DNA of 61,953 nt, the filler included, from Globobulimina sp. (taxonomy: Eukaryota), in assembly GCA_003354225.1 (NCBI GenBank). It is 30 parts of 30 records of this genome, joined end to end, with 100 filler letters (N's around TTAATTAATTAA, not from the genome) between each part and the next. Parts side by side here need not be neighbours in the genome. Positions count along the whole stretch, not along the records: positions 35,181 to 37,148 come from PIVH01010127.1; positions 37,249 to 39,216 come from PIVH01010128.1; 28 more parts are not named here. One strand, given 5' to 3'. The translations under genes and the position numbers were made by a program. The notes under the pieces are model-generated. The model was not told the origin of the DNA and searched no databases. It worked only from the letters and a program-made list of their open reading frames with translations. Numbering within the stretch: position 1 is the first letter of the stretch; every line of letters begins with the position of its first letter. Positions 1-61,953 of this stretch are shown here, piece after piece.

Positions 1-105
1 TCGTATCTATTTGAAGTATTTTATTACTGCCCACCACCTCAAACACAAACGGAAACAGAAACAATTGCAACAAATACAAACAAGAAAGTCAAGCAACACA
101 ATAAT

Positions 106-1970
106 ATGGACAATGAGTTATTATTATTTGATTTATCGCATTTCCTCTCGCATAATCTAATAAATCCATCTTCCACCCAATCCACATATTATCTGTGTTT
201 AATAATAATTGTGTTGTTATCATTGCTATCACTCTGTGCTTGCTATCATTGCTGTATCCAATGTGTCCGCTGTTACACATACAATTATCTATGCTGTTAT
301 TGGCTATGTTGTTCCACCATCATCAAACACCTCTGTTGCTGCGAATTTTGCCATCACTACAACTGGTTCTATCATACAAACCAAAAACATCCAAAACAGC
401 TCAAACATACAAAAACATTACAGCAAAAAACACATTTTGCAAACATTTTATCCGCAGATTTATACGACCCACAAAACATAAAAAGCAAAAACAAAAACAT
501 AAAATATAACCATGTCTCCGAGCACCAAATCGAAGACAAACTACGCATCGCAGTACACTCATTGTCGCCAAATCTATCCCCATTACAAAAATCGAGCATA
601 GCCTCCAATAATACAACGCCAATCCCACAGGAAAACCTCCCTATAAATAGCACCAATGCGCCTATCATCCCTTACAATTGCAACCAAGCTACGAATCCAA
701 ACTTAATCTTCCAATCCCCGGCCAGCATTGAACTGTCTCCCATCAGCACGGCCTCGCAAATCGGCTGCGAAATCAACACAAATTATATATTGAAGTCGCC
801 GCCGCAGAGCGTCAGCGATATCACCAATGCGCTGCATACCATCTCTATGGAGAACGAGTCGGAGAAAGATAAGGACCGCAAATCCTCGCCGGAGCTGATA
901 TTGCCTTCGGATGGCAGCGACATTGAACATATGGACACCGATGCCTATGACGAGGAAATCGAGCATATGCTGCCCGGCATCAATATCAATGTAAATAGAA
1001 GCAAATCGAAATCAAAATCATACAAAACGCATCTGCACAAGAAAAAAAACAAGAAAAAACGCAGAAAACGCAGAAGTATTAACGATTCCGGCTCAGATGG
1101 CACCGGTTTCGAAGTGGATTATCGCCCGAAATCGACGCGCGTCCGTTTGGGTGTTGGTGCACAGTCGAAATCCATCAATATGGCTAAGAACGAGCTGTAT
1201 CAATTCGATTCCATGGAGGCAGAGACTACGGTGACTGTGGCGGATATGAGTCATATGACGACGACGGATATGACCAATGTTGTGATGGTGAATTATGACA
1301 GTTCGCCGGATATGAAAGATGAGAATATTTACAGCTCCATGGACCAGGATGACATGGAACGGTCGAATGGCTCAATGCCAATCAACGAGTTTCTCAAAAA
1401 CAACAAAAGCATCGACTCTACGAACTACCACATTATGCCGGATTTCATGGCCAATAAAAGCAACAAAGCGCGCAATTTAAATGGCAAAGATAGAGGCAAA
1501 TCGCACGGTGATTATAAAATAGCCATTCCAGTCAGCAATAATATGAATAATCGGGACAACAATATGAGTGACAGCAGCGGCGGTAATTCGCCGTTGAAAT
1601 TGGTGAAAGCTGCGACTTGGAATGGCCGCACATCGGAAATTATCGAATTGTTTGACATTGAAAACGTGGGGGAGAGCCTAAAGAGTATAGAGCAGAATGA
1701 GGATGGTGCTGAGTCGGAGTGTGAACAGATTGGTTTGTACGAGAATGCGAACAGCGGCCATATATTTAGTGCGTCATTGGAACAGTATCCGTTGGCTGCG
1801 GAGTTGAATACAATTCATGAGACATCGCATACATTGCAGGACGAAGAGGAGATGGACGACGCGAAAGAAGTGGAGCTGAATAGCAAAACAGCAAAGTTAT
1901 TGTCATTAGGTGCGGTGTCCAGTGCGTTATACATTGATATGAATGATTTGAATATATCCAAACTGATAAA
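106..1970 (+). CDS. Hypothetical membrane-anchored protein: N-terminal TM helix, Cys cluster, long low-complexity tail (3'-partial)
   Basis: ORF of more than 620 codons running to the contig end; hydrophobic YYLCLIIIVLLSLLSL followed by Cys-rich CACYHCCIQC...CCYWLCC...CCCEFC; basic patch KKKNKKKRRKRR; no family recognised. Confidence 0.7.
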
Positions 1971-2070
1971 NNNNNNNNNNNNNNNNNNNNNNNNNNNNNN
2001 NNNNNNNNNNNNNNTTAATTAATTAANNNNNNNNNNNNNNNNNNNNNNNNNNNNNNNNNNNNNNNNNNNN
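1971..2070. other. Artificial contig-joining spacer N44-TTAATTAATTAA-N44 (first of 29)
   Basis: Same 100-bp spacer starts at 1971, 4041, 6111, 8181, 10251, 12321, 14391, 16461, 18530, 20599, 22668, 24737, 26806, 28875, 30944, 33013, 35081, 37149, 39217, 41285, 43352, 45419, 47486, 49553, 51620, 53687, 55754, 57821 and 59888; the core gives stops in all six frames. Confidence 0.99.
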
Positions 2071-2235
2071 ATTTATATCCATAATACCTCCGATTATGAT
2101 GTATTAATGCTTTATAATCTGAAAAATAAATTATTGGCCGATCCATCCAACAAAGTTATTTATTTACCATAGGTTCGATCTTTTGGTTATGGCCAAAATT
2201 CGCTTACCAGCAAAAAAAGAGCCGTTGTGTTACCA
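2071..2235 (+). repeat. 165-bp direct repeat, copy 1 (copy 2 at 3876-4040)
   Basis: Contig start matches contig end at offset 1805 with two mismatches (2171 A vs 3976 C; 2196 A vs 4001 G). Confidence 0.97.
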
Positions 2236-2688
2236 ACATCGGATAAATACAACGATTCATTGGATTTGGCATCGGCAGTTTTTGCATGCCTCAACACAGT
2301 GAACTCACTGAAGCAACATCTGAATCAATGGGTGCATAGAGCATATTTTTTGAGCAATTTGCATTTTATTTGTAATGCAAAAATATTGAATCGAATGATC
2401 GATAAAATAGAAAAAGATTTTTGTAGATTAGACCGAAATTCGACGACATTGAAAATGAGAATGCAGCGAAATTTAGCGGATTTATCCAAAATACGGCATG
2501 TTCACCATACGAATTCTTTGGGAATGGCCAATGTGACCACTTTAGATACGGATCGCGATGTTGTGGGCATTGAATCAGTGAAATGTGTTTGTGATCGCCT
2601 GTTCTTTGACTTTCTTCATAAAGTTACACGCGAAGTCATCGGCACTGTCTGGAAATGCGCGGTTATTCGCATCCGAACTCGCCCATAA
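2071..2688 (+). pseudogene. 3' part of the gene that starts at 3354; this copy has an in-frame TAG at 2170-2172
   Basis: Reads IYIHNTSDYDVLML...YLP*VRSFGYG...RAVVLP then TSDKYND...RTRP*; the same codon is TCG at 3975-3977 in the other copy. Confidence 0.65.
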
Positions 2689-3021
2689 TGGATCTTCTTG
2701 ATCATTGACCACCAAATTGTTCGTACTTAATTGTCTTAATCTTTTAAATGCCGTTCTTGAGTCTGTATCTTTTGTTAACGAGAAACCATAACGTTTCCCT
2801 TTCGACGAATCTGTCGCGTTGACCACTTCTTCATGTTTCACGAATTTAAAACCAATATTAATGTTATCATATTTATCCATTAATTTCTTTGATATTGTTG
2901 CATATGGTTCAATCGCTGCTACTTCGCTCACTGGTTTGGTAATATCAATAATTCTTTGTGCTGCTATTAATTTCATGTTGACTCCTTTGAGCGCTTTGGA
3001 TACATTGAAATGAAACGACAT
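2575..3021 (-). CDS. Hypothetical protein (148 aa), convergent with and overlapping the + strand gene by 114 bp
   Basis: Open frame with protein-like composition; no motif recognised. Confidence 0.45.
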   Translation of the reverse strand: MSFHFNVSKALKGVNMKLIAAQRIIDITKPVSEVAAIEPYATISKKLMDKYDNINIGFKFVKHEEVVNATDSSKGKRYGFSLTKDTDSRTAFKRLRQLSTNNLVVNDQEDPLWASSDANNRAFPDSADDFACNFMKKVKEQAITNTFH

Positions 3022-3353
3022 CTTTGTTAATGTTATAATATACTTTTAGTGTTTTCGTAACGACGTCCTTATCAAACAAAAAATACTTTAAAAACTTAAA
3101 AAACTTAAAGAAAACTGTTAGGTAAAATACAGAAAACAATATAATTAATATACACCAATCAAAACCCTTGTTCCACGAATACAACATAGTGTTAGTTTCA
3201 GATTGCAGCTGTTTGCCATCTGAATATTAACATTTTGTTCGTAACCGATATCCATCAAATATTTTACAGCTGCACATATGGAATTTAATTGCGCGAAATC
3301 GCATATCCTGCACACACTCTTAAATCACAATTTTCTGCTTTATTAATTCTAAA

Positions 3354-4040
3354 ATGACATTGGTATTCTCCAATATTTTAATTGCCATTGTCACCCTTTT
3401 TGCGATTGTGAATGGTATCCAATACAATGCATCGACCACATCACCATTAAATACGATTAAACTTATCGGAGGTGATGCTTTTAGAAAGTTTGGATTTATT
3501 GGATTGAAAGAACTGATAATAAAATACCAAAAAGACAACATCATAGAATCGGATGTCGTAACACAAGAATTACAGAAAATTATACGAAAATATCACATGA
3601 ATTACATGATGAGATCAATAAATATGGTCAATTCATTGCATTACAATGTTAGTCTGAATGAAGGAGATTTGGTGAAAGTAAAAGTATTAAAAAAACAAAA
3701 TGATACAGATTTGCAGCGGAGAATTGATTGTATGAATAGTTATCCATTCGGAGTTATTATGAAACATTTATCAGATAAAAATAAGAGAAATCAAACTGAA
3801 ATTTATGTTCAATCGTTGTTTGATGGAAATGTTACACTCCGACTAAGACCAAAATATTTAGAAAGAATTCCTAAGATTTATATCCATAATACCTCCGATT
3901 ATGATGTATTAATGCTTTATAATCTGAAAAATAAATTATTGGCCGATCCATCCAACAAAGTTATTTATTTACCATCGGTTCGATCTTTTGGTTATGGCCA
4001 GAATTCGCTTACCAGCAAAAAAAGAGCCGTTGTGTTACCA
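3354..4040 (+). CDS. Hypothetical secreted protein, 5' part (about 379 aa if continued through the repeat into 2236-2688)
   Basis: Signal-peptide-like MTLVFSNILIAIVTLFAIVNG; frame runs into the terminal repeat. Confidence 0.7.
3876..4040 (+). repeat. 165-bp direct repeat, copy 2
   Basis: Matches 2071-2235 with two mismatches. Confidence 0.97.
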
Positions 4041-4380
4041 NNNNNNNNNNNNNNNNNNNNNNNNNNNNNNNNNNNNNNNNNNNNTTAATTAATTAANNNN
4101 NNNNNNNNNNNNNNNNNNNNNNNNNNNNNNNNNNNNNNNNTTGCTGTTGTCGGCAAGAAAGAATTATCGATATGGAGAATTTGGAGCATTCACAGAGCAG
4201 CGATCGAGATGAAGTTGTAATTGCAATTCAAAATCAATGATAATATTTTTAATCGTCTGGTTCTTATCTCCGATAAACTGATTGTTTTGTTTGTTCTTCT
4301 TTTTGTATATTTTACACATATTTATTGCAAAAGCATACTTCAGCACTGTTTTCAAAAACATTAATTTGTCCTAGCTAGTC

Positions 4381-5874
4381 ATGTCAGTATTAGTGGTAAT
4401 CTGCAGCATATTTTGCGTAACAAAGGCAGCATTAACATGTAATGGCGTAGAACATGTAATTTCGACTGTTACCACGACAACACCAACAGATGTATGTTAT
4501 ACTACCCAAACATCTGTCAATGCTGTCAGTTATTGGTATCAATGCGTTAATAATGAAGTTTATGTACAACAATATTTGCATCCTGATTGTCTCGGTGATG
4601 CAGTAACATTAAAATTTACGGATATGTATGGTAGCATAGCAACATCATTTCAAGAAGCATGTAATTTGGGTGCCTGTCAATATGCAAATGTACGACAATT
4701 TTCAGCTGTATGGAGTGACTGTGTAAACGCAGCAACAGTACCAAATACTTTAGAAACATACGTTGAAACACCGTTCATTCAAAATAAATGTTATAATAAC
4801 ATGGGTTTAAATAGTGAAATATGGACATGTTCGAGCAATAATTTACAAGCAACCTATTCATATTACAGCAGTAGTACTAATTGTAGTGGCTCAGCAACGC
4901 AATCAATAACAATCAATACAAATGAGATTGTCTGCGATAATACAAACAATGGCATTGGCGGCAGCAGCGGTATTCCAATATATGTGACCTGTGGCAGTGC
5001 TTCATTTGCTGGCAATGATAATACATTGGCACCGGTTCCATCCACAACCCCACCAATAATCAATCAATGTACAAATACAGAATTGGATTGCAAAGCAGTT
5101 GAATGGAGCATGAGTGGGATCGTTACAGCCTATCCATTAGATGTGTGTTTTTCCGTTGAGTCGACAGCAAATGGTATAACTACGGGTGTAAGTTATTGGT
5201 ATAAATGTCAAAATGGTGTGCCGTATATTTCGACCTATCAAGCAGCTGATTGCCAAGGTTAATATATATATATTTTGTTTGCATATTTATCTGAAAATGT
5301 AAGGGTATGAACAGGTAACAAGATTGATACAGCATTAGTATCACTATATCCGTTATCAGAATATGTGACAGTTTGTTGCGATTTGGCGCCGTGCGAGTAT
5401 GTATTGCAGAAATCATATGTTTCAGTTGATTTAGATTGTGCGGATTCGGATCCTTCTCCGGCAGAGTTGGAGGCATATACTTCGATACCAATTGTTTCAA
5501 ATTATTGTAATGCAGTTCAGGATTTAGCCAGTTGGAAATGGCGTTGTTTGGGTAATGGTAGCGAAGCCAGACAGGAGTATTTCGTGGGTAATGGTAATTG
5601 TACGGGTGATGCAACAGTTACATTGTATGATATTGCATTGGATGTAAGTTGCGATGACACAAATAATGAGACGGGAGCATCAGTTGCGATAGGATTGCAA
5701 TGTGGGACTGCTTCATTTAATGGTGGTTCAAATACGGTTAAAACATCGAGTACAACGAGTACCTCTACAACGCCATGTCCGTCCGTTGGGTGTATTGATC
5801 AAAGCAAAGCAAATAATAAATATTATGTTTTTGTGTTCTTTTATTCGCAAGTAATGTTCTTTTTTTTGTATTGA
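4381..5874 (+). CDS. Secreted or GPI-anchored Cys-rich protein with two internal repeats; exons 4381-5257 and 5315-5874
   Basis: Signal peptide; duplicated motifs P.DVC...VSYWY.C.N and CG.ASF.G; 57-nt GT-AG intron 5258-5314 joins the two ORFs in frame; Ser/Thr stalk and hydrophobic C-terminus. Confidence 0.8.
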
Positions 5875-6210
5875 TTGTAATTATTAAGTAATATTAGTGT
5901 CTAGTATCGTTTCGTTTTAGGTTGAGAATTTCAATTTGTTGGGAGAAAGGATGACTAGTTCATAATTTGAAACACCTCTCAGAAACGCAAAGGTGTTTCA
6001 AATTCTAAACCAAAAACGTTCCAAATTTATGCATAAAAAATTATCAGTATACTTTGCCCGTGATTGTATTTACTAATTACTATTTAGAAGGTTTACATTT
6101 CAGATTATCCNNNNNNNNNNNNNNNNNNNNNNNNNNNNNNNNNNNNNNNNNNNNTTAATTAATTAANNNNNNNNNNNNNNNNNNNNNNNNNNNNNNNNNN
6201 NNNNNNNNNN

Positions 6211-7081
6211 CGCCTTTTGCAGCCTCCAAAGCTAAACTCAAATCTTTCCTCATTAAATCAACCACAAATCCTCCATCATAATCCTTTTTGGATGGTATCA
6301 ATTTTGGATTGTTTTGTTCATCGAATAACGTGACACCTGGACATGGATTGTATTGGTCGCTACTCCAACATCTCCCACTTGACACATTGACAATCTCTGC
6401 CAATTTCTGTGGATCCATTCCCAACTTCACGCCCAAATTCATACCCTCCGACACTGCACACATTGATATTGCTAATATTAAATTATTACAGATTTTCGCG
6501 ATTTGCCCAGAACCATCCTCTGCGCCACAATGAAAAACATTTTTTCCCATGCTTGATAGCACAGGTTTGGCTGCTTTGAATGCAGACTCTTTGCCGCCGC
6601 ACATGAAAGTTAATATGCCTGCTTCTGCTGCACCAATACCACCGCTTACTGGCGCATCAATCATGGACACATTGGATGGTATTTGCGCTGAAAGGTTGCG
6701 TGAGGTTAAATAATTAACAGTGGATGAATCGATTAAGACTGCGCCGTCGCGCAATTTGTTTGAGAGTATTTGGGCATATACTTCATTTACTTGGTCGTCT
6801 GAGCGTAACATTGTGATAATAAAATCACAATTTGGGCCCAATTCTGCGGGTGATTTTGTTGCAATGGCTCCATTCTTCACTGCTTCATTTAATGAGGGTT
6901 CATATGTGTCATAAACATATACGGATGATCCAGATTCTTTTGTTTTTGTAATTAAATTATTTGCCATACGTGATCCCATTTGACCTAAACCGATGAATCC
7001 ATAGCTTGCCGCAAACCGTTGTGATGTGTAATGTGTTAACGTTGACGATTTAGGGACACGTAGACGTCGTAGTAAGTTCAT
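6211..7081 (-). CDS. HIBADH: 3-hydroxyisobutyrate dehydrogenase, mitochondrial (3'-partial)
   Basis: GFIGLGQMGSRMA Rossmann motif, DAPVSGG, GQIAKICNN, SSGRCWSS, GGF..DLM.KDL; Arg-rich presequence MNLLRRLRVPK. Confidence 0.95.
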
Positions 7082-7148
7082 TGTTGGACACAAAGTTTTT
7101 TTGAAATTTAATATTAATCCGAAAATCTGATATCAAATTTCCGTAATA

Positions 7149-7388
7149 TTGGTAAATGTTGATGGTCAAATTGGTGATTTTGATGATGAATTTGATAATG
7201 GTCCAGTATGGGACTATGAATATAGATATGACCAATGGACAGCTGCTGAGGTTAGAAATGGAGTAAAAGAATCTTATGCGACCAGGACTGGTCCTGAAGG
7301 AAGAAAAGCAAGACATTTTTTCAAATTTGAATATGAAAATGATGGTAACTGTTATTTTTTAACTGTGATGGATCTATATATTAATTGA
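7149..7388 (+). CDS. Short hypothetical ORF or gene 3' fragment
   Basis: 79 codons of coding-like composition with no early ATG; starts about 70 bp from the HIBADH start. Confidence 0.35.
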   Translation: MVNVDGQIGDFDDEFDNGPVWDYEYRYDQWTAAEVRNGVKESYATRTGPEGRKARHFFKFEYENDGNCYFLTVMDLYIN

Positions 7389-7539
7389 CAGATCCTCCTT
7401 TCGACAATATTCAATTATATAGTTTTGAATGTCGGAATATCTGAATCTCTCAATCTTTTTTTTGCGTGTGATTTGTGTTTGTGCTTTGTGCTTTGTGTTT
7501 ATTTGTAATTTGTGTGGTTTTTTTCTTTTTTAAATTATT

Positions 7540-8180
7540 ATTACAACCAAACAGTTATTTGCATTTCAAAAAAATACATCCATCGAATATAAATAATAAT
7601 TCATTCAGACGTTATTCAAATAACGTTCGTACAAAAGAAAATTCGAAATCTTGTGTGGACATTACCAAATAGCATATCATTGAATCATATACAAATTCTT
7701 CATAGCTGGAATGAAAATAATTCGATATTTATTCGGATCCCAACATTCGGAAAACATTGTTATTTGGTCATTTATTTAAACCATCGGAAACATATTGGAT
7801 TATTAATGATCATTTTGGTAATTTATTATATGTTCATCATATTATCATTGATCGAGATGATGACATGTTGCAAATTATAAATGGTTCAATTGAAACAACA
7901 TCAGAATATACAACAAAATGCATTAATCGATGTTAACAGATATTACCTGAACATTTATTAAAATGATATCTTGACATATTCAAAATATAATTAATAAAAT
8001 AAAATGGATGATGGATAAAAAGGATTATAAATTCATTGAATTTGATATATTATTTCCTCGACCAGCAACCACCGCAAATTTGATTTTGATGCATTTTACT
8101 TTAAATTATCATTAAATAGAAAGGATAACATCAAAATCAAAATGGGTGGATAATTATTGAACATTTTTCCACCGGTGGAA
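7540..8180 (+). pseudogene. Degenerate coding sequence
   Basis: Coding-like stretches (LFKPSETYWIINDHFGNLLYVHH..., DYKFIEFDILFPRP...) broken by several stops and frameshifts. Confidence 0.4.
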
Positions 8181-8280
8181 NNNNNNNNNNNNNNNNNNNN
8201 NNNNNNNNNNNNNNNNNNNNNNNNTTAATTAATTAANNNNNNNNNNNNNNNNNNNNNNNNNNNNNNNNNNNNNNNNNNNN

Positions 8281-8458
8281 TTGATAACAATGTGCCGTCA
8301 GAGGATAACACCATTACACACAATATGCCTTCCCCCACTATTTTTGACAATGACTTGGTAAATGCCCCCCAATCTATTACATTGTCCACCACTGCTAACG
8401 CTCCATTGTCATACTTATGCTCTTGTAAAGGCTCTAAGTGAGCTAAAACTGCTGACAT
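8281..8458 (-). CDS. Roadblock/LAMTOR2-like protein (3'-partial)
   Basis: AFTKSLSKIVGEGILCVMVLSSDGTLLS resembles the LAMTOR2 N-terminus (AL...LS....GV...LLL..EG.LL). Confidence 0.55.
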
Positions 8459-8564
8459 GCTCTGAAAATATATTTAAGAGATGTTTATGTGATGCAAAAA
8501 CTCTGTGCTTAAATCTGACATTAAAAAATATATACAAAACATAGTCAAAACAATACAAACAAAA

Positions 8565-9387
8565 TCAACATTCATCAACATCGAATTGACTGATCTGTAA
8601 CCATTTCTTTCCAGCGTTTTTTAGAGGAGATGGGATATTGGGGACTATTGTTTTGATAAATTTCGCATGGTTTGACCTTTGTGCGTCTGTCCACAATTCT
8701 CTATGATATCCCCATTCGTTTACATCTCCATAATACGCTTGTAAACTAATGATATGTTGTGGGTGGGTGGAAACACAATATTCAATTCTGCCAGAGATGT
8801 CTTTTACTGTGATAGTGTGACTCTCCTCCCCTGCCGTTGCTGGAAACTCATTTAATTCTGGAATACCTTTGTATGCAAATATATCCAATCCTGGAATACT
8901 AAAGTCATAATCCTTGGCAATAAAATCTGCGTGATTTATTTTGTAAAGTTTATAAAAACCTCTGTTCCAACCAAATACACAACCCAATACACAACCCAAT
9001 ATCCATGTAGTTTTAAACATGACAAATTCCTTATCTCCAAGTTTAACTAAAGACGCATGCCAACTTTGTGAAAATGAATACCATGAATGTTTGTATTCAC
9101 GTACCGTACCAGCTGGTGTTCCATTTTGAAACAAAGTCTCAATTTTGCACCAATCTTTGAGATGTACAGTTACATCATAATCATCATCATGAGGGAACCT
9201 ACTTTCATTAATTGTAAAATGGGCAAGTGCATTGCCACCTGACAATGAATACAACAATTCATTCTGTTTAGCGTATTTGTGAAACATTATAAATTCTTCT
9301 TCTCGATCTCTCATGTATTGTTTGAATTCATCTGAACCAATCACTAATCTTGAGTGTCTTGCTTTCATTTCAGTACGTGTTATAACC
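8565..9387 (-). CDS. LicD/fukutin-family nucleotidyltransferase-fold protein (last exon)
   Basis: YSLSGGNALA...RFPHDDDYDVTV matches the LicD GG(T/S)LLG...PWDDDxD motif; downstream LDIF strand; CAG acceptor at 9388-9390. Confidence 0.65.
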
Positions 9388-9886
9388 TGGCAGATTAATC
9401 GTAAATATTAATAGCTAATTAAATCAATAATCGCAATAATAATAGCTAATTGACGACTCATAAGTAAAAAAATTTAGTCAAATTTCCGATTTAGGTGCAG
9501 GTACTAGATAACATGCGTTTGGAAAACATCCAATGTTAAGTTAAGTAAAGTTCAATAGTCTTGTTTTCACAGTTGTGAATAAAATAATAAAATAAATAGG
9601 TGAAAGAACCAATCAAAAATAGCAAAAAGAAACAAATTATGTGGATTTCTATCCTTTTATTGATTACTTTATATGTGTGACTGAGAATGTTTCTAACTTA
9701 AAGTTTTTCTTAGTTTTATCTATCTACGCATCTTAAAATTACTCGTTTCTAATCCTCACTAACTATAAATAAATATATAATTACGGTTTGTTATAAACAA
9801 ATATACAAGCCTCTACAGTCACGACCTATTCACGATATAGAGCTGTACCCGTAAAAGAAAAGAAGAAAAAGGTAAATATATGTTCG

Positions 9887-9906
9887 ATATATATATATAT
9901 ATATAT
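9887..9906. repeat. (AT)10 microsatellite
   Basis: Read directly from the sequence. Confidence 0.95.
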
Positions 9907-10350
9907 GCATAATATAAGAAAGTTAAAGTGAGGTACACGTACATAAGTTTGTATATACGTTTTTGAGATAAGTTAAGGATTAGTCTAAGGTATAGAGACT
10001 AACAGCGAGTAGAGACTAGAGCTAGTTCGAGAAATTCTGCCCAAACTAGTATTAGCAATATAAAAATTAAATTAGTGGGCACAATGTTTAACATACATGT
10101 TTAAATAAATAATAAAATAAAAACACCGTAAACATCATATGAGTGGGATAGATATTCTTTAAACGCATTAATATCATTCGCAAAATATACATATCAGCCA
10201 CCTGCCACAATTGATCCGTTATTAGAAATGATTAAAAAAATAATAATCCGNNNNNNNNNNNNNNNNNNNNNNNNNNNNNNNNNNNNNNNNNNNNTTAATT
10301 AATTAANNNNNNNNNNNNNNNNNNNNNNNNNNNNNNNNNNNNNNNNNNNN

Positions 10351-11169
10351 AAATAGTGACATAAACAGTGGATCATCATTGCAATTCACAGGTTGCTGTT
10401 TAATTATGTAATTACATTTTGTCATTTTGTTAACATTTGTTTTATTTTACAATAATACATTACAGGACAAGCAGCAAATGCATATATGCTATATATTGAT
10501 AACGTATATATTGGACAAGTATGGAATGGAGCGCACGAATTCAAAACAATGGCATTTACATTGAGGATTAATGTTGGAATAAGCAAAGGGATACATGTTT
10601 TAACCGTTGTTAGCTCATCGTTAGGCATTGATAATTATAATGGTGTCGCTGCCGGAATGCATCCAGGTCAATGCGATAAAAAAGGGCTAACGGGAAGTGT
10701 TGTGATTGCAGATAGCAATAATAAGATGATATTAAATATAACAGATAATGGTTGGGATCAATATATTGGTCTAACCGGAGAGAGATTGAATATTTATGGT
10801 GATGGGATGGATAAAGTGCAATGGATTAAACCTGCAAATACCGTTAACGGTATGATATGGTATAAAACAACGTTTGCAACACCAAATAATAATGTATTGG
10901 ATAATGGTGTTATTTTAGTTGATATTGGTGCTAACGGAATGGGGCTAAATAGGGGACATTTTTATATGAATGGATATGATATGGGACATTATAACAATGT
11001 GATGCAAGGCAGACTAATGGTGCAGCAGTTTTATTTTATTCCAAATGATTATTTACGAGCAAATGGTGGTACAAATACGGTAGTTTTTTTTGAGGAATAT
11101 CCACCAACAAATTTGTCAAACATTGCTATCGTTTCATCGAAAGTTGTTGTGCCTCAACATGTACAGTAA
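10351..11169 (+). CDS. Glycoside hydrolase family 35 beta-galactosidase, C-terminal domains (5'-partial; intron 10392-10465)
   Basis: LGIDNY, KGLTGSV, W...IGLTGE, WYKTTF, RGHFYMNGYDMGHY, Q.FYFIP..YL, N.VVFFEE. Confidence 0.88.
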
Positions 11170-11510
11170 TAACTTCTATGTGAATATAAATTAAGTATTA
11201 ATATAAATGACGCTCACCTTACACCAAATACCCATTCTAGCCTGGTTTGAAAATTGATACATGCTTCTATTAGCATTCAGTAGCAACCAAAATGCAAATT
11301 GTTTTGATGACGAATCAAATGGAAGGTCACAGTAAATTATTTTGGTGAAAAGACGTAACTCGAAAAATATTTCACCCAAACAGAAATTTCTAGAAACTTT
11401 GCTTTGGGGAAATATTTTTCGAATTAATAATTAATAATTAATAATACTCAGTAATATAGAATTTACAAATAATAATAATAAATATGTACCGTACAAAAAA
11501 ATGCAATAAT

Positions 11511-12320
11511 TTACTCACCATCTGTTTCTTCATCATCATCATTGGTTAAAATGAAATGATTTGTTGTGATACAGCCAATTTCATCATCATCATCTTCTTC
11601 ATTTTGGGGTAATTGCTGAACAGACATTTTATTTTTTTTAACAACAATATATCCAGACACAATAATTATAACCATTGATATTCCAAATACAGAAATAAAT
11701 CCAATTAATGCCCACATTGCAAATGGACTTAATGATGACAATGAACTCGAGCTCCATGGTGAATTATTGTCTGTTTCCTCTCCATTAACGGCACTATAAT
11801 CTCTTGAATATTTTGTATAATCTAAACATGGCAATCCATCAATAAACCTTTCATTACATAAAAATTTGTCTTTTCCTCTTTTAAATGCAACATTCGATGA
11901 AAATACATCATCCAAAAATTCATTTTTTAAACATAACGTAAATTCAGCTTCATCGTCATCAAATTTTCCAGATATTTTAATTCCATTTCCTCCTTTTTTC
12001 GATTTAGTAACTTTTGCCTTAATTTTATCAATATTATCACTGGAAACACTGACAATGAATTTCTCGAAATCCTTATAATTACATTCCGATGAATCTGATG
12101 AATCAGAAATCGATGATCCACCTTTACATTTTATTTGATCTCCATCGCATAGTCCTAATACTAAATGTTTTATTGATTCCTGGCAAAGTCCATAATCAAA
12201 TAAGCGTTCAACTTTATAAGTTAAACATAAATTATTATCTTCCTGTTTCAAGTCAATTATTTCTACACTGAATGCATCACAGTGATCATTACATTGCATT
12301 GTCGGTTCAATGGTTGGTTC
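11511..12320 (-). CDS. Single-pass membrane protein with Cys-containing ectodomain (5'-partial)
   Basis: EPTIEPT stalk at the contig end; TM helix WALIGFISVFGISMVIIIVSGYIVV then KKNK and an acidic tail. Confidence 0.7.
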   Translation of the reverse strand, partial: EPTIEPTMQCNDHCDAFSVEIIDLKQEDNNLCLTYKVERLFDYGLCQESIKHLVLGLCDGDQIKCKGGSSISDSSDSSECNYKDFEKFIVSVSSDNIDKIKAKVTKSKKGGNGIKISGKFDDDEAEFTLCLKNEFLDDVFSSNVAFKRGKDKFLCNERFIDGLPCLDYTKYSRDYSAVNGEETDNNSPWSSSSLSSLSPFAMWALIGFISVFGISMVIIIVSGYIVVKKNKMSVQQLPQNEEDDDDEIGCITTNHFILTNDDDEETDGE

Positions 12321-12441
12321 NNNNNNNNNNNNNNNNNNNNNNNNNNNNNNNNNNNNNNNNNNNNTTAATTAATTAANNNNNNNNNNNNNNNNNNNNNNNN
12401 NNNNNNNNNNNNNNNNNNNNATAAAAATATTGTTGACCTGA

Positions 12442-14390
12442 ATGCGATCCAGATCTGGATCTTCACAGGTTTCTGCGCCACGGCAAACCGCAAAATCTGG
12501 ATCATTTATCCACGTGCGCTGGTGCGCCCACCAGAGGGCTGCGATATTGCGCGCATTGCATAGTTGCTGTGAAGGTATATTTCAATGGATCGAATCTGAG
12601 AATAAATATGAAAATGATAAGATTGCAGCGCAATTATCCACCAATATATTATCGCAGATATTAGAGCGATTACATAATGAATTACAATTTAGTGCTAGTC
12701 TCCATATCAATGACGATACAATAAATCAACAAATCACTGCCTTACAAGACATAAATAAAAAAAAATTGAAGTTATCCGAGACTAAAAGATGGAAAAATAA
12801 ACGCATCCGGACCTCACATGAATGTATTTTAAAATATTTCGAATTATTGCATAGATTGTCATCATTTAACACCGCGTCAAATCAATTAGAATTTGGTAAT
12901 AATCGGATATATTATTCGTATTTAAATTTATTGTTTATTATATTATGCAATCATCATTATTTACAACATTATCACCATCGAATATACTCATTATGTGTTC
13001 AGAAATTATGCAATTTATTACCAAGTTTAAATTTTGATTCTTTCAATGAGATAATGAATGAAAACAAAAATGAAAATAAATTATTATCCTTTGATACTGG
13101 CGAGGCATTTTTAGAATTTATAATTAAATCAATTGGATGTTATTTATATTTAGAAACACCGTCCATACCAAACTGGACCAGTTTACACAAAACCTCCTCC
13201 GTTCTAAGCGAAAGCGAAAAAATATCGGGATACGGCACAGCTGACAACAAACACGGAACATACAGCTTAATTTTAAAAATTCCAACGGAGATTAATGCAA
13301 ATAGTTTTATTAAATATTTAGTTCCAAAATATTTAAATCAAGAATTTATTGACATGGTTAACAAATTTACGCAGGTTCCCTCCAAACAAAATAAATCAGA
13401 CTCTCAAAATGAAGATAAACATCGCTTGTCAGATATGGAAGTGGATGTATTTGTACATGAGGATGAAGACTCCAATGAGAATGATGACGAATCCAACTCC
13501 GATAACTTCGAAGAAGAGTACGATGTGGACGAAGATGAAGTGGATGAGGATGAGGACGAGGATGAATATGAAGAGGAGGAGCAAGAGGAAGAGGATGGGC
13601 ATGCACATGAACATGAACACGAGGCTCGAGCATTTGATGCAATTTTAGCGTTCGAAGAGTTTATGTCGTCGGCGGTGGCCGCCTCCAAAATCAAAGCAAA
13701 TATTTTAGGCATTAAATCAATGTTTGATGCGCAGCACAGTACAGACGATGATGAAACTAAAATATGGTTGAAAAAAGTGAATGATTCCTTGAATGATGAG
13801 CAGAGCGCCATTTTGTACACTGGCAAACTGAAACATTGCTATTCATTGGCCTGCGTCTTAGCGAATAACGGCGCCATTGTTTACATTGAGAAATCAAGAA
13901 ATATTGCAGATAGAAATGATAATTTAATTGAAATCAATGAGAATGACCAGCAAAATAATATTATTCCATTACAAAGCGAGTTGATGTGGAATTATTATTT
14001 TATGAATGGAATTATTAAATCATTGATTGCTTCGCCGACATGGTTTGATGCCATCAACCAGTGTTTTAATAAAATATCCATTGATTTTTTCGAGTTATTT
14101 GAAGAGATTGATATCAAAAAAGAAAGAAATAACAATTCGATCAGTTGGATGAATAATGATTGGTGCAATAATTTAGTGACAGATTTAAATAAAAATATGG
14201 AGAATGGCAAAAAATTAAAGTTATTGTTGGGTGTTTTAGTATGTTTAAATAATAATTATTATGGAGAAAATAGCAACGTTTATAAATATTTAAATCGTAG
14301 TAATAATCATCACCATTTATTTGTGGGTTGCCGAGTGCGTGTAACCCATTTAAATAAATTACAATTTGAAGGCTTAATTACTTTTATTAA
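12442..14390 (+). CDS. Large hypothetical protein with central acidic tract; possible SWIM-like WCAH motif and start of a CAP-Gly/SH3-like domain (partial)
   Basis: About 650 open codons; RWCAHQRAAIL; D/E tract near 13450-13600; LFVGCRVRV...GLITFI at the contig end. Confidence 0.65.
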
Positions 14391-14490
14391 NNNNNNNNNN
14401 NNNNNNNNNNNNNNNNNNNNNNNNNNNNNNNNNNTTAATTAATTAANNNNNNNNNNNNNNNNNNNNNNNNNNNNNNNNNNNNNNNNNNNN

Positions 14491-15208
14491 TTTAAATAAA
14501 CGCAAACCAGATTTTAATTTGAATGTATCGGACATTGAAGGGGCCGCACCTCGCCCCGAAAAATCTAATTTAGGAAATCGTATCGTAAATCCATTAAATC
14601 CGCAATATTCGTGGTCCAAAGTAAAACCGATAGAACATCAAACAGATAGAAAATTTATCCGCGACACATTGAATATATCGGATATTTGGGGCAGTAAACC
14701 ATCGCAATGCATTACCTATTCCTGCAAACAAAGGGATAATATGAATTTTCGTGATATCGATGGTTCATTTTCGGGATGGAACAATAATAAAAGAAATGAG
14801 TCAAAAAAAGATAATCAATTAAATGTTTCTGATATTAACAATGATCTGATTGGTTTGAATAGATTTAAAAAAGGAAACAAATCCAATCGGTGTACAAATC
14901 CATTACAACCAAAATATAAATACAATATGCAATATAATAAGAATTACAGCACAAACAAAGAAAATAGGAAAACCTCATTATTTTCAAATAAATATATTCA
15001 TAAAAATGGAAATGAATTTAATTTACGAACCAATGATATTTTCGGAGCGCAAATAAATTTACAAAAATATAAACGACAGAAAATACGCAATCCACTGCAC
15101 ATTGCAGATATTGAAAAATCGCAAGCAAATTCAAAGAAAAAATTTATTACCAAACGATGTACAAATCCATTAAATCCAAACTATAAATTGTTGCACCAAA
15201 AGAAATAA
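14491..15208 (+). CDS. Repeat protein with alternating (N)xxDIxG(A/S) and RxxNPLxPxY motifs (5'-partial)
   Basis: NVSDIEGA, NISDIWGS, NFRDIDGS, NVSDIN, RTNDIFGA, HIADIEKS; RIVNPLNPQY, RCTNPLQPKY, RCTNPLNPNY. Confidence 0.8.
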
Positions 15209-15332
15209 ATCCCTTCCATCAAATAATAAAAAATATTTATTTGTGATTGGTTGATAATGTACTAATAATAGATACCATTTTTAATTTTTTCATGTTGAAA
15301 AAATAAACATTTACACTAACACTGCAGACACA

Positions 15333-15427
15333 ACTATTGAGCTAATTTACTGTACGCGTGGTTAGCGATCAACTCCAAAAGTTAAAGTCCGCGATCCGAT
15401 CACTACAATGAAAATTAGCTCAATAGT
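15333..15427. repeat. 95-bp element with perfect 16-bp inverted ends (MITE-like or hairpin RNA)
   Basis: ACTATTGAGCTAATTT (15333-15348) pairs with AAATTAGCTCAATAGT (15412-15427); CA flanks both sides. Confidence 0.85.
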
Positions 15428-15668
15428 CACTCAGTGCCTTAATTGTACCGTTTTGGGCTGCTGCATTGTTGGGAATAAGATTATTTGGTGCACTCATTGG
15501 TTCCAATTTTGCAACTGGCAAGATATTATTTGATGTTAACATATGAGCGACATTCCAATAGTTATACAATTAAAAAAGTGTTGATTAACTCACGGGAAGA
15601 AAACAATTATTAGTTTACTTTAATGGCTGTACTAATAACTTTGGCGTGTAAAAGCTTATATATATTTG

Positions 15669-16460
15669 TTATAAAGCTTTAGACGTCGACCTTAATGAAC
15701 GCTTGTCTTTGGTATCAACATCAATGCCAATTTGCTTTGTCCAATTTTTTTGTTTAAAATCTACTTTACGCGAATAACAATAATGATTACTATTTGCATC
15801 AATATCTGGTCGCCAATCCCTTAGACGCACGTCATTTATCCACAAAACATGATCAAAATTGAAATAAATATTATTCACCAATTTTTCATCACAAATCAAA
15901 TGGATGAAATAATGTAATTTACCAATTCCATAAAACGCTCTCAATCCTTTAGCTTTTGGTGTTGCATAATCTTTGTTAAAATATACAAATTTTTGAATGG
16001 AAGCTACGCAAACTAATATTACCAACACTGAATCAAAATCATTGCCATCAACAATATTGTCAACACCAGCAAGAACATGAATTAATTCACTATGTATTTC
16101 ATAATAACGCTCTGCATGAATTGTGGTCATATCATATTTATATTTATATTCAGATTTAGATCCTTCATTATCTTTGGCATCATGCTCATAGTTTTGTTGT
16201 GCGTTTAATAAAACAACCAATGGCTTTTTTAATTGATATTTGTCTTTTCCTTTGTCAACAATGTCATCGATCTCCTTTCTGTCAATTTGTATAAGCTAAG
16301 CATATTTCGTCATTTATGTGTTTCTCATATCAAATAACTATTTCACACAAATCCCACACCTCTAAATCCTCTACTTTTTGATGATAGTCTGGTGATGGTA
16401 CATCTTCCTATTCCTCTTCTTGCTTTTGTGACTGTGCAGAAACACCAAACAACTGTCCCA
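15669..16460 (-). pseudogene. Two-exon gene with an in-frame TAG; weak caspase-like-fold resemblance
   Basis: (M)GQLFGVSAQSQKQEE*EDVP... with TAG at 16408-16410; phase-0 GT-AG intron 16359-16296 joins to LIQIDRK...PLVVLLN...FDSVLVILVC. Confidence 0.5.
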
Positions 16461-16562
16461 NNNNNNNNNNNNNNNNNNNNNNNNNNNNNNNNNNNNNNNN
16501 NNNNTTAATTAATTAANNNNNNNNNNNNNNNNNNNNNNNNNNNNNNNNNNNNNNNNNNNNCT

Positions 16563-18316
16563 TCAAGACATCGCTCTCGGCGTTCACGCCGATACAGATC
16601 ATCATCATCAAGAAGACGTAGAGATCGACGATATAGTCGAAGCACAAGCAGCTCTCAAAGTAGATCTCGATCCAGATCCAGATCCAGAAGCAACCGCAGA
16701 AGAAGAAGAAGAAGAAGAAAATATTCAACATCAACAAGTCGCAGTCCATCGGATAATTCAAGACATGAATCTAATAATTATAACAAAGACAAACAGTACA
16801 AATCATCAGTCAACAACAATAATAATAATAATAATAACTCCGAGTCAAAAGAAGATGTCATCAAAACTGAAATTAATAAGCCAACAACACGGGGCAAACC
16901 ATGGGAAGATTGGGAGGAGGCACTTATTACTTGCCACACAAATCAAATAATAAATGATAGAAATGAATGCAAAACCATATTCAAAGAAGAAAATTGGAAA
17001 AATATCGCATTAAAATTAGAATGCGAAACTCGAACAAAAATAAACTGTACGGATTTGATTGGAAGAAGTTGGCAGGCCGTGCAATCTCGGTATTATGCGC
17101 TGAGAAAAAGAAAAAGAAACGGAAAGGAAACTGTTAAAAATGAGGCAAATGATGAAAATAATAATTGCGAGCTTAAGATGGAATTTGTGGAAAAAGTATG
17201 TTACTGTATCTATATTTGAGTTTGCATTGTACCCAAAATATTAAAATGAGTTAATTATAATATAATATATAAATGCGACGTGTATTTGTTTGTACATTGT
17301 GCTACAAACTATCAGTTTTTTGTACAAATATATTATAATAACCTGCTGTAAATTAATACTTTCAATTTGTAATTTGTTGGTTATTTTCTGTACAATGTCT
17401 TTCGCTGCAAAAAAATGATAAATGTTTAACTTTATATAATTAGCCAATAAAAAGCGAACATACTAAGAATAAGAAGCGCAATAAAGGCAATAAAGTAAAA
17501 TACGAAGAAAAAAATATCGATAACGAAGATGAGATGATAGCTATTTGTAAATTATTAGGTATTGCCAGTTTGAAAACAGGTATCCAAATTTATGGACATT
17601 ATTCACATTTAGCTATTTATAAGAAAGTGTTGGATTTAGTTGCGACGGATGATGAAAATGAGAGAAGTTTTAAACTGAATAATTTGACCAGTTGTCAATT
17701 ACGAGATATTGTGAGTAAAACAAAGAGTAAGTGCAAAATTGGCAGATCATTGGAAATGAGGGATGCCATTCAACAGAAAATAAAGGAATTCAGGGGAAAT
17801 TATCTCAAAAATAGTAAAACAAAGAATTTAAATCATGTAACGGAGAATGATAATGATAATAACAGCAGCAATGAAGTAAATGAACCGGCACAGAAAGAAA
17901 ATGACGATGGTGATAGCAGTGGCAGCAGCAGCGAGGGTGAGAATGGCAGTGACAGTGACAGTGAGAGTGGCAGCGAGAGTGACAGTGAGAGTGAGAGTGG
18001 AAGTGATAGTGAGAGTAGCATTGACACTGTGAGTCAGAGTCAGAGTCAGAGTGCGGGTGAGAGTGAGATATATGTCCAGCATAAGAAAGAAGAGAGGAAA
18101 TTATTGTTGGAATCATTGCACGATTCATTGAAAAGAGAATATGAAAAAGGTGTGAGGTTATTGTGTAATATGCGGATATCGGATAATGAAGATCTTCAAA
18201 TGCGTTATACTAATTTATTGAAAAAACATACGCCAGTTCTTAAAGAAATTAATATCGAAATGTTTAACCATCAAAATATCGATATGCGAGAGGGAATAAA
18301 TAATATAAAATTATAA
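16563..18316 (+). CDS. RS-rich, Myb/SANT-like domain protein with Ser/Asp/Glu tract (5'-partial); exons 16563-17195 and 17468-18316
   Basis: Manual translation: SRHRSRRSRR...SRSRSRSRS, then RGKPWEDWEEALI...WKNIALKL...GRSWQAVQSRYYAL; phase-0 intron GTATGT...TAAG joins to the 17534 ORF frame. Confidence 0.75.
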
Positions 18317-18927
18317 TGTGTGTACCATTCGTGTATCATTTGTGTATTTCCTGTTTGGTATACCCAAATTTTCACGGATTTGTTTCGTACATTGGTTTAT
18401 AATTTGTCGTAATTTGTAGCAGTTAATAATAAATTAAATTATAAATCTGAATGTCTTTGCCTTTTTTTTTCTTTACCACTTTAACAGCATTTTTTCCATA
18501 AATAACCCATTAGGGATACGCATCTCACCNNNNNNNNNNNNNNNNNNNNNNNNNNNNNNNNNNNNNNNNNNNNTTAATTAATTAANNNNNNNNNNNNNNN
18601 NNNNNNNNNNNNNNNNNNNNNNNNNNNNNAGATTTGTTTCATTGTTTTTTTTTTTTTTGAAGTAGTCGCTTGAGTCTTGACTGAATGGGAAATTCCATCA
18701 AAGTAAACGAGAATTTGTTAGAATGGGGAGCCAACAAAGCGAAGTTCATCACCATCCATGAACACTTTGGCAAAGTGAATGCAGTGTGGTGCGGCAAGAT
18801 GGACAAATCAAAGAACAAAAATGTTGCAATTGAGTGATGACGCACTATTCACGGCGTTTTGGGTTCAAATCCCAATCATCACATTTTGTTTTTTTATTAT
18901 TTTTATTATTTTTATCGGACAATTTAG

Positions 18928-20415
18928 CACGCATTGATTTATATATATTGGACACAGGCATCTTATCCACACATGAGATATTTTCACATAATGATAATAG
19001 GAATTTAGAACATATGCATGGCATAACCACACAGCCATACCCTCCCACTCATTACCATGGCACTTATGTGGCGGGCATTGCAGGCGGAAATGTGTACGGT
19101 ACATCTCGGAACCTAACCATTTATGATTATGCTGTTTGTGAGGTATATACTTTATGAGAACGTATGATTTTCTTTGTACACAACAATAAAACACAGGGTT
19201 CTTCGTGTTCGTATTCGAAGGTATTGGCAGGTATTGAAGCAGTGAAAAATAATATGCTGAGCAGTGGACGGCGCGGTGTGATTAATTTATCATTTGGTGG
19301 ACCGATATCAGCCAATAATGATGTTGCCAGAGAGAAATGGGATTTTATTATGAGGGGTATTATCGATGCGGGTGGAATACCGGTGTGCTCCGGTGCGTAT
19401 TGTTTGTATTTTACACTTTTAATTTGTTTTTACTTTGTACTGTGTTGTTACATATATATATTTAGCTGGTAATACACAATTAGATGGTTGTGATTATGTG
19501 CCGGGACAAAGTAAATATTGCATCTCAGTGGGTGCATTTGATGAATTTGGTGATTTATATTCGCGTACAAATTATGGTGAATGTGTCAATATATTCGCAC
19601 CAGGAGTGTCTGTACGCTCTGCTGGTATTGCTACGACGTCTGAATATGTCACACGTTCAGGCACATCAGCCGCTGCTCCACATATTACTGGATTGATAGG
19701 TAATTTATTGTGGATAAATCCAACCTTGACATTTGAGCATATTTTATATATTCTCCATGCAAATAAACAATTTTTAGTGTCTTGTCCGAATTATTATACA
19801 CAACAAACACAATGTCCGTATATATCTTTGCCATGTAATCAATTCGAAACTGCTATTAATGACGCACTCATTCATGTAAATGCATCGCAACCCACACCTA
19901 CACCAACAAAATCGCCTGATGGCGGGGATGGGGATACAGGAAATATTTTGAGTGGTTCACCAACCATATATCCAACAATAAATCCTTCGTCAAAACCAAC
20001 CAATGCACCAACAAAAATCCCAACACCATCACCGAGTGATACACCCAGCACTACGCCAACAAAACTACCAACAAAAAATCCAACAACAACACCAACTGCA
20101 TCGCCAAGTAAATCACCCACATCTTTACCGACGAGTTGGTCTCTTCCAACTTTGTTACCAACGATAGCACCGACTATGAGTCCGTCAAATGCACCAACAA
20201 ATGTTCCGACAGATATACCAACTGCAAGACATGAAGGACTTGGATTGGGTGGATTTAATAATGGATTCACTGTTGATATCAATACAGATTCAGATAATTC
20301 TTCTCGTTTTGAATATGATGATGATAAGCATGATGCTGCATGTTGTTCGTTACAGATCTCGTTTGAAATGCTATTAATTTTATGTTTTTCTCTTGTGTTG
20401 TCATTTTATATTTAA
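18928..20415 (+). CDS. Subtilisin-like S8 (proteinase K-type) protease with Pro/Thr stalk and C-terminal hydrophobic anchor; introns 19143-19196 and about 19393-19464; N-terminus not found
   Basis: Catalytic motifs YILDTGI, HGTYVAGIAGG, VINLSFGG, SAGN (across an intron), SGTSAAAPHITG; PT repeats. Confidence 0.92.
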
Positions 20416-20698
20416 ATATATATACTTTTTTGTTTATTGTTATGTTAGTTAATGCAATCTCGTTATACATTCTTTTTTCATAAAACGTTTTTGAGAATTA
20501 CGATCTGATTTGATTGTGTTATTCCGATACTGATCCTTTGTTTTAAAACTGCCTAAATGGTAAGAAATCAGAAACTCCAGTATCTTCGCGTAACCAAGNN
20601 NNNNNNNNNNNNNNNNNNNNNNNNNNNNNNNNNNNNNNNNNNTTAATTAATTAANNNNNNNNNNNNNNNNNNNNNNNNNNNNNNNNNNNNNNNNNNNN

Positions 20699-21934
20699 CT
20701 GTTTAGAACTGCTGCGTCGACTTCGGAGCGGTGCAGGTTTGCATGTGGATGGACCATGGAAGAACGGAACACATTTTCGTTGTTTGAGGAGAGTTTTTGT
20801 AGGATTTGCTGCCGTTCATCGACCAATGCATCGTTATGACTCAGTTGTTGTTGACTGTGCAAAGTGGGATAAAAGTGTTGATATAGGGAATAAATGTAGT
20901 TTTTACCTCGCGTCGAAGTCAGAATTCCATATTAACTGTGATCTGGCGCTTGGATCATAAGATTTGCATAACGATAATAATAAATTTCGCTCGTCGTTTA
21001 ATTTTTTGTTTAGGTCTTTTAAGGAATGGATTGAGTTTAACTGTGATTGGAAGCGTTGTAATTGTCTGATATTTGGAATGTAGTGAGTTAATAGTTTCTG
21101 TTTCCATCGCTGATATCCGCTCAAATTTTTCCTCCCACCGAGCATAGTCACCATCCATTCTCTCTCTTCGGTTAAGGACTCGGTCAGTTTTGTAATTGAG
21201 TTCAAATCTAAATGAGCGGAGCTATTATTTGTGTTTGTGGCGTGACTCTGACTCACATTGCTCATATTATTGTTGTTGTTGTTGTTGTTGTTTGACTTTG
21301 TTGTGGCATCAATCATTGCTATGTCTATTTGATCGAACAAGGAATCATCCAAATCATCAAATAAATCCTCTTCCAAACCATTGTCATTATTGTTGTTATT
21401 TTGATATGAATCTATACGCCGTCGTTTATTTGGTTGTTGTTGTTGTTGACCATCATTTGAATTGAAATCATATTTTCTTTTTCCTGTAAAACTTGAATTG
21501 TTATTATTATCGTTCATATTTCGTTGATTATGGCCGTAATCGTTGTTATTTCTATTCTGGTTCGTATTGAATGAGAAGGAATTATTATGAATGGCTGTCG
21601 GTGAAGGACCTGGATTGAAATTATTATTCTTATTTTTATTATTGTTATTTGAGATTGTGATGGTTGAATATTGTTCTTTTTTAACACCAAATTCTCTTTC
21701 TGGTTTTTTTGTGATTTGCAGAGTTTTACCAATATTTTGTTGAGAACTATTCCCCCAATTTTTATTTATTAATTTATTCCATTCTTTGTGAGGATTTGGA
21801 CAGAATTCATTGGTTTGTTGTTGTGAGGCAAATGTGAAAGGAATATTTCTTTTTCTTTCACATTTTTCCAATTGTTTTGGAACTTTGTTAAACCATTCCA
21901 AGTGTTGACGTAAATTGTTTCTTCGAACTGACAT
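20699..21934 (-). CDS. Probable RecQ helicase of the BLM/Sgs1/Rqh1 group, N-terminal disordered region only (3'-partial; intron about 20906-20857)
   Basis: MSVRRNNLRQHLEWF resembles the N-terminal motif of Sgs1/Rqh1/BLM; Asn-rich and acidic EEDLFDDLDDSLFD segments; helicase core not in the contig. Confidence 0.5.
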
Positions 21935-22014
21935 TGCGATCAAGGCAAAGCAGCATGGCAAGTGGCAACAAATCAAAAACCCACTTCACTCACTACTACT
22001 ATCACGCATATTAA

Positions 22015-22443
22015 ATGGCAATTGATGAAACCTGCAGCACCCAATCAGCATTACCACAAACATTGATAATCAGTCTATTGGTAATATATTGGTCCTGTGT
22101 TTTGATTGCATCCATACGATCTTTTATTGAATTAAAATTTGGTGATGACGACTTCCAAACACTCGGTTGTTTTGGCAAAATCAAAACATGGATAAAGGAT
22201 ACCTGGCGTAGGAAAAAGTGCTATCTAGAAATATTTCCACATATAACAGATACTGGTATGCTATTAACATAAATAATTTATATCTATTTATTATCGAAAT
22301 GTAAACAACTAAACATAGCAACTGATGTTGGAGTATTAATCGAATTTTACCAAATCGCATCCAAACAGCAGCAACATGGCCGCTCCGCAATCTGTTCAGC
22401 ATTAAATATGACAGCAATATTCTGGAATTCTCTGAGAATGATT
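22015..22443 (+). CDS. Membrane protein 5' part (intron about 22256-22318), apparently truncated or chimeric
   Basis: TM helix LIISLLVIYWSCVLIASI; GTATG...CATAG intron; frame ends soon after a composition shift near 22425. Confidence 0.45.
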
Positions 22444-23025
22444 TAGATCGATTTGACAATGGTATACTCCCAGCTCATACCGATTTATCTACATTCGACG
22501 ATCTAGCGCAAAACATCGCCACCGGGCGTGAGTTCGGTTTCCATTGTTGGCAATACGACCTCAACGATCATGCGGCCTTTGAGAAGTGGCTGGCATCCCA
22601 TCAGCTCTGAAATTCAATGAATCATTCCATGTCATCGCTCACCATCGCCGGTCGTGACAGAACCGACNNNNNNNNNNNNNNNNNNNNNNNNNNNNNNNNN
22701 NNNNNNNNNNNTTAATTAATTAANNNNNNNNNNNNNNNNNNNNNNNNNNNNNNNNNNNNNNNNNNNNAAGTTTTTTTTTCTTCAATTATCAAAGCGTTCA
22801 TTGAAGAAATGAACTAAAAGCAAAAACCCTATTGCTCAGTGCACTCAAGCTGAAGGATGCTATTAAAAAGATATAACCTCCGCCCCTCAAGTATAACATT
22901 ATCACCCTTCATGTTTGTGATCCGTTTGTTGGAAACGCAAGAAAACAATTTGGTATACAGTAGGGTGGCCCGGTGGGGTTAGTTATCGTTGGGATTTCAA
23001 AAATAGAAAACGTTTCAATAATAGC

Positions 23026-24432
23026 ATGTTTTCCATGGTTACTTTGTATTTGAGTGTATCAGTAGTCTTTTGTTTGTCATTAAGTGCTGATTGTCCAATC
23101 ACTAGTACTAACCATGGAATTTGCAATATGTCGTCAGGAATATGTTATAGTGACAGTTTGGCAGACATCTCATGCCTAATGATAAATAGTTATAATTCGA
23201 ATGACAGTCGTATTGTTATGATAGCGCAGAAGCGATATGACAAAAACGCACCATTAGTATTGGAGTATACGTATGCAACGAATATGGTTGCTTCATATGG
23301 CACAGCTGGTATTGTTTGGAATATTGATACTGAATGTTTCCACTATTATTATATTGGTATATCATATACGGATAATTCTGTATTTCTTGCTCAACTGAAA
23401 AATGATAATATGTATATACTTCATAACGCATCGTTACCTTTTATGTCCTCACTTGGAACATTTTACAGATTACAATGTGTAATTAGTAATTTCAATATGT
23501 TTACAATATCTGTTAATGGTCAAATATTATTATGGAATGTTTCAGGTTCAACAGGACAAGAATTTGGTGCATTCAATACAAGATTTGGTTATGTCGGTAT
23601 TGCAAATACAGATTCATCCATAATTGTACAATCATTATTCGTTTCTGGCTTGTCTATAATCACAACAATATGTGAACCAATATCGGCCACTAACACTACA
23701 ACTCTCTCATCCACATATTTAGAAACAAAAAATGTGAATCCAACATGGAATATATGTACAGACAAAACTGAGTGCGCATACATTGCCAACATTACTTTCC
23801 AACTTAAATGGTCTGCTGTTTATGGTTATGGATTAGGAGAATATTTATCAACAGCAAGTGTTTTAGCTGATATTATAACAGATATTATTCAAAATAAATT
23901 GAAAACGTTTATCTCCGTTTCTAATATGTTTATAACAATGCACATAAATTCATTGACAGATATGGGAGAAAGTGAAGCAAATATAATGGTTGCAACGGAT
24001 GATAGAGATGCTTTTGGTTTGCTATTCAAAGACATTGCAGAATCGGAAAATATGGTAAATAATGTATCAACGTTATTGAGTAATTCATCATTTATTATTA
24101 CTTATATTGAAGGCAAGATAATGTTAATTAAACCAGAAACTATGGATGAGACAAAGGAAAAAGATGGTGATAATATGAATGAATTTATTTTTGTGATCAT
24201 TATTGTTGGAACTTTAGTATTAGGTGGTTTTATATGCAATAAATTCAGATCGGGATCGGGAAAACGCAGAGCATCAGACATAAATAATGAAGCTTGGAGT
24301 CCAAGTTCCAGACTTGCACATTCTGTGAAAAATACACAACATATCACAGTGCACAGTTTCGACGCAGATGATAATGAATTTGAACTGAATCAAATCGAAT
24401 TAGCAATGCAGAACAATTTCCAACATAAATAG
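23026..24432 (+). CDS. Type I membrane protein (468 aa) with beta-rich, lectin/ConA-like ectodomain
   Basis: Signal peptide; beta-strand-rich region (YRLQCVISNFNMFTISVNGQ, GYVGI); TM FIFVIIIVGTLVLGGFI. Confidence 0.8.
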   Translation: MFSMVTLYLSVSVVFCLSLSADCPITSTNHGICNMSSGICYSDSLADISCLMINSYNSNDSRIVMIAQKRYDKNAPLVLEYTYATNMVASYGTAGIVWNIDTECFHYYYIGISYTDNSVFLAQLKNDNMYILHNASLPFMSSLGTFYRLQCVISNFNMFTISVNGQILLWNVSGSTGQEFGAFNTRFGYVGIANTDSSIIVQSLFVSGLSIITTICEPISATNTTTLSSTYLETKNVNPTWNICTDKTECAYIANITFQLKWSAVYGYGLGEYLSTASVLADIITDIIQNKLKTFISVSNMFITMHINSLTDMGESEANIMVATDDRDAFGLLFKDIAESENMVNNVSTLLSNSSFIITYIEGKIMLIKPETMDETKEKDGDNMNEFIFVIIIVGTLVLGGFICNKFRSGSGKRRASDINNEAWSPSSRLAHSVKNTQHITVHSFDADDNEFELNQIELAMQNNFQHK

Positions 24433-24545
24433 TGCTGAATACTTAGCTAAAGCAATATCTTTATAACAAATATATTTTTAAAATACTCTTTGTAATTAAA
24501 CTCAAATCTGACATGGTTTTCCTTTCAAAACTACTGCACTAAACG

Positions 24546-24736
24546 ATGATACTTTCTATTTTCCTCATTGGCTGCGTTGTGGCATTGGTGAGTCTATCTT
24601 CATTCATATTACTTATATATCAACTGTACTGCAACGAATCCAATAGAAACATTCAAAAGCAATGGTACAAAATACCACCGATTTTATCATCAGCATTTTA
24701 TTTATTACGTTGTATTTTCTATCTTATATTTGCATG
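24546..24736 (+). CDS. Multi-pass (7TM-like) membrane protein, N-terminal fragment
   Basis: Two hydrophobic helices before the contig end. Confidence 0.5.
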
Positions 24737-24836
24737 NNNNNNNNNNNNNNNNNNNNNNNNNNNNNNNNNNNNNNNNNNNNTTAATTAATTAANNNNNNNN
24801 NNNNNNNNNNNNNNNNNNNNNNNNNNNNNNNNNNNN

Positions 24837-25767
24837 CATTATAAATTTACAACAATATTTGTTGAAAAATGAAGAAAATATTGGTGTGAAAATGATGAAT
24901 TATTATTTTGAATGTATTGGTTGCATATTAAATAAATGTAAGTCGAATAGTGTCATCAATGCCTATTTAAACAGGAATGAGTTCGAATTGGTTTTGCGAG
25001 GAATAGAGAATGGAAATTGTTTATGTTTATATTATATAATATTTATAATTAAATCGTTATCAATCGCTTGTTACACAGATACAGAAAGTAAAAAGTTGCA
25101 ATTTTTAATTGAATATTTATGTAAATGTTTATTATCAAAAAATAAAAGAATTGGAGAAATTGCGTCATTTGGATTTGATATTATTATCAATGACAAATCG
25201 CATAAATCGCTATCAATTTTAAATAAAAAAAATAAGTGTAAAATATCCAGTTTGTATAAACAGAAATTCTTTATTCAAACCATTAAATTCATTGTGAGTC
25301 AATTGCATAAAAATAAAAATAAAAATGAAGAGAATGTTAATTTATTGTTGGCAGTCTGTTATTTAATGAAAAATGTACCAAATTCTGTGTTAACCTCACA
25401 TTTATCGCAATTATTACCATTAATTATTGAGTCATTTCAATCTTCGTTGGATAGTTTACGAATATCTGTATTATATTTATTTGAAATATTATTTGAAACC
25501 AATTTGGATTGCATCATACCGTACATTCAAATTATAATTCCCATATTGTTGCAATTAACAAAATATAAAAAATATAAAAAAGTGCGACTATCTGCATTGA
25601 AATGTTTAATATTAGTAACTAATTTGGAATATAATGTGTTGCATAAAATGGGGAAAAAAGTTACAAAAACGTTATTGGATGTTGTTGATGATAAAAAAAA
25701 AGATGTTCGACTCATGGCTGTTGAGTGCAGGAATAAGTGGTTCTTGCTGGGACAATCCATAAATTAA
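24837..25767 (+). CDS. MMS19: MMS19 cytosolic Fe-S assembly component, C-terminal HEAT region (5'-partial)
   Basis: LYKQKFF, LMKNVP..VL...L.QLLPL, VRLSALKCL, DDKKKDVRLMAV.CRNKWFLLG. Confidence 0.9.
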
Positions 25768-25951
25768 CACACAATTTTCCAACATAAAACACTAAACCTT
25801 ATGAGAATATGTTCAACGATGAGTTCCCATAAAAAAAACCCATCAGGTCACGTGTTTTTGGTGCTCGGATTTCTACCGTTGGATGGGTGTGGCTACTATC
25901 TCCAAAATCTTCGTTCGCTAAATGCGAGTGGGAAAACTTGACAACTGTGTA

Positions 25952-26805
25952 ATGGCTACAAACAGTTTGCGAATCAATCATGTTTTTTCTGACCATGATC
26001 GTGTTATGATTCAGAACACATCAAAGGATGTGTATAACGGTAAAATAGGTCTTGTCATAGGTTTTAATAAACAAAAGGGGAGATATGGTGTTCGTATTAA
26101 CACGGATCTGCAAAATCCACCAAAAATATTATTATTAAAACAAGAAAATTTAAAAATTTATCAAGATTTTTCCTATTTATGGAATGAGATCAATGACGTA
26201 TCTCAACAACCGTTATGCAAAAATGATGCAGTAGTTATAGGCGGTTTTGTTGGTAACAATAAATATCTAAATGGTGTGTTAGGAGTTATTATGAAATTTG
26301 ATCAACAACAACAAGAACAATATTTAGTGAGATATGAGTTGAACAAAAAAATGAAAAGTTATTTCAAACGGAAAAATCTTAGATTGATTTGGCCATCAAA
26401 ATATTTGTTACAAGAAAGGTTCAAATGTGCCACTTGTAAAAAACACACTCGTTCAAACAATTATGTCGTATGTAATGGGTGCGGAGTAATGATTTATTGC
26501 AGTGTGGAATGTAGGAATTTCGCTGTTTCTCATTACGTTCTATGCAACGCGTTTAAGAAAAGTTTAATGAATGAAATTGAAAAAAGAAAATATTTAAATC
26601 ATTTTACTGTTGATTCAAAACAAGAAGAACAAATTTATAATGAGTCAGTAAATCACAAACTATCAGTTTCAGAAAATGCAAACTATGGAAACGATATTTT
26701 ATCCGATTGGGAAGAATTTTGTAATTTATTTAATTGTGATTTAAATGTAACATTAACTTTCAGCGACCCAATGACCGTTTATTATATTATGAAATCAATA
26801 CATTT
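25952..26805 (+). CDS. MYND-type zinc finger protein with two SH3/KOW-like repeats (3'-partial)
   Basis: CATC...CNGC...YCSVEC...H...C; duplicated V.I......NG..G.(V/I)..F......Y.VR motif. Confidence 0.8.
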
Positions 26806-26905
26806 NNNNNNNNNNNNNNNNNNNNNNNNNNNNNNNNNNNNNNNNNNNNTTAATTAATTAANNNNNNNNNNNNNNNNNNNNNNNNNNNNNNNNNNNNNNN
26901 NNNNN

Positions 26906-27571
26906 ATTTGCTCATCCTGGTATTATTATATGCAAATTAAAGTATATTCTAACTCTCATTATCCATTAATTTAAGCCAACATCTTCATTAAATATGGAAT
27001 TGCAAATGTCCATCATCACACAAACGAACTCGCGTCTTTATCCATAGAAAGCGATCCGACTGCAAAGCCATTCATTGTTTCCGTTTTTGAGATTCCACGA
27101 TCGGAATTAAACGCTTTTTATAACCGCGAGGATGAGTTTGCATTCAAAGAAGAGACCGTTAAACTAATAACAACATCAAATGGGAATGCAAATAAATCAT
27201 TGCAACTATTGGATGAATTATTGCATGTATTTGAAACGAATGAAGCTAAGTTTGTGAGAGGAATTGTATGCGTTCGATCAACGGATAGTGATTACATTAA
27301 AAGATGGGGACAAACAAAGTTTGATGATGAATGGGAAACATTTGGTTTACATACTATTTGGAACTGGAATGGTGAGATATATCCATGTCGTGTTTACTTG
27401 AGACACTGCTTATTATCCATCAAAAAACAAGGACAATTTGCATTGGATGATTTTATGAATAATACTTTTTTATATGACAGAAAAACCACAATCAAGCAAT
27501 ATATGGATAGAAATCCTGATATCTACAATGAAATTGTTCCAGTTGCTTTGCAAAATAGATATAATGGTTAA
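26906..27571 (+). CDS. Conserved uncharacterised protein, possible gamma-glutamylcyclotransferase-like fold (5'-partial)
   Basis: ELASLSIE, VSVFEI, REDEF, IYPCRVYLRHC, TFLYDRKTTIKQY, RYNG resemble a family I recall from plants and algae (not verified). Confidence 0.65.
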
Positions 27572-27664
27572 GAGAGTACGCTGAATTTTAATTCTTCTGA
27601 AAACTACTACACATTCTTGAACAACGCAATTCTAACAAATAACAAAGAGCGCAAGGATAAGAAG

Positions 27665-28615
27665 TTATATTTTGGATATATTTTGTGTATGAAGATCAAA
27701 GATAGATAACATAATTTGCAACAAATGCAATCTTTTCTCATTATTTGTTTGTAGATTCAATATTTTTGCAATTGATTCCAATTCGGCATTATTTTTGTTC
27801 AAAACAACAGGATCCATTTCAGGATGACAACCAGTTAAAATAATATTTCCTTTGCCAAACTTGCCATGAATGATAGCAATTAATTCATTATGATTTACAT
27901 CAGATTTGCATTCATGTTCCAAATGATTCATAATATAATGTTTGTTTTCGTTTCTATCATTGATGCAATATGTTGCTAAAACCTTCCATTCTTTTGCATT
28001 TTGTTTGTTTGTAAAATAAAAATGTCCCCCTCCATTATAATAAACATTAAATGTCTGATTTTGCATTTGTGCCACTTTAATTAATGGTGTTTTAATTCCT
28101 TTGTCTGATGCAGCATCATATGGCGCTAGAATCGGTCCACAACATTTTAAATTATTATTAAATGATAATTCTCTTTTTGAACTCCACATTTTGTCACCAA
28201 ATTTAAAATATATCTCATTGCAACCAAAATATCCACCCGCACAAAGACCCAAATAATTGCCTCCGTTCCTGACATAATCTCGAATATTTGCGCATCCATT
28301 ACCTTTTAATTTTTCTTGATATGCTATATCTCCGCCACCTGGCAATATTATCAATTTTGGTCGCAATTCATTTGATAATGTTGGCAAAGTATCAATTATA
28401 TCATTTGCATCAACACATTCTACTTTATATTTAGGAGAAAGCAGTTTGTTGAATGTAAATATTGTGTTTTCAACACAACCGGGACCAGTTCCGATATCGG
28501 TGTATAGCCAAATCTTTGATTTGTTCATAAATGAAATAAGTCGTGATGTTGTTGTGCAGAGAGTAAATTCAAAAAGAACGTTAATAATTGACACAAAAAG
28601 CACGAACGCGTACAT
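27665..28615 (-). CDS. Stand-alone BPL_N (biotin-protein ligase N-terminal) / class I glutamine amidotransferase-like protein
   Basis: LYTDIG, IILPGGGD..Y, YVRNGGNYLGLCAGGYFG, YYNGGGHF, GKGNIILTGCHPE; stop follows with no ligase domain. Confidence 0.88.
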   Translation of the reverse strand: MYAFVLFVSIINVLFEFTLCTTTSRLISFMNKSKIWLYTDIGTGPGCVENTIFTFNKLLSPKYKVECVDANDIIDTLPTLSNELRPKLIILPGGGDIAYQEKLKGNGCANIRDYVRNGGNYLGLCAGGYFGCNEIYFKFGDKMWSSKRELSFNNNLKCCGPILAPYDAASDKGIKTPLIKVAQMQNQTFNVYYNGGGHFYFTNKQNAKEWKVLATYCINDRNENKHYIMNHLEHECKSDVNHNELIAIIHGKFGKGNIILTGCHPEMDPVVLNKNNAELESIAKILNLQTNNEKRLHLLQIMLSIFDLHTQNISKI

Positions 28616-28974
28616 CCATGTAGCCACAGCAAAAAACTGTCAACTGTCAAATTCTTAGTTCGAAATATTTCTAGAAATTTCTGTGGCAAACACAGCAAGT
28701 GGTTACAATCCTTAATCTAAAAATATTAATGGAAACAGAATTATTATCATTATTAAAAGTTGAGAATAGAGGATGGAATGTGGCATTTGCATTTTTAATT
28801 GTTTTATCAGCTCCGGGATAGAATGGATTTATGCCAAATGACAATTCAGATAATAATAGTGGTATTAAGACTAGNNNNNNNNNNNNNNNNNNNNNNNNNN
28901 NNNNNNNNNNNNNNNNNNTTAATTAATTAANNNNNNNNNNNNNNNNNNNNNNNNNNNNNNNNNNNNNNNNNNNN

Positions 28975-29342
28975 AAAAGTATCAGATAAATTAATGTTTT
29001 ATTGAGAAAATTTGTTATATAGCTCCCATAAAATCCAATTTCACATTGACTTATGGTATATTTATACACTGAGATCAGTGTAAATACATTACTCCGAACA
29101 AATGCAATAAAACTCATATGAATCACACAAAATAAATAAAACATAAATGCTAAATAATATATCACTTTATTTAGGGTGTCTCCATTATTTGTTGGTTTCA
29201 TAACGTTTTTATAAAAGTAATGCACCATATGACTAAGAATCATCACGGCTAAAATAATCGCAATTGATGATCCAATAGCGGATATATAATATAATATTAA
29301 TTCGACAGAATTCACTTCGTTAATTATAACCAACTGTGCCAT
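28975..29342 (-). CDS. Multi-pass (7TM-like) membrane protein, N-terminal fragment
   Basis: Three hydrophobic helices with a Cys at the start of helix 3. Confidence 0.6.
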
Positions 29343-29571
29343 GAGGATTTAACGTTGATTTTATTGGAAGTTTAGTAATCTTGGAAACAAAAATGTAATA
29401 TATTAATCTGCATAATGCATTGTTTGATACAATTGCAGAAAAAAACAAGAACAAAAAAACACACAAGAAAAAATAGAACAGAAAAAACAAAATCATTCAT
29501 CTACACTAACAAAATTCACTCCAATTCAAATTTTGATTAATTTATATAATTACATTGAATTTATGTTATAA

Positions 29572-30943
29572 TTATATTGCATATTGTCCTTCGTGATATT
29601 GTGTTTGTACATTATTTGTCATAATAACAATATTATCATCATCATTCTCCTTATGATTCTTATATACATTATCTCCATATCCATTGTTCGCATTCATATT
29701 CTTCCGAATCAACCGTAATATTTTCAATTGATGTCCGATTTTATCAATGCCAATCTCATCCATAATCTCTTTCGTTAAATCCTTTAACGACACAATATCA
29801 TCAAAGCCATTCAATATCAAACTATCAAAATACTGCGGCAGCTCTGCTTTATTTGTCAGCCATATTTTCAGCTGTCGTTTCTTGCCATATTCATCCATTT
29901 TCTTTGCAATATTCCCATCCAACACTAGCTGCAATTCGTTCAATTTATGTTTTATGCGCCGAATCTCTGAGGTCATATTATAATTATTATCCTTCTCCTC
30001 CTCTCTGTACACATATTCTTGCAGTGCATTCATTTTATTATTCAATTGTTTCATGAACTTATTTCTTTTATTTATCTCTTCTTTCAATCCCAACTTCAAA
30101 TTACTCATTTTCTGTGATAAATTATCAATAGTTTTATCCTTTGCTGACATCTTTCTTTTTAATGTTCTTATCTCTTTTTTAAATGATTTATCTCGCTCCA
30201 AACTTCTATTTTCATCCAATATCTCCTGTTTATCTTCCAATTCGCGTGAATTATATGAGGCAGTCCCAGTATAGGAGGAGTTGTCTGCATTGTTGCTGTT
30301 TGTGTTGTTATTTAAAGATAAGACGTAATTTATTTGTTTTTCATCCCATATATCACATTCATGCTCTTCAGCTTTGATCTCGTCCAAAATCTCCAATTCT
30401 ACAATAAAAGTTAAGGTTTGCAACTGTGTGATATCTTGCAATGCCACAAACTTTGATTTGCCCCAATTTGAGGCCGCAAAGCTGAAATCATCCACAGCAC
30501 TGATACTGCGGTTCAATTCCTTGCATATTACCCGATATTTAGTGGTGATTTTACTCATTTTGAACGGTATGCGACATAAAACGAGATATATGGACATAAA
30601 CGAAGCACAATCATGATTCGCACCGTTAGGAAACCATCGGATTCGCCACATATTGTTAAATATAACGGATTCGTAACGTTTGCCATAATAACTTTGCTTA
30701 AACTTATTGAGGGTATAATTGTCGATAAAATATGTAAATTTTTGTTTTTTTGGATAGATTGAAAAGGTCTCGTTTTGGTTGAAACGGTAATGGGATAATA
30801 TGACATTTATGGAATATTTCTTAAATTTTATTTTGAATATGTTTACAGAAACAACGATTTGGATTATAGACAGATTCAATTGTTTCCATTCGTGTAATTG
30901 TAGTGATCGGTTGAGCCAACCTTTACTGTCTCCAGATTTTAGG
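29572..30943 (-). CDS. MATH-domain, coiled-coil and C-terminal SAM-domain protein (5'-partial)
   Basis: MATH: WRIRWFPNG, MSIYLVL, NWGKSKFV, LTFIVELEIL; SAM: WLTNKAELPQYFDSLILNGFD...IGIDKIGHQLKIL. Confidence 0.88.
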
Positions 30944-31637
30944 NNNNNNNNNNNNNNNNNNNNNNNNNNNNNNNNNNNNNNNNNNNNTTAATTAATTAAN
31001 NNNNNNNNNNNNNNNNNNNNNNNNNNNNNNNNNNNNNNNNNNNTATATCAAAATCATTTCGTAATGTTGTTAATTCTTTTTCCTTTTCCAACATATCTTG
31101 GGTTTGTTGATTAATTTTAATTTGGGTTTTGTCAATATTTTGTTGTTGTATCTTGGATTTTTGTTCTCTTTCACTCACTTCATTTGCTTTGCTGCTCAAA
31201 GACTTTTCCAATTTTGATATTTCATATTTTTCCTTATTAAATTCATCAATATTTCTCATTACCCGTCGATCACTAAGTGTTTTCATACAAAAATCCGAAA
31301 ATATAAAACAAAAAACACGACAGACACTAAACTGTTCAGATATTTTATTTTGTTTATTCTGCAATTGTTCATCTATCAATCCATCAGATTCCACATTTAA
31401 CTGTTTCTGCGTTTCTATAATTTGTAATTGTTTTGTTTCTGTTTGCTTTGCTGTTTCCGTTTCACTTTTTATATGATCTTTTTGTGTATGTTTATGGAGA
31501 TAAAATAAAATTTATCAAATACTTTCCCTGTATAATGGAAGCACCATCTTCCAGCAGTCAGCAGTGCAATTAAGGATATTCTGAAACCAAATCATTTTTA
31601 ACCAATCTACAGGGAAAGTATGTGCACATGATTCATT

Positions 31638-32301
31638 TTAACTTAATCGTCTTTTTTTAATTACAGGCAAATCAGCATTTATATTTGTATCATTATCGGA
31701 CATTTTTCTTTTATTCCCACTCACTTTGCAATGAATTTGTTCATTTCTGTTAATTGATTGTGTCGGTTTGTGGGGTTTGTATATTTTTTGGATCGAAGGC
31801 GTATGTCTTTCAAGCGAAGGGATTGGTGGCAATGTAGCTGGCAAAGAATGATGGTTCGGATTATTATAAATGCTCTTAAATCCATCTTCCAATTGTAAAA
31901 AATATATAAAACTATAGTTTTGAATGATTTATTTATAATTAACTTATGTTTTGTTTTTGGGTTTGAGTGAGTTTCTGAATATATTGTGGCGGAATGTATG
32001 GTATAAATGGCATGGATGCCAAAGAAAGTGAGTGCGTTGGAGCGTGACGAAATAAATCAGGTGCATTGGTAGCATTTATTTCATTCATTTGTTGCATTGG
32101 ATTATTATTATGTATGTTTGGTTGATTAGGTGATTGTTGTCCATTGAGAAACACTTGCACCACAATATTGTGGCTATTTGTATGGATGTTGTTGCTATTT
32201 GTATTATAAGTGTTGTTGTTGTTATTCTTGATTGTGTTGTAGTGCATGTCGCTGTTTCCATTTATTTCCAAATTTGCAGATTGTGATCGGTTTGGCTCCA
32301 T
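31638..32301 (-). CDS. Low-complexity Asn/Pro/Gln-rich protein with C-terminal NLS-like KKRRL; one short intron about 31942-31896
   Basis: Two adjacent ORFs separated by an AT-rich GT...AG segment. Confidence 0.5.
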
Positions 32302-32371
32302 ATTTCATTAATTTATCTTAAAAGTTAGCATCGAAAAGATTATAGCTCTAGAAAGATTTTAACGGTCAGCA

Positions 32372-33012
32372 ATGCAATCAATAGCTTATTTCATTGGACG
32401 CAACACAGAAGGGAATGATTTTAAAGCAATAACCAACGATTGTGATACTTATAAAAATGTAAGACATATTCATTGTGGCAATGGATACACAGTTTACAGT
32501 GATATCGATAATGGCAATATTTGGGCACAAGGGAAAAATGATGATGGTGAATGTGGTGTTGGTAGGATTCGAAATGTCGAACATTTAAAAATGATAAAAT
32601 ATTTCAAATCTAAAGGTATATCAATTAAGAAAATCTGTACAAATATTAACAGAAATACCACATTTTGGATTACAGAAAATCGCAATGTATATGGTAATGG
32701 ACGTAACAATGCCGGACAATTAGGAATAGCACATAGAAAAAATGTGACATATTCACCAGTTTTGATATCATTTTTACGTAATAAATACATAACAGATATT
32801 CAAATGGTTGGTGACTATTCCTTAGCATTACACGATGAATGTTATGAAACTTCAGTTATTATGTTTTATTGGTCAAAAATGCAAATCCCAGATGATATTA
32901 TCCGTTTATTATTAGCTTTTGTACCAATTGTAAATAAAGTATATTCGACACAGTATACATATGATACAAAATGGAGAGAGATAAATAATTTTAAGGATGA
33001 CAGTATCATTAA
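32372..33012 (+). CDS. RCC1-repeat protein (3'-partial)
   Basis: IHCGNGYT, IWAQGKNDDGECGVG, VYGNGRNNAGQLGI. Confidence 0.88.
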
Positions 33013-33112
33013 NNNNNNNNNNNNNNNNNNNNNNNNNNNNNNNNNNNNNNNNNNNNTTAATTAATTAANNNNNNNNNNNNNNNNNNNNNNNNNNNNNNNN
33101 NNNNNNNNNNNN

Positions 33113-33440
33113 AAACGTGGCGAAATCATCAAAATTGGGCCAAGCGTCTGTCAGCATTCCTTTGTCTTGGTATTAATACAGGTTCATACATAATCTTAGT
33201 TCAATATAATAAATATTTCATTTATATGATCAAAAAAGGACATGACCAATAACTAAACTTAAGTTGTATACGATATTTACTACTTTGATCTCGGATGTGA
33301 TAGAGACAAACACCAAATATTGGCATTTTGCCCACAATTCGCAACGAAACATAATGTGGTTATGCATGAACCTGTATTCATACCAAGGGAAAGTAATGCC
33401 GACAGACGCTTGGCCCAATTTTGATGATTTCGCCACGTTT
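33113..33440. repeat. 81-bp imperfect inverted repeat (33113-33193 and 33360-33440)
   Basis: Reverse complement aligns without gaps, 6 mismatches; 166-bp spacer. Confidence 0.92.
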
Positions 33441-34047
33441 GAGGCCAATTTCCGATATTTTGACCATGAATATTCCCGAAATTACTGTATTTTTCAAAAA
33501 AAAGATGAAAAAAGAGCAGTGATGATGAGAGCAGTGATGACGAAGAACTCGAAATCGAAATAAAGACATCGGTCACAGCCGAAGCCATTGTACGAAATCT
33601 CAAAGTAGGTGGGAGCAGTGACACATCTTGCGGTGACCGCAAGTAATAATTTAAAAGCCGGCGAACTTAAGAATGATTCATTCATGGTTCAATCCGTTTG
33701 TATTTTGGATGGAACCACAAATTAAATCGATGTATTTGTTTATTTGTTGCGCGTTGTCTTTTTGTGATTGTGATTTTTTACTTTTGCATGATTATTGTTA
33801 TTTAATATAAAAGTTAATTATTCTTGCACTTTAGTTCCCACTTTAGTTCGCTATCTAGTTCTCTATCTAGACAGTGAAGTTTTCATAATATAACATAGTC
33901 ACACAGCCAGAAGAAATACGATAAAGGCACAATTGACATTTCAAACAATAAATAAACGCGGCGGCATAATTTAAAACATATAATAATAATTAATTTCAAA
34001 CATATAAAAAACGTACAATTCAAACGCCACAAATTAATTTCTGTTAA

Positions 34048-35080
34048 TTAAAAATTTACACGTGGCTGAATATTGGTTAGATCAATCTTTTTCTTTTTTG
34101 GTTTCTTTTTGTTTGCTTGTTTGCCAAAAACTTGAGTAAATTTTCTACCAATAACCATGAAATATCCAGCGACGAATGAAATTACCAATGATCCACAATC
34201 TTCCGAATTCCTTCCGCACATTGTTAACCCACACGTTGCGGCAATAAGTTGAATTTTCAGCATCTCCATTTCCGGAACCTTGTTTTGCCACTCTCTCGGC
34301 GGCACTGTGCTATATCCGTTAATGTTACAATGGGTATCACTGTAGTTATAATGCCAGGACTGCATTGTGTATTGGTCAGCGTTGGATAAATCCACGTCAA
34401 AGGTGCATGAATCGACATTCCTGGTTAATATCTTTGCCTTTCCAAATACGCCGACAGAGTATTCACCAATACGCCGATTCATATGTGACAGCAATTCATA
34501 GCGATGGGTTTGAGCCGCGGACATTGAATTTTGTATCGGTGCATTCTGACATTGATTTGTTTCACTTCCGCGGACATTTTTATCCGGTACAAACATTCGG
34601 TCGCCGGAGTTATAATTCTTTCCACTCTCTCGCAATTCGCCTGATTCAAACAATCTGTCTTTCAATACGCCTAATTTCCACTCTTTTTCTCTCAATCTCG
34701 CAATCTCCAGATCACCCTCAGTCTATCTCTATTTCCGTAGTTGTTTTTGTTGTTCTTCTCGCCGTATCTCATCCTCAGTGCGTTTAAATTGATTTAATGG
34801 ATATCGGTTTCGATTTTGATTCCAAAGGTATGGGAGGTCATTACTCGGGCGGTGTCGGTTACGATGACGGGATCGATCATGATGACGGGATCGATGACCG
34901 CCTCGCTGTCGGCACGCGACATCATGCTTGCGCTCAGGCCGACTGCGTGAGCGTCGGTGGATTCCCCCAGCGCGACCGGTTTATCGTCCACCTGTGCCAC
35001 CAAGGTCACATCGCTCGCCAGATCTTCCCAGGTGAGCACTACCAAGGTGCCCTCTCCGCGAAACAGCTGCAGCTCCTTCA
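34048..35080 (-). pseudogene. Arg/His/Ser-rich and coiled-coil coding frame with three in-frame stops
   Basis: One frame from the contig end to TAA at 34048, interrupted by TAA at 34981-34983 and TAG at 34729-34731 and 34723-34725 (...QLRK*R*TEGDLEIARLREKE...). Confidence 0.55.
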
Positions 35081-35180
35081 NNNNNNNNNNNNNNNNNNNN
35101 NNNNNNNNNNNNNNNNNNNNNNNNTTAATTAATTAANNNNNNNNNNNNNNNNNNNNNNNNNNNNNNNNNNNNNNNNNNNN

Positions 35181-35409
35181 TTGTGATATATATTGCAATG
35201 CATTTTTCATTGGACAGACTTATAAATAAATTTGTTCGTAAAAATGCCCATTCCGCACATGCTACAAAATTCAATATCCAAATAATAAAACTTAATGTAA
35301 TTAAAATGTTGGGCATATTTGTTGACCGTACCATTAAATTATAATGGCGAGTCGCAATAATTATAATCAACAATCCAATAAAACAGCCAATAAAACCAAG
35401 TGCGACCAT
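35181..35409 (-). CDS. Multi-pass (7TM-like) membrane protein fragment
   Basis: Hydrophobic helices; AFLRTNLF parallels AFVRSNVF in the 28975-29342 protein. Confidence 0.55.
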
Positions 35410-35467
35410 CAAATATATCCATAGTTCGTTAACTGAATATAATATATTTGCGAACAGTTAATTATAT

Positions 35468-35866
35468 CTGTACTTAATATTATTGTTTTCTCTGTGTTTT
35501 ATGATTATGCCCATTCGCTTATGATTGCTACGTAATATTTTCGATAAAATCCATTGTACGAAATTATACGAGGTGTCCAGCTTTTATTTTCGTCCTAGGA
35601 GAAGATACATACTTTTATTTTCGTCCAGACAACAATAACCATTCTGTTTTGTCTATTGTCTTCACAGCAACATATTTACACTACGTAGCAATCATAAAAT
35701 TTTGATGGTATTTATATAAGTGTTGAATCCAAAAACACCGGGAAAACAATAATATTGCGTACAAGTACAGAACTGCCTTAAATAGCCAACCGGTGAGTAT
35801 ACCATGAGCGTCCTCTTAGATTTGGAATCGCCAAACTTACACGAATTGGCTATTTAAGACATCCTG
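35468..35866. repeat. Nested inverted repeats forming a structured non-coding element
   Basis: Perfect stems 35476-35490/35742-35756 (15 bp), 35519-35534/35682-35697 (16 bp) and 35777-35789/35846-35858 (13 bp); 15-bp direct repeat at 35581 and 35612. Confidence 0.8.
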
Positions 35867-36071
35867 TTTTCGCTGATTGGTCTGACAGTAAATAAAGGTA
35901 TACATTTATTGCCATATACACAAACTTTTAGGAGCATTCTCATCACTTATTCCGTTCGCGCCATTTAACATTAATGTCATTATCAACCAACATAATATAG
36001 GCTTCGAGCACATTAGAGCAGAAAGTAGCAAGTTAGTGAAGTTACTTGGAAAACATTTTTCGAACATAGAG

Positions 36072-37016
36072 TTAGAACATTATCAAAGTGGTTTCTCTGC
36101 CACAAACAATCTCCAAATTGTTCAAATTACAATTCTTTGGCAACAATGCTTTATCAATCAACATTGGCGTCGGTACTCTTTCATCATATTCATCGCCGCT
36201 AATAATACATTGTCGAAATGCATTACTTCCAAAGGCAAACCATTCATTTCTCTTTGATTTAACAAAAGTATGATACGATCCCATTCTCCATTCAATAATA
36301 CTAATATTTTTATGCAATTTGATTCTTTTTGCTATGCCAACATATTCTGGCTTGATTTTACCAATTCCACATTGCCCCAATTTATTACTCCCCCAACAAT
36401 ATACATTGTAATCATCATCCATCGCAATCATATGTTTTGCGCCACAATTTATATCGACAATAAATATTCCATTCTTAATAAAATGAGCAATCTCTGTTGG
36501 TTTATAAACAATTTGTCTTTTATCCATTTTGCTTTTTAATCCTAACATTGAATCATTATTTTTTCCCCAACAATATATCACTCCCTTTTCATTCAAACAA
36601 AATGATGAATTCATACCGCATTCAATCGCTTTTATTCTACCTTTCATACTTTTTATTAACGTAATTTTATCAATTTCTTGATTCGTATTTTTTTTGCCTA
36701 AACCAATTTGTCCATCTTCATTGCCGCCGATACCAAATACATTGCCACTTTCTGTTAAAAAGAGTGTATGCATCAAACCACATTTTATATCTCTAATTTT
36801 ATCTTTTTTAAATGGTGTTTTTTTTAATATCATTTGCTTTGGCTTTTCTTGTACCACATTGCCATTATTTGCGATTCCTAATTGATTCATTGTATTATTA
36901 CCACAGCCATAAATATCGGAATTCTTCATCACAAAGAATGTGTGCGTTGCATTCAAGCCTTTGGACAGAAATAATATATTCTTAAATCTCTTTATTTTAC
37001 TTATGACGTAGTGCAA
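36072..37016 (-). CDS. RCC1-repeat protein (5'-partial)
   Basis: IKCGLMHTLFLTESGNVFGIGGNEDGQIGLG, INCGAKHMIA..., VYCWGSNKLGQCGIG. Confidence 0.93.
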   Translation of the reverse strand: MHYVISKIKRFKNILFLSKGLNATHTFFVMKNSDIYGCGNNTMNQLGIANNGNVVQEKPKQMILKKTPFKKDKIRDIKCGLMHTLFLTESGNVFGIGGNEDGQIGLGKKNTNQEIDKITLIKSMKGRIKAIECGMNSSFCLNEKGVIYCWGKNNDSMLGLKSKMDKRQIVYKPTEIAHFIKNGIFIVDINCGAKHMIAMDDDYNVYCWGSNKLGQCGIGKIKPEYVGIAKRIKLHKNISIIEWRMGSYHTFVKSKRNEWFAFGSNAFRQCIISGDEYDERVPTPMLIDKALLPKNCNLNNLEIVCGRETTLIMF

Positions 37017-37249
37017 TGCAGTAAATATGATACGTTTCTATATTTTGTTTATATTTTAAATATCATTAGCAATGTAATTCGTAGATGAATTAACTCGAAA
37101 TAAATTATTTCTTTGTCATTAATCGAACGGGTTCATTGAAGGAATAAGNNNNNNNNNNNNNNNNNNNNNNNNNNNNNNNNNNNNNNNNNNNNTTAATTAA
37201 TTAANNNNNNNNNNNNNNNNNNNNNNNNNNNNNNNNNNNNNNNNNNNNA

Positions 37250-37423
37250 AATCGCTACGTTGAGCTCCAGAAACTTTTTTATGGACCTTTGTTTGCCTGG
37301 GCAGGTGAGGGCGACAAAAAACTTGAGCGACTAGCCGACTATATTCAAAAGGAGGCTAAAGGAGCTCGTCCGAACCGACCAGACAAACAAAGGTTTATGC
37401 AAGTATATGTGCGCATAACATGA
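37250..37423 (+). CDS. Hypothetical protein exon (5'-partial); may splice 37403-37483 into the 37487 frame
   Basis: Open frame NRYVELQKLFYGPLFAWAGEGDKKLERLADYIQKEAKG...; no homology recognised. Confidence 0.4.
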   Translation, partial: NRYVELQKLFYGPLFAWAGEGDKKLERLADYIQKEAKGARPNRPDKQRFMQVYVRIT

Positions 37424-37671
37424 CCGAACTCGGCTAATGCATAAAATAGCAGTGGCATTGGTGCGGCGAGGGTGTGTCTCTAGGAGATGCGCAAGCTCTG
37501 GGCCCGCCGTGAAACGGATATCCATATTATCATGCCTTTGTCTAATGTAATTAGTGAAAGAATATATGTATTTCGAACGTTTGAAGGCAACAAGGAGGCC
37601 GGGAGTAGCCGAGAGGCGACGAACGGCCGAAAAGCCGGAAATAAGCGAGAATATTGTAAAACAAAACAAAA

Positions 37672-37745
37672 TAGTTCTGGTGAGAATCGAACTCACTTCC
37701 TCGAACGCACTAGGTCCGATGCACTACCGGTAGTGCTACAGAACT
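37672..37745 (-). tRNA. tRNA-like gene, nominal anticodon AGT (Thr), non-canonical
   Basis: AGTTCTG-TA-GCAC-TACCGGTA-GTGC-A-TCGGAC-CTAGTGC-GTTCGA-GGAA-GTGAG-TTCGATT-CTCAC-CAGAACT-A; all four stems pair; B box GTTCGATTC; TTTT immediately downstream. Confidence 0.8.
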
Positions 37746-37826
37746 ACAGATTTCTAAAGCATTAATACTGCGTTTATAATGTGGTTATAAAACTTAGCTT
37801 TTATGTCATCAATAAATAGGTTGAAT

Positions 37827-38334
37827 CTATTTTGAACATAAAATGTTTTTGTACGAATTGGATAATTTCAGCCACACCCATTCGGCTCCTTCGGCTATTT
37901 TTGGATTCAATGAACCACACCATGTACAGTTTGAAATTAAATCGGTTCTTTCCTCGTAGCATCGGTTGTCGCAATTCCAAAATAATTTTGACAAACAATA
38001 ATTGGCTGTTCCGTCTTGTACAGTGCGAGATAGGCAGTGGCTGAAAATGTTGACATACATTTACTGCATAAATTATACACATTTCTTACTAAAATAATGG
38101 GAAAGTGTGGTCAGGGAATGGGATCTTCGGAGTCAAACTGACGGTGTAAGGAGGATCGAAGGGGTTATCGGACTTAATATGAGTCAAAAAAGTGGCATAT
38201 TCGACCTTGGTCAATACAATAGGCAAATTTTGTGGAACATTAAACAATAGGATTCGGCCATTTTTCGGTTTGACAGAAATACCACAATTTATTTCGTTTT
38301 GTAAAAATAAGGGAGTGTAGCTGTGTTTGAACAT
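37827..38334 (-). CDS. Orphan Cys-rich protein, 152 aa; exons 38334-38090 and 38040-37827
   Basis: 49-nt intron GTAAGA...TTTTCAG (38089-38041) joins two ORFs in frame; a second GTAAGT...TTCAG segment lies in the 5' leader. Confidence 0.7.
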
Positions 38335-38418
38335 TTTGCGTTGCTACACTGAATTAAAGTTAAGCTTTGCTTGATTAAATATGCGGCCTCACGACTTACA
38401 GTTTTTGTTAAGTTTTAA

Positions 38419-38450
38419 GGGCGGAGTCTTCTTTATTGATTGTCACGTCA
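38419..38450. promoter_or_regulatory. Candidate bidirectional promoter: GC box and CRE/ATF-like site
   Basis: GGGCGGAGTC (38419-38428) and TGTCACGTCA (38441-38450) between divergent ATGs at 38334 and 38503. Confidence 0.5.
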
Positions 38451-38502
38451 TTTTGCCGATTAACTTGGGCGCCCTTTGACATTTCTAAAAAAGATATTGG
38501 TC

Positions 38503-38748
38503 ATGTCCGGTCGTGTAGAAAAGAAAGAGTATATGGTAAAGAAAAGTTAAATGTAGTAAATTAATAATTTTGCCCTAATTTAGTTGCAAGTTGTGGCCAC
38601 TACCGAAGAGGTTACTGTTACAATTTCCAGCCCATTTTACGACCCTATGGAAGGAAACCGATTGATAGTGAAAAGAACCAAAGATTTGAGCGAAGAAAAC
38701 GTTCTTAGAGAAACCATAGAAATTGTCAATTTGAAAATAGCCGATTAA
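38503..38748 (+). CDS. Orphan small protein, 65 aa; exons 38503-38535 and 38584-38748
   Basis: MSGRVEKKEYM|LQVVATTEEV...LKIAD*; 48-nt GTAAAG...TTTAG intron; AATAAA at 38763. Confidence 0.6.
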
Positions 38749-38880
38749 TATTTTACACAACCAATAAAAAATATCACAATTCTGTCTACTATACATCGAA
38801 GTTGTCTCACTTGCCAAAAAAAATTTGCATCGATGGAGCAATGAAATCTGTTTTTATAAAAACTCCCAATTTCGAAATAG

Positions 38881-38957
38881 GTCACATGACCGTCTAGACG
38901 TTCTGTCTGGAGGAGGCGGAGCCTGGGAAATTTTTGTCATTGTTAGAAAAAATGGCC
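38881..38957 (+). promoter_or_regulatory. Candidate promoter: E-box, GC box and YY1-like motif
   Basis: GTCACATGAC (38881-38890), GGAGGCGGAGCC (38912-38923), AAAATGGCC overlapping the ATG at 38952. Confidence 0.45.
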
Positions 38958-39216
38958 ACCTGGAACGACGACTGGCGATTCGACGGATCCAACGTCAAAG
39001 TGGGATAGATAATTAAGTTTTTTGTAATTAATAAAATTAATTTAGGTTTGCGTAAAGTTCGGGGAACGAGACAAAGAGGTTCAATTGATGAGACGAAGAG
39101 GTTCAATTCCATAAGACGTTTCTTGACTTTCAGATCATTGACCGACAAAAATCTGTCCTGAACCGAAGCGGCAAGGCTAAAACATACTCGTTTCAAGAAA
39201 TTTGGTCTAGACCGTC
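38952..39216 (+). CDS. Orphan protein, 5' part; introns 39000-39045 and 39079-39133
   Basis: MATWNDDWRFDGSNVK|VCVKFGERDKE|IIDRQKSVLNRSGK...; 46- and 55-nt phase-0 GT-AG introns keep the frame open. Confidence 0.55.
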
Positions 39217-39316
39217 NNNNNNNNNNNNNNNNNNNNNNNNNNNNNNNNNNNNNNNNNNNNTTAATTAATTAANNNNNNNNNNNNNNNNNNNNNNNNNNNN
39301 NNNNNNNNNNNNNNNN

Positions 39317-41284
39317 CAAACGATATGAAGAAAAAAGAAGAAAAAAAGAAGAAAAAAAGCAACGATATCAAGCACAAAGAGCCCAAATTCAACAACAACA
39401 ATTATTTAAACAAGTTGAACAAACAAAGAAATATCAAGAGACATATTATTATAAAATATTGTTGGAACAAGACACAAAACATTTTATTCCATTAAATAAA
39501 TTTTGGGCAAGTTATGGCATTCAAATATTAGATGACAATGAAAGTGAATGTAATAAAGCATTTTTAAGTAAATATTTCTTATTTGCCACAAGTTCATTAA
39601 ATGAGATATTATGTGTGTTGGCTGTGATGGATATGCCCTTCAATAATGACAATATTGTACCAGAGTTTAAATATGGTGAACATGGCGTAAATGATCGGAG
39701 TGTTCGATTAATTGCTCAGTCAGCCACCATATTATTTGCAAAAGAATTAAAAGAACAATTACAAGAAGCAAAGGAAGAGAAAAAAGAAAAAGAAACGGAG
39801 CCTGAAACAAAACAAGAATCAATCTCTATCCACGTTGTATATTTTGATCCAAATGATAGATATGGCACAGATGAGAATGGTGAGAGAATGGATAAATTTG
39901 TCAATAAATATGACATGAGATGTGGTAAAATCTACGCCTGTTTAGCAATATTAACAAATGTATCATCCATACGACAAAGAGTGGAGATATTATGTCAAAT
40001 TCCTACGGGATCAATACCTGTCAATGGCGGATTTAGAACAAAAACGAATTTTATTACATTGTCTGCATATTCTGTGCATAAATTTGAATTTTATTTTTAT
40101 TTTCCTCACAACTGTGCAAAAGGTAAACCGTTCCGGCAATATCCAATTGTTGTTACAAAGAAAAATAAAATTATTGGTTCCTCAAAAAAATCAAATGCAG
40201 ACAAATGTAAAATTATTGTAAAAGATGCAGATAAGAATAAGAAATTAGATATTAAATCATGGAATGATGTAACACTTAATGGCACCAATGAGGATATTTT
40301 GGTATATTTACAATCACATAATTTAAATAAATTAGATCTTACGAGAATTTATTATAAATTAAATAGTGACATTGCATTTTATGATAATTTAATACAATTA
40401 TTATCCTCACAAAGTTATTATGATGCAAATATTTGGGCGATACAATTATTTTATTTTAAAAAAGCAGTAAAAGACGAAAAAAGGAGAAAGATTGTGTTTG
40501 AATATTTATTGATGAATAACACATTTAAATCATTATTATCGCCATATTTCCAATCTAAGCAGTTTGAATACGATGATTTAAATAATAATAAATATAATTA
40601 TTTGGAATATATTCCATTAGTTAATGCAAGAGCTCATTTATTAGGACAAAAAAGGAAAATTTTAAATGATTCTTTTAAGAGCCAATATGAGAAATGTTTA
40701 CGTCGATGTACATATAGCTCGACATCGATTTTTGATTTACAATATAATGATATTTTATCACTTTTATATTATTTATTATTACAGGATCGTATCGAAGAAG
40801 CATTGAATGTGTATTCAATTATACACAATGATAAAATCTTATATTATGAGATTGAAAATAAAGTACCAATTTGTTTTGATTATTTTAAGGCGTATATGGC
40901 ATTATTTATAGATGATAGTGGTGATAAAGAAGGAACGGATGAAGGCATTGATAATGCTATCAAGATTGCGCAAGATATTCAGAAGAAATATGAAAATATG
41001 CAATTAATATCATCGAAAAGAAAATTATTTGAGGATATCGCAGTGTTATTATCCGATTTAAATGAATATAAAAGAGACGATGATGCTGATCAGGAATCGA
41101 TTGTTCATGGCATTGGTGATAGAGATAGAACAATGAAAAAATTGGCTGATAAAACCCCATCATTAGATTTTGAGATAAATGGCGCCGAAAGAAAATTAAT
41201 TATAACAACTGCAAATATTAATAAAATAACTGTAAATTTTTATACCATGAATACAGAAATATTATTTTCAAACTCACCATTTTT
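39317..41284 (+). CDS. Internal fragment of a very large conserved uncharacterised protein
   Basis: More than 600 open codons; LCQIPTGSIPV, FYFP, LEYIPLVNARAHLLG, YYLLLQDRIEEAL, FY.MN.EILFSNSPF. Confidence 0.8.
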
Positions 41285-41464
41285 NNNNNNNNNNNNNNNN
41301 NNNNNNNNNNNNNNNNNNNNNNNNNNNNTTAATTAATTAANNNNNNNNNNNNNNNNNNNNNNNNNNNNNNNNNNNNNNNNNNNNTTTACGCACTTATTAA
41401 GCTTTGTTTTTTCTGCGTAAACTTTTATTTCAGTTTTAAATTTAAAAACTTTTAAAAACGTTAC

Positions 41465-43024
41465 ATGATGGCTTCAGCAATCACAGAAAAGGATCCAGAG
41501 GTGTCCACGGTTGAAGATCCATTAATGGGTACTTCTGAAATATTATACAGACACTGTCATGAACTCGATGATAAAAAAGACGAGGAAAAAGATGAGGAAG
41601 CGGAGGAGGAGGAAGATACGGAGTTGAAAGATGCGGAGGATACGGAGGTGAAAGATGCGGAGGATACGGAGGTGAAAGATGCGGAGGATACGGAGGTGAA
41701 AGATGCGGAGGAGGAGGAGAAGGAGGTATTTACGGTTGAAAAGTGGATTCCCATGCATTTAACGGCGATAGATTCGGCCAGCCGTAATCGGTTATTTGCC
41801 AAGTGGCTCGGTATCAAAGATTTACCAGATAATTGTCAAACCAAAACAGTTATTACAGCCGTGCTTGATCTAAATGTCACTTTTGAAGATTTTGATGAAA
41901 TGACAAAAGAGTTTGATAAGTTTGTTGAAATGAAAGAAGATTTTGATGAAATGAAAAAGAATGGATGTCCCATATGTCTTAAGCTATTTGATGAAGGTGA
42001 CGATGTTGTTGAAGATGACGTTGTTGCTGCGCTCTCCGGATGTTCTCATCTTTTCCATAAAGGGTGCATTGATATTTGGAAATTGGTTAAGTGATCCGTA
42101 TGCGATTAAACATGCATATAATACAATACATATATACAGATAGCCAATCAGTGCCCTATGTGCAGGACGAGATTTACTTATATTGAACACAGAGCGGGTA
42201 CTCACAGTTCACACAGAGAAGCAGTATCAGATGCTGAACAGAAAAACGATGATCCATTAATGGAAGATTACGTGACCGGTTTGGATGAGCAACCGTGTTC
42301 TATTTGTGAAGGAATGGATCAATCTGAATTAGCTTTATTATGTGATGCATGCGACAAATGTTTCCATACATTTTGTGTTGGATTAGCTGATGTTCCAGAA
42401 GGTTGTTGGTTTTGCGATACATGTTCAATGTTACTGTTTGACTGTGTCAGTGTCAGTGACAGCGACAGTGACTTCAATCTTGAACAAGAACAAAGGAAAA
42501 AGAAAGGAAAAAGGAAAAGAAAAGAAAGGAAAAAGAAAAAAAAAAGAAAAAAAAAACGGATTGAACTGAGCAATCAACATAATAATAATCATAATGATAA
42601 TCATAATCATAAAGATATCGACAGCCTTGTGAAGATCGTGGAAATCTTACAAATGGAAAATATCAGCCGTGACAAGAACAAATATGACGAAAGGAGGAAA
42701 CAGAGGAAAAAACAGAGGAAAAAACAGACGAAAAAATATGTTTCTGTAGTGAGAAGGAAAAGGAAAAGGAAAAGGAAAAGGAGACAGGCGACACACATAA
42801 TACCAATGACAAAGAGGAGACGATTAACTAATAACAATGACAATAACAAAAATAATAACAACAGCAAAGATGAAGCGGATGCTTTTATTATGGAAGAAAT
42901 TTATGATTACAACGGCAAAGAGGAAGCGGATGATTTTACTATGGAAGAAATTTATGATAACAACGGCAAAGAGGAAGCGGATGATTTTACTATGAAGGAA
43001 ATCTATTATACTAATGATAAATAA
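41465..43024 (+). CDS. RING-H2 and PHD finger protein (PHRF1-like architecture); intron 42086-42139
   Basis: CPIC...CSHLFHKGCIDIWKL|IANQCPMCR completed by splicing; PHD CSIC...LLCDACDKCFHTFC...WFCDTC; basic NLS-like tracts. Confidence 0.88.
41615..41710 (+). repeat. Coding minisatellite, 4 x 24 bp (DTEVKDAE)
   Basis: GATACGGAGGTGAAAGATGCGGAG tandem copies; first copy has one mismatch. Confidence 0.95.
42864..43016 (+). repeat. Coding minisatellite, 3 x 51 bp (KEEADDFTMEEIYDNNG)
   Basis: Units start at 42864, 42915 and 42966. Confidence 0.93.
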
Positions 43025-43978
43025 CGATTTGACGGTTTTCATGTTATTTAATATTTAATATTTAATACATAGTTTTTGGGTCTTCACAAATTTTTGTAGT
43101 ACTTCGACATCTTTAATCATGCCAATTCAAACAGGAAGGCAGGCCAGAGAAGAGGAGAAAAAATTCAAACAAGAAATGGCGGAATCCGGAAAAAAATATT
43201 ATTACTTTAATTATTCGGAAAAGACTAAATTAGCAACGTGGCAATTTACAAATTATTTTATAAATGAAAAGTTGAACTTAAATCGTGAGGTGTGTGCGAA
43301 GAACGGTCAAAAAAGGTTAATTTATGCAAGCAAGCATGTTAAAAACGAAGANNNNNNNNNNNNNNNNNNNNNNNNNNNNNNNNNNNNNNNNNNNNTTAAT
43401 TAATTAANNNNNNNNNNNNNNNNNNNNNNNNNNNNNNNNNNNNNNNNNNNNAAACGGTGAACACATGATTTGTTATGATGATGTGATCTTGACTAAGTTT
43501 TGGAATAGTTTTGAATTAAAATCTTAAAATCAGGCATCATGTGTTAATATAACAGTGCGGGGTTCTAATTATTCCACCAATCATTCTAAAACAACGTGAT
43601 GTTCCTTGCAGCTGCAACTATATTTTGTAATTATCACTGTTTACGATAAATCGCATCACCGATATCGGACATTGACATTTACATTTTACAATTCGCAAAC
43701 TAATCATTTCATTATCAAATTGAATTAAACATTAATAAAGTGCACAGAAAACATGTTGAACACATTAGTAGCAATATCATTGTGTATGAATGGGATAATT
43801 GGTGATCACAAAATATCTGACCAATCCTCCAGACGATAAGAAAAATATATCCGGATCTGAAATTACCAATCGATTCGAATCCGGAGCCGCAAACTCCCGC
43901 AGTGCTGTCATCGCCGTATCAGAGCCTCGACCTCCAAACACCAAAAGAAGGAACAATCCCATCACCACAAGCAACAAT

Positions 43979-44393
43979 GAGTCAACAATCCGGTACAACA
44001 TCTACCAATGCATCAGTAGTAGAAACAGCAACGAGGTCAGAAATGGGAATGGTTCAACAACCTGATGTTGTTGCTGAATCGCGTCGAAATGAGCGTGAAC
44101 GAAGTATAAAAGAATGCGAATTTTGTTGTTGTTGCAAACTAAAAAAATATCATTCAGTTCGCAGAGATAATAAACGTATACATACAGCCGGCGGTGGTAA
44201 TGGTGGTCAAGATGATGAAGGAAAGATTGTGATGCAATTTTGCCGTAGAAAATGTGGAGAGGTTTTAAAAAAATGTGCAACAAAGGCAACAGCAAAACTT
44301 TGTGCAGCAGGCACGACTGTAATTAGTGGCATTGTGTACGGACTTTCATGTCATAGCACTGTTTTGGAAGCGCTGCCTTTTTGTGTTTCTTGA
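43979..44393 (+). CDS. Small Cys-rich hypothetical protein
   Basis: MSQQSGTT...CEFCCCC...; hydrophobic C-terminus. Confidence 0.45.
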
Positions 44394-44598
44394 TTCATTT
44401 TTCTGTTTTCTTTTGATGTTTTAAATTTAGAATTGTTTGCACGTCACCCAATCGATATCCATACAGTCGCTTTTCACTGCTAACAATTTATATAAATTAA
44501 AGCACCAATGCACCTTGCGTTTAACATTTACACCTTGCGTTTAAAAATTAAAAAAAAACGTTTTCTAAAGTGAATGATCAAGTATAGTGGGGGAACAT

Positions 44599-45418
44599 TC
44601 AGCCAGGATCTAAGTCTGGCTCCATGCTCACCGATTGCTTAAACATCCCGGCGAGAGAGTAAAGTTGATTGGGTATGATACCCTGGGGATAGAGGTAGGA
44701 TTTGTATTTAGCGTATCTGATTGAATTGAAATTTGTTGTGATTAAGTTGGAGTTGCGGGGATGTTGCCGTCCTATATCTGCAAGAATGTCTGCAATTTGG
44801 TTGAAAGGCTGTTGGTAAGGTTTGGTATGTGATTTCACCTTCCAGAGTATGATTTTGTTGCGTTTGATGTAATTTTGTGTGTTTTTGAACAGGATAGATA
44901 GCGGTTTCTTATTTGAATGTTTTGGGGTGATTATCAATGGTAGGAAGTTAAAAAGGGAATCAGTGAATATTAGAATTCGTCGATTGGTAGTGTCTATGTT
45001 GCAGTGATTGATGAGGAATTCTGATTTATGAATGGCATATAGTTCACCATAGTGGTTGGACTGCGGTCCTATTGGTTGTGCAAAGCAGTGTATTTTATTT
45101 CTGTTTATTATGCATATACCGATACCTGTGGTGTTTGTTTGTGGGTCGCGCGAAGAATTTGTGGCTATTATCAGGTCATTGGTATTAATTTTGTGTTGGT
45201 AGTACTGCCATTCGTTGAAATTATCATTACGTATATGGTACATTATCATTTTTGAAGGGACTAAGTTGTGTTTGCATTGGATACGCTTTATGGTGCTTCT
45301 CCCATTATTTATATCGAGTGTGTGAGTGAGCCAACGATGAGTTTGGGATATTACTTCTTTGTATAAAGTATGTTTGTTTGTATTAATATTTATTTGTTGG
45401 TGTGCATAGGCAAACTTA
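44599..45418 (-). mobile_element. 3' end of a non-LTR retrotransposon ORF: C-terminal RNase H-like domain
   Basis: IATNSS...GIG, NHYGELYAI, IFTDS, LWKVKSH, NQIADILA; frame open to the contig end; ends in DPG*. Confidence 0.8.
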
Positions 45419-45518
45419 NNNNNNNNNNNNNNNNNNNNNNNNNNNNNNNNNNNNNNNNNNNNTTAATTAATTAANNNNNNNNNNNNNNNNNNNNNNNNNN
45501 NNNNNNNNNNNNNNNNNN

Positions 45519-46331
45519 TTCAAATTGGATCAGTACGGTTTCACCAAATATGTTCACTGCCGATTGCATAAATTCGTCCATTAATGAATCGTACTTATCT
45601 TTATATGTTGTTCGTGTTTCTTTGATACCAAAATAATACGTATGCTGCAGCAATTTTTGATTATTTGTCCCGACGTCAATAAGAATGGGCAATAATTGCG
45701 AGGGCGGAATACCTCCGATGGCGGTGTATAGTGCAATTTTGCCGATTGGTATACCCATACCAAAGGCGCCTAAGTCGCCTAAACCTAATATGCGTTCACC
45801 ATCAGTCACCACAATACCTTTCACTTTGTCTTTATTGGGCCATTGGGATAATATACGTTCCACATTGTCAATGTCATGAATGGTGAGCCAGAGGCCATGG
45901 TCAAATCTGTTGAGTACGTATCCCAATTCCAAGCATGCTGCGCCTACCACGGGGGTATAAACAATGGGCATTAATGGTTGGATATTATTTATCAATGTAT
46001 AATAAAATAATTTTAGATTTGTTTCTAAAATAGTCATTAAATAGCTGTATTTATCCAAATCATTTTGCATTTCCGAAAGTGTATTCATCACTAATTTGGA
46101 TTGCAATTCAATACTACGATAACCGTAAGGTAATAATCCATTGATTTGTAAATCATTTCTTTGTTCAGTAGAAAATGCTAAACCGTGATTAGTAAAACGA
46201 TTTTCTAAAATATTGTTTCTAAAATATGGCGCAGCATTACATTCGTCATCAACAGAAATGTCTGCTTGTATTGAATGTACATAAACGTGTAACAAAAGTA
46301 TTAGTGATAGAATGGGTGCTTTTGGTGCCAT
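45519..46331 (-). CDS. NAD(P)-dependent malic enzyme (3'-partial) with N-terminal signal-peptide-like extension
   Basis: NHGLAFS.EQR..L.INGLLP, MPIVYTPVVG.AC, VTDGERILGLGDLG, GMGIPIGK, DVGTNN, LIQFE. Confidence 0.95.
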
Positions 46332-46352
46332 GCTACAGCCCCAGTCCGATGC

Positions 46353-46372
46353 AGAATTTTCAAGAGTTTTCT
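46353..46372. promoter_or_regulatory. HSE-like nGAAn inverted array in a 50-bp divergent intergenic region
   Basis: aGAAttTTCaaGAGttTTCt; similar arrays at 11382-11396 and 28668-28682. Confidence 0.45.
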
Positions 46373-46381
46373 GAATCAAAC

Positions 46382-46951
46382 ATGTCTACTCTCGAAAAGT
46401 CACAGGATGAGGATAAAGAAGACAAAGCATCGTGGCTGGATTGGATATATTCTTATCGCAAACAATTGATTATTGCCGGCTTATTCACATCAATATGTGT
46501 TGGTTGGTATATTTATAAGAAACGCACTAAAAACAAAAAGTATGGAACCTATTATGACAAAATGAACGATTCATATTTGAATATTGATGATCAAATTGAT
46601 GGCAAGCAAATAAGATTTGTGAATGAATGGTTTTCTGTATCATCGGATTTCAGCGCAAATAAATGTAACAATAAGGTATATTTTGATGGTATGCTATCAA
46701 ACGCATCGACGCAAATTGAACATGAACCATTACCTTCAGGAACAATAATGATAATGCCAGAAAACTGGAGGCCAACACAAAGAATAATATATGATTTAAA
46801 GAAGGATAAGTCAAATTATGCAATGTATATGGATATGCATGTTGCGGGTAAAACAGATAAAATTGAGATTCGACCGGATGGACACGTGAGTTTAACTAAT
46901 GGCGCAAACGGGTGGTTCCTAAATCTGACTGGTTGCCATTATGCGTTGTAA
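46382..46951 (+). CDS. Membrane-anchored protein with C-terminal small beta domain
   Basis: TM LIIAGLFTSICVGWYIY then KKR; VYFDG...MPENWRP...IEIRPDGHV...WFLNLTG. Confidence 0.7.
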   Translation: MSTLEKSQDEDKEDKASWLDWIYSYRKQLIIAGLFTSICVGWYIYKKRTKNKKYGTYYDKMNDSYLNIDDQIDGKQIRFVNEWFSVSSDFSANKCNNKVYFDGMLSNASTQIEHEPLPSGTIMIMPENWRPTQRIIYDLKKDKSNYAMYMDMHVAGKTDKIEIRPDGHVSLTNGANGWFLNLTGCHYAL

Positions 46952-47585
46952 ACATAAACACTTTGCAGTTTTCCAAGCTTGTTTGTTTATGAACGGAAAC
47001 TAGCACAAAACACCAAAAAAACTTTTCTTCTTTCTTCCCTTTCATCTTCTCACGCAATCCCTGTCACCCTGCTTCTGGTAATTTTACAGTGTCGTTTCAT
47101 TGCAGCATATGCATGGATCTCTCATTGTAATTCAACATCACAACAGCTCTCCACAACAACATTGAAAAGTTTAAACATCGTTGGTACTTTCAAGGATCCA
47201 TTATTCCTCCACGATGGAAAAATCACAATACAAAATAAAGCAACGAAAGAAATTCATGAAATTCAAAACAATTACTTTTGCCAAACAAGCACAGTAATTG
47301 CAACAAATACGAACACCACGCGCACCAATAAAAAACACCAATCCAAATTGACAAATTTTCTGATTCCTAACAAATCCCAACTACTTAAAGATTCCCCAAA
47401 TATAAATAAGAAATCCAAAATGAGACAAATCACCACAACAATGAGAGATCATGCAATGTTAATTCTATGTAATATACAAATCACCNNNNNNNNNNNNNNN
47501 NNNNNNNNNNNNNNNNNNNNNNNNNNNNNTTAATTAATTAANNNNNNNNNNNNNNNNNNNNNNNNNNNNNNNNNNNNNNNNNNNN

Positions 47586-49552
47586 AGGTCATAGACCTCC
47601 GTAAGAAACGGAATTATGAACTAAAATTTGTACATTTCCCTTTTTTTAACACGGAATTGTATAAATTAAATAAGAAATACACCACATAGATGATGGCAAA
47701 TGCCGTGGAGAATATTGGTGGAATGATTGAGACGTTCTCGGGTGCCATAAAAGCACAGGGAACGAATATGAATAAAATGACGAAGTCGGTGACGACTATG
47801 AATACCTATAAGCAGAAGAATATTGATATGTATCGGGCAAAACATATCGAATTATATCAATTAAGTACATCATTGGCACACTTGGCCGCCAGTATTGAGG
47901 CAGACAGAGTAAATCAGCAAAGATGCGCCATTGCTAACAAAGGCGTAAAATTGATTGAAGAGAGAGTACCATTTGATGAGAATTCGCCGGGGTTTAATGA
48001 ATTAGTTCTCCTATCTTTAGAGCATATGGCTACGACGTGTGAGGAAAGAGAGAAATTATTGAAAAACACACAGGAAATGATTAAGACATTGAAAGAAATC
48101 CCCGACGATGAGGAGGTACAAAAGATGATGAAATTGCTTAGAAAGCATGAATTTGAGTGCATTCATAGAAAGGGAATGCTTAAAATGCAAACATGGGTCG
48201 CAGAGCAAAAGTTCTTTGAGATGCTGGGAACGCAAAGAAAATTACAGAAAATGCTGCAGAGAACGATCAAGAAAAAGGAGAAGCAAAAGGGAGTGATTGA
48301 TGAGGAAAAAAGAGAGAGAGTATCACCATGGGAAGAGATGGAAACATTGGGATACACTGAGACTGACCACGCCAAAATTGATGAGTTGTTAGAAAAGCTG
48401 AGGCAGCAAAAGGTGGCACGCTTAGCAGTCGGAGGCCATCAGCATAGGAAAGGAAAGAGATGTTTCCACGACAAGAAGGTCGATGGATGTGTGGATAATC
48501 TGTATCGAGGGAATTGTAATAAAGGATGGCATATCAACGGAGTGACGGGAGAGCATATCGGGAAACCAAACCCTTTGCAGGGAACTAAAAGAAGAAGAAT
48601 GGATAGCAAGGCCAAGGGATATGGGCAAGGATACAATCAATGGAGTCAGCCACCTGCATATCAGCCACAATATGCACAACAACAATATCCACAGCAACCG
48701 CAGCAACCGTATGCAGCGCCACAGAGAAATAATAGGAATCAGTGAGAGGAGATGCTAAGTTTGAATATAATAATAAAAGTGCTTGCATATAAAGTAGCGC
48801 TTTTGCCATACGTCTTAAGCACAGTAACAGCACGTTTAGATTATGATATCTTTGATATCATTATCACAATAATTTGTTGTATACTTTCTTGCCATCATAG
48901 TTTGTTTTAATTTGTGTGTCTTGTGTTTATGTTGGGGGGATTTAACCGCCATATTTCTTTTTATACAAATTCTTATATTAAATATTCGTTTCTAAGTTTG
49001 AATCTTGCGTAAAATAAACAGGAAAAGAAATATAAAAGTCTGCACCCGGCAGTCCAAAATAACAAGAAAGTGCGAGGGTTTTTACAAGGCTGGAAAACCG
49101 CACAAGTGCCAAAGAAACCGCCAAAATGGAAGTTGCCGGGAGATAAATTCATGAAAGCATTGCATGAATTGCCAGATGGGAAAACGGGAAATATAGGTCA
49201 TCCGGATAAGGATTTAAAAGAAACGATGAGAGATTTATTAGAGAATGGAGCAAAAATCACATCTAATACGAATATTAAATTAGGTAGAAATGATACGGAG
49301 GAGTACCCATTAACTATGGACCAACATATACAACGTTGCGAAACTATAGAGAAACGGATTGGAGATCAAGCGATTTGGGGACCACATCATGAGAATCAGA
49401 TGCCAGAGGGATACAAGGATTACCATATAAATCCTGTATTCTTTAAAGATGAAACTCCGATCGGAGGTAAGAAGAAAGAGCGAATGATAATAGATTGCAC
49501 GAATGCGGCGGAGGATGGATTCGCGCCCAATGATAATATATTAGAATGGGAA
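47586..49552 (+). mobile_element. DIRS/Ngaro-like retrotransposon fragment: gag-like ORF1 (47690-48745) and start of RT ORF (open from 49013)
   Basis: ORF2 AIWGP...YHINPVFFK...KKERMIIDC...GFAPNDNI matches the DIRS-group RT N-terminus (GPF...SP...K..K.RLI.DLS...S.ND.I); ORF1 has coiled coil, Cys/His cluster and Q/P/Y tail. Confidence 0.72.
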
Positions 49553-49782
49553 NNNNNNNNNNNNNNNNNNNNNNNNNNNNNNNNNNNNNNNNNNNNTTAA
49601 TTAATTAANNNNNNNNNNNNNNNNNNNNNNNNNNNNNNNNNNNNNNNNNNNNTTTCTAAATATCATGTACAACAGAAACATAATTTATTTCATGTACAAA
49701 CATACCTGAGAATCATCGCTATTATGTGTTGAAAGAATTTTTGAATTCCATTCAATTCTCTTTAATCTAGCCTTATATTATC

Positions 49783-51619
49783 ATGCTTAGTTCCGGTACT
49801 ACCTTAAATGAGTACAAACAGAGTATTATCGAGGACTTAATGGGTGAATTAAATATTGTAACATCTCAAAATGAGCAAAATGATTTTGATACAAATATGT
49901 TTAACATCCAAGCAAATCGAGAAACGGACGAAAATAGTGCCGTATTAAATAATTTTCCACAGCAATCAGATATGAGCGCAAATACTGAAATTAGTGCAAG
50001 TATAGCACCGGTAAACAATGACGAGAAATCCGATGATAATCAGAGTAAAAACGCATTTAATTCGGATGTTTTTAAAAAAAATCAACAAGAAATGCAAATT
50101 AGTACATTTATAAACATTATAAAAAAGCAAACGAGTGCAAAAATCACCTACGATGAGGCTCGTCGTATGTTGACGTATTGCAATTGGAATGAAAAAATAG
50201 TAAATAAACTCGTTGGAAATGGCTGTGTTGGTCGACAGGAAATGGCGACCTGAAATTAACAGGAATTGATAATAATAATAAAAATGGGCCACCATCCACC
50301 AACAACTATAACTTATGATGGATGGCCCCAAGCAAACACACAGTCATTTAAGTAGTCATCGCAATGACTTCTCTCGCGATGATGGTATTGTTTTAGATGA
50401 GAAGTGTAGTTACGATAATTATCCTCGTTTGGATAATATCGCAACTTTTGATTGTACAAAATTTGAAGAAAAACAAGATTTTATTCTGAATAATCAATGT
50501 TTAAATGATATCAATCATAATACCGTTGATTCGACATTATTTACGAATGAATTTGATCCTATTATTTACGAATGTGAATATGAATTAAAAAATGAGTCAC
50601 TTTTAACGCGCAAAGAAGGTCTCTTGATTTGCCAATGGAGTGTCGATGGATTTACGGTCAATGCGCGATCGCATATTCATTACATTATTTTGACTAAAAA
50701 ACCAGATATTTTCTACGACGACGATGAGAGTGAATGGACAGTAAAAATTAAGAATTACACCACAATTATAACCAAAAAGAAAGGATTTGGAAAAGTGGTT
50801 ACTTTAATTCGGAATGGCATTCATTACGAACGTATAAATCTAAATTTTAAGCATAATGCACAGATTGATAAACAGATCGAAAATCTGGATATTAGCACCG
50901 AAGATGGCCGAGATAGAAAGAAGAAACTTTTGATGTCGAAAATTTATATTTTGACACTAAAAATATATAATAATGATATGGGACAAGCGTTCATTATAAA
51001 TAATTATTATAGGCCTCAGAATGGAGCACCGGGCTCTAATATTGAATTATTGTTAAACTACTTAGAATTGCTCAAAAAAACAAAGAATTACGGCACATTC
51101 ACTATATTTGTTGGGGGTGATATGAACGCCCACAATAATGCCTGGTTTGATGGGTATATCAGGCCCTCAAAGGCAAGCAAGCAGGGATTAGTTTTGGCGG
51201 ATTGGATTTATGAGAATAAGTGGAGTATATTGAACGATAAACACGCAACGAGGCAAAGAAAGACGCAGCGGACTTCGCCGGATGTATCTTTTATAAATGA
51301 TAAATTAAAAGAGGATGATTGGGAGTTCTGGGCAGAGGATTTTACGAGGGATGACCCGGAAAAATATTTCTCTGACCACTTAGCTCTGTTTTCCTTTTAT
51401 AAAAAGGGAGATTTGTATGAAAAACCGGCGCCAGAATTTATGATTAGAACTGGATCAGACAGAGATTGTGATCAATGGAAGAAGCAGCTATCTGAAAATG
51501 TGGAGGAATGGCATGACATTTATGGGAAAGATATAAATAAATTAATAGATTGCTATCTTGATACGTACGGGAATGGTAATTGTGATATTAACAGAGATTA
51601 TTTATTAGATTTTGTCGGA
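49783..51619 (+). mobile_element. LINE-like element 5' part: short upstream ORF (49783-50253) and ORF with APE endonuclease (50315 to contig end)
   Basis: ICQWSVDG, KPDIF, GKVVTLIR, NYYRPQ, GGDMNAH..AW, ILND..AT, SPDVS, SDHLAL. Confidence 0.82.
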
Positions 51620-52359
51620 NNNNNNNNNNNNNNNNNNNNNNNNNNNNNNNNNNNNNNNNNNNNTTAATTAATTAANNNNNNNNNNNNNNNNNNNNNNNNN
51701 NNNNNNNNNNNNNNNNNNNTGACAGCAAACACGTATAATTATCGGCAAAAACTACAAAACAAATCAAAACGTAAAAACGAGAAAAAAATAAATTATAAAC
51801 CCATTCAATCCGCACGCAAACATGTAACTAATATTGTGCTGGATGCAACCATTCAAAAACATTTAAAACCTAAAAAAACATATAAATGCCCAAAAACTGC
51901 CCGATTGACATATTCAAGATCAAGTAGGAAAAATATTAACTATTCAAGTCCGAAATCAGCACAAAAAACATCGAAACATAGTGTGAAAATTGTGTCTCTC
52001 TTAGATATTAAAAGTCCATCGTATATATTACGTGCGTCCAAAATATATAATCATAAAAAGATATTTCGCCAAAATAAAATATAAAATTTTAAAACTATTT
52101 TCTGAGTGCTTTTGTTGAAGCATTTTCTGACTGTCATTAATTGTAATATGATATCTTGCTTTTTGTGCAAGCTAGACTTAGCTAGTCTTACTGTATAACT
52201 TTTTAATATTTGTTATAAATGAGTATACAAAATAAGTTCATTGCTTCTATTTTTAGTTGATTTCTTTTTGTTATTTTCATTTTTCTTTTAGCAGTTTTTT
52301 GCAGTGAGCGACCATTCTCTTTTTGATTTAATAGTAAGTTGTGATTTAAATAACAAATA

Positions 52360-53686
52360 ATGAACAGTCTACGTGACATAACCCAACAATGCGGTCAACC
52401 GACAGCATTATCTCAATTATCAACCAACATAACAAGCACAAATGCATCAGTCTTAGCGGATGCATCTGTTTACAAACAAGCGCCACAAATAAACAACAGT
52501 AATATGGCAAATATGATCCAAGTGCAAAACGTGCCATCTGCAAATAACTTAATGCAACAATTTAACCAACAAAAACCCATACAACCAATGCCAATGCCCA
52601 TGGCCATGGCCCCAATGCCACAGCAACAACAACAACAAAAAGCAGAACAAGATATAAAAAAATTATATCAAAACCAAGTACAACAATTACATCCACATCA
52701 AATGCAAATGCAAATGCAAAGGCAACCACAGCCCCATTATATACCACAGCCAATGCCGCAAATAATGCAAATGCCACAAATGATGATGCCGCAACAAATG
52801 TATATGCCACCACAAATGTACAACAACGTCATGCAGCCAAATATAGCAAAAACAGTTAATATAAATATATGCATTACATTTTATCCTTGCACTCCTATAC
52901 AATTAACACACAAAAGGAAGAAAAAGAGGCTTTGGTGAACACCAACGGTACCTCCGATATGAAGGACGAGAAGCAAGTCCAAAACGAATTGGATGGATTG
53001 CGTCCAACCCACAAAGACATCAATCAAATCAAGCAACTTTTAGACGAAACCAAGAGCGACGATAAGATGCAAAACTCGCAATTCATGAATTTTCTACGTA
53101 ATCTAAAAAACAAACCGCCCGTCGCCGACACCGCAGTGGCGGATGAATCGCAAATATGGTCCAATCAGTTCCAAGGCTGGAACGATCCGAACGATGTCGA
53201 CAATATGAATTGGGACAGTTATATGCAAGCAATCGACCCCAACAAAAGCACTGACCCCATTTACGAATTTAGCAAAGAAAATAAATACGAGGCGGAGGAC
53301 ATAAATCACTTCGCCGAAGGTGTCCGTTTGATGAATTCGGGCAATTTGAATGAGGCGATTTTGGCGTTCGAAGCGTGTGTCGGCAAAGAAGAGAATCGCA
53401 GCGAAGCCTGGCGATATTTGGGTGTCTGCCACGCGGACAATGAGAATGAAAATGGAGCGATTGCGGCGTATTTGCGGTGTAATAAGTTGGATGCGTACGA
53501 CTTGGATGCATTGTTGCAATTAGGCGTGTCTTATACGAATGAGATTGACCCTTTTCGGGCATTGAATTACTTGAAACAATGGATGAATAATCATGCGGAT
53601 TACAACCAGATTGCGATGGAGGGCGGCGATGAGAAGTTGAGTGGTTATGGGGGCAGCAAACAGCAACATAAGAAAGTGGTGGCTAT
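52360..53686 (+). CDS. PEX5: Peroxisomal targeting signal 1 receptor (3'-partial); intron 52855-52916
   Basis: Conserved N-terminal Cys11 (MNSLRDITQQCG), WxxxF motif WSNQF, KMQNSQFMNFL, YEF..EN.Y, TPRs AILAFEA...EAWRYLG..HADNENE..AI, LGVSYTNE. Confidence 0.95.
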
Positions 53687-53786
53687 NNNNNNNNNNNNNN
53701 NNNNNNNNNNNNNNNNNNNNNNNNNNNNNNTTAATTAATTAANNNNNNNNNNNNNNNNNNNNNNNNNNNNNNNNNNNNNNNNNNNN

Positions 53787-55753
53787 ACCAAACAAAACCA
53801 ACCCACCGCACTGCCATCATCGTTCTAACTCGTCGCCAGCCCCAGACATTTCACCATTGAATAAATCATGCAGTGCATTGCTTGATTCCTCACCCATATA
53901 CAAACAACCACCGTCCCTACAGCCCTCACTGTCGATGAGTCCTCGCGACAAACGCAAACACCACGGCCACTCAGATAATCACCACCAGCACAACCACCAC
54001 ACCAATGGTAGAAAACGCAGTGCGTCTCATAAGAAACACACCCACCACAGCACCAATACTCCTGTTGCTGACCTGCCTAAAGACCATATCCTCGAAGCCT
54101 ATAAACGCAGATTAAAACGCAAAAAATTAAACCGTTCACGTTCTATGAACAGCAATGGCATCGCCACCTTATTAAATATCGAAAAACAGCGCATCACCAC
54201 AGATAAATGCAGTCGATTATTCTACGATTTTGAGTCCACCAAATCGACGATTGATAAATCAGAACGTGATCAACTTTTTCGTAGTAAATTAGCCAAATTG
54301 AACGAAAAAAAACAGAAAAACAAAGCCTTTGCATATGAACTAATCCGACAATATTTCACCTCCATTTTGGATAAAAAATATAGCAATCATCCCTTAGCTT
54401 TACTGATTACAAAATTTTGTAATTTATTCCACGGGAAATACTCTTTTTGCCCTCAAGATTTCAAAAATAAATCCATATATCAAATGTATGTATATATTGT
54501 GTCTCAGATACGTGCGAGGATATTTCTGTGTTTTTTGTTGTGTACCGATATACAAAGTGTCGACCAAAAACGCATGAAACGCAAAGGAAATAAGCGCAGC
54601 ACCACGGACATATTTGGTGACAGCGTCAATAATATGAAGAATCAGAGCAAAGTGGTACGGAAAACGAGTCGGCGGTTAGACAAAGCCACTGAAGACGTCA
54701 AGAATTTTGTCAATAAATTGCGTGCGTTGATGTTGACTTTGTATCCCGAGTTAAAAGCGTTGCGAACGTATAAATATGTGGTACAATCTGTATTTCATAA
54801 AGAATTATTTGGACAGTTGACGCCGACATTGGGTGATTTGTATTCCATCAGAACCGAAGATAAACAATCCTCGTTTGCCAAACACATGGGAATGTGGCAG
54901 AATTTATCATGTAAGGACTTTGGTGCCAGTGAGGCGTTTATCGAGTTTTGTTTGGTGCCTTCGTTGAGACCGTGTCTGTTGAGTGAGGTTGGCGAGCACA
55001 AGGAAACCGAAGGCGGTCTAACAACGGAGGAGGTTGTTACGCAAAGTGAGAGTAAGGATGGAGGACATGAGGTTAAGTGACATTTTTAATTTCTTAGTGG
55101 AAAACTTTTTTACAGTGAAAATGTCAACTTTTTAATTTTCAAAGGTCCACTTAAATGCAATAACAGTCGTGTCTACACATTCACCATTAAACCTGGCGGA
55201 TGTTGACGAAGAATGGGACGAGAAACAAACTGAACTGATCCGTAATGCAGAAGAAATTGATAATATATTAACGGAACAAAATTTGAAAGAATTTGATCAA
55301 AATTACGCAATTTCACAGTTACTGAATGATAATAATACATTGAATAACAATGCTAACTTCACCCGACCAGAATATGTGAATGAATATAACTGTGAATTGG
55401 ATGAAGATAATGAATCATTTATAGATATTGTAAGTAGTGGCGGTTCATCGCAAAGAGGGTCAAATAATACATATGATAATTCATTACCATATTCGTCGCA
55501 TAATACCTCTGAATTAAGCTATCCACCACAAACAAAAATAAATACACAAAACCGTACTATATTACCACAGCTAAATGATGAAATATCTGTGAATAAAACC
55601 AAACCAATCTCCAAAAGCAGAATAAGTTCAATTTTCAGTGCATTGTCTCGCAAAAAAAAGCGTAACAATGAACGTAGCAATTCGGCTGATTCGAAACCAA
55701 CCAAATCCGATTCAAGAAAAACACCACAACAGTTTTTAAAAACGAATTTTAAT
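53787..55753 (+). CDS. Probable alsin/VPS9D1-like Rab GEF, region preceding the VPS9 domain (partial, spliced)
   Basis: HPLALLITKF...Y, A.EDVKNFV.KL...LYPEL, LF.QL.P.L..LY resemble the pre-VPS9 helical region; VPS9 domain itself not seen. Confidence 0.5.
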
Positions 55754-55853
55754 NNNNNNNNNNNNNNNNNNNNNNNNNNNNNNNNNNNNNNNNNNNNTTA
55801 ATTAATTAANNNNNNNNNNNNNNNNNNNNNNNNNNNNNNNNNNNNNNNNNNNN

Positions 55854-57172
55854 ATTTTGCCATAAAACGAAATAATCGCATTGTTTAGATTTATATTATT
55901 ATTGTTATTATTGTTCAACAACAAATTAGATATAATTTCTTTTCCTTTTCTTATATTTTTTATATTTGTGCAAACTTTAATTGCCAACAAATGTGATATT
56001 TGTGACTGATATTTTTTGTAGTTGTTATTTTCATAAATTATTAATGCATTTTCATTTAAATTATTTAAAATATATCCACTCATCATACAGTTAATACTCT
56101 CACTGGTTTTATTTATAATTTTATTAAATAATTCATTTGCTGCATATACATCAAATATATTGAAATATGATTTAATTGCAATAATATATGTCACTGTGGA
56201 AGGTATTAGATTTAGACTTAGATTTTTATTGATTAATAACTCATTCATTAATTCAATGGATTCATTATATTTATTGTTCTCACAATAAACATTCATCATT
56301 GCATTAAATGAACAAATTGTTTTATTTTTATCTACAATCTCATTAAATATATTCAATGCCTTATCAATATGACCAGATTTGCCATAAAAATGTATCAATG
56401 AATTTTGTATAAACATATTATTTTTTAGATTGTTTAGATTTTTAATTTTTTTAATAATTTTTATGGCTCTGTCATAATCATTTAACTGAGAACAAGCTTT
56501 TATGATCAAAACGTTTGAAATAGGATTGTATGTAAGGTCTGATTGAGTGTGTTCAAAGAGATAAATAGCATCGTTGTACATTTTATTATTAATATAAGCT
56601 TTCATCATGCTATTAACTGTAATAATATCTTTCTTTGTATCTTCAATTTGATTTAATATATTTACTGCATTCTCAAGTTTCATAAAATGTCCATAAAAAT
56701 GGATTAAACAATTTAATATTTCAATACTTTCAATTCTTTCTTTCAATTCCTCCATTTCTTTAATTATTAACTCACCATTCTTACAGTCATTTATTTTGAT
56801 ACATGTTTGAATCACATAAATATATGAAATATCATTTAATGAAATCTTATTCTTATAATTATTATAAATAAATAAAACATTTAAGTAATTCTTTTCATTC
56901 AAATATATTTTCATTAATCCATTAATCCATTCATGATTTACTACATTTTCAATATTTTCCAGTACAGTCTCAATTTTATTACTTGGCGCGATATTAATCA
57001 ATGACCGCAATATAACATCTCTCATGGCATTGTTTGGTTTCTCAACGTTATGATAAATACCAAACAAATCTTGCGGTTGTATCATTGGCACATTATTTTT
57101 TTCTTGCCGTGATAGCAGACGTTGGATCGACTGTATTCCATTTTTATTGCCATATTTACACATTATTGACAT
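55854..57172 (-). CDS. Pentatricopeptide repeat protein, PLS-like (3'-partial)
   Basis: Alternating L-like (S...IKAC), S-like (N.LIHFYGK.G.I..A.NIFN.I) and P-like (NAMM..Y..N....AI.LF) motifs. Confidence 0.9.
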
Positions 57173-57347
57173 GTCTGGACATTAATTTCCAGAAATTACT
57201 TAATACTGTGTCATTGAGGGAGCATGTCATAGCTAATCAAGCTTGAAAAATTGTGTAAAGGCATGTCAGCTGTGCAGAACTGAAAAATATGGAAATTAAT
57301 GTTTCTTTTAACTAACAGTTGTTGGTATTTGTTAATTTATTTTGATA

Positions 57348-57820
57348 ATGGATAAAGTTGGTAAAGTCTGTAAACAGATTACCAATTTTGAAGCAGTTGA
57401 ATTAATGAGAAAATTATGCGTATCCAGTGACAAAAGACAAATTGCATTGAAAGCTTTATCTGTTTATCACAATATTAATGGTAAAAAAAATTATCATGCA
57501 ATCAATGGATTATTAAAAATATTTTCCTGTTATTCACCTGATAAAATACTTATTATTTCTGAGGACATTATAAATTCAAAAATTAATGGTATGTCTCATA
57601 AATTATTAATAAAATGTTGTATTAATGCAAAGAAACAAAAAAATAGGAATAATAATAACGAATATGTTAAAATATTGGATTATATACAAAGCAATGATAT
57701 TAATAATCTTTCAATTGAAACAAAAACAAACTTAATGAATGGATATGGCATATTTGGTGAAATAAATAAAGCATTGAATATATTTAATAACATTGCGCCG
57801 AAAGAAAAAGATAATGTTTG
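57348..57820 (+). CDS. Pentatricopeptide repeat protein (3'-partial), divergent from its neighbour
   Basis: INGLLKIF; TNLMNGYGIFGEINKALNIFNNI. Confidence 0.75.
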
Positions 57821-58674
57821 NNNNNNNNNNNNNNNNNNNNNNNNNNNNNNNNNNNNNNNNNNNNTTAATTAATTAANNNNNNNNNNNNNNNNNNNNNNNN
57901 NNNNNNNNNNNNNNNNNNNNATTTGCAGAAAATAAAAGTAATAATTTCTTGACTCTGAGTGTTTTATCCATTTTAATTCCCATCATATTGCTAACTATGA
58001 GTGGTCTTTATATGTTTTATATTTAATTAATGATTTCAAAAAAAAACAGCATCTAGCTTTATATTATCTGACCATAGTAATATATTATGCCAATAACCAC
58101 AACATATTTTACAAATTCTAATATTGTTTTGCATAAAATATTGTATTCTTGTTGGTAAATATCTATTATCATGACCAAACACCATAATTAATTATCATCG
58201 ATTGCTAAGGTATGAGAATTTTATATATACTCATTTGCAAAAAAGTCATGCTGACAGAAGAAAGTTTTTTTTTTCAAACCTATACACCTAGGTGGGATAA
58301 TAAGTTATGGCTTAGGCGGGATTTAAACCCACATCTATATGCATTATTTAACTCAAATACTTAATTTATTATCATATTTCTCAAGAAGAGAAATTGAAGC
58401 AGGGATGCTGTTAATTGTTGTTTAAAAGCAGTATTGTTAAATTTAAGTTGGTTGAGTTGAAATATCGAAATATTTCAAGGATACAGCATGAAGCTGCAGG
58501 CATATGCTCTATCCACATATTGAGCTACTAAGCCAAACACTTTTGTTCTTTTTCTACTCAAACATATAGAAAATAGTATAAATACATGCAAATTAATACA
58601 CATTTGGGTTCATGGAATATAAATATTTTTGTTTTGTAATTTTATATATATCACATGAGGATGACACAGTTTGT

Positions 58675-59285
58675 TTATAGGATGGCACAGAAACACGACC
58701 CATTAATGTTGCTTTCAAATATCGTCAGTTGTTCCAGAAAGTATGTATTAGGTTTCGCCCGTTTCCGTTTTTGTGTAAACAAATTCAATGCATCATTGCA
58801 AGTCATATTTTTATATTTTACCAAATATGCTGCGATCATTGTGGGGCTTCTTGATGCTCCGGCCTTTACATATTGTTTTTTTGTTCATATTGCAGTATGT
58901 AAATACATATCAGATACATATATAACAATACCCAACAATGAACCATTACATTATTCTTATTTGCTTCATTCTCATTCTGAATCATATATTTATTGATAAA
59001 GTCCGCTGCGTTATGCAAATGTGATTGGATGTTATTTTGTAATCTGGAATCTGAAAAATCAAACCGTAACCAATTCCCATTCGTTTTTGATATTGAATAT
59101 GCATTCAAATATTCCTCTAAATCTTCATGTAAATTCATTTGTGATTCCGTTAAAATGGATAATACAGCGTTAATATGAAAATATTCACAAGCTTCTGCCC
59201 TTTTTATTGCTGTGACTGATCCTAATAATAATCCGACAATTATCTCATTACCATCCCAATATTTCAAACCTGATGGTCTATTCAT
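58675..59285 (-). CDS. Dual-specificity protein phosphatase with C-terminal CaaX; intron 58931-58864; possible upstream exon to 59540
   Basis: Splicing gives VMVHCW|AGASRSPTMIAAYL; also GLLLGS, AADFI, R..AKPN.YF.EQL; ends SCFCAIL*. Confidence 0.9.
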
Positions 59286-59575
59286 ATATTCTTTGTTTAA
59301 TTAATTTTTATTCTGACATTAATTCCCATATTAACACTTGGACCTTGTTTGAAAATTAGTCCAATAGAATTGTGTAATTTTACCAAATTTCCAGCTATAC
59401 CATAACTCTGCGCTATCAACTTTATATTTGGTATATGATCTAATAATATCATTGGCTATTACTACGTACCTTTTTTTTTGGTTCACGCCTTCTAGATAGC
59501 TCTGTGAATGAAATTTACAAAATCGATCTGGGTCAATCATGGTTAATAAACTAACTTTTTTTTTCTAGTCAAATC

Positions 59576-59887
59576 ATGGCCACTTACAATCTCAGGCCAC
59601 GGAAGAGCAATAGTCTACCTTCTGCAGCACCCGTAGCACGAAGGAATCGTAATTATGAGAAGATAAAGATCGTTGGCAAGCTTTTAATGCATTGGCCAGC
59701 GCCTAAGAAGAAGAAGAAGACTTATCACAAAGCAAAGAACACCAACAGCAAAGAGAAGAAGAAAGAGACGACATACGACGAGCCAACACATATGAAAGCT
59801 ATCTATTGGGTGAAGCCTGTGAAGGTAGGCGGCGATTATTTCATTAATGTGGCATGGTATGGATTGCCGGGTCAATACCCGCTCTCT
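59576..59887 (+). CDS. Basic hypothetical protein (3'-partial)
   Basis: MATYNLRPRK, Lys tracts, YFINVAWYG. Confidence 0.45.
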
Positions 59888-60058
59888 NNNNNNNNNNNNN
59901 NNNNNNNNNNNNNNNNNNNNNNNNNNNNNNNTTAATTAATTAANNNNNNNNNNNNNNNNNNNNNNNNNNNNNNNNNNNNNNNNNNNNGGAATAAGGTAAG
60001 ATGTTTTGCTTTGTGTTGTTGATGTTTGTCTATATATTTATTTATGTTTTCGTGTCAG

Positions 60059-60410
60059 TGAGAATGAAAGTGGTGGTAATGGTGGAGGTGTAATTGATAT
60101 ACAATGTGCAGGTGATATAATTATGGGAAAGCAAAGCAAAATATGTGCGAATGGAGGGAATAGTGTTTTTGGTGGTGGTGGCTCTGGTGGAAGTATAAAG
60201 ATTTCATGTAAACACATTTCAGTGCATTTTGGAAAGCGGAGGGAATTTGTTGAAATAGCTGCAATGGGCGGTATGGATAAAGATGGGCATAAGGCAGGTC
60301 GGGGGAGAATACGGATATCAACAAAAGATCAGATGATATTGGATTACGTGGCAAAAATTAATCCTCACGCAATGATTGATACGGAATATGTGGCAAACTA
60401 CGTTGAATGA
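60059..60410 (+). CDS. Gly-rich repeat protein, last exon
   Basis: GGNGGGVIDI, GGGGSGGSIKI, G.GRIRI; preceded by a GTAAG...CAG intron. Confidence 0.65.
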
Positions 60411-60484
60411 GTGCTAAAAGTCTATGTTTGATGTACGATCTTTACAAAAACTTTTAGGTTCAAAAAAAAAACTAACGTTAACTA

Positions 60485-61408
60485 ATGTCGAGCTTGTGTC
60501 AATTGGTCTCAGTCATTTGGATGCTATGTATGCGTATGATATATGCCGACAAGGGCAGTATTGTAGTTTTTGGTGGAAATGGATTTGTTGGACGTAGAAT
60601 ATGTGAACAAGGGATTGCAAGATCATACCGTGTGATTAGTATATCAAGATCAGGATGTCCGGAAGCATGGAAGTCGTCGGAATGGAGTAAAAAAGTAGAA
60701 TGGTACCAAGCGGATGCATTAAATGTTGAGTCATTCAAAGATTACATTACGAAACAGAAACCAATAGCAATTTTTACTATGATGGGGACAGCCACTGTAA
60801 AACAAATGTATCGATCAGTTGCCCAAATATTTGAGTATGCCGGAACTACAAATATCAATGTTTGTAATGTAGCAGCAAATATTGAAAGTGTACAGAAATT
60901 TGTCTATATTGGAGCTCCAGTCACCGAAATAGGGATTAATCCGTTAAATGCAAATAATAGCTATGCTTTATGGACGCAGTTATGGATTGGACAATATTAC
61001 GCAAAATTAGCAATGGAGAAATGTGTGGATGAGAAATTTGGAGAGAATGGAATTACATTCAGACCAAATGTTGTAGCTGGAGTTCAAAAGAAACACTTTT
61101 TTTTTGGTGGAGCTGTTGAATTTAATCGCGTTCCGTTTTATGAATCGGAGGGATTAAGAAAATTCTATAAATTTATTGCTCCGTCGATAATGTCTGCGAC
61201 TGAGCTGGCAAATGATGCATTGGATTTTATTGAAAATAAGAATAGTGCGCAGTTCAAATGTGTGTCACATTCAAAGAAAGCAATTGTACAGCCGATCGAG
61301 GCTGGTGTGTCGAAAATAGTTATGGAGAATTTAGATAATATTATTTTGGCAATAATCTCGGTAGTGGCAATTTTCTTTGTTTATTCTATCATAAAATGTA
61401 TTAACTGA
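60485..61408 (+). CDS. Atypical SDR / NAD(P)-binding protein (COQ11/NDUFA9-like) with N-terminal signal-like segment and C-terminal TM
   Basis: VVFGGNGFVGRRIC, VISISRSG, W..KVEW..AD, YYAK, FRP; TM IILAIISVVAIFFVYSII. Confidence 0.82.
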   Translation: MSSLCQLVSVIWMLCMRMIYADKGSIVVFGGNGFVGRRICEQGIARSYRVISISRSGCPEAWKSSEWSKKVEWYQADALNVESFKDYITKQKPIAIFTMMGTATVKQMYRSVAQIFEYAGTTNINVCNVAANIESVQKFVYIGAPVTEIGINPLNANNSYALWTQLWIGQYYAKLAMEKCVDEKFGENGITFRPNVVAGVQKKHFFFGGAVEFNRVPFYESEGLRKFYKFIAPSIMSATELANDALDFIENKNSAQFKCVSHSKKAIVQPIEAGVSKIVMENLDNIILAIISVVAIFFVYSIIKCIN

Positions 61409-61705
61409 TGCATGGAACATGAGGAAATGACAACGATTCATGCTTTAATCCGATTCTGTAAATGACAACTTGCTATTTTTTGATATTATGTTACAGATCT
61501 AATTAACATTAAACGATTAGCATGACATTACGCAATATTGTTATGTTGCATCGTGTGTTAATAAAGTTCAAAAAAAACGAAACATTCCTAAGTAATAATC
61601 AGTATTACTGGTATCGATAACGCAATGCTTTTCAGAACAATGAGCATATGCATGTTCTGTGCGACGTTTTGTTTAGCTAGTTTTTTCAGTAAATCCTATA
61701 TTCCA

Positions 61706-61953
61706 ATGAGCTTTGCAGTAAATCCGACCGAGACTCAACAAGAAGGAGATCCGTTGCATATATTCTTGGCAAAGAGTCTAAACACTCGAACAGAAAAAGT
61801 GATCGAAGTGGAACAAAAATTAAAAGAAGAGGACGTATCGATTGATGATATGATGGGATTTTCAGAAAAGGATTTGCGAGACACTCTGTCTGATTTACAG
61901 ATAAAATCATTATTTATTGGCAGAATTATTAAATATTTGAAAACAAAGGAACA
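61706..61953 (+). CDS. SAM-like domain protein, 5' part (absent from the ORF track)
   Basis: MSFAVNPTETQQEGDPLHIFLAK...KLKEEDVSIDDMMGFSEKDLRDTL..L.I...FIGRII, open to the window end. Confidence 0.6.
   Translation, partial: MSFAVNPTETQQEGDPLHIFLAKSLNTRTEKVIEVEQKLKEEDVSIDDMMGFSEKDLRDTLSDLQIKSLFIGRIIKYLKTKE

Follow-up and report, generated by a model that had tools for sequence, protein, structure and literature searches.

The contig at positions 37249-39216 is real, tightly packed eukaryotic nuclear DNA that holds a tRNA gene and small spliced genes without known relatives. It is one of 30 unrelated contigs, each of ~1.97 kb, that make up the window (the whole stretch of Globobulimina sp. assembly DNA analyzed, 61,953 nt including fillers). 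The contig carries a tRNA match, a 65-aa gene under coding constraint and GT...AG introns that end in a T-run and (C)AG. It has no detectable relative, and its composition and splice signals are unlike those of the other contigs. On balance, we think it is probably nuclear DNA of a co-sampled second eukaryote with a compact, intron-rich genome and not part of the main genome; we infer a separate organism as its source. That the contig is foreign to the others is supported by several partly independent measures that fall short of proof.

In the model we favor, a second eukaryote co-sampled in one library would be the source of the fragment, which would lie outside the AT-rich, long-ORF, intron-poor genome behind the other 29 contigs. 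The fragment would contain an RNA polymerase III tRNA-Thr(AGU) gene with its own T-run terminator; 152-aa and 65-aa genes, transcribed divergently from a common 168-nt intergenic region and each interrupted by a single spliceosomal intron (48-49 nt); a probable third gene, also small and spliced, further downstream on the strand of the 65-aa gene; and a strong 120-nt hairpin.

Gene content of the contig

The features of the contig, in order of position, are as follows.

37249..39216, no strand: whole assembly contig, 1968 nt, GC 0.392, bounded by N/TTAATTAATTAA spacers
37250..37423, plus strand: 57-codon open frame entering from the contig end (gene D), unsupported
37280..37400, plus strand: long hairpin, basal inverted-repeat arms of ~20 bp (37285-37300 / 37379-37394)
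37658..37671, minus strand: T-runs (TTTTGTTTTGTTTT) directly 3' of the tRNA, with a putative function
37671..37746, minus strand: tRNA-Thr(AGU) gene, anticodon AGT (ARAGORN; Rfam RF00005)
37830-38040, minus strand: gene C exon 2, Cys-rich, 70 codons plus part of a split codon; TAG stop at 37827-37829
38041..38089, minus strand: gene C intron, 49 nt, AT-rich, with canonical splice ends (GTAAGA...TTTCAG)
38090..38334, minus strand: gene C exon 1, ATG at 38334; at 245 nt the longest supported exon
38335..38502, no strand: 168-nt divergent intergenic region between genes C and A, with GGGCGGAG at 38419-38426 and CRE-like TCACGTCA at 38443-38450
38349..38399, minus strand: candidate 51-nt intron in the gene C 5' leader, GTAAGT...TTCAG
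38503..38535, plus strand: gene A exon 1, 11 codons from the ATG
38536..38583, plus strand: gene A intron, 48 nt, GTAAAG...CTAATTTAG, ending TTTAG
38584..38745, plus strand: gene A exon 2, TAA stop at 38746-38748; spliced product 65 aa
38763..38768, plus strand: AATAAA, 14 nt past the gene A stop
38894..39216, minus strand: alternative open frame of 106 codons, antisense to gene B
38952..39216, plus strand: gene B, tentative; exons 38952-38999, 39046-39078 and 39134 to the contig end, 54 codons without a stop
39000-39045, plus strand: gene B intron 1, 46 nt, 17% GC, ending TTTAG
39079-39133, plus strand: gene B intron 2, 55 nt, ending TTTCAG

An earlier note on this DNA had proposed a tRNA-like gene, and both ARAGORN and Rfam identify it as tRNA-Thr (RF00005: 49.8 bits, gathering score 29, over model positions 1-71 of 71). 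The 7/4/5/5 cloverleaf is canonical and full-length, with a 7-nt anticodon loop, and the alignment retains U8, G18 G19 and the T-loop UUCGAUU. In the alignment, consensus position 14 is U, position 37 is G and the first pair is A1-U72, all of them unusual; functional cytosolic tRNA-Thr normally has A14, G1-C72 and, at 37, a purine that suits ANN codons. A T4 run follows the discriminator and, judging from the sequence, the T-runs here are a probable RNA polymerase III terminator. Sequencing run X1 contains paralogous tRNA copies with other flanks, and depth over the tRNA region is raised. A 27-mer of the tRNA was absent from viral, metagenome and prokaryote-genome contigs.

Gene A is coding and under purifying selection: all six of the differences listed between its exon 2 and a diverged copy in X1 are synonymous third-position changes (P about 1e-4). 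This synonymous-only variation begins ahead of the first ATG that is in frame in exon 2, and the gene therefore requires an upstream exon. The AATAAA reported after one stop codon is indeed present past that of gene A; across the contig the hexamer occurs 5 times against 3.9 expected in 300 shuffles, indicating no enrichment. A single-sequence AlphaFold2 model of exon 2 was all-beta with low confidence.

Spliced gene C encodes 152 aa (152 codons without the stop), and the sole variant listed for its exons and intron, a 1-nt deletion at 38084 in X1, is intronic. The candidate intron in its leader may be genuine or a chance match. Variants at 38459, 38461 and 38471 in X1 fall in the intergenic region that gene C shares with gene A.

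Gene B, the tentative downstream gene, has a second donor that is doubled by a 22-nt tandem duplication, and 3 of the 4 variants listed for its exon 3 are non-synonymous. In the frame antisense to it, 3 of 4 listed variants are synonymous. Against that frame, the AT-rich 46-nt segment is a canonical intron on the plus strand only, and indels at 38914, 38924 and 38947 lie in its 3' end. Of the spliced genes first described, the 152-aa and 65-aa genes stand with their 49- and 48-nt introns, and the partial one, whose introns measure 46 and 55 nt, is weaker.

At the left end of the contig, a probable fourth gene had been called, and this call did not hold up. The gene D frame has no Pfam family and no homologue, ORFs of its length are common in shuffles, and it overlaps the very stable hairpin. 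On the plus strand the hairpin, with arms of 16 nt that are 94% complementary, folds at -51.7 kcal/mol with a z of -6.85; none of 200 shuffles equals it, and this z is the lowest among 496 windows scanned over four contigs. The minus strand is weaker (z -4.6). The hairpin may be a structured RNA or a foldback element.

Comparison with the other 29 contigs

A less likely alternative is that the contig and the others come from one genome, in which it represents an unusually gene-dense, intron-rich region of small genes, for example a compositionally distinct chromosome or compartment. Searches with blastn and tblastx found no significant similarity between it and the other 29 contigs. In dinucleotide relative abundance it was the most deviant of the 30, with the highest AA/TT (1.27, against no more than 1.22 elsewhere) and the lowest AT (0.88, against 0.95 or more) and CA/TG (0.99, against 1.10 or more). 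All three extremes, which argue against a shared genome, held in the exons of the contig and in the remainder; in the other contigs, CA/TG was 1.25-1.30 in both long-ORF and other DNA. Leave-one-out Markov models of orders 2, 3 and 4 likewise ranked the contig lowest of 30 (z -2.9, -3.6 and -3.5), with the contig at 8281-10250 nearly as poor. Third-base use differed even from that of the GC3-rich genes of the others: four-fold sites held T/C/A/G at 37/36/39/13 compared to 91/157/151/165 in the four ORFs of highest GC3 on the other contigs (chi-square P = 1.7e-5), and the codons GCG, ACG and TCG together made up 2 of 53 against 89 of 302 in the comparison ORFs.

By contrast, several measures favor a common genome. 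The DNA had been described as less AT-rich than the rest and as lacking their Asn-rich style, and neither distinction survived: three other contigs have a GC of 0.39-0.42, and the 6.4% Asn of the contig is within the 3.9-18% range of the other contigs' ORFs. Tri- and tetranucleotide PCA among the 30 contigs did not set the contig apart but placed it at the GC-rich end with the contigs starting at 1, 33113 and 47586. Under a model of the others' synonymous codons, it scored 0.028 for genes A and C and -0.031 for all four gene models, values that are low and within the range of the others (minimum -0.073; 5th percentile of 217-codon windows -0.076).

Splice signals provided a further contrast. 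All four modelled introns have TTTAG or TTTCAG acceptors, compared to 0 of 8 candidate loci elsewhere, where acceptors are A/C-rich and end in ACAG or AAAG. GTTAA(G/T) donors are found at 5 of the 8 loci on other contigs and at 0 of 4 here, a difference that is weak on its own (one-sided Fisher P about 0.07). The introns of the other contigs are predictions picked by a parsimony filter, which replaced an overly noisy enumeration of all GT...AG pairs, and at 3 of the 8 loci there are alternatives. TTTYAG is not enriched window-wide (86 against 100 expected). Apparent intron density also differs, with 4 introns in 1.97 kb here versus 8 candidate loci over the other 29 contigs, every one of which has an ORF of at least 130 aa. 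Short introns as such, taken earlier as a special trait, are no distinction and fit a shared genome, as the candidates elsewhere measure 54-82 nt. The same holds for the heptamer GTTAAGT, the donor type of the other contigs, which occurs once in this contig (38407-38413; chance expectation ~0.2 per contig); a literature search on this donor found nothing relevant.

A precedent for a shared genome comes from Ostreococcus, for which PMC2483917 describes an intron-dense region with relaxed splice signals within an intron-poor genome. Most of that genome is tightly constrained, and the signals are weaker where introns are dense, much like the contrast between this contig and the others. The parallel is one of analogy only: no physical link joins the contig to the others, and the contig is missing from two runs.

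The runs themselves argue against the same genome. Of three runs from one sample, X1 contained a 0.74 share of the contig's words, and X2 and X3, both larger, contained 0.00 and gave no matching pieces; the contig's DNA occurs in no indexed public run other than X1. The comparison covers only positions 37249-39216, so presence in X1 alone could reflect patchy coverage of one genome. Word depth over the contig in X1 was low, at about 1.6-34. The 36 matching pieces were spread in identity (11 at 99% or more, 16 at 95-99% and 9 at 90-95%), which indicates diverged haplotypes or related individuals. Taken with the Markov models, dinucleotides, third bases, acceptors and intron density, presence in one run of three upholds the earlier description of the contig as foreign-looking, short of proof and with GC and k-mer PCA failing to separate it. 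An origin in a second eukaryote is the reading that we retain.

Chance open frames and promoter motifs

We consider it very unlikely that most of the gene models are chance ORFs and the contig mainly non-coding DNA, with a single genuine small gene, a tRNA or a repeat derived from one, and a foldback element. In shuffled sequence, the longest ORF averages 100 codons and single ORFs of 80-130 codons are common; in the contig, a 130-codon ORF spans the tRNA. The overlap of gene D with the hairpin, the non-synonymous variants in gene B exon 3, the low confidence of both structure models, and the tRNA paralogues and raised depth all fit this explanation. Against it stand the purifying selection on gene A and an overall enrichment of long ORFs, with 8 of at least 75 codons, where 500 shuffles average 2.7 and never exceed 7. 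In addition, three patterns of AT-poor exon, AT-rich intron and AT-poor exon have canonical GT...AG ends on the modelled strand only. Finally, none of the five indels listed in X1 falls in a plus-strand exon: four of them, together with a 109-nt skip, lie in modelled intergenic or intron DNA and the fifth, at 37612, is in an unannotated stretch beside the tRNA.

Promoter motifs were counted against 300 shuffles of the contig. The animal-type motifs proposed upstream of the genes proved to be at chance level: one GC box (0.34 expected), 10 CANNTG E-boxes (13.7 expected) and one CRE-like octamer (0.07 expected; 18 of 300 shuffles reach one). The exception is a twice-repeated GGCGGAG (0.06 expected), a count reached in 1 of 300 shuffles for a motif that was picked after seeing the data. 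A scan for bacterial promoters and terminators was set aside as irrelevant for eukaryotic DNA.

Relatives and resemblance to known genomes

The description of the genes as orphans was borne out, every search having come back empty; all protein searches used single short exons, which reduced their sensitivity. No Pfam family was found for five exon translations, the nearest being two sub-threshold matches of P0004 (E 0.047 and 0.068). In a word-indexed search of 5.8 billion proteins, P0003 and P0002, compared with longer proteins, and P0005, compared with proteins of similar length, had no match, and HMMER found 0 matches for P0004 among 1.84 billion representatives. The ESM Atlas held no usable match for P0003 and, for P0005, a best score of 0.88, under the useful level. 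PDB sequence searches gave one match at E = 0.91 and otherwise none, and blastn of the contig against phages and plasmids gave none. Across about 15 billion public proteins, neither the small proteins nor the atypical tRNA-Thr(AGU) had a relative. One metagenome locus (L001) that had matched P0005 was rejected as chance, the shared octapeptide lying inside a 498-aa bacterial ORF. Single-sequence AlphaFold2 models had mean pLDDT values of 59.7 (P0005) and 44.4 (P0003), too low for fold searches. Orphan status does not discriminate between sources, because 19 of 36 long ORFs of the other contigs also lack a Pfam family, a point in keeping with a shared genome.

The earlier note also suggested a virus. 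In the form of a large DNA virus of eukaryotes that relies on its host's spliceosome and encodes a tRNA, this is the least probable explanation, and we think it highly improbable. Among giant viruses, tRNA genes are known from some and spliceosomal introns from a few. The contig resembles tRNA-carrying large DNA viruses in its dense short orphan genes, short intergenic spaces and tRNA gene within 2 kb, and no piece has a cellular homologue. However, three protein pieces (P0003, P0004 and P0005) and the tRNA 27-mer had no match in 2.9 million viral contigs and, as the earlier note itself had observed, no hallmark gene (capsid, packaging ATPase or DNA polymerase) is visible in the 2 kb, nor any Pfam family. 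Moreover, every modelled protein gene is spliced, an intron density that to our knowledge would far exceed that of known viruses, and the several tRNA copies with different flanks in X1 are as expected of a cellular tRNA family.

No positive evidence supports an animal origin. A tiny-genome animal had been proposed, and the searches found no metazoan or other protein relative, including none in nematodes; the tRNA, with its A1-U72, U14 and G37, is unlike typical metazoan cytosolic tRNAs. As in Caenorhabditis, the contig has no CpG depletion, high AA/TT, and same-strand genes (A and B) ~200 nt apart. Its 46-55-nt introns and T-run plus CAG acceptors also resemble those of C. elegans, in which, according to PMC2483917, introns match TTTCAG and their poly-T is found mainly within the final ~10 nt. 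TTTCAG acceptors and ~47-nt introns, the features first pointed out, fit nematodes without being diagnostic, and TTTCAG is present at only 2 of the contig's 4 acceptors, with donors that match GTAAGT weakly.

The contig also resembles compact parasite genomes, such as those of microsporidia, that have short introns whose branch point adjoins the 3' splice site. Its gene density is about one per 0.5-1 kb, its proteins are small orphans of high divergence, and the introns of genes A and B are located near the 5' end. TAAYTT occurs a few bases before the AG in 2 of 4 modelled introns and in the candidate leader intron, and TGACTT in another. In Encephalitozoon cuniculi, according to PMC2483917, all introns have TAAYTT, 9 of 13 have CTAAYTT, and the genome is intron-poor with strong GTAAGT donors. 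By contrast, the modelled protein genes of the contig are all spliced, their donors are degenerate, and its proteins have no microsporidian homologue.

Collectively, these data suggest that the assembly probably mixes DNA of more than one eukaryote, so that genome-wide statistics and gene catalogues need binning first. A 2-kb fragment with orphan genes raises no larger question by itself. It serves as a small worked example: foreign eukaryotic contigs that lack homologues can still be recognized from the style of their splice signals, their intron density and their dinucleotide signature. There is a small chance that the contig offers the first view of a eukaryote not sequenced before, very compact and rich in introns, which could be an intracellular parasite, a symbiont or the prey of the main organism; a spliceosome-using DNA virus would be less likely still. 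Sister contigs, if there are any, could reveal which unsampled organism with a compact genome accompanies the main one.

Genes and RNA features of the contig

The 61,953-base window is not a single locus: it consists of 30 contigs of 1966-1970 nt each, joined by N runs and the TTAATTAATTAA spacer. The contig under study occupies exactly 37249-39216 (1968 nt, GC 0.392), and the "host" is here merely the other 29 contigs of the window. Taken together, our analysis indicates that this contig is genuine nuclear DNA of a eukaryote, compact and rich in introns, with the following features:

37280-37400, plus strand: hairpin of 120 nt, its basal stem arms ~20 bp long
37671-37746, minus strand: tRNA-Thr(AGU) gene (ARAGORN, Rfam)
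Gene C, minus strand: ATG at 38334; exon 1, 38334-38090; 49-nt AT-rich intron, GTAAGA...TTTCAG; exon 2 ending at TAG 37827-37829
Gene A, plus strand: ATG at 38503; exon 1 of 11 codons; 48-nt intron, GTAAAG...CTAATTTAG; exon 2, 38584-38745, then TAA; product of 65 codons
Gene B (tentative), plus strand: ATG at 38952; exon 1 of 16 codons; intron 1 of 46 nt, 17% GC, ending TTTAG; exon 2 of 11 codons; intron 2 of 55 nt, ending TTTCAG

Sequence variation gives gene A direct support. In X1, one of three sequencing runs from one sample, a diverged copy has six listed differences in exon 2 (38601, 38604, 38616, 38619, 38640 and 38709), and all six are third-position synonymous, when only 22% of possible substitutions would be (P ~1e-4). 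Because five of them precede the first in-frame ATG of that exon, translation must start in an exon further upstream, and the splice as modelled provides this most simply. This variant also has a 109-nt deletion starting directly after the gene A stop and small indels at 38914-38947, all of them intergenic.

Gene C diverges from gene A, with 168 nt between the starts. Its spliced frame runs for 152 codons without a stop, and the one listed X1 variant within its exons and intron, a 1-nt deletion at 38084, is intronic. Single ORFs of 80-130 codons are frequent in shuffles of the contig; even so, the contig itself has 8 ORFs of at least 75 codons, whereas 500 shuffles averaged 2.7 and never exceeded 7. 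Support for gene C comes from its pair of ORFs, its start context and its canonical, AT-rich intron. A 51-nt GTAAGT...TTCAG segment at 38399-38349 (minus strand) could be a further, leader intron.

Support for gene B is weaker than for genes A and C. Its first intron is canonical on the plus strand only, and exon 3 is open to the contig end. Three of the four listed variants in exon 3 are non-synonymous on the plus strand yet synonymous in a 106-codon antisense ORF, and a 22-nt tandem duplication at 39068-39108 (19 nt, 95% alike) doubles the putative second-intron donor. There are therefore two competing readings of the 3' end of the contig. The earlier note had proposed four orphan genes; A and C stand, B is less secure, and the fourth, ORF 37250-37423, is without support and coincides with the inverted repeat that forms the hairpin. 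On the plus strand the hairpin folds at -51.7 kcal/mol (z -6.85); the fold is weaker on the minus strand (z -4.6, G-U pairs). It is the most structured among 496 windows scanned on four contigs. It had no match in Rfam; a foldback element or the precursor of a small RNA would be possible identities. Strong structure (z -5.8, -39.3 kcal/mol) was also seen over 120 nt at 35751-35870 (minus strand) of a majority-type contig, adjoining an RCC1-repeat gene.

The tRNA-Thr(AGU) has a canonical cloverleaf in ARAGORN and a full-length Rfam match of 49.8 bits (gathering score 29). Directly 3' of its end is TTTTGTTTTGTTTT, probably a polymerase III terminator. The tRNA deviates at A1-U72, U14 and G37; cytosolic tRNA-Thr usually has G-C at 1-72 and A at positions 14 and 37. 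We take A34 in a threonine tRNA to indicate a eukaryotic nuclear context. The tRNA recurs in X1 together with ~130 nt 3' of it (37544-37753), with 6 differences, beyond which the flanks differ, and word depth reaches 14 there compared to ~3 alongside, indicating that the tRNA belongs to a small dispersed family.

The "animal-type promoters" of the earlier note were not established. GC box, E-boxes, TATAAA and AATAAA were not enriched in the contig relative to 300 shuffles, and the single CRE-like octamer was equaled in 18 of 300. The exception is GGCGGAG, a motif chosen post hoc, whose two copies (38420 and 38915) both lie just upstream of starts, a count reached in 1 of 300 shuffles; window-wide, 6 were found and 0.96 expected.

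Homology searches

The proteins of the contig held up as orphans in every search, although the queries were single exons only, which weakened the searches. Pfam returned nothing for the exon translations. Single-exon queries found no relative in three word-indexed searches of 5.8 billion proteins, in 1.84 billion representatives searched with HMMER, in the ESM Atlas or in the PDB, and there was no match in viral contigs or in prokaryote genomes, phages and plasmids. The lone match among metagenome contigs, an octapeptide within a bacterial ORF, was rejected as chance. Structure models built from single sequences had low confidence.

The other contigs are AT-rich (GC 0.24-0.42), and every one of the 29 has one or more ORFs of at least 130 codons. 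Ordinary eukaryotic Pfam families are present in 17 of their 36 long ORFs (HIBADH, MMS19, biotin-protein ligase, malic enzyme, RCC1, PPR, RING/PHD, LINE-type endonuclease and RNase H) and absent from 19. Two of the contigs are retroelement fragments: 43452-45418, with an RNase H domain in ORF 44602-45417 (minus strand), and 49653-51619, with a LINE-type endonuclease in ORF 50312-51619. Contig 2071-4040 has 165-nt ends that are 99% identical and spaced 1805 nt apart, with an ORF crossing the junction, and represents a tandem repeat unit or else a circular ~1.8-kb element.

Origin of the contig

We favor a co-sampled second eukaryote as the most likely source, with somewhat better than even confidence. 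Among the 30 contigs this one is the most deviant in dinucleotide relative abundances and the sole extreme for AA/TT, AT and CA/TG, in exons and non-exons both; in the other contigs, these abundances are alike for coding and non-coding DNA. When Markov models (orders 2-4) are trained on the others, it scores lowest of all (z -2.9 to -3.6). Its four-fold third bases differ even from those in the four ORFs highest in GC3 among the other contigs (P = 1.7e-5), and the NCG codons GCG, ACG and TCG are almost missing. In a comparison of this contig alone, it was present in X1, at low depth alongside copies 90-99% alike, and absent from the sample's two other, larger runs.

Splice signals differ as well. 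The other contigs have eight candidate intron loci, with alternatives at three; the donor is GTTAA(G/T) in five of the eight, and the 3' ends are A/C-rich, in no case with a T-run before AG. In the contig, no donor of four is of this type and all four acceptors are TTTAG or TTTCAG. The donor contrast by itself gives Fisher P ~0.07, with the other contigs' introns being candidates. Apparent intron density is ~15-fold higher in the contig, with unequal flanking-ORF thresholds (at least 100 codons in the others, at least 50 here). PMC2483917 reports strong consensus signals as the tendency in intron-poor genomes and weak ones in intron-rich genomes, a trend that this contrast matches. One majority candidate restores a RING-H2 motif. 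The unusual donor GTTAAGT or GTTAAT is shared by candidates at 42086-42139, 5258-5314 and 55072-55144 and on contigs 51720 and 20699; majority candidates span 54-82 nt and have ACAG or AAAG 3' ends. We found no relevant literature on the heptamer GTTAAGT as a donor.

Nematode intron lengths have their mode at 47 nt. The TTTCAG acceptors of the contig, like those that PMC2483917 describes for C. elegans, and its introns of ~47 nt fit the nematode-type signals of the earlier note, and TAAYTT just before AG in three introns resembles the E. cuniculi branch-point motif in the same paper. Neither likeness is diagnostic, and protein searches with single exons found no homologue backing either.

The likely assignment as foreign to the other contigs stands on dinucleotides, Markov fit, third bases, splice signals, apparent intron density and restriction to X1. 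Against it, GC and k-mer PCA did not separate the contig from the others, its codon score is inside their range, short introns and orphan proteins are common on them too, and contig 8281-10250 fits the Markov models nearly as poorly, as second-worst. That contig, with a 280-aa ORF at 8565-9407 (minus strand) lacking any Pfam family, may also be foreign. These points would suit an origin in the main genome, from a region that is itself atypical, a less probable but serious alternative; Ostreococcus, according to PMC2483917, has two intron regimes within one genome. A DNA virus, one of the two guesses of the earlier note, is unlikely: nothing positive supports it, and the viral contig searches were empty. 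With a second eukaryote as the preferred source, the contig is of modest interest and mainly flags the assembly as probably mixed.
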